Source of the DNA: Podarcis cretensis
Lineage: Eukaryota
Assembly: GCA_951804945.1 (NCBI GenBank)
Contig: OX638154.1
Coordinates: forward strand, 35,402,001-35,466,000
DNA length: 64,000 nucleotides
Direction of reading: 5' to 3'
Part shown: piece by piece, positions 1-64,000 of the stretch
Layout of the letters: each line of letters begins with the position of its first letter
How positions within the stretch are numbered: position 1 is the first letter of the stretch
Notes under the pieces: generated by a model
Database searches by the model: none
Told to the model about the DNA's origin: nothing
Seen by the model: the letters and a program-made list of their open reading frames with translations, nothing else
Position numbers and translations under genes: made by a program

Positions 1-2731
1 CTATCTGTACTTTTCCTGTTGGGACAGCTCTGTGCTTTATTTGACAAAATGCAGCCATGTGGCTAAAAGAACTATTAAAAGCATTAAAGCATTAACCTCT
101 CATAACCCCATTTTTCACTTTGTACACATCCATAAGTGTTTAATTGAACTGGAGTTAAACACAGAAAACTTGGAGAAGTCAACTTTATACATTCCCTTCA
201 GATTATACAAAGCCAGCACGATAAGAAGCCAAGAGAACTAGAAAGAAGACAGCACCATGTGAAAAGCACTCATCATTTCATTTGCCTCCTTTACCGCTAT
301 GATCAAATTTTAGAAGGACTGCTTGGATTTTAAAGTAATTCTGCATGGACAAATTTAGGGGTTTATGCTGCTTTTTATAACAGATTACAGGGGGGTTTTT
401 CCTGCAAAGGTGCCAGTTAAAGTGTGGATGCTTTTACAAAGAACGTGCTCTGGATGAAAGAATTAAGATGAGTCTCTCAATAGATACTAAGCGACAAACT
501 AGATGTCACTAAACTATGCATGCAATTACATATCTTGTTTTTTCCTTAAATAATTACAGGGGTGGGGGAGACCAATTATTCAACAAAGGAAGACTTATCT
601 CTTTACTCCCCCACCAAGATCAGAATGGATGGGGATGTAAAATGGGGACATTTTTTCCCTTTGGCTTCTAGCCACAAGAATGAACAACCCCCACCCCCCA
701 CGTGCTGCCTTCACAATGATAACTAAGCTCTCCTGCCCTTGTAATTTAGTGCATAGCTGCTTGCTATGTTTAACTACACTTCAAAATTAACATGATGTGA
801 TTCAATAAATGCACATATTACATTTTTGCAGAAGATCCACCTGTCTTTTCTCAAGTTTCCATTGGGCATTAATTTCAGCAGGACATTTTGGGACGTGCAG
901 GGGTTGGAAATTAATCAGTATGACCATCCCAAAACTTCCCAAAAAATAGTATTGAAAGTGGGATTGTGAGTGACCACCCTGCCCCGACAGCAGCATGATC
1001 ACAAATCACCATGAATGCACAATGAAAAGGACGTCTGGACGGGCCTTAAGCATAGGAATGCTGGTGAGCCTTTTAAAAGAAACTGATGAACAGAAGCAAT
1101 GCAAGCTCCTTTCCCCCAGCAATTCCCTGACACTGATAATTTTTCACCCTCTTAATATCTCTATTGACGCTTTGAAGGCAATGTGCTTCTCCTCTCCAGC
1201 ACTGGGGCCCTAGGGTATCAACATTTTAATTGATCACTGTAGGTATGTGTTTAACAGTAGCTTGATATGGAGACATTAGCAGCTGATAATGTTTATTTCC
1301 ATGTCAAGGCCAATTTCTGTGCGGCAAACTGCTGTTAGAAAAGCAGGCAAGGCTGAACCCCCCCCCCCCCCCCCCCGCTCACTTTGCAAACTTTGGAGGA
1401 ACCACAAATAAAAACCCTATGGGGTGTGTGTTAAGCTACAACAAATCCTCTGCATCTCGGCAATTCCTTTGTCAAAAAGGCTACTCCTTTATGTGGGGAC
1501 TGAATATCATGCACTGCATATTTGCCAAGTGTTAATTTAGCAGTACTGTATCAGGACTGGAGGTAGAGGGCTTGGGTTGTGTGAAAGTTACTTTTGCCAC
1601 CTTGTTGCTTTTCTTACAGATGTTACCATGCCAAGACAACAAAGACTTTTGTGCTTGATGAATACAACAAAACCTACATCCCTGATCTTAAGTGAACACA
1701 TTTATTTGCAAATCTTGAGATAAAGGTTTCTTGTCTTCCCAGGTGAGCCTTATACAAGGAGATTCAAATATGTGTACTATGTTTGGTGCAGACACCCAGC
1801 TTACTTTCTGTCTTGTGAAAATACAAAAGGAAAGATTAGGTTCCAATTATGGAGATGTACTTCAATGTAACTGAGTCTGGGGCCCATCAGACATCATGCA
1901 AGAAAGTCAAAAGAAGCACAGAAAATCTACACACTGAACCCAAGCCAGTCGCTACCTCTTAGCCTAACCTACCTCTGGGGGTAGAACCATGTACACCACC
2001 TTGAGCTCCTTGTCAAAAAGGTGTAATAGAAACACAGTAAAAAAAATGCAAGGGGAAAGTCTGTAATGCACTGGAAGAGAGCGAGGATGCGTCTTGATTT
2101 GAACCAGGGCCTTCAGCAGCTAGTCTTTGTTGCCTTCTGTCACCAGAAGGTTCCTTGACAAACCAGGAAGAAATAGCATTATGAGTTAAAGCTTCAGTAC
2201 TGGACTGAATACTATCATCTGGACCCCAACCCCATACCCTAAATCCCTGCCATTCAACACCTTGCCATTGGGAAATGCTGCTGAAAAGACTTAATCTGCT
2301 TTGTCTTTTTGCTATAGAATTTAACCATTGGCCCATCAACCTCTAGCTCTCTGGATCCTGACCTGCCTGTGCAGCAACTGAATATCTATATAATTTTAGC
2401 AGAAACTGCAGAAACCAGAAGATTAAACTTTTCATAGCAGGGCACCAGCAGCAGACAACATGGTGGGGTGAACCTCCCAGTAGGTGAGTCCCTGCTGCTT
2501 GCCAGGGTGAGATGGTGGTGACATTGGTGCATTGCAAAAGCCCCAGTGAGGTCAGCCCTGTGGTCCTGACAGTGCTTTTGCACCACACTGCCCTGCCTGC
2601 TGACTCACCCTTCGCAATAAGCATCAGAGACTTGCTGCTCTATTATATCATGAATATTTTTAAAATACCAAAGCAGCAATGTTATGCAGTGGGAGAAACG
2701 AAAGTATGTATTGTGTGTGAGTTATTGCGCA

Positions 2732-2762
<31 letters not shown>

Positions 2763-5700
2763 TTACACATCAGGAATTCATAACCTATAATGGATTTTAA
2801 AAGTAAGGTGTGAAAAACCATACTTTTAGCTTTAGTAGCTGGGATTTAACTGGTACCCTTATACTCACAGAAGGGATCCAGTGGAGGCATCTGCTTACGG
2901 AAGAGTGGGGGATTTTTGCCTTTTTATCCTTCCATGTGTAACTCTCTGTGACACCACTGGTTCTGGAAGGCCCCTTAACTCTCAGGAGTTGATTGTCAGG
3001 GGGCTGTTAGTGCAGGGGTAGGGAACCTATGGCCCTTGAAACATTGGACTCCCAACTCCCATTAGCCCCAACCAGTATGAGAAGTGGTCAGGGATGATGG
3101 GAGTTGGAGCCCAAGAACATCTGCATGGCCTGGAAGGCCACAGGTTCCTCTTATGTTAGCAGATGCCTTTTCTGCATCGTAAGCCATTTCATGAATGCAA
3201 GGGCAGCACTTAGACTCAGTTCCCTTAAATCAGAGAAAAACATCACAATACTCAATATAATGAAGGTGTGTTGTACACTTTCTTGGAAAAACAGCCTGAA
3301 GATCCTAATTGCAGAAAGTTGGAGCAAGCATTGAATAAAGGTTTTTCAGCAATACTGTTTTTAAAGGCCAATAGGTCTGAGCCATTACAAAAATGTCCCA
3401 TTGAACAAAGTTAAATGAAGAATCAAGGACACCAGCTATCACTAAGAGTACCTTCTCTTAGCAAATAAGTAACAAAGATTCCAGTTTCCGTAACAGAATG
3501 TCTGGTTTTTGGTGTGTTTTTTTTAGAAAACATGAATAGAGGCTGTTTACTGTGAAAAGGAGCAAACAAGAATATTAGATAAGATGACATATTGACAAAT
3601 CTCAGCCTGGAATTCATTAAACACTTTTAAAGGCAGTATTTAAATAGATAACCAGGGCCTGTCAGGTCAAGGATAGGAATCCATGTGCCATGCAAATATA
3701 TGAGTCCAACTATTTACAGTATAGCAAGAAAATGAGGCACAGTCCTTTGAGAACTAGGGCAGGAATGAATAGGCTCAGGGTTCTTTCAGCAAGCTTGGGT
3801 GTGTTGCAATGGTCAACATAACTATGACTAAAGAAAGCAGACCATATATCTATCTGGTTCAATACAGTTGACACTGACTGGCAGCAGCTCTCCAGGGTTT
3901 CATGCAGGGGTCCCTCTATATACCTGGGATTGAACCTGGAACTTTTTGTGTGTAAAGCAAGCATTCTGCCACTGAGCTAAGCTCTTTCCTAGTTGCAATT
4001 CCAGGTTGCACAACTGTTCAACCAGTTCCTGATTTTCACATCACAACTAACCTTCCTTGACTTACCTCCCCTTCTTAACACAAAACTGCTCCAAAACAAG
4101 TTTTGAGGATAAGAAGCAAACAACCCACAGCCAATAAGATATGTTTTTATTCTAATCTTCAAGGTAACAAACTCTGCAGTGAATTCCTTTAGTGGGCCTG
4201 GGGTGGGAAGCTCCTGAAATTGTTTTCTGAGAAACATCTGATTGTTTAGGAAATACATTTTTTGACCCTGGAAAGTCATTCAGAAAACACAAAATATTTG
4301 TACACAGTCTCTTAACAGTGGACAGATTTCTGCGTCCTCTTCTTGCCATATCAGTCCTTAGATGCAACTGCAAATGACAACACTGCACAGTGGGATTTGT
4401 TTATAAAAGCCTTTGTTTACAGAAATCCTTAATTTGCCAAATTCTAGTTTCTTGGCATGGTAGTGGTTTAAACGCAACATTCCTTATATCATTTTTCTCT
4501 CTACTTCCATGAGTAGGCCACACTAATATAAATACGGGGGGGGGGGGGCACACAAACATCCATGTTAGACAGAAGGAACATAAGCAATACTGCCAACGTT
4601 TGCTAGAGCAGTCTCATCACCACCACTGCTCCAGATGTTACAGAAATTAGCATGAGGCTTAAGTTGAATTCTGTATATACTTGTCAGGCCACTGAATTCA
4701 ATAGGACTTATTTCTGAGTAGACATGGCTAGGATTGCATTGTCAAACAGTTTTTAATTTAACTATTTGCACCATATCAATCCTGCATTTCCTTTCCCTAC
4801 AATAGATCCCTTTATGAACCTTAGGTAGAAAATGAAAATCTCTTTTCAAGTGACAGCAAGGTGAGGGCATACAACTTCAATTACTGTAGTGAGCAAGCAC
4901 TCATAACAAAGAGAAATAACAATTAAAAGTTCCACCCAGCCTTCTCTTCCTGTTCTGATTACAATCTTCCATGTGCAGGACAAAAGTAGTGGAAGTAGAA
5001 TTCAGTTGTAAACATGTAAATAACACATCCTCTTGGCAACATGACCACTGCCTATAAAAGCTAATTTGCTCTGTCCTTGTTTTTTGGGACTGAATTCTGG
5101 GTTGTTGTTTTAAAGAAAACATTAGGGCTAGGAAGATAGACCAACAGGAGAAGTTAAAAGCAAGGATTCCATGTGTCAATCCAATTGATTTTTTTAAAAA
5201 TTTTATTTTTTTTGTAAATACAGGTTTGCTAGAATCAGACTTTGGGAAATTCGGTACTACTGTCTCCTCAAATCAAGTAATAATTATTTAAAGATTTTTT
5301 TACAATGCACTTTAAAAAAGGATCTTGGAACAACTTACAGATAATAAGTACTATAGTTACTGCTCTCAGGTTTGCCAAGTTAAAAGACAAGATCAAAATG
5401 CAAAAAAAAAAAAACAACAAAAAAACCCCCAACATATTAGGGTAACACCTTCAGGCAACCAAAATAATGTGCAAGCTTTCAAGTTCTTTTATCAGGCTAG
5501 GTTAAGATGGGGAATCTTTTCAGCCAGACAGCTCTAGTCTCCCAGACATTCTCCAGAGAGCCATGCACCAGTGGTAAGCAGCCCTAGCAGCAGAAGTGGG
5601 CAGAACATCAAATGTAAATTTTGCCATTGTACCATAGGCTGGTTTCTACACACCCTCCCTCTTGTCCATCCAGACAAGCAAGAGAAATTCCAATCAAGCA

Positions 5701-6299
5701 AAAAATACTTGGGAGTTTGAAGCAGGACCTGGATGGTAAACAGAGTAATGGGGGAGGGAGTTGGGTGACAGGGACACCATGGAATCAGCATTGGGGCACG
5801 CAAGGATAAGGAAATGAGGAGGGTGGAGGAAAACAGAAAGCTTGGGCACTTGCTACAATTCTTATAAGGACTTGCTGGAATGAAAACGGGCAGTCAATGC
5901 AATGACTGTCACTAGATGGCAGTTAAAGGGAGGGCCAAAAAAAAAAAAGGTAGCCTCTCAGCAGAGTTGATGGGAACGGTCCTTCTTTTCTCTACTTCTG
6001 CTCCGCAGTTTGAAGGACTCCAGCCGGCAGAATTTAAAGCAACATTTCACGCTGCAGATTTGTAAACGGACAGCTAGAAGGAAGGCAGGCAGGTGGGATA
6101 GATGCGCACATGGCTGGGTAATGGCTTGCTAAAACAAATGGAATTGGAAAGCGCTGCATATTGAATTGATTTTAAAGAGCAGAACAAGCCTACGCGTGCC
6201 TACTCAAAAGTCAATCCATTGACTCCAATGCGGTCTCCCCTACCTCTTACAGCGCAATCCCTATACAGAACATGTCTACTCATAAGCAAGTCCTACATG

Positions 6300-7030
6300 G
6301 CAAGTAGATACAGGACTGCGACCGATGCCTGCGCCAGAACTTGACACGGAGCTTTCAAGTTACGAGGCTGCGCCTGACAACTGATCTCGAGCCTTTGGCT
6401 CCTGCTAGCGGAACCGCCGGGCTCCTTACGAGGCTGCAGGCCGCAGAGATGCTGCAGGCGCAGCCTTCCCCGGTCGCTGCTCCGCCAAAGGAACAGGAAG
6501 GCTCCACCTGTTGGATTTCCACAACCCAAAAGGGAGCCTCGGCGAGGCGCCTGCAACCGGAAACCGGAAGCTTCTCCGGAGAGCTAGGAATTTCCCTCGA
6601 CTCGGAGAGGAAGGAAACTTCATACCGGAAGCGGCGGCGGCGGCGGCGGCCGGAGCGCGGAGCCTGTGACCTCTGCGCCCCCTAGTGTGCCTCGGAGCCG
6701 GGACCCTCTTCGCTGACGGCCGGAGGGAGGGAAGCCGGAGCGGGAGGCGCGGCCGGAGGGGGTAAGTAGGAGGGCGCGGACCGGGGGTCGCCTTCTGGGA
6801 AGGGCGAGGGGCTGCTTCGGGGTCGCCCGGGACTGGGAACGGCCGCAATGCTATGTTGCCTCCTTTCTCCCATTCACTCCATGTCGGACGCGGAAGGTGC
6901 TGCCTCCCTGGGAGGCCAGTGAAACCGGACCCTGCTTGGCTGCCCTTCCTAGGGCACAGACCTCCCTAGAACACACAGAGTGGAGCTGGGGGCAACCATG
7001 TCGTGTGGCCCAGCCTCCTCTAGTGCTTTC
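6300..7030 (+). promoter_or_regulatory. SIKE1: SIKE1 CpG-island promoter with probable non-coding exon 1 (donor GTAAGT at 6762)
   Basis: CpG-rich; several CCGGAA(G) ETS/GABP motifs at ~6557-6631; (GGC)n run; strong donor GG|GTAAGT. Boundaries approximate. Confidence 0.8.
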
Positions 7031-7069
7031 GTACGAAGACACCTCCGCCCTCCCCAAAAACACCCCACC

Positions 7070-7258
7070 GTAATATTTATTTATTACATTTATGTGGTGT
7101 ACCTGGTTCTCCTCTTCTCTGCTTCATCCTCTCCACAACCCTGTGAGGCTAAACGATGGGGACTGGCCCAAGGTCATCCAGTGAGCTTCATGGCTGAGGG
7201 GGGATTCGAACCCTGATCTCCCAGGTCCTGGTCCAACACTCTTAACCGTTACACCACA
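7070..7258 (-). mobile_element. tRNA-derived squamate SINE (Squam3-like)
   Basis: Reverse strand reads GTGGTGTAACGGTTAAGAGTGTTGGACC...GGTTCGAATCC (Pol III A and B boxes); related copies at ~11915-12144 (-) and ~61797-61975 (+). Confidence 0.65.
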
Positions 7259-7343
7259 TATTTCAAAGCCTCACATACTCTGAGCCTGGCTTTGATAGCT
7301 CTTGAATCTTAACCCGATCCATTCTCCTTTCAGTTCTCTGACA

Positions 7344-7502
7344 ATGGCCTGTACTATAGAGAAGATCCTGACGGATGCAAGGACCCTGCTGGAAAGGCTG
7401 AAAGACCACGACAATGCAGCTGAGTCTCTCATTGACCAGTCTACCATGTTGCACAAGCGGGTTGTGTCCATGAAGGAGGCTGGCACGCCTCTTTCGCACA
7501 AA
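7344..7502 (+). CDS. SIKE1: SIKE1 coding exon 1
   Basis: Acceptor ctttcag ends 7333, ATG at 7344, [13 protein letters not shown]...GTPLSHK, donor GTGAGT at 7503. Confidence 0.95.
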
Positions 7503-7977
7503 GTGAGTACGGACCCAGCAGTGTCAGCGTGAAAACATGGGTCGGGGTGAGTGGAATGTTGTATGGATATTATTAGACTGCTCTGGGTTCACATGGACCA
7601 TCTTTCCTTTACAAGTATCAAGAGGACGGAGCTGAGCTGAAGGACATGTCTAAATACAAACCTCATATTCTGCTATCTCAGGAGAACACTCAGATCAGAG
7701 ACTTGCAGCAGGAAAACAGAGGTGAGCATTGTGTTAGCGAGGTAACTATGAGCCCTCAAGTGACTTGTTTGGCTGCAAGGGTTAACCAGAACATAATGCA
7801 AGCCTGCACCACTGATGGTTGTCTTGAACTGAAGGATGTAAAGAGCATCCATGCCTGTGTGGTCTAGTCACAGCTCTAAACAGGATTAGTCCTTGGATAT
7901 GGTTGCTCATTTCACAAGCACCCTAATCCTAAGCATACATACTTTAAGTTCTATTGATTTCTGTGGGTCTAATGTCT

Positions 7978-8013
<36 letters not shown>

Positions 8014-9702
8014 TTATTATTTATATCCCGCCCATCTGGCTGGGCCTTCCCAGCCACTCTGGGCGGCTTCCATAAAAACCAAAAATACAGTAAAATCACA
8101 CGTTAAAAACTTCCCTGAACAGGGCTGCCTTAAGATATCTTCTGAATGTCAGGTAGTTGTTTATCGCTTTGACATCTGCTGGAAGGGCGTTCCACAGGGT
8201 GGGCGCCACTACCGAGAAGGCCCTCTGCCTGGTTCCCTGTAGCTTTGCTTCTCGCAATTAGGGAACCGCCAGAAGGCCTAAGTGTGACTACTGATCTACC
8301 GTAATTCCTTCATACTAAGTGGTGTGTGGCACCTGATGAGTGCCACATTTTGTGCTGTAGCACAAAAATATATCTGGATACTGCCCAAATATTCTTCTCA
8401 GTACCAGTTCCTTATTCAATTGCATTCTTGGTGAAAGCTGTCTTTAAAGCTTGATAATAAAATTCTATTTCTATGGCATGCACACATTTCACCTACAGTC
8501 CTTTTTTAAAAACTGGCACCCATTTCCATTCTTTAACCTGATCACTTTCCCCACTGCCTCCAAAATACAGTCTGAACCTGAATAGCATGGCAGTATTGAT
8601 GTTTATGATCTATTACTGTACCTTAAACTTCATGAACTGATGAGTTTTTCTTTTAAAACTTTGGAAAACTTCAGGGTACTGGGGCCAGTAAAAGTTTCAA
8701 TATATTCTAATTGATGGTTTCTGCCAATTGTAACTAATCTAAAAATTTAAGTTGTGCATGTTTGGGCTGAATTAACACCTAATTCAGTTCAGTACACAAA
8801 GACTGCAGTTTACAGCCTTTGTGTGCTGGCCATTAATGTATGTCAGATGGATCGGCTCTTGAGAGCATGATAGCGACAGGAGGATTTCCCAAGACTGCCA
8901 TCCTGAACAGACACATCTTGAACAAAATGGGGCTTATATCCAAGTAGATGTGCACAGTATTGGTCTGGAAACAAAACTGAATAAGTGCTGCACATATATC
9001 CAGAGTTTGAATCAATAGGTGAAGTACTGTACAGTTAAGGAAGGCCAGACCCATAAGGAATTTCTTGAAATTTCAGAAAATTTAATTCTTATTATAAGAG
9101 TAAGAAATCATGTTCATAAGGCACCAGTGGGCTAAGAAAACGTAAGGATTTGAAAATTATTGTATGTATAGAAGATGGAGAGGTAGGATGCACAGGGAAG
9201 TTATACAGCCTTAATGTGACCTTACAATATGGAGTTTCTTCCTTGTATTTGCATGGAATTTGTGTTATATTTTTCAGAACTGTGGGTTTCTTTGGAAGAA
9301 CACCAGGATGCTTTGGAACTTATTATGAGCAAATATAGGAAACACATGTTACAGCTGATGATGAAAAGAAAAGATGTGGATGCTCAGCCAATTTTGAAAG
9401 TGCATCAAGCTCAGTCTGCAGTAAGGAATTATTATATTCCTTCCTTTCTATTATCTTCTTTCTGGAATAAAAAGAATAAGTTTTCAATAGCAATAAAGAT
9501 GAGTGGCTTAGTTGTTGTGCTCTGTTCCAGTGATGTTTTTTTCTTGCCTTTTTTTACATTTTCCTCAAGAGTTTGTTCTCTGAAACATCTTCCTTCCATT
9601 AGTGCTCACAGGTCACAAGTGCCTTCCCTTTGTAAAATAAAGTGTTGCAACTCATCCACAAGGTATCTTCCTTAGAATTCTTATAAAGAAAATTACCTGA
9701 TA

Positions 9703-9734
<32 letters not shown>

Positions 9735-12700
9735 ACACACACACACACACACACACACACAATATAATTGCAGTTCTTTGTGACTTCAGTATTGTAAAAT
9801 GCCATGAGATACCTTTAATTTGTTTTTGTACTGCTTGCAAAAATACATACCAGTTATAAGATCCAAGAGATTCTCACCACCACCACTACCTTAAAGCAGC
9901 CAGTATGTTGTAATTAATTCTGTCAGATTGCAACCTGAAGATCTGATCTTCCCTCTTAAACCTTCTGGGATAGCAGGAGAACATGCAGTTCCAGTACCTC
10001 CTGCCACATTCTGTAACAATCCCTCTCCTCTATTTGTGACAGCAAATGAGACTTTGGTTTTACCACACCGCCAGTTAAGGGAACTAACATGGGAATATGA
10101 CAGAAGGCACAGTAGAGCAAAGTTCAGGAAGAAGCTCAGTTGTACAATATGGCAGCACTAGGTTCAGTGAGGGAAGGATGAAGATATGACTCTTTGGTTC
10201 TGTGTTCATTGACTTTTCTTTGGAAATATCTGATTTAACTTGTTTTTCTTTTTAATAGTTTATAATTTTGCTTTCAAATCTGCTTACAGGAAATTGAGGG
10301 TCAAATCGACAGGATCTGTGAGATGGGAGACGTAATAAGAAAAGCTGTTCATGTGGACAATGACCAGTATTATAAAATACAAGAAAAGCTAGCACAGTTA
10401 GAGGTAAGATGCTGAACAGCTGTAGTTGGGGATAGAAAACAGGGATGCTTGTGCCTTGTCAAAGGGTTCTTTCAGCCTCCAAGCCTAAACTAGAGTTGAT
10501 TGCTGCTTTGTTAAAAGCCAATGCCTGCCTTGAAGTCCTCCTGCTGTAGTCCTGGTACAGCTGATGAGATAGGAAAGCTGGCAGCTGAGCATCATGAAAG
10601 TAGAATCGGCACTTGCAGAATGCTGCTCCGTATCAAAGCCCTTAAAACTGCAAGTTAAGAGGCCGTAACTCTTTGAGTCAGGCTTGAATTACTGAAAATT
10701 CTGTTGCTTCACTCTGATATGGGACACATGAATTTACTGGAGGGAAAAGGGTAACACTGCATAGTATGAAAATACGGTTTCAAGTTGGCAATTAAGCAGG
10801 TTAATTGGGGGATACAGCATTCAGTAGAACCTTACGACTAGGTACAGCAAGGAGCAACATGCAACCACTGAAGCTTTCTCACATGATTAAGAAACAGCAG
10901 TTGAGGTGGATAATCAGAATCTTAGCTTATCCCTCCCCTTTGAAAGTCAGGTAGGAAGCCATGTTGGTCTGACACAGTATGTATGTATGTCCAGTAGCAC
11001 CTTAGAGACCAACTAAGTTTCTTCTTGGTATGAGCTTTCATATCTGAAGAAGCTGAAGAAGTGTGCATGCACACGAAAGCTCATACCAAGAACAAACTTA
11101 GTTGGTCTCTAAGGTGCTACTGGACAATTTTTATTAATATTTTTATATATTTCTGCTTTGAAAGTCAGTTGCAGAGGGAGCCTGTGAAAGTAGAATGGCA
11201 CTGTCTGTAAACACCGAAAAGCAAATAAAATGAAACTTATGGTTCATTTTATTTTCCTTTCAATTCCCTCCTTAAGGAACTGCCATGACTCCAAGCTCCT
11301 CAGGCAAGTGCCAATAGTGGTAATGTTTCAGCACCTCCAAAAATTATTACTATTTTATGCACTGCTTTTTACATGAGTCCGAAGGCAGTTTACAGACATA
11401 CAATAAAAAACAGCTAAAATAGTTTTTAAAGCTGAACAAAAACAACTAAAGATAGGTTTAAAAATAATGCAAAATAAACCTCTAAAACAGAAACCTTTTC
11501 ATCCAGCTGGAAAAGCTTGTTCAAACAAAACTATCCTCAGTTTCTAGAAAGTACAAATAATGGGTGCCTGTTATACCTCAATAGGGATGTTATTCCACAA
11601 AACAGGATTCAAACTTAGTTTATTAACCCTCATCCAGCCCATCACTGCACCCAGACTGTGGTCTGGGACCTACACAACCACTCCCAGTTCAGATGTTACA
11701 GAGAAATGGAGCTTGGTATCACCACAGTACTGATGACACCTCACTACAGTTTATTGTGGGAGGAGCGGGGTACTTTTCCATTGGCAAGGAGGAGTGTTGC
11801 CAGATGGCCCTAGGGTCACCTAGTCAGGTGGAGAGCTGCCACCAGTGGTTCTTCTGCCTAGATAGTCAACAGAAAGTTCTGAAACAGGATGTTTTTGTTT
11901 GGCGGAGGAGGAGTTTGGATTTGATATCCTGCTTTATCACTACCTGAAGGAGTCTCAAAGCGGCTAACATTCTCCTTTCCCTTCCTCCCCAACAACAAAC
12001 ACTCTGTGAGGTAAGTGAGGCTGAGAGACTTCAGAGAAGTGTGACTAGCCCAAGGTCACCCAGCAGCTGCATGTGGAGGAGCGGGGAAGCGAACTCGGTT
12101 CATCAGATTACGAGTCCACCGCTCTTAACCACTGCACCACACTGGGGTATCTGTGGCTTTCGATGTGCTGGACCAAAGCCCCATGAATCCCCCAAGGGGT
12201 CTAAATTCAACTGCCCCATTCCAGGGCTTCAGATGATCCATAGTGGGTTCACCGCTCCCCTCCACCCCACAGCACCCCAGATCATTTGGATTTCTCTGCA
12301 TTTATGTGTAGGAAACTTGAGCAAAGCCTCTGTTTTTTAAAAAGACCAAACCAGGATCAATTACTGCAGCCACTCCAAATGGTTGCTAGATATGTTTTTT
12401 TCTAGCTGCCTTTAAGGGAATCTTAAATACGAAGTTACAGCATTGTTGTGAAATACTATCTCACCAAACCAGCAATATGAGGATAATAACACTGGATAGC
12501 TTTTGTATTGGCACCATTTTAGTGTATTTTTTAAAACTTCATTCTCCAGACAAGTTGGCCTTGGTTTGAAGAAGCATGCTGCTGCTAAATTAGTACAACA
12601 ATTTAAGTCCTGGATTTCTCTGTGAGCAGTTGTCCCTGTTTGTCACTCTTAATGAGAGATAATCATGGCAACCAAACCAGGAAACCAATCTCCAAACAAA

Positions 12701-13569
12701 GGATCTGTCAGTCTGATATTATAATCTGGCCATATGTGTCCTTTTGCTGTAGGAAAACAGCTTCCACAGGAGATGGGGATTAGAGTCCTGCTCTTTAGGA
12801 AAACATTCAGGATTGGACAGAATGTGTGTGTGCCCCTCTCCTGGTAAACTGGACCAATCAATATCTTAAGTGGCAAGCTTATAAAAAGCCACTGAGGGAG
12901 TCTTACGTTGACAGTTTCGCTTTGGTATAAACACTAAATCATTGAACAATTTGAACAGAACCAGGAATAATAAGGTGGCTACTTGGCAGCAATGGGGTGA
13001 TCTTGACTCTCTTGAAAAATTCTTGCAGAGCATTTAAAGGACATTCAAGGTTGGTGGTCAATAAATAACTAGGCCAGGAAGCTGTGTGTGTGCTTGCTAG
13101 GTTCTTGTTGTCATGGCAACAGAGAAGAAATACATATAAGCCCCAGGCTGTGTCCAGAATAGGAGTTTGAGCAGTTCTTAAAATGGATGTTAGATCACCA
13201 AGCTGGCAATTACCAGTCAACTCGGCCAACACAGGTTTAGTACAACACAACTTGTGAAAGTGCTGATAGAAATGGATCTGTAAATCATTAATGTTTTCTC
13301 TTGCTATTTTTGTCTAATAAATGAGACCAATATTTATTTGTTTATTTACATTTGCCAAGGGTCTGGATTTAGTACTATCTTATGTTAGCACTTATATAAC
13401 TGTCACTGCTTTGCTCATAGGTTTGAAACTGTTTTTATTGGTTTTATAGCTTGAAAATAAAGAGTTGAGAAAACTCTTAACAATCAGCAGAGAATCTATT
13501 GAGGTGAGGCAAGAAGAAATGCCTGATGGTGCTTCTCAATCCACAAAGCAACTGCCTTTGAATAGTTGA
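7344..13569 (+). CDS. SIKE1: Suppressor of IKBKE 1 (SIKE/FGFR1OP2 family coiled-coil STRIPAK subunit), spliced CDS join(7344..7502,7616..7721,9278..9420,10290..10403,13450..13569), 213 aa
   Basis: Translation [33 protein letters not shown]...[44 protein letters not shown]...[17 protein letters not shown]...LNS*. All introns are GT-AG and in phase (159+106+143+114+120=642 nt). Position directly upstream of CSDE1 favours SIKE1 over FGFR1OP2. Confidence 0.95.
7616..7721 (+). CDS. SIKE1: SIKE1 coding exon 2
   Basis: [35 protein letters not shown]; acceptor ttacaag, donor GTGAGC. Confidence 0.93.
7979..8278 (-). mobile_element. LINE (L2-like) 3' end with (AAT)n microsatellite
   Basis: (AAT)n run followed by TTTATATCCCGCCCATCTGGC...; body GAAGGGCGTTCCACAGGG resembles squamate L2 3' ends (recalled). 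Confidence 0.55.
9278..9420 (+). CDS. SIKE1: SIKE1 coding exon 3
   Basis: [28 protein letters not shown]...QAQSA; acceptor ttttcag, donor GTAAGG. Confidence 0.95.
9702..9760. repeat. (TC)n(AC)n compound microsatellite
   Basis: Seen directly in the sequence. Confidence 0.9.
10290..10403 (+). CDS. SIKE1: SIKE1 coding exon 4
   Basis: [38 protein letters not shown]; acceptor cttacag, donor GTAAGA. Confidence 0.95.
10951..11155. mobile_element. Penelope-like fold-back retroelement remnant with damaged hammerhead motif
   Basis: 13-bp direct repeat CTTTGAAAGTCAG at 10938-10950 and 11156-11168; 52-bp inverted arms; same family as the copy at 62873-63160. Confidence 0.7.
11915..12144 (-). mobile_element. 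tRNA-derived squamate SINE (Squam3-like)
   Basis: Reverse strand begins CCAGTGTGGTGCAGTGGTTAAGAGCGGTGGACTCG; body homologous to the 7070-7258 copy. Confidence 0.65.
13450..13569 (+). CDS. SIKE1: SIKE1 last coding exon
   Basis: [39 protein letters not shown]; acceptor ttttatag, TGA at 13567-13569. Confidence 0.92.
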   Translation, partial: LENKELRKLLTISRESIEVRQEEMPDGASQSTKQLPLNS

Positions 13570-15586
13570 TCTCTGAAGCTGGTAAACTGCACTGCAGGAA
13601 GGAGTGTGCTTATTTTACAAGCTGTTCTTTTAATTCCCTCACGTCTCCGTTTGGGTATCATTCCAGCCTTTTGCTATATTATAGACTGTGCTTTGTGCAT
13701 AGCTGCTGAAATGACTCCCTCTGCAGGCTAAGCTTTGCCCTGCTTAATCATGCAGAGGAGTACTCATGCAGCTGTAGTCCTAAGCAAATGCTTTCTCAGG
13801 GTTATCCTTGCTTTCAGAAATCTCAGTTGGATAGGACAATTTGATCACTTTTGGCTTTTCCAGTGTAAGTACATTTCTTTAAAAGTCAGACTTTTATAGG
13901 AAATGCAGCAAAATAGTCCAAACAGACTTATTTTCTTAGAAGTTTATTTACTTTCAAGCAAATAATGCCTAAGATAAATTGTCATGCAGAATTTAGGCAC
14001 TCCCGTTCTTAATTTGATTTAATTAATTGTCTAAGCAGTATTTTTGTTCCATTTAACTACTGTGTACCAAAATTACTTCTCTTGAATACATCAACCAATA
14101 TAGAAAGTAATGCACAATTATCTGTAAAAGTATTCTCTGAAACCCTACATGTGTGAGTGCAGTGGTTGCACACAGAGAGATCTCATAATGTATAGCAGAA
14201 TCTTGCATTTAGCACCCTGTCTAACATGCCATACCATTATGGAGGTCCTTGAATGTCTCATGTATTTCCATCCATTCCTCCTTTCCCTCTCCCTCCCCAA
14301 CTCAAGGAATCTGAGCTCATGTTCCTTCACTGAACAGAGCTGGCATGTACAGACCTCAAATTCCTTGTAATTGCTTGTTGAGGGTCAGGGGGCAAGATAT
14401 CTGTTAAATCCCTTGGAGACTCCTCTGTGTGCAGGCATTGCTCTTGCATGGGGAAGAAATCATGCCCCATCTATTCATGTTTACATAGTACTGAAATGAT
14501 CTAGAATGATGACTCTTCCAAAAGCAGCATCCTTTGGAACTTCATGCTAAGTATTTCAAAATTTACTCTTTGCGAGGTATTGATAGTAAGATGCTGCTGT
14601 TTCTAGATTTCCCCCCTTTTCTTCTACTTGAGACTTCAGATGGGTGCTGCATGGAATCTTGTTTGTGTACTTTATTGAAGATCTTGTCTTCATGCTGAGT
14701 AGTTAAGGAAAGCATACACCAAACAGACTTGAAGACAAATAAATTATAAAGTGATTGTATAGGAACCTAGCCAAGTCCTGTCTTCATTTATAGTGCTCTG
14801 CAGTTTATTGTGTGTTCTTCTTAGCTGCTCGCTTGCAGACTCTCACATCCTCATACCTGATAGATTCTATGACTGTCTCAACATTGTGCTTGTGATTGTG
14901 GAGCTAGAACTGGAGACATGTCTAGCCTGTGTGGTCACATCTGTATAAATGTATTTGTCCCATAGCATGCTTCCATCTTGTACAGCATATTGCCTATTGT
15001 TAAAGTGTTGTAAACCATAATGAATGGGAAAGAAGATATTTCAGTATTTCTGCTTTCTACAGGTAAGTTTCAGAGTAGGATCAATTGCTCAGTGTTGACT
15101 TGAGCTTGCGGCACATGTCCTTTCCCCATGTTTATCGTCTTTCCCCATCAGTGTGGTGGAGATGAGAGCCGGGTTTATTTTTCAAATTCATCTTTTGGTG
15201 TTTTTAAATCCTTACCAGTCAGTTTTACTTTGAAGACTGAGCTGATAAAAGAGCTGCTGCTTTTGTGCATTATGCAAACATAACCTAATCAGCGGGACAG
15301 ATTCACCTGTATATCATCACTTTGCAGTGTAATGCCTTAAATATATGCCATCAGTGCCACCTTCAGAATCAAACAGGCTCTTGTTATGAGCGGCAACATG
15401 TGCTCAGTCCATGCATAGATTCTGGATTATTTTGTAAATACCCTTGAGGGATGTTACAATGTACATAAGTGAGTTACAGAGCTGTTGTGCTATTGTTTGC
15501 CATCTTATCTGCCTGCTCTGATCAGTGAATTCAATCTTGTCTTTACCTCTCAGGTATTAAATATGTATATTTGTTCATTTTCCTGA

Positions 15587-15592
15587 AATAAA
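15587..15592 (+). terminator. SIKE1: Probable SIKE1 polyadenylation signal
   Basis: AATAAA followed by GT/T-rich sequence (tatgttgtggcactttttgt), ~2 kb after the stop codon. Confidence 0.5.
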
Positions 15593-16795
15593 TGTTTTGA
15601 GGCAATATTATATGTTGTGGCACTTTTTGTACCGTGGATAATTTATGGACTTACTTTACCATTGGCCAGTACCATTGTTTGCTGATTAACCACTTGGACC
15701 ATTGCAAGTTACGTTCTGTATTTATCTGCAAATTAGGCTGAGTAAAAGGAACTGAAATTGGCATATGCTGGCTATAAATAGGTGTCTAGTGCAACCATGT
15801 TTATCAAACCAATTAAACCTTTAAGAATTTCATAAATGCCTATATTTAACTTTGTAAAACCAAGTTTTATTTCAGTCATTGACAGAAACAAAATGTACAC
15901 ATTCTCCTTCATACATGAGAATGACAAAAGCGAGCCTGTTTTCAAACCTAATTAGTAATTAGCTTTTCTCTAAAATATAGTCTAGGACACACAATATGAA
16001 ATACAGTAAGTTAAAAGTACAATTCAAGCTGTTACCACTGCAACAGTACAATCCTATACATGTCTACTCTATTAGGCCTCTAGCTGAAAATTGCTTTGCA
16101 GTTAACAGACACTGCAAGAATAAAATAACACCTTTGTTTTAGAAAATAGGCATTCAGTTACCAGCCCAATATTGCACCTAATTTTATAGTGATGCTCATA
16201 ATGGTTTGGACCTAAAAGTAGAGTGAGGTTGCTTTGGCTCATAGAAGGGGGCCTTGTTTGCACTCTTCATTGCAGCAACACCATACACCCTTAAAAATTA
16301 TCTCCTGAAGGTTGGAGAACGATTCAGTGGCTTTGGAGGGTGGGGAGAGACTACATTTGCAGAGGGGGGAATATGCAGAGGGGGGAATCATGAGTGTGCA
16401 GAAATACCTTCTGTGTGTGCATGTTGGGACTGGAGTCCAAGCCTCTGGTTGGTTCACTAAAAGCACTGCTTTTGAGTCAATAAGGACAGGGCATCCCAAC
16501 CTGCTTCAAGGTAATTCACTGACACAATCAGGGTTATGTCAACAGCCACTGTTGCTGGATATGGCATGCCAATATCCTGCATAGCTGTCACAAGAAGTAA
16601 TTTATGTGTGCTCCTAAATCCAGTTAAGGAAGTTGCATACCATATTTTGCTGATACATAGTAATTACTATTATGGAGTTGCAATTATAATCCAATGCGAC
16701 AGGCTAAACTAGTCTGACTAGCCTTGGTTTATTTACCCTACTTCCAAGCAAAGTGGTGTACCATGCAATGTTGCTGTTGTGTGGGAGATGATAGA

Positions 16796-16836
<41 letters not shown>

Positions 16837-16950
16837 CTAAGACTACTATGTGACACCTTGCACAGAGGACCCAATTTGTTTGTGTTTTATAGAAAAGGGA
16901 ACTGGAGGCTTCTTGGTGGTCAAAGGTGTAGGAAGCTGCAATTTCAATTT

Positions 16951-17132
16951 GGGGATCAACTGTAGCTCAGACAGAGCATCTGTTTTGCATGCAGAAGGTC
17001 CCTGGTTCAATTTCCAGGTGGGGCTGAGAGAGGTCCCTGCCTGAAACCCAAGAGAGCTGATGCCAGTCAAGGTAGACAGCACTGAACTAGATGGGCCAAG
17101 GGTCTGACTCAGTATAAGGCAGTTTCCCATGT
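16951..17132 (+). mobile_element. tRNA-derived SINE with CR1-like tail
   Basis: TAGCTCAG...GGTTCAATTTCC head and AGATGGGCCAAGGGTCTGACTCAGTATAAGGCAG tail; related copies at ~3830-3985 (-), 25159-25346 (+), 58746-58805 (-). Confidence 0.6.
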
Positions 17133-18399
17133 TGCAGGTAGGGCTACAGATACTCTTATTGTAAATGGAGCCAGCCATTCAGTAAGCTAGAACTAAAAAG
17201 GTGGAGCCAATAGGCAGCTCCTAAAGTGCAAGGATGTTTCCAGCAAGAACCTTGAGATATTTGTGGTGGTGAACAAAGGGGGATTTAAAATGTATTAGAG
17301 GAGGAAATGATAGCCCTGTGAAACATTATAAATCCTTTGTTCCCTGTCTTCTTGTCTCCGTTCATTTTTCTTACAGCCACCCTGTTCATGTGCCTTTTGC
17401 TTCCTCTGCATAAAGCATTGTTAATTCTCCCTCTGCCATTCCCCTTTTCTAGTCCCAAGTATTTTTGCAGGGGCCTTAGGGCATGCCCAAGCAGCTATTC
17501 CTCTGTGTTAATGAGACTCTGCTTACATAGGTTATTACACAAGCTGCTTTGACTCTTCACATTAGTCTGCAGCTGAAATAGCTTAGTTCAGACTGCTCAA
17601 CCTGCCTTATCAATGCTTCTTACTTCCAGGAAAAATAAGAGTAATGGAGGGATGAGAGGTGTGGAAAAGCACACTGTGCCAAACTAGGAAAGCTGACAAT
17701 AGTTATGGTTGCCAATGCAAGGTAATTCCCAGTGCCTTAGGCTACAAAACCCTACACATCATTCTGAATTGGATACATCTACCCATCTTACGTGAGGGAA
17801 AGGAAGTAGACGCAGGGCTGTCTGAGGGAAAGGACAAGATGGTTAACAGGTGAAGCTTATTCCTGCATGGAGATGTGTATAGCTTCCCCTGCTGAATCTT
17901 TCTGTTGTGCAGCTGCTTAGAAGTGCAAGAGGCATGCAAGAAAATAAAAAGCGGTATTCCTAGACTGCGGCCTGGAAACTGCCTGCATTGTAGGCATGTG
18001 AAATTATGCAGTGGGGTGGGGTAGGTGGTGCTAGCAGCCAACCATATGCCTATAGACATTGGGCATCCTGGCACTGGGGCTAATAGCCATAGGCATCTAA
18101 TTGGACAATATTGGAACAGGATGCTGGGCTAGATGGGCTGCTGGCCTAATCCAACCGGCTCTTGCGTGAGGGGTGATGGGAATTGGGAGTCCAGTCCAGC
18201 AACATCTGGAGGGTCACAGGTTTTCCGTCCCTGTTGCAAAACAACTGGACAGTTCACATCCTTCCGCGGAGGGTTTGCAATGTTATTGTGTCATTGTGCT
18301 GGTTTGATTAGGTGCCTTCCCTTTGCCGGGCTCATGGTTCTCATGACCTTTGTTACACATACACCCATCTTTTTCACATTTTGCAATAAAGATGCAATT

Positions 18400-19770
18400 C
18401 GTGCATCTCAATTCTGCACGGCGTCCCTTTAAACAGCGGCTGCCCTGAAAGGCGGCCAATAAGTAAACAGAGAGCAAAGGCGCGCATGCGCTTTTGCGTG
18501 GCTACTTATCCCGAAGCCTCCCTTAGAGCCCGAGCTCCCGCTTCCACCCCCCCGCCCGGCCTTGCTGCGCACGCGCGGAACCGCCCTCCTCTCTGCCCGC
18601 GAGTCTCGCGAGAAGCCGGGATTTATTCCTACGTGCTGTGCCGTGCTGCTCATGGCGGCGCTGGAGCGGGGGCGCTGAGCTGTTGGGGTAAGTGGGGTTG
18701 TCCCTGCCGGGAGGCCGGCAGCCTCCTCTGCCCGCCCGGCGCGACCTTGACAGTGGCGGGCAGGGAGAGCCGAGGGGGCTTGGAATGTCGCCTGTCACTC
18801 TGTCCCAGGGACCAACGGTCTAGCGCGGGGGGAACCCCTCCCCCACCCGCCGTGTGCCCTGCTCGTTTGACAGACGGGCGCAAAGAGGCGGGGGGGGCGG
18901 GAAGGGAAGGAGAAGCGAGAGAAAGGGAACCTTGCTGCGCCGAGCGGGCTCCCTCGCTCTCTTCTCTCCCTAGCTTCCGTTTGTCTCCAGGCAGGGGCCT
19001 AAAGAGAGGGAGGGAAAGGGAGCGGACTGGTGGGCCCGAAGCCCGACATCACTACGGCTCCCAATGTGTACCGCGCGACTGGCCTTCCCTCGCAAGGGCC
19101 GCTGGGGCTTGGAGTTCAGGGGCGCGGTGCTCTGGGCGGTCGCGGCGATGGAAAGCACTCCAACTCCCGGCGCGGCTCCTGTAAGCTGCGCGGCCACTGG
19201 GCCTTCTGGGGGGTGGAGTCCTGGCACCTCGTCTTCGGCGGAGCGGAGTGGGAGACGGGAACTACCTCTCCCGGCATGCAGCGTGCGGGTGCGGGGAGGG
19301 GAAGAGGAGGTCAATCTTCCTTTGTGTGAGGGGGAGCGGTCGCCATTTTCCTTCTCTCCCTCGCTCTACCCCCACCGCGCCCCAGCCTCGAGAGAGGGGC
19401 AGATAGTGGACACGCCCCAGGCGCCTGAGGGGAAGAACGTGCCCGTCGGTGTAACCGGCCGGAGGGGCGCCCAGGGCTGGATTCCGGCCTTGGCTCGCCC
19501 CCAGGCGCAGCAGGACTGGGGCTTTGGGTTTCCGCATCCTTTCTTTTTCGGATGCGGACCCCCGCCCCGCAAGCGTTAGATCGCCCCTCAGTAGTAGGAG
19601 CCACCATCTTGCTGCCTCAGTGCCATGTGCTGTGGCTTTCTTTAATGTGATGCTGCGGCACAGGGTGGAATGGCCACCCGTAGCTCCTTTCGCTCATGTG
19701 GGCAGCGGTAACGAAGCTGAGGAAACAGACGATTGTCTGGCACCGCTCTGCGGTCGTCAGAAATCCGTTT
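18400..19770 (+). promoter_or_regulatory. CSDE1: CSDE1 CpG-island promoter and non-coding exon 1 (ends 18687)
   Basis: CCAAT 18456-18460, NRF1 GCGCATGCGC 18482-18491, TCTCGCGAGA palindrome 18604-18613, YY1-like CATGGCGGC at 18651, donor GG|GTAAGT at 18688. Confidence 0.88.
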
Positions 19771-22634
19771 TGAGTGCTAACCCTACAACTAGGCAATTCA
19801 ATTCATTTGCTGCAATATAAAACTATAAAGGCATTGTAATCGCGCATTCAGATCTCAGAGCAATATTTTGAGGCTTTCTTCAATTATTATTACATACTGC
19901 CTAACCAACATATTCAACCTTTAGGTTATAAGCATTAAATAAGGGTGTAGTCTGATCCGTAAGCCCCCTTTAAGAATAAAGCCTTCTTAATTCTATTGGT
20001 GCCTTTGATTTGCTGGTGACTTTGTCTCCAAACGATGACTATATTTGCTGATTTACTCAGTGGGAAAGGGGTATATAACAATACTGAATTCATAAAAGCG
20101 ATATTGAGTTGCAGTGCACTCCTCTGTGTTCATATATATATACACACTTGGGAGTAAACCCGCTAAATTTGGTGGTCCTTTATCCTAAGTATATATGCAT
20201 GGTTACAGCTCAAACCCATACATGTCTGTTCAATAGGATTTGCACTCAAAAATGTTTAGGATTGCATTCAGCCTCTTGTATAATTTCCTTTAATTACTGC
20301 TATCTCTTAATTGCATGTGGATTCTTCTGATCTTGATTACCAATATTCTATTTAGCTGATACCAAACAATGTTTTCAAAGACAAAACTCTGGTAGATGTC
20401 TCTGGAAACATGTAGCAATGCCTTGTTAGTGTTGCAATCTAAATATGGCTGCCACAGCTTACATCAGCTGTGTAGACAATGTACAGAAAACTTGACTCAT
20501 GTCAACAAAGTACAAAAAAACAAACAAAGATCACTTAAGTCATAAGGGGGGAATACAATTGAACTTGCTTTTTACTGTGCCTAACTTGAGCTAATCCTTT
20601 GTGGATTTATGTGTTATCCCAGAGTCTGCTGCATTGGAGGCTTGGCAGCTGCACTGGGTGTTTGCCATTGGGAGGAGTATTTATAGCAGCTGAGCTGAAA
20701 AGTAAAGAATTTAAAGCACAGACATACACACTACTGATTTCACTGAACTACAGTCCAATGCTTCACAACATGGGAGAATCAACATATTTTGCCACCAAGT
20801 ACAGGGAATAGTTAGGTTTAAACTGATTTAGAAGCAAGCCCCTCTGAGCTTGGGAGTTCTGTGTAAAATATGCATAGGAATTAAGACTACATTCAGTGGA
20901 ATAGGCACTCTTAAGCATGCTTATGTTGAAGTAACAACTTTGTTTTAGTCAAATTTAATTTCAAGGATGTGCTTAGTAGTACAGCATAACAGCATTCTAG
21001 ATTACACCAGCTAAACTAACCTGGTTCTGTTCTTACAAAAATGTTCAATTTTCTTATCCTGCATGCTGACCTTCCTACTTTGATTGGCTAGGAGAGATTT
21101 GGGATGTTCCTTTTTTGCCTTACTAAGTTTCTTGGACTGTTTTTAACTGTGCTAACTGTACATCAGCAATAATATATGGAAACACTTACTATTCAAGAGA
21201 TGTTGTCTTTCCTCCATAATATGTTGTCTTTCCCCAAAACATTGTGGGTTAGGAAAGACTACAGAAGTATAAAAACAAAGATGTGGGGTTTTTGTTTTTT
21301 TAAAAAACTATTTACTCATGTTATCTAGCTCTTTCTGCTCATTCCCCTCTCAAGATCACAATACTTTTTCACTCTCCTTCCCTTTATGTTAACTGGCTCA
21401 GCTGTTGCACAGTATCATTCTGCATTCCATGTCCAGTGAAGTTTGGATGCTGAAAAAAATTATCACTAGGTTCAGATTTATCTATCCGTTACTGCATCAT
21501 CCTGACTCTATCATATAGGAAAAGAAATATGTAGCCCCTTCATTAATGAGAAAATACGTTACATAGATGCTGTTGATTATTTATTAATTATTAGTGTATT
21601 ATAAAAGACAAAGTAATAAAAGCTAGTTAAAAACCATAATTAAAATACACCAAAACATACGTCTAGAGACAATGAAGACAATGAATGAAACAAACACTAA
21701 TAGATGTACTGCTGGATAAGTGTTTAATGGTTATTGTATTTGTTTAAAAACCAATTAAAAATTGTGTGGTTTGGTTTGGTTTTTTAAAAAAACTCATTAA
21801 AACCAGCAGTAAAATACAGTTTGCCATGGCAGTGGCCCAGTGGTCAGTATTGTCTGCACCTTAGTTTTCAAAGTCCTGTTTAAATAGGAAGGTCCTGGCC
21901 TGCCAGCGGAAGAGGAAGCCAGTCTAACTTCTTTTGGGTGGGAATCCCATAATATGGGAGCAGGCTCAGAAAAGGCTCTCTTGTGTCTCCACCAACCATG
22001 TTGATGGAACCGAGAGAAGGTGTTCACCTGATATTCTTAGCACCCAGGCAAGTGTGTGTGTGGAATGTACTGTTTCTTCCTAGTGCATTGGGTTTGGAAA
22101 CAAGTTCAAATACACAACTTAAAATGTAACTTTTGCATTTGTCTTCTTCTATAACTGGCAGGCTCAGGATGAAAAACAAATGAAAACAAAAATATACTTC
22201 CATGTTTCAACTCTTAAATCTTTTAGCAGTTTTCTTTGGTATTGGCCCAGATAAACTGCAGGGATTGGTTTGGACAAGCAGCTTACAGCTAATTTTTGTG
22301 CTACCTGCGTAGTTATGCTTGTTGTTGATATTATATAATAGCTTTAAATATTACAAATTATTGTACTGTTACGTTAGAGCATGATAATATCAACATTTTT
22401 AGATTACCATACTGCTTTCCTAGAAAGCAAGTAAAAGTTTGTTTTCAAAAGAAATAGACATTTCACATATGCTTTTGCATATCTGTGGTGATTCGTGTTT
22501 GTCTCTAATCTCTATTCCTGAAGCAACAGGAGTTTATATTCTAGTTGTGAAAATGTTCATGACTCAAATACATGCTTATAAACGTATTGAAACTGGTTAA
22601 GAAAGCCTGATTACTATATAAGCATTAGAATTTA

Positions 22635-22871
22635 CAGTGGTGCCTCGCAAGACGAAATTAATTTGTTCCGCGAGTTGCTTCATCTTGCAATTTTTTCGTC
22701 TTGCGGAGCGCAGATTCCCCGGGTATTAACGGCTTTAAGAAAAAGGAAGCAAACCCGCAAGACGTTTTCGTCTTGCGCAGCAAGCCCATAGGGAAATTTG
22801 TCTTGCGAAGCACCTCGAAAAACGGAAAACCCTTTCGTCTTGCGAGTTTTTCGTCTTGCGGGGCACCACTG
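22635..22871. mobile_element. Tigger-like MITE
   Basis: TA|CAGTGGTGCCTCGCAAGACGAAA ... TTTCGTCTTGCGGGGCACCACTG|TA. Confidence 0.8.
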
Positions 22872-23085
22872 TACTGGTAATTTCTGAGATTCTAACCAGA
22901 TGTTATGTTCAGTGCAATTTAGGATTTGAGCTTAGTAAAAAGGTAGAAGCTTTTTTCAAGCATCAGTAAAACCTTGGAGCTGTGAGAAAGATCTGCGCAG
23001 AAGGATGGGATCACATCTGTTAAGTGTCCAAAATGTCTAAAAGTTGTGGCATAATAGACTTCTTATTTGTTTGTTTTCTCTCCAG

Positions 23086-23477
23086 TATGAAGTGTAACAG
23101 AACAGAATTTACCACCTGAAACTGCTGCTTCAAGTTCAGATCAGGAAAGGAACACATCACATCGTAACAACAAAACAAGACCAAAGAAGAGTAAAATTTA
23201 CACTGAAGACACAACACTTGATCTGAAACAAGAAGTTTGTGCCTACTCAACAGCTTCAAAAGAGCACGTCCCAACGCTGCTAGTAGTCTTTGTTTTCTTC
23301 AGTGCTGTGCTGAAACTGCCCAGTGCAGCACCAGTTATTCCTTATTAGCTTGATAGATCACTTGTCTCTTGCTATCTCTTTTTTTTAACAATAGCAATCT
23401 TCAAACTTTGAAACGTGTGCTGAAACGAAGAATTCGCGAATACTACTGAAAGTGCAATATTAGAATATCACTGCGAG
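23086..23477 (+). other. CSDE1: CSDE1 non-coding exon 2 (5'UTR, UNR IRES region)
   Basis: Acceptor ttttctctccag, donor GAG|GTTGGT. Sequence TATGAAGTGTAACAGAACAG...TATCACTGCGAG closely resembles the mammalian UNR 5'UTR exon as recalled. Confidence 0.88.
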
Positions 23478-24156
23478 GTTGGTGCATGTACTCGTTAAAA
23501 CAGTAATAGATACTGGAATTAAAACTACTGTTTGACATGAGTTTAAATAATGCTTTTATTTAAATCCTGACTGCCTTCATTTGGTCAGAATATCAAAAGC
23601 GGAGCTAACATCTGGCTGTGGTGCTTATGTTTTTAAATGATTTGAGTTCATCAGTATTGCCATTTGGTTATATTTGCTGAGCTAACTGTGGAATGCAATC
23701 TTATCATTGTAGCTATTTCATTAAGCTTTCTGCTACTATTTTCCAGTTTCTCCCTTTTGAAATCAGTTTACTCTAATGCTATAAGTCTGGATCTCAAACT
23801 TTCTCCATATCCTTCTCCCAATTACTAGTATCGGTCAGTGAGTCTCCATTTCATAAGCTGATAGGTTTAAATGTTAATTGTCTGCTATAAGGACAGCTGA
23901 ATTAATAGTAACCATGAGTTCAGTTAGCATCCAGCTTCTGCTCTCCATTTCAGAACCCCTCTTGAGGTAAAATAAAGCTATTAAATGCTTCCTTAACTAG
24001 CACATCAATCCCTTCTTGTCTTAGTATGTTAGGAGGCTGCCAGAATGGCAGCTTTTTATGACACTGGATAAGTGGCAGATATACATTGACAAGGTTGTCT
24101 TGTTTGATTTTGTTATATGCAGCATTATAAAATTAAGTTGAAACAGGCGTAAAAAT

Positions 24157-24282
24157 ATGGCAAGCACCTGGAAAGAATTTGTTGAATTTTCCATGCCGTC
24201 TTCTCCCCCTACTGCATACGTTAGTGCCAACCTGGGCAATGCATCTCCAGTCGGACTGAATTTATCACCTTATGGCCAATCA
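24157..24282 (+). CDS. CSDE1: Candidate alternative N-terminal coding exon of CSDE1 (MASTWKEFVEFSMPSSPPTAYVSANLGNASPVGLNLSPYGQS)
   Basis: ATG in aatATGG context, 42 open codons, phase-0 donor GTAAGT at 24283 that joins in frame to downstream CSDE1 exons. Confidence 0.7.
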
Positions 24283-26325
24283 GTAAGTTCTTTTGCCATA
24301 CTAGCAATATTCTTAAGGGTAAAGCCAAGCTAGCTCAGATGGTGTGATGCAACAACCTCCTTTGAGCAAAAAAAAAAAATGTGGCCAGTTTGCAGATTAC
24401 TAGCAGAAATGTCTGCTCATTTTGGAACCTCTTATTAAACAAAGCATCCTATAACCATGCCAAAGTGCAGTGAGCAGGCTAAAACACTCTTAATTTGACA
24501 GTTTCAGTTTGAAAATCATTTCACACTCACCCCTCATTCCCAACCATTCTTTTCATTGGTCATTGTACCAGGCCTAGTTCCTGTTTCAGGGCAATTGGTT
24601 ACCTCTCCAGCTGTTTAAAATCAAAACTACCCTAATACTTAGATAATTTTGGGTTTCTTTTGTTATTTCTCTGGAAAACCCTAAAACAGAGAGATCCAAA
24701 GCTTCCTTCAAATGGCCAAAGGCAGCCGATTCAAATTTTGAGCCTTTTTGAAAATGAGCAGAGTATACATCTGCCAAATTTTCTTGTCTGTGACAACTCA
24801 GTGTCTAGCTGGAATACGGTTGATAGCTAGTTAGTTGAAACATGTCCATCCTTAGCCTTTACTAGCATGGAAATTGTTCCGGGGTTCTCCCCAAAAGCCT
24901 GTAAGATTGGCAGCGAACTACTAAGTTTAAAAGTTTATGTCCTTGAGAGACAATGTGTTTGTTCTCATGTCTAGCATAGTTAAATGCTGGGGAAGGGGCT
25001 CTCTTCAATCCTCTAAATACTTGTTTATTGCTCAATAATGAAATGGAAAAGTAGTTGTGATGCCATAAAACATAATTAGGCAAAATTCTCAAGCCTCAAG
25101 ATCGTATTTCAAAATAATTGAGGGCTGCTGAAATGGAATTATAAGTACAGCCCAGAAAAGGGTCATAGCACAGTGGTAGAGCACATACTTTCCCATATAC
25201 AAGGTCCCAGGCTCAATCCCTGGCAGCTTCAGTTAAAAAGCCCTTTCAACAGGGCTGAGTAAGACCTTTGTTTTAAATAACATTCAGTAGCTGCTGATCA
25301 GTAGTACTGAGCTAGATGGACTAATATTCTGATACTTTATAAGGCAAATAATATTCTTAAAATAAGAAAAAAAAATCCTTCTAAAATCTTTTGTTCATTG
25401 CCCTAAAAACCCTGAAAATGACTGCTACTGTACATCAGTGTAGGAATTTCTTTCCTGCATTATGGATTTGACATAGTAAACAGTAAACCAGCAACTGTTC
25501 ATGAATACAATACTGGTGCAACATGCTCTGTAGAATAGAGGCCGTAAATTGTTGCTGGAGCAATTTCACTTCAGTTCATCTCTGTGCAATACAGTTGATG
25601 TTTGCTTAAATTTATTAAATAAAGGTTGAGGAGAACTGAGACCAGCTGTTATCTTGCTGCCAGTGTTCCTGGTGTCCTAAATATAGTTAATGACCAGTTT
25701 TGAAGTGCTCATTACTTGAAATTCAGGTACTAGTCTCTCTTCTCCAAATCATGAGAAGGAAAGAAAGACTTCGCCTGAACCCTTAGGGTTAATGAACACA
25801 GATAACGTAGTGTTATCTGTGTAAAATTCCAGTTTTTGAATTGTTTATGTGTGAATGTACTCTCTAGAACCTATGTAATAAGCAGTTTTTCTGTGTCTCA
25901 TTAATAGTGCCAGTTCTTCTGCTATCCCTTTCAAATGGGAAAATATAAAATACTATTATAATTCTATCTGGACATACTGTTTGCTGCAGTGCAAGAACAT
26001 GCAACATGTTCCAACTCTTAGCTCAATCTATTACTCAGTTATTTCAAATGACACTTCTCCCTTGTGAGTACTTTTGTGTAAGAGCTGGTCAGAGTTCTGG
26101 TAGTATGAGCAAATCAGAACATTGTTGGAGAGGAATTGACCTAGAAATAGTGCTTGCTAATACTATTTATACTGTAATCCTATTTTTAAAAAAGAAATTT
26201 GGATTGATTGCTTTCGACTTCCAGGTCTCTTGAGAAATGGAATTTGATAATTACTTGGATGTGTTTAAAGATGTGCTAACTATTGACTAGTTATACTGTG
26301 TACTATGTTATCACAGCTGTATGAG

Positions 26326-26466
26326 ATGGAGAACCATTATACTGTGTCATCAGATCCTCTCCCCCCTCCTGCAGCTCCCCCTCCTTCTCATCCTTTACCT
26401 TTCTCTTCATCTTCTACTTCATCCGGGTCTAAAAAACAGAAGAGGACCCCTCTTTATCAGAGATCT
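26326..26466 (+). CDS. CSDE1: Alternative N-terminal coding exon of CSDE1 long isoform (MENHYTVSSDPLPPPAAPP...KKQKRTPLYQRS)
   Basis: Resembles the N-terminal extension of the long human CSDE1 isoform as recalled. Candidate acceptor tcacag ends 26316; phase-0 donor GTAAGT at 26467. Confidence 0.82.
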
Positions 26467-28120
26467 GTAAGTCAGGGCAACTTGACAGACATGGAATCTT
26501 AGCATGGGGATCCTTTGCAGTTAACTCATCTCTGTATATGTTCTCACTTCTAACTTCACTGATATTAAATCTCCTCAACAGGTTAAAGGATAAAATTCCA
26601 CTTGAACCAGCTGGAAATCTTGCTGGGTTCTTAAAAGGTGCTTTCCTGTATCTGTTTCAGAAACTTAATGAAAGCTTGGTCATGTATGTCTATGTGTTGC
26701 AACTTCATTTTATTCATTCTGATAAGTTGATTGAATGTATCTTGCCCACTTAGATTTATTTTCCTAAATCTTCGAAAGAATGATGTGATGGCATAGATAA
26801 TATAAATTCTACTTGATACATTTGTAATAGGAAACAGTTTATAGCAAGCACCTTCTCCAGATGCATTAATTTCTAAATAGGGAGTTGTTGCATCTTATGT
26901 TGCCAGAAAATGAGTTGCAGTATATCTTAGTGTTTTTTGGTTGGCATGTGTACAAGGGATTTCTGTTCTTGTTTCTTTGCAAGAAGAGAAATGACCACTA
27001 TTCTGTATTTCATAATGTTATCTTAGTGCCTGTACTAGTTGACAAAAACCAAAGCCTCTTTCAGCCCAATCCTATACTCAGAAATCCCACTGAGTTCAGT
27101 GGACCTTGCTCCTAAGTAATTGTCCATAGGAGGATTGCCCACATGCATCTCCAAAAGCTATGTGTGGGCTTAGAATCTGGCATTGTCCTTGGTGGGTAGG
27201 TCAACTGATTAATAATGATGACAGCAAAGGGCATTATTTCCAGCATAATGAGTAAGGATCTGTTTGGTTATAACTGTGCAGTTAGACTATTGTGTTTAGA
27301 GCTTCTTACACTTGGAACTTTTGTACACTTAATGGCTCCTTGGAGTTGCAGGAATTTTAGGTTTGCTTTCTTAAACAGATACACAGGAAACTGCAACATA
27401 TCTGTAAAATATATGGTCTCAAAATGCATGATTTTGGCAATTTCTTGCCTTGAGCCCTTTGACTTGCATGATATGTTCACTGATTCTTCTAACAGCAAAA
27501 GTTAAATGATACCCTAATGCTAACTTATCTCTGGATTTGATTTAACTTAAGATAGCTAAATTGTTTTTAAAGCGTATTTATATCTATGTGTTTCTAGAAG
27601 ATTAATGAGAATTCAGTAGGGCAGTTTTCTCTGTTTTCTGGCATTAACCAATGCATTTATGGCTAGAGAAGGAGCATTTAAGCTGAATGAGTACAGCAAA
27701 CAATTATGAAAGTTCGTAAGATATTAGGCCTCCAGTTCAACAAGGGTAGAGTAGGTGCTAATGGAAATTGCCTTGAGATTAGCAAGCTTTTGTCTTTGCT
27801 TTCTTGGTAGCCTTCTTTGGCAAAGGCAAGTTTATACTAATGACTAATTTTGAATAAAGTATTAACTTTATTCTGTATATAATGGGAAAATATAGCGCTA
27901 TATTAACCGCATATAGATAAATCCTACAAGGTAAATGTGGTTTAGTTACTGATGGATCTCAGCTAGACAAATAGTGTACACAAGCTGTGCCTTAGCTGCC
28001 AGAAACTTGCTTGCTTATCTGATGCTCTTTAATGCACAATATGTGTTCTGTGTTCCCTTAAGTATGAAAGGTGATGGGAATTGCTTTTGGAAGATTTCAC
28101 AAGTTATTTTTTGCTTTCAG

Positions 28121-47309
<19,189 letters not shown>

Positions 47310-47447
47310 CTGGTCTCAAAGCAAATAACTATGTTGGAGCAAGTGGTGGGGTCTGGTGAAGGGTACTGAATATCCCCATATTCATCCCTTCCAAATTCTA
47401 AAGAGCTATTACACCAGTTTTAACACCTTCCTCATGTTATGTTTAAA

Positions 47448-48550
47448 AATAAATTTATGAAACAGTTTTAAAATATGCACAGTTGCATCCTGGAGAACCT
47501 AAGGTGGCGCCTTATAGTATCACGTGTTAGAAGCTTTTTGAATGGTGCATTTAACGCAACTGGTAACTGCAAATCTATTTTGCCTCTTTAAGTAAACATT
47601 ATAGACAGTTCTACTCTGGTAGACCTTATGAAATTCTGCACTGAAAGGATATACATATATCTATCTATCTATATATTTCCTTAATTCACATCTTGCCAAG
47701 GTGTTACAATGCCTTAGCTTTCAGTTGCTTTACTCTCTCTTAAGACAGGAGAGGTTAAGTTCCTGTTCATTCTGCTCTAGTTTTGAGGACCATATGAGGA
47801 TGAATATACCAACTGTTTATATAGAATCCTGTATGAGCACTCAAACCAGTTCCTTAAGTTGATGGCCAAATGTTAAAATGTTTTGTATGTCTCATTTAAA
47901 CTAAAGTCCATATAGCAAGCAACGTTATCTCCTAGATCACATTGAAAGTATCTTCCAGAGTAGACTTGATAGTTTTTGTAATTATCTTCAATTAGCATGC
48001 ACAGTGCAGAATTTCATAAGGATAAGGTGTGCCATCAGTGTGATAACTTAAAGATATTTAAAACAATGCACAAATTTGCTGCTGCTTAGAACACTGCAGC
48101 TTCTAAACCCAGTTTATTTTACTGAATAAAAAATTTAAAAAGTTGTGCCTGAAGTGAATACTTTTTTTTTTTTTTTGCAGCCAGCACCCAGTGTACTGTA
48201 AAAGAATACTTAGGCTTTCCATAGCTGTATTGAGACTTTCATCAAGGTGAAATAGTTGATGTCTGTGTGCTTTTTTTTTTCCTCCCTCCAGGCCCCTTCT
48301 CTCCCCTCCCTCCCCTTCCTCAGCCACACTTTATCAAGCGAGCAAACTAAATGATTGGTCTAAGTATTACTTTAACCAAAAAGATCAGGAGTTATTTTCT
48401 TTGAATAGAGGGCAGTACTGTGTTTTTTCCCCATGTTACCTCTATTCTCAATTTAGGGTTTTTCTTCTCTGGGAGATGCATTATCTTTGTAAAACAAACA
48501 TTGCTTTCTCCAATTTTTCTGTTAATGGCGAAGAATGGAAATAGAATAAA
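47448..48550 (+). terminator. CSDE1: Three tandem AATAAA polyadenylation signals in the CSDE1 3'UTR (47448, 48125, 48545)
   Basis: AATAAA at 47448-47453, 48125-48130 and 48545-48550; mammalian UNR is known to use three poly(A) sites. Confidence 0.7.
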
Positions 48551-49310
48551 GTTTTACTGATTTTGAAAAACTGCCTCAATCTTGTAACTCCTTCATTAAG
48601 ACTATTCCTAGTCACAAAATATACTCCATGTGGTATAGATCAGTGTTGACTAACTTCTGTATTCTCAGGCCATTCTAGACACTTTGTCCAGCCCCTGTAA
48701 GGATGATCTGGCTCAGTGAAGTGTTGTAAGGGTTTCACTGGTACAGAGCACATGTCCTTGGATGGTATGAGGTCAGATGCTGAGCACAGGTTGGCAAGGA
48801 ACAGTGGTTTTTTCCCCAGGCAGGGGGTCTCTTCCACACATCCCACAGTGAAATGGATGTCATACCAGTCACACCAGGGAAGCTGAAGTTGAAATTGCCA
48901 TGTCTAAGTAGAATTAGAATAATTTCAAGATTTTTAAAAGATAACACTTAAAACCACACTGATTGCACTTTTTTTTTTTTAGTATCAAAGATTTCAGTTC
49001 AAACATTTTGGACTATGAGACAGAATCTTGAGATTTATGCAACATGTAAAATTAAAGATGTTCTTCATACATACATACACACACACTCACTATATTCAAA
49101 CACCTCAGATTTGTTGTCGTTAATTTAGGGCACATATTCCGATTAAAATTTGCCAGGAAACCTTTTTCACTGGTATGCTGAAACTTTGACACAACTGTGT
49201 GTTTGCATTCCCCACCCCAATAATTTGCAGGCAAATTATTAAGCTTGTCATGCAATTGCAATAGAAACTTTACACACCACCTCAATGCAGTCATTTCTTT
49301 TGCATGTGTC

Positions 49311-49839
49311 CTAGGGCTGTGCGTATTCCTGGTCCGCCGCTAGGCCCCAACTAGATCTGGCCTGCAAATGGATTGCGGACACTCGCCCGAAGCACGGGGA
49401 GCCCTCCGGAGGTCTCCCCGTGCTTCGGGCGACAGGCTGCCACCCCAAGCCTCGCGCACTCGGCGGGACCTCCCGCCAGGCGCGCAAGGCTTGCGGACAG
49501 CCACCCTCCGGAGGGCTCCCCGTGCTTCGGGCGACAAGCTGCCGCCCCAAGCCTCGCGCGCTCGGCGGGACCTCCTACCAGGCGCGCAAGGCTTGCGGAC
49601 ACTTGCCGGGGCTGCAGGCTGCTGCCCGCAAGCCTTGTGAGCCCGCGGGAACTCCTGCCGGGCTTGCAAGGCTTGTGGATAGCTTCCTGAAGGCTGGAGA
49701 GCGAGAGGGGTCAGTGCGCACCGATGCCTCTCGCTCTCCAGGCTTCAGCGAAAGCCTGCATTCGCCCCATAGGATGCACACACATTTCCCCTTCATTTTT
49801 GGAGGGGAAAAAGTGCGTCCTATGGGGTGAAAAATACGG
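49311..49839. mobile_element. CpG-rich Tc2-like element fragment (one TIR) with internal ~102-bp repeats
   Basis: Right end GTGCGTCCTATGGGGTGAAAAATACGG|TA resembles the TIR at 33972; internal tandem and inverted repeats. Confidence 0.65.
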
Positions 49840-50865
49840 TAATTTTCTACTACCCATAAATCCTTTCTGCAATGAAATTATCAGACTGATAAATGAGTTC
49901 ATAGACAGATTCTGACAGTAGTTATTCTCAGTGTGTAGTATATATGCAGCTATTTGTTTATACAAAGTATAAGTGCTTTGGTAAAAACCGATCACACTCT
50001 AAAGTTGGTCAACATGTCTAGCATGTTGCCAACTAGATGTTTCCAGAAGGCACAAGAACAAGAAATCAATAACACTCCTGCTCTTGTGCATGTGTGTACA
50101 CAATGCAGCTGCTATTACTTTCTCTGAACAGTTTTGAATTGATGTTTTATTTATTTAATAAAATTTATACACTGTTTGATTGTAAAAAACAACCCTCAAA
50201 GTAGTTTACATAGGATCTTGTTAATTATATTGTAAGAAAGTAACTTTATTTTGGCTATCCTGAATCTAATGAATTTCAGCTTCATTATGCAACTGATTTC
50301 AAGTGTTTGTGGATAAAGGTTCTCTTTATTCACTATCTCTATGATTTCATAAAACACTTGCTTATGTTAGACATATATACTATTTTTGCTATAATGGTAT
50401 CACTGGGTGCCCACTGTGATTTTACAAGTGTCATGAAGTACCTATTGGCCATTATAGGGTGGGTGTTGGGTGTAAAACATGTGTTTTCAGTATATTATCT
50501 CCCCCTCTCCTATCTTAAGAGGCTTGAGTAGAAGCCAAGTCTAGCTGGATTCAGAGGTGACGGGGAAAGAACTGTAGCACTGGTCCGTTCACATAGTGAG
50601 AAAAGGGAAGAAGAGCGAGGGTGGGACACCATGCAAAAAGCACATTTTCACAAAAGCACACTATCTTCTAGTGAGAAGGAATTTTGAAAAGTTCAATTCT
50701 TTTCATTCACACTCCAGTGGGACCCGTGCTCTGTAAGTGATAACATGTGCAAGGTCCTGCATTCAATCCCCTGCCATGACCACTTTAAAAAGGCAGCATG
50801 AGATCATTGTGAGAATATGTAGCAGCGGCTACAATGGACACACAAGTGTGCCTGATGGGCAGGGA

Positions 50866-51205
50866 TGATGATGTTGGCCTCCATCTGCCTCGAGAATAGT
50901 GTGCCCCAGGGGTGAAGTCCAACCGCTGCAAAGTGACCTCCCCAGGGTGCAAGCCCTGTGTATGGAGGTCTTGGGCTGCCCAGACGACAAGGCCACCCTC
51001 CCAGTTTTGCTGATGCAGCCCAAAGGAGGAGGATGATGATGATGATGATGATACCCCACCCATCTGGCTGAGTTTCCCTAGGAAAGCAAAGCAATATGCT
51101 TGGGACCAGCTTGGCTGTAGCAGCTGCAGCTAAGCTGGTGCAGGGGGCGGCGGCGTACAAGGCGCCATCCAACCATCTTAGGGACCCCACTCCGGATCCG
51201 TGTAG
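50866..51205. mobile_element. Interspersed repeat fragment (RTE-related, lacertid-type) abutting the NRAS promoter
   Basis: CCAGGGGTGAAGTCCAACCGCTG...GGGCTGCCCAGACGACAAG...GGCGTACAAGGCGCCATCCAACC resembles a common lizard repeat from memory; family assignment uncertain. Confidence 0.45.
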
Positions 51206-52070
51206 TCCAACAGCAGACGGAGGGCTACAATTCAGCGCCACCTGGCTCCATAAGCCACTGCTGTGGTCCTGAAGAAAGCGACTTCCATCAACTCCCGGGG
51301 GCTGCAGCGGGCATTGCGTTTGGCTTCGGACTCCTGCCAAAAACGAATCCGGCGCCGTCCTTCCTTCCTACTTGCCGCAACTGGGGTGGGCAGCGCCGTC
51401 CCGCGAGCCCTCCTCCCACCTGCTCTCGCCCGGCAAAAGGACAACAACATCCAGCCGCCCAGCGCTCCCCGCGGAGCCCTTGCTTTCGGTTAGCCCCGCC
51501 CAAGCGAGCGAGGTCTCCGAATACTTCCGGTGCCGGGGGATGACGTCATTTGTACGGCGGGTCGGAAGGACCGATTTTGGGAAGGGCGTTCTGGCGGCTG
51601 CGGAGCCTGGAAGTGAGGTGAGAGGCGAGTCGTAACGAGGAAAGGGGGAGGCAGGGCAGCCCCGTCTCCCCTTCGGGCTGAGGGGCTGGTCGGGAAGGTG
51701 CGGCGCTGTTTTTCTCCGCCTGGTGCCGGGAGAAGCTGCCTTGGGCGGCTCTTGGTTCGCTGCCCGGGTTGGGTGTGCCCGTCCCTTCCGCTGGAGCCGC
51801 TTCTCCCCTGGACCTCCATGCGGGCTGCTGGGGGCTCTATCTCAGCGGCTCTATCTGTTTGGGGGCCGGCAGCCTGAGGGCTTAGTGGGCGACCCCCTTT
51901 CGCTGCCCTTCTCGTATGGGGAAGGATCCTCCGGGGGCTGCCCGGCTGCCCTTGGTGGTCCCAAGGCGTGCAGAGAGATGGGGTGTTGGGGCTGCCAAGC
52001 GGGGCTCGCCTTTGCCCCCCTCTGGACATCAGACGTTGGCAGTCGCAGGCTAGACGCGAGTGAACGTAAG
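51140..52070 (+). promoter_or_regulatory. NRAS: NRAS CpG-island promoter and non-coding exon 1 (donor at 51618)
   Basis: GC box CCCCGCCC ~51494, ETS ACTTCCGG at 51523, full CRE TGACGTCA 51541-51548, donor GAG|GTGAGA. Confidence 0.82.
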
Positions 52071-52221
52071 AAGAGCCCTGATGATGGATCCAGGCCAGTG
52101 GTCCATCTAGTAGTCTTAACATCCTGTACCCACAGTGGCGGGACAGGTGCTTGTGGGAAGCCCGAAAGCAGGACACGGGTGCAACAGCACTCTGCCCACC
52201 TGTGATCCCCAGCCGCTGGTA

Positions 52222-52447
52222 CGGTGATACCTCGGGTTACATACGCTTCAGGTTACAGACTCCACTAACCCAGAAATATTACCTCGGGTTAAGAACTTTG
52301 CTTCAGGATGAGAACAGAAATTGTGCTCCCGTGGCGCGGCAGCAGCGGGAGGCCCCATTAGCTAAAGTGGTGCTTCAGGTTAAGAACAGTTTCAGGTTAA
52401 GAACGGACCTCCGGAACGAATTAAGTACTTAACCCGAGGTACCACTG
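52222..52447. mobile_element. Tigger-like MITE
   Basis: TA|CGGTGATACCTCGGGTTA ... TAACCCGAGGTACCACTG|TA. Confidence 0.8.
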
Positions 52448-53937
52448 TATTTGGAGGTGCACCGATTGCTGTCAGTGGAGGTGGAATATAGCCATTGTGG
52501 CTTGATAGCTTCCTCTGCCACAAGTTTGTGTTCTGAAATGTTTACATTTTGACACGAGACACGCCTAAATCTATTCACTGTATGCTCTGTATTGAAACAA
52601 CATTTCTGTTTATAAAATCATTTGTATGCTAGCCTTCTGTGCAAAGCCATCCAGTGCAGATTGCATAAAACCGTACATATACAAAATATAACAGCAGCAG
52701 TATTTGCAGTCATTTAAAAACCTAAGCTAGTTAAAAACAGTTTTAAAACATCAGTATAAATTGCTAATAGACAGAACTCTCTGCACCAAAATTACCAATT
52801 CTAAAAGAGCAACCTTTAAGAAAAAATGGACCAAAAGATAAGTTTTTAAGGACAACATAATGTTGAGGCCATACAAATCTGCTAACCACAGATGTCAGCT
52901 GCACTTCAAACTACAAATTTTGATGTCACACTTCAGGAAATGCAATACAGTCTGAGGCCAGTTGTCTTCTCTATCCAGATCAGTCAGATTCCCCATTCAG
53001 AGCAGCTCTATCTTATCTGAATTGAGTTTCAGCTGGGTTATCGTCATCCATCTCAAGATGGTCTCCAGTTTCCTATTCAGAAATCATTTACATATTTTTC
53101 ATCTTATTCTCACATCAGTTTAGGTTGAGCAGTAGCTTGCCCAGCACCACCCAGTAACTTTCTTTCTGCTGTAAAAGTTCCTTAATGGCCTTGTGCAAGC
53201 TGCTGTTCAACCTAAACTACTTCACAGTGTTGTGATAATAAGGGGACCCTCGGGCCCAGGGGCCATATGTGTCTCTCCAGGCCTCTCTACCTGGCCCACA
53301 AGACTCTTCCTAGGCCACACAGACTCCCGAGCCACACCCCTCCTTAAATATTTTTGCCTGTCTGGAATGCGCCTTTGACTTCTGATAACATTTCTTGTTT
53401 GCCTGGCTGGAGTTAAGAGAGGGATGTGTAACTTACAGTACAAACATATATCTACAGTTGCTCCCCCCACTAATGTTCTGTCCATGCTCACTACTGGCAT
53501 GTGGCCCCAAACAGGTTGCCATGAAGGGAATGTGGCCAGAGGCTGACCAAGCTTCTCCACTCCTGTGGAAGAGAATGGATTTGAGCCAGTGGCTACCTAG
53601 GCTAATAATGCAATCCTGTGCGTGCCTACTCAAAAGTAAACTCTACAGAACTTTCTCTCAGGTAAATGTGTACAATATTGCAGCCCAGGTCTAAGATCTT
53701 ACACTGCTGAGCCTGTATTGGGGGGTTGGGGTTGGGTCCAGATCAATCATCCATGAATTCTCAGACTGAGTTTGGCCTTGTTTTGTTTAATTTATCATCT
53801 GCCTTTCAGCCTGTGGTAAAGCCCTCTTGCTGGCTACTACATTACCAAACATGTTGGGTGTTCAGAATTTTTATTCTGTCTCTGCATTTGCTATGTGTTT
53901 CTGAAAGACATTCCCTTGGAGATCTTGGCTCTGCTAA

Positions 53938-57493
<3,556 letters not shown>

Positions 57494-60400
57494 TCAGGTG
57501 GGTGGCAGTTTCTGCTAAAGAAGTGATTGAGAAATATGAGGGCACAGTGTTTTTGAAGAAATCTCTTATTTTGAAGGAGAGTGATACAAACAAGTTTTGC
57601 AAAGTAGGCGTAGGAGACAGCGAGAGTCAGAAAGCTGAGTGGCAAACTGGAGAAAATGCAGAGGAATGCCTCATAAGAAGGACTTGTCAGTTTGCATCTT
57701 TAAAGCAGGCTCCTACAAAGCTCAAATAGACAAAAAGGGCTTGGCAAAAATCTTTGGAAACCTCTGACATAGGGGCTGTAGCTTCCTAATGCTAAAGTTC
57801 ATGTAATAGGTGTCAGGTCTCTATAGCCTCTTTTAAAAATAGAAGTTTAAATAACGTAAAAATCTACCAATCCCTTATCTGATAGGGATAAAATGCCTAC
57901 AGCCTGTTCCCTCTGCTCTAGCGTCATTATCCTGGGCAAACTCTACAGCTTTCTTGGTTTTTGTAGGTTTTATTCACTGGAAATTAATGCTGCATGTGGA
58001 GTTCTCCTGGGACTCTGCTTTGGCAGTCTTAAACTTTGCCCTGTTTCTGTTATAGAGCATGTAGTGGAGCAAAACTAACACGATGTATCTCTTTGTTTCA
58101 GCTGTCAAAAACATCTGGCCAACGTGCAGCTAGAGGGTGAATCTTAAGTCCACTGTTGCATTTCACCAGTACCCTGGTGCCAGTTCTAATTCTTTTCTGT
58201 CGGCACCGGAAGAGAATGTCTCTGAACATCTACCTCTTTGCTCAGCTGAGCAAGCAAAGAAAGTCTCCTCTGTTGGTGGTGGATTTCCCCACCCCACCCC
58301 CTCTTTCTCGGATAGGTTCAAACAGAGGAACTGGTTTGTGAAACTGTAGAGACCGAATACTTTGAAAGGACCATATACCTGTTTCTGGAAGGAAAGCTGG
58401 AGAAAATTGTGATCATACTGTTCTGAAAAGCCTGACTCTCCACCATTTTTGGACGGAAATGCTAGCAGCATGCCCCTGCACTGTATATCTAAAATATTTC
58501 TATAGCACACCAACTTATTGCACTTATTTTGACCTCTAGCCCTTGGCTTTCTTTCTAGTAAGAGATCTTGAATAACCAAGTGCCTATTTGCAAAGGCAGG
58601 ACAGGCCTTAAACTTACCCTGCAAAGTTCCTAGCTGTCCCATCTTGAACCTGCCTCAGACCCTTGGTCTGCCTGCTCTTGACCTGCAGTGGGTTTCCAGT
58701 GTCCTCCTTCCCTGCTCTGTTCACTGATCCTTCTTAATAGGACTTTCAGGGGATTGAATGTGGAACCTTCTACATGCAGAGCATGTGTTCTGCCATTGAG
58801 CTATATCACCTCCCCAGTAATGCACAAGGACGTCTCTGCACCGTTGACTGAAATACACATTGATCTTTAAGACCTGTGGGGAACTCCAGCAGTCATTCGC
58901 CATCCTCCAGTGTTAAATACATTTCATTTAACTCTCCTTGACAATGCTGGAAGCCATTGGTGCCTCTCACCAGGCCCAGTTAACAGCCGTGGATATTAAA
59001 ACTAACATTTACTCCAATGCCGGTCATAAATCATGGCTCTGTGAGGGCTATGTAGAGAAGATTGAACTGCCCCAGCTTTCTATGCACTTCTCTCTCTTTT
59101 TTTTAATTCGTTCAACACCTTTGTCAGGCACAGACTCTTTATTTTTGATCTGTGAAAAATGAACCAGGGGGAAACACACTTCATCAAGATTATATACTTT
59201 GAAAGCTCTTTCCGGGTGACTGCTGTGCAGTTAAGCTACAGGTAAAGAGCTAGGGGAACAAAAGGGGAACACAAAGGGATTTAGCCACACAGTTTGATGC
59301 TGCTTGGATAAAGAAGTAAATTGCTGTTGTGTATTCAGCCTTACGAACTTTGGAACTGGATTTTTCATGAGCCTATGTGCCCCATAATTCTCTGTTCAAA
59401 TGAATATTTGCTGGGAAAAGAGCTGATTGACTAGATAACCACTATTTATTTGAAAGCCATAATATTTGATCCTGGTTCTCATGTCTTGTTCCTGTTTTGC
59501 AATTGAATGTGTGAACTGCCTTGATTCTGAAGTGTTCTTGCTTGATATGATGGAAATTTGTACAAAAGTGCTGTCTGTGGTAGTTGTTTGATACATACAT
59601 GTCATTGCTAGATGTTGTGGTTATTGCATTTATAAATTCTTCCTAAGCGGGGGCCAGACTGCAGTAGAAATGGAGTACAGGACCGTAAGTCCTTTATTGG
59701 TGGTTTTATTACGTTGCCATTTTACTGTACAAGCTCTAAGTTGGAGAAATCACTGTGCAATCACAAATAGCGAGATGGTGGACACCTATTTCCTAAAATA
59801 GCTTTTCTCTTGCCTAATATGATGATGATGATGATGTATCGTTTCAGAGATGTGCAGTATTCTGAGAGGGTGTTAATATGTCTTGCATCTAGGTAAACTG
59901 TTAATCAGGTCTAGGCCTTAAGACATCACAGAACTCCCTTTCTTAAGGGCTGGTATCACTTAAGCAATAAAGTGGTACATTGTTTAAGTCCATTTCCTTT
60001 GTTTTTACGGCCAGAGTTCCTATGTCCCTTTCTTTTTGCATGGCATGTATAAATGTAACAGGTACATTGATGGAGGGGGCAGTATTTGTTGATTTTCTGC
60101 TCATCTTGTAGCTGTTCAGGATGTTGAACATGGGAGTACTGCCAGATAAAAGTGGCAGGCCTTGTACCACTTTAGGAAGTCTCCCTTCACTTGCATTTAC
60201 CATGTAAAGGTTGTGTCTGCAGAAGCCTGAAGATTAAGTGTCATTTCTGGCTGAGCTTTCTGCATATTAGCCAGCGAAAAAGCAGCAGTGAATAAGATAT
60301 TGGCCAGTTTTACACCCATTGTTAATCTGAGTCCAGTTGCTGCAGATGATATTCCTTCACTAGACTAACTTTGCAATCTCTAGAGATAAAGCATTCTTCC

Positions 60401-62872
60401 ACCTTCAGAATAATTATTATTGTTGTTATTATTATGTGCCCTGATGAACACCTACGGTAATTGATTAACTGAAACTAGTGGTCAGTATTTTTTAAAGTAT
60501 TTGTGGTATTGTTTTTAAAAATACTAGAATTCTTCTGGCTCGGGGGCAGGGGTGGTACCCTGCAGATGTTACATCTTCCCATCTTCCCTGACTAGTGGGC
60601 TGACAATTGGGACGCAGCAGCATTGCCTGCCTCTGCTCTGTGCCTTTGTAAGTGGCCAGTTTTGCCGCATGTGACTGAATTAATGGTTAGAGAAAGCACA
60701 GATATGGAGTTGAAAAGGGAAGAAAGTGCCTATTTGCTGCCTGGTGAATTTGAGTTCTGGGGTGTTTAAATATAATTTTAAAATGCTCACAATGGTGCTT
60801 GCCTCTTCAGATTCTCCACCATAATACAGGATGGTCATAAGCTACGAGAAATAATAGTAATATACATGAGCAAATGGCAAAGTTTGCATTAATAAGATCC
60901 ATACTGATTTTACAGCTAATTGAAGAAAAGCTCCCTTGTATGTTCATGAGTTATGGGAGTGACACTCTGCCAATTTCCTTCCATTTGGATAGTAGAAAAG
61001 GTGTCTTGTCTTAATTGGTCTCTAACATAACTGATTCTGCCACTGTTTTGCTCTTGCTGACAGGCAATCTCATTTCCTACAGCAGAATACCACAATTAAT
61101 ATGGGGCAGTAGATTCTGTGTGGCTAGGAAGCAAGGCATGCTTCAGCTGTGATTGCACAACACTGGATGGGCTCTCTTTTTAATGAAGTATCAGAACCCA
61201 GCATTTAAACATGGCATGTCACCAAAGGACTAAAGTCAACTCTATTACTATGTAATCCATTTCTCACTCATTTTGTGTTTTAATCAAATAATGTTTGTAA
61301 AAAAATTCTAAAATACATCGATATTATTCCTTGGTGTGTGTGCAATTCTTATTATCCATTTCATTTCTATACTGCTTTATATTTTTAAGAGGAAAGCAAA
61401 TCTCAAAGCGGTTTGCAACCTTGGGATACTAGTAGTAACTTCTAAGTGGCAAAGAAGTATGAGCCTGCTTAAAAGTCACTGTAAATCTATAAGTAATGAC
61501 GGAGTGATCTGAACTGGTCTGAACCCTATATTACTCAATCAAACCACAGCAAGCCTGCTGCTGTGTCATAGACTCTGTCTGACAGTAAGGAAATTGATTT
61601 ACACTTATCTGTCTTTATCTTCACCTCCCACTTGCTTTAGATAAGTCTATCGTGGGGGAAGTCTCTAGGTTTCCTGTTCTCTCTTCAGCTTAGAGGGTTT
61701 CCCCCTTCCTAAATCATACTTTGTAGCTGGACTAGAGATTCTCCATTAGTTATACATGGGTGATGGTGGAAAGTTCCTGAGTAAAGGCCGGTATGAAAGC
61801 TAGCATGGTGTAGTGGTCAGAATGTCAGACTGGAGGAGATCTGGGTTCAAATCCCCAGTCAGCCATTATGCTTACTTGGCCCAATTACTCAGCATAGTCT
61901 TCACAGGTTTGTGAGGCTAAGCCAGAGGTCTTTGAGGAGAGCAACTTGGGAAAAGGCTGGGATGTAATAAATGAATGATTTCTCTTTTACCTTAAGGGGC
62001 ATCGCTTTTCCTTAGGGAGCACAAAGCTACAATTTCTCCTATGTCCACAGACTACAGTCTGATTAGTGGGATAAGCCCATCTGGGCAAACAAGACTTCTA
62101 TTGTTGGGAATTTAGAGCCTATAATCCTACCTCTGCCAAGCACTTGCACTTTCTGCTTTTGAAAGGGCCGTAGTGGATCCAGTTTATCTTCAATGTGAAT
62201 TCAAAACTTCTTTAGGGTTGGTTGTCATGGATGACAAACCCTAGCCTGCTTCTACCCTGAAGTCACATTTTTGCACATGGGCCAGCGGTTGCTCAGAAAT
62301 GTGGATTATCTGTTCCTAGGTGAGTAATACATATATGGTATTTAGTCTTCAGATTTTAGTGATGTTTGCCACCCCTTTTCTAGGTGCCCAGGACATTGAG
62401 ACCTTTAATTCCTAGACTCGATTGCCACGTTGACTCATTTTCTGGGATTTGCAAGCTCCTCTCACAGGAGCTCAAGAGGAAAGCATAAATGCATTTTGGT
62501 GGGTACTGCAAAATGATAAGCAACAAAGCCAGAACAGTTTTCATGAGAACATTGTTGTTTTACCTCTCTGTTGAAGAAGTTTGGTTCTGTAGAAGCAGTG
62601 TGAAGAAGCTCATTTGAAGGAGAAACACTTACCAGGAAAATGTTATGCAGGATGTGTCCTATCTGCTTTCTTTGAATCATAGTGGCTGGGTAGGACAATT
62701 ACAGAACTGTACTGTTGAATTGGTACACTAAATGGGCAGAGGGTTTTTTGTGTTGTTGTTTTTGGTAACTATAACAGCCCATCCCTTTCCTCTAAAGTAG
62801 GAATGGGAAACCTGTGGCACTCCAGATGTTGTTGAACTTGCCTCAGCCAGCATGGCCAATGCTCAGGGATGA

Positions 62873-63160
62873 CATAGTCAAAAACAACCTATCAAAAGCA
62901 AACCTATCAAAAGCAAAACAAAAAAAATCCACAACCTATCAAAAGCAAAACAAAAAAAATTCCTTCCAGTAGCACCTTAAAGACCAACTAAGTTAGTTCT
63001 TGGTATGAGCTTTTGTGGTATGAGCTTTCAGGTATCTGAAGAAGTGTGCATGCACACGAAAGCTCATACCAAGAACTAACTTAGTTGGTCTTTAAGGTGC
63101 TACTGGAAGGAATTTTTTTTGTTTTGACTATGGCAGACCAACACGGCTACCTATCTGTAA
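62873..63160. mobile_element. Penelope-like fold-back retroelement remnant
   Basis: 68-bp perfect inverted arms (62946-63013 / 63059-63126) around a hammerhead core; CTATCAAAAGCA repeated on both flanks. Confidence 0.7.
63031..63070 (+). ncRNA. Minimal type I hammerhead ribozyme motif
   Basis: GGUAU-CUGAAGA-A-GUGUGCAUGCACAC-GAAA-GC-UC/AUACC: complete catalytic core, helix I GGUAU:AUACC, helix II hairpin, palindromic AGCU helix III. Confidence 0.72.
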
Positions 63161-63782
63161 CTATCAAAAGCAGTTCTCATTCCTCCTCTAAAGCTGCTGC
63201 AGGTGTGTTACTCTGGTATAAATTATCAGAAAGGAGCAAGCAGAATCTACGTATGTTTACTTCTCTCTAAATACTGGAGCTGGCTGGTGGCTTTCAATGC
63301 TTGCCATGCAGAGGAAATTCAATCCCTTAGTTATCTGATATGACCACATGCAAGTGTGACTTGGACAAGGGCTGTTGCTTCAAGAAAGAGTAGTAAGAGC
63401 TAGTCTGTGATGTGTGGATTATTTGTGCGAGTGTACAAACAGAAACAGCATTTCCCATACTTCTCCTAGAGGTCACAATTTGTTTTTATGAATTAGAACC
63501 ACAGGCAGAGCACTCATGGCAATATCTAAATTAAAATGAAGTTGTGCCGCCAAGAGTGAGACCTTACATTTGAACCCTGATTGTAGAGTTGGAAGTGACT
63601 GTGAGCATCATCTAGTCCACTCCCTGCAATGCAGGAATTACTATTGCACTGGGGAAATGTCTGTGCAGCGCACTTCTCCCATTCCTTTGCTTCCCACTTT
63701 CTTTTTCCTAGTGTAAAGTATGAAGCCTTTCCCTACATGTACCTGAGCTGACATGTCCTCAGCTGCCACCTTGTTTCAGCAC

Positions 63783-64000
63783 AGGACGTGGGTGGCGCTG
63801 TGGTCTAAAACCACTGAGCTTCTTGGGCTTGCCGATTAGAAAGTCAGCGGTTTGAATCCCCACAATGGGGTGAGCTCCCATTGCTCTGTCCCAGCTCCAG
63901 CCAACCTAGCAGTTTGAAAGCACACTAGTGCAAGTAGATAAATAGGTACCATTGTGGCGGGGAAAGTAAACAGCGTTTCCATGTGCTCTGGTTTCCGCCA
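63783..64000 (+). mobile_element. Sauria SINE, cut off by the window end
   Basis: Co-linear with the 5' part of the 56283 copy. Confidence 0.8.

Follow-up and report, generated by a model that had tools for sequence, protein, structure and literature searches.

The window analysed here, a 64,000-nucleotide stretch of the Podarcis cretensis genome, contains SIKE1, CSDE1 and a Ras gene, all on the plus strand. The Ras exons we take to be those of NRAS, going by their sequence and by gene order. A minimal type I hammerhead motif is found 5.5 kb downstream of the NRAS stop codon; NRAS is itself on the plus strand, so the motif does lie on the NRAS sense strand, as an initial annotation of this DNA had stated. 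It is carried by a 272-bp insertion (copy 1, 62889-63160), and a related insertion (copy 2, 10951-11155) resides within a SIKE1 intron, whose exons lie near 10300 and 13450. The target-site duplications measure 12 bp for copy 1 and 13 bp for copy 2. Coordinates of all features are collected in Table 1.

Several other repeats were observed in the window. One CSDE1 intron feature is a 66-bp, 94% inverted repeat with a 5-nt spacer (29868-30004), which is not of the Penelope-like element (PLE) family described below and has no hammerhead core; another is a tandem array with a period of ~154 bp and open frames across its units (32839-33867). The region between CSDE1 and NRAS contains a 102-bp tandem pair, rich in GC, beside an imperfect palindrome (49370-49601), and two related SINE-like copies, 85% identical over 102 nt, occupy 56285-56640 (an NRAS intron) and 63780-64000.

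Table 1 Features of the two insertions, the hammerhead motif and their surroundings (window coordinates)
Feature	Position	Strand	Description
Copy 2, left target-site duplication	10938..10950	+	13 bp
Copy 2, tail	10948..10978	-	~31 bp, inverted (left) arm only; 84% over 31 nt to 63127-63157
Copy 2, inverted arm	10988..11039	-	Ends 8 nt past the predicted cut site
Copy 2, direct arm	11040..11155	+	Core duplicated, helix I broken
Copy 2, right target-site duplication	11156..11168	+	13 bp
NRAS coding span	53974..57493	+	CDS start 53974, stop 57491-57493
MITE-like short inverted-repeat element	62799..62888		Unrelated; at the landing site
Copy 1, left target duplication	62889..62947	+	12 bp, present three times (62889, 62904, 62936); stuttered left junction
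Copy 1, inverted arm	62946..63017	-	Antisense of 63055-63126 (72 nt, 99%), without tail
Copy 1, re-copied piece of inverted arm	63018..63029	-	12 nt at the head-to-head junction, antisense of 63058-63069
Copy 1, direct arm	63030..63126	+	5′-truncated piece of the PLE terminal repeat (pLTR), with the hammerhead, a conserved 3′ part and an A/T-rich linker
Minimal type I hammerhead motif	63031..63070	+	Helix I, core, extra A, 5-bp helix II, GAAA-GC-UC
Helix I	63031-63035, 63066-63070		5′ strand, 3′ strand
Core CTGAAGA	63036-63042		Followed by extra A, A63043
Helix II with loop	63044..63057		Perfect 14-nt palindrome
GAAA	63058-63061		Then GC and TC (C63065)
Copy 1, tail	63127..63160	+	34 bp, right arm only; joined to right flank in run X4
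Copy 1, right target-site duplication	63161..63172	+	12 bp; X5 and X8 contigs match from exactly 63161

A minimal hammerhead motif of the Penelope-like type

Every element of the motif at 63031-63070 was found where the initial annotation had placed it, with the CUGANGA core and the GAAA..UH letters present (63036-63042, 63058-63061 and 63064-63065) and the predicted cleavage site separating 63065 from 63066. On scanning both strands of the window with a descriptor we obtained this one motif, and a relaxed scan likewise returned one and not two, while in 100 dinucleotide-preserving shuffles there were 0 matches per window under strict criteria and 0.02 under loose criteria. Helix III is absent, the AGCT at 63061-63064 is self-complementary (positions 15.2-16.2 are palindromic), and helix I is short. 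The annotation had treated the extra base after A9 as a tolerated variant known from a viroid hammerhead. It is instead the consensus of PLE hammerheads, and both A63043 and the G63044-C63057 pair fit the features of minimal PLE hammerheads (PMC4209133; publications are cited here for the parts available). With core, extra A, AGCU palindrome and short helix I all in place, the assignment to the PLE-type minimal type I hammerheads was upheld. The term intact applies to the letters, which are complete; any cleavage activity is putative.

Helix I comprises 5 bp in copy 1. For the family we arrive at 4 bp, because the base opposite C63070 is T in all nine translated family copies that cover the position; the outermost pair, G63031-C63070, is thus likely private to copy 1, an accident of the junction. 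Positions 63036-63070 are free of differences between the two window copies (n=2). Folded alone, 63031-63070 forms helices I and II, with a z of only -1.75.

The Infernal/Rfam comparison that the annotation had proposed yielded no hammerhead family match in the window. At the gathering score, the whole window gave a single, tRNA-like match (16960-17021, likely another SINE head), and a search of 62850-63250 at E<=10 gave 16 matches, none to a hammerhead and all far below the gathering score. Minimal PLE hammerheads are defined by descriptor, and this null lowers the Rfam label only. The motif is real, of a known kind and, as a ribozyme, ordinary.

Two fold-back insertions

In copy 1, the perfect 68-bp inverted repeat reported earlier was confirmed to the letter, 62946-63013 being the exact reverse complement of 63059-63126 (68/68). 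The inverted arm extends 11 nt beyond the predicted cut site. The frame of the direct arm is also read in four unnamed ENA translations (P0001, P0002, P0005 and P0007), which belong to a set described in the next section. At the left junction, the second and third copies of the target duplication each precede pieces of the arm start. The triple duplication (62889-62960) looks as if synthesis had restarted twice, and is one case only.

The insertion landed beside a MITE-like repeat (62799-62888) that, compared with other copies, appears without matching stretches in both arms. Loose contig ends occur in it at 62838, 62840 and 62872 (range 62799-62872), and a related copy lies at 36445-36582. 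We considered the stretch 62873-62888 as derived from the insertion and rejected this; it agrees with the terminus of the MITE-like repeat and with the empty-site count given below.

The initial annotation had counted two copies of the motif in 64 kb. Two copies of the element are indeed present, but the ribozyme of copy 2 is not intact. Because copy 2 carries the core twice and has lost helix I, one intact motif remains in the window. Within 63036-63107, copies 1 and 2 differ at two of 72 positions (63077 and 63092). At both positions, each copy has its own variant in the direct arm and, in mirror image, in the inverted arm; each hairpin must therefore have been made from one template. An inverted, 5′-truncated copy adjoins the direct copy in both window copies (2/2) and also in translations P0002 and P0006. 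The tail is on opposite sides, attached to the right arm in copy 1 and to the left arm in copy 2.

Three marks characterise PLE insertions, namely an adjacent inverted 5′-truncated copy, a tail of 30-40 bp on a single end and a target duplication of variable length (PMC3846280, PMC8557442, PMC8969392). The window copies have the inverted copy, the one-sided tail and the duplications and, judged by these sequence marks, are both 5′-truncated insertions of an endonuclease-positive PLE.

A partner element with RT and GIY-YIG domains

Neither window copy is autonomous, as the locus lacks an ORF with reverse transcriptase (RT) and GIY-YIG domains. We obtained no tblastn match of the partner proteins P0013, P0016 and P0017 in the window at E<=1, and no RT or GIY-YIG domain in a Pfam search of 95 open frames near both copies, a run that also took in 3 gene controls and 2 fetched proteins.

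The partner was found through translations of other copies. A translated-motif search of unnamed ENA proteins returned 2 entries, then 7 including the query, with 5 further cluster members; these “proteins” are other copies of the element read in frame. As a side observation, P0001-P0012 are spurious ENA translations of a lizard repeat, likely from host DNA in assembled samples. P0006 reads the antisense arm through the motif, with 11 of its first 12 residues equal to the antisense frame of the window, and continues into a 55-aa stretch that is 85% identical to the C-terminus of P0013. P0013 itself contains RVT_1 and GIY-YIG domains above Pfam cut-offs. Its 90% cluster has seven members, four of them named, from Podarcis raffonei, Podarcis muralis and Zootoca vivipara. 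A search of solved structures gave no match to P0013. Similarly, P0003 and its cluster run antisense from the motif to a stretch that is codon-compatible with the last five residues and stop of the ORF, with ~180 nt between helix I and the stop; this degenerate codon match is equalled by 79 of 200,000 shuffles. Because P0006 and P0003 join the motif to the end of the ORF, we place the motif in the 3′ terminal repeat of an RT + GIY-YIG element. The distance of ~180 nt behind the stop is indirect evidence, pieced together from translated copies and not from one DNA record.

The Penelope link of the initial annotation, which had suggested looking for RT and GIY-YIG reading frames, was therefore borne out through translated copies and not in the window. 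Its separate non-autonomous family, on the other hand, is not required. An autonomous element has this very sequence as its terminal repeat, and copies vary in their junctions and in the side of the tail. We also discarded the possibility that the family has no sequence upstream of 63032, since translated copies continue upstream to the PLE ORF.

Longer members of the P0013 cluster carry DKG, YIDD, a CX4CxxC linker and a CxxC (two cysteines) inside GIY-YIG. A CX2-5CxxC linker marks Neptune or Nematis and, in the available part of PMC8557442, is absent in Penelope/Poseidon; for vertebrates, only Neptune and Poseidon are reported in the available part of a recent preprint (bioRxiv 10.64898/2026.07.22.740005). 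The partner agrees with the definition of Neptune, having a C-terminal GIY-YIG with CCHH, the CX2-5CxxC linker, which Nematis shares, and DKG. On these sequence features it likely belongs to the Neptune clade.

In the tail, an ATG at 63130 begins a short reading frame, which copy 2, P0005 and P0007 also preserve. This ATG may be the start of the element ORF, as in other PLE tails, and is a candidate on sequence grounds. When the tail frame was used to look for the ORF start, none of 7 candidates was matched at E<=10, and any start at the tail ATG would lie upstream of the point where the named partner proteins begin.

Abundance and age of the insertion

Contigs of four public runs (of 24 listed) were aligned to 60000-63750. 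In the three DNA-like runs, the summed contig depth over 63024-63149, set against the single-copy flank, reached 3.7e4 (X4), 8.8e4 (X5) and 1.2e5 (X8), sums that are not a copy number. The very high depth over the element in all three runs supports the earlier claim of an abundant family. Pattern scans of metagenome, viral and prokaryote collections gave 0 matches, as expected for a vertebrate repeat.

In X4, which is from the same organism and another sample, a contig joins the tail to the right flank, and the insertion thus looks to be present in a second individual. In X5 and X8, from two other related organisms, the contig match starts at 63161, the first base of the duplication. The letters before this position number 46 (X5) and 48 (X8), and 49 are expected for an empty site, assuming 31-letter words. 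The insertion is likely absent in these two organisms, a deduction from lengths rather than read letters, and is likely recent.

The 5′ edge of the direct arms

Both direct arms in the window begin within 4 nt of helix I. Among the joints listed for contigs (15 of 218), nine fall at 63030-63033, and among the junction rows listed (12 of 143), seven fall at 63031-63035, two of them with a single letter between arm and start; this clustering is inflated, as the reference itself is cut at that point. P0001, P0002, P0005 and P0007 start near helix I as well, a set that an upstream in-frame stop could bias.

In seven of the nine translated copies, the sole TATA-compatible windows precede, by 22-33 nt, an initiator-like word that lies immediately 5′ of helix I. 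These are three overlapping windows of 65 in full-length readings, and two of the nine copies are incompatible. Being derived from degenerate back-translation, they give a hint of a TATA-compatible stretch above the ribozyme. By analogy with Penelope of D. virilis, for which there is a splice acceptor precedent (PMC4209133, PMC2377424), the sequence leading up to helix I could act as a splice acceptor, or it could be the RNA start. That direct arms often start at the 5′ edge of the ribozyme, below a TATA-compatible stretch, is a lead worth keeping.

X4 also contains a joint from 63162, the end of the tail, to 63034, with two G between them and a depth of 1,343 versus 116 for single-copy sequence; its direction is not printed. 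It suggests about a dozen head-to-tail units of ~130 nt in X4, which could be active dimers or a retrozyme-like subfamily. Another recurrent joint in X4 runs from 63120 (A/T-rich linker) to 63040 (core) at a depth of 1,071, its orientation likewise not printed.

We can offer, tentatively, a broader reading. A TATA/initiator promoter in the pLTR would start RNA 0-4 nt before the ribozyme, and the ~130-nt RNA from ribozyme to tail would be a self-contained template, copied from both nicked strands, whose copies would number tens of thousands in lizard genomes, as hairpins centred on the hammerhead and each made anew, alongside some tandem dimer-competent units. If this were true, each junction would be a frozen record of an unresolved step of PLE integration, and the ribozyme would be the 5′ module of the RNA, not the cutter that defines the copied RNA.

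Folding in NRAS read-through RNA

The hairpin and ribozyme folds had been described as mutually exclusive. Our predictions agree, with the hairpin favoured by 29 kcal/mol: within the hairpin of 62946-63126, imposing the hammerhead takes 29.5 kcal/mol. The penalty falls to ~9 kcal/mol when the 12-nt antisense piece is all that precedes the motif, and in the absence of any left arm (a transcript from 63031) helices I and II have a probability of ~0.17. In the context of read-through RNA, the predicted hammerhead share is ~1e-21. The ribozyme is thus predicted to be folded shut in NRAS read-through RNA, according to these models, and likely does nothing to NRAS. A special tie to NRAS, as implied by the initial annotation, was not sustained, given that the motif is 5.5 kb past the stop, predicted to be sequestered and likely missing from the site in two related organisms. 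In X15, a run guessed to be RNA, contigs have a depth of ~50 over most of 60000-61210 and no cover over 62268-62771; this single contig run says nothing firm on the NRAS 3′ end. No piled-up ends were returned from the contig alignment, in which RNA ends would not show.

Proposed origin and alternative explanations

Overall, we consider it very probable that the 272-bp insertion, flanked by its duplicated target site, is a fold-back stump derived from the terminal repeat of an abundant PLE with RT and GIY-YIG (likely Neptune) and carries a minimal hammerhead motif, that the insertion is likely recent, and that the motif is predicted to be folded shut in NRAS read-through RNA. In the mechanism we propose, the element protein would nick both target strands 12 bp apart, and each nicked end would prime reverse transcription at one of two neighbouring internal sites, the tail end and the tail start. 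The template would be uncleaved RNA; all four window arms span the predicted cut site. One short cDNA would reach the 5′ edge of the ribozyme, likely the RNA start, and the two short cDNAs would be joined head to head at a shared TTTC. Each insertion would in this way create its own hairpin, in which one arm bears the tail. Any activity of the ribozyme would be expected in tandem element RNA, as a dimer or together with the element protein, and not at this locus.

How the mirror arm arises divides this proposal from a close relative, in which the same element is involved and the arm stems from fold-back self-priming of one cDNA (or from an antisense template) at the ribozyme palindromes. We regard that version as possible but rather doubtful. 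The junction does lie in a stretch rich in self-complementary words (the 14-nt helix II palindrome, AGCT, helix I), short re-copied pieces occur at both junctions, and self-priming is preferred for the inverted arm in PMC3846280. However, a fold-back at helix I predicts arms that meet there, whereas the arms observed here pass the cut site by 8-11 nt before the jump; either arm can bear the tail; and the anole element described below extends both target strands in vitro (PMC11167929). Carried over from that element, two-strand priming would explain both window copies, and the choice between it and self-priming is about evenly balanced. Double priming was shown for a Poseidon element, which is of a different clade from the partner. 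A further departure from the proposed terminal-repeat stump would be a dedicated non-autonomous, retrozyme-like unit of ~130 nt, from ribozyme start to tail end, with its own transcription or tandems/circles and mobilised in trans by a PLE protein. It could draw on the depth of the X4 joint, on the start of both window copies <=4 nt from helix I, on the clustering at 63030-63035 (9/15 of the joints and 7/12 of the junction rows listed) and on reptile retrozymes, which average 176 bp and are pLTR-derived (10.64898/2026.07.22.740005). Yet the sequence continues upstream to a PLE ORF in other copies, neither window locus has a tandem, junctions differ among copies 1 and 2, P0001, P0002 and P0006, and the X4 joint has no printed direction. 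Short pLTR RNA of ordinary elements would give the same stumps, so that the two readings overlap, and we judge a dedicated unit unlikely.

Two further readings were weighed. A MITE-like DNA element or a microRNA hairpin with incidental hammerhead letters would account for the long perfect inverted repeat and for the low E-values of Rfam microRNA models, but those matches reflect pairing only, scoring far below the gathering score (for example, 61 vs 95 bits). The unequal arms, the tail on one arm, the 12-13 bp duplications, the tie to an RT + GIY-YIG ORF and the motif's occurrence in 0/100 shuffles make this reading scarcely credible; provided that it holds in genomic DNA, the tie to the ORF already refutes it. 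An active cis element that cuts NRAS read-through RNA, for fail-safe termination or decay, is likewise very improbable. The motif is on the NRAS strand, low-depth contigs of guessed RNA from a related organism cover 61398-61543, 61812-62247 and 63313-63510, and an RNA starting at 63031 would form helices I and II at the probability given above. In read-through RNA, however, the antisense arm comes first and leaves the vanishing predicted hammerhead share; moreover, monomers of minimal PLE hammerheads are uncut (PMC4209133), the window has no second intact copy on the same strand, and the insertion is likely absent at the site in two related organisms.

Comparison with known systems

Published examples, reptiles among them, already cover the class of ribozyme, the extra base that follows A9 and the AGCU palindrome. 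Cervera and de la Pena (2014) found thousands of solo motifs per genome, which they ascribed to truncated PLEs, naming reptiles (PMC4209133). The minimal hammerheads of that study share with ours CUGAAGA with an extra A, a helix II that opens with G-C, GAAA-G-C-U-H, the AGCU palindrome and a short helix I. Their monomers did not cleave and their dimers cleaved little (PMC4209133), and of nine Xenopus dimers eight were uncut (bioRxiv 10.64898/2026.07.22.740005). The closest relative is the Chrysemys picta motif of Fig. S3 (PMC4209133), with the same core, 5-bp helix II and G-C-U arrangement; it differs from the window motif in helix II loop and helix I letters, and the window motif has C, not U, at the cut site. 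The available part of that alignment has no lizard row. In the literature that was searched, neither this lacertid family nor its sequence appeared; both are very likely to be present in Repbase, Dfam or subscription journals, which were outside the search.

Among non-LTR retrozymes (PMC7229834; bioRxiv 10.64898/2026.07.22.740005), the resemblance extends to short non-coding, pLTR-related units with type I hammerheads, in reptiles. Retrozymes are head-to-tail tandems, whereas both window copies are head-to-head singles and hence fall outside the non-LTR retrozymes; other members of the family may belong there, given the X4 joint.

Endonuclease-positive PLEs (PMC3846280, PMC8557442) offer another parallel, with an inverted truncated copy, an optional tail at one end and a variable duplication. 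In Pen2a_Av, a TATA box and initiator lie inside the pLTR, and the ORF start lies inside the pLTR plus tail (PMC3846280, PMC8557442). Compared with described PLE insertions, the window copies have only ~100-130 nt per arm and no ORF, and the left target site of copy 1 is present three times. For the study of PLE integration after the first priming and of the role of PLE hammerheads, young and very abundant insertions of ~200-270 bp with empty sites in close relatives would make the tail, inversion point, 5′ edge and target stutter countable over thousands of events. Long perfect hairpins in introns and read-through RNA may also matter for the load of double-stranded RNA.

A further counterpart is Poseidon_Ac (PAc) of Anolis carolinensis, whose purified protein nicks and extends both target strands (Frangieh 2024, PMC11167929). 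Two neighbouring internal starts of reverse transcription bound its tail, uncleaved RNA is the template, and its ribozyme is not needed in vitro and cuts only with the protein (PMC11167929). PAc (PMC11167929) resembles the family described here in being a lizard PLE whose minimal hammerhead lies where pLTR and ORF meet and, under the mechanism proposed above, in copying uncleaved RNA from two internal starts that define the tail. Its start codon is at helix II, while the window's candidate ATG, proposed from sequence, is 60 nt past the motif. The partner element carries the CX2-5CxxC linker that is missing from Penelope/Poseidon, and therefore belongs to a clade other than that of PAc. The family provides a lizard partner protein from outside Poseidon that the established in vitro assay could use.
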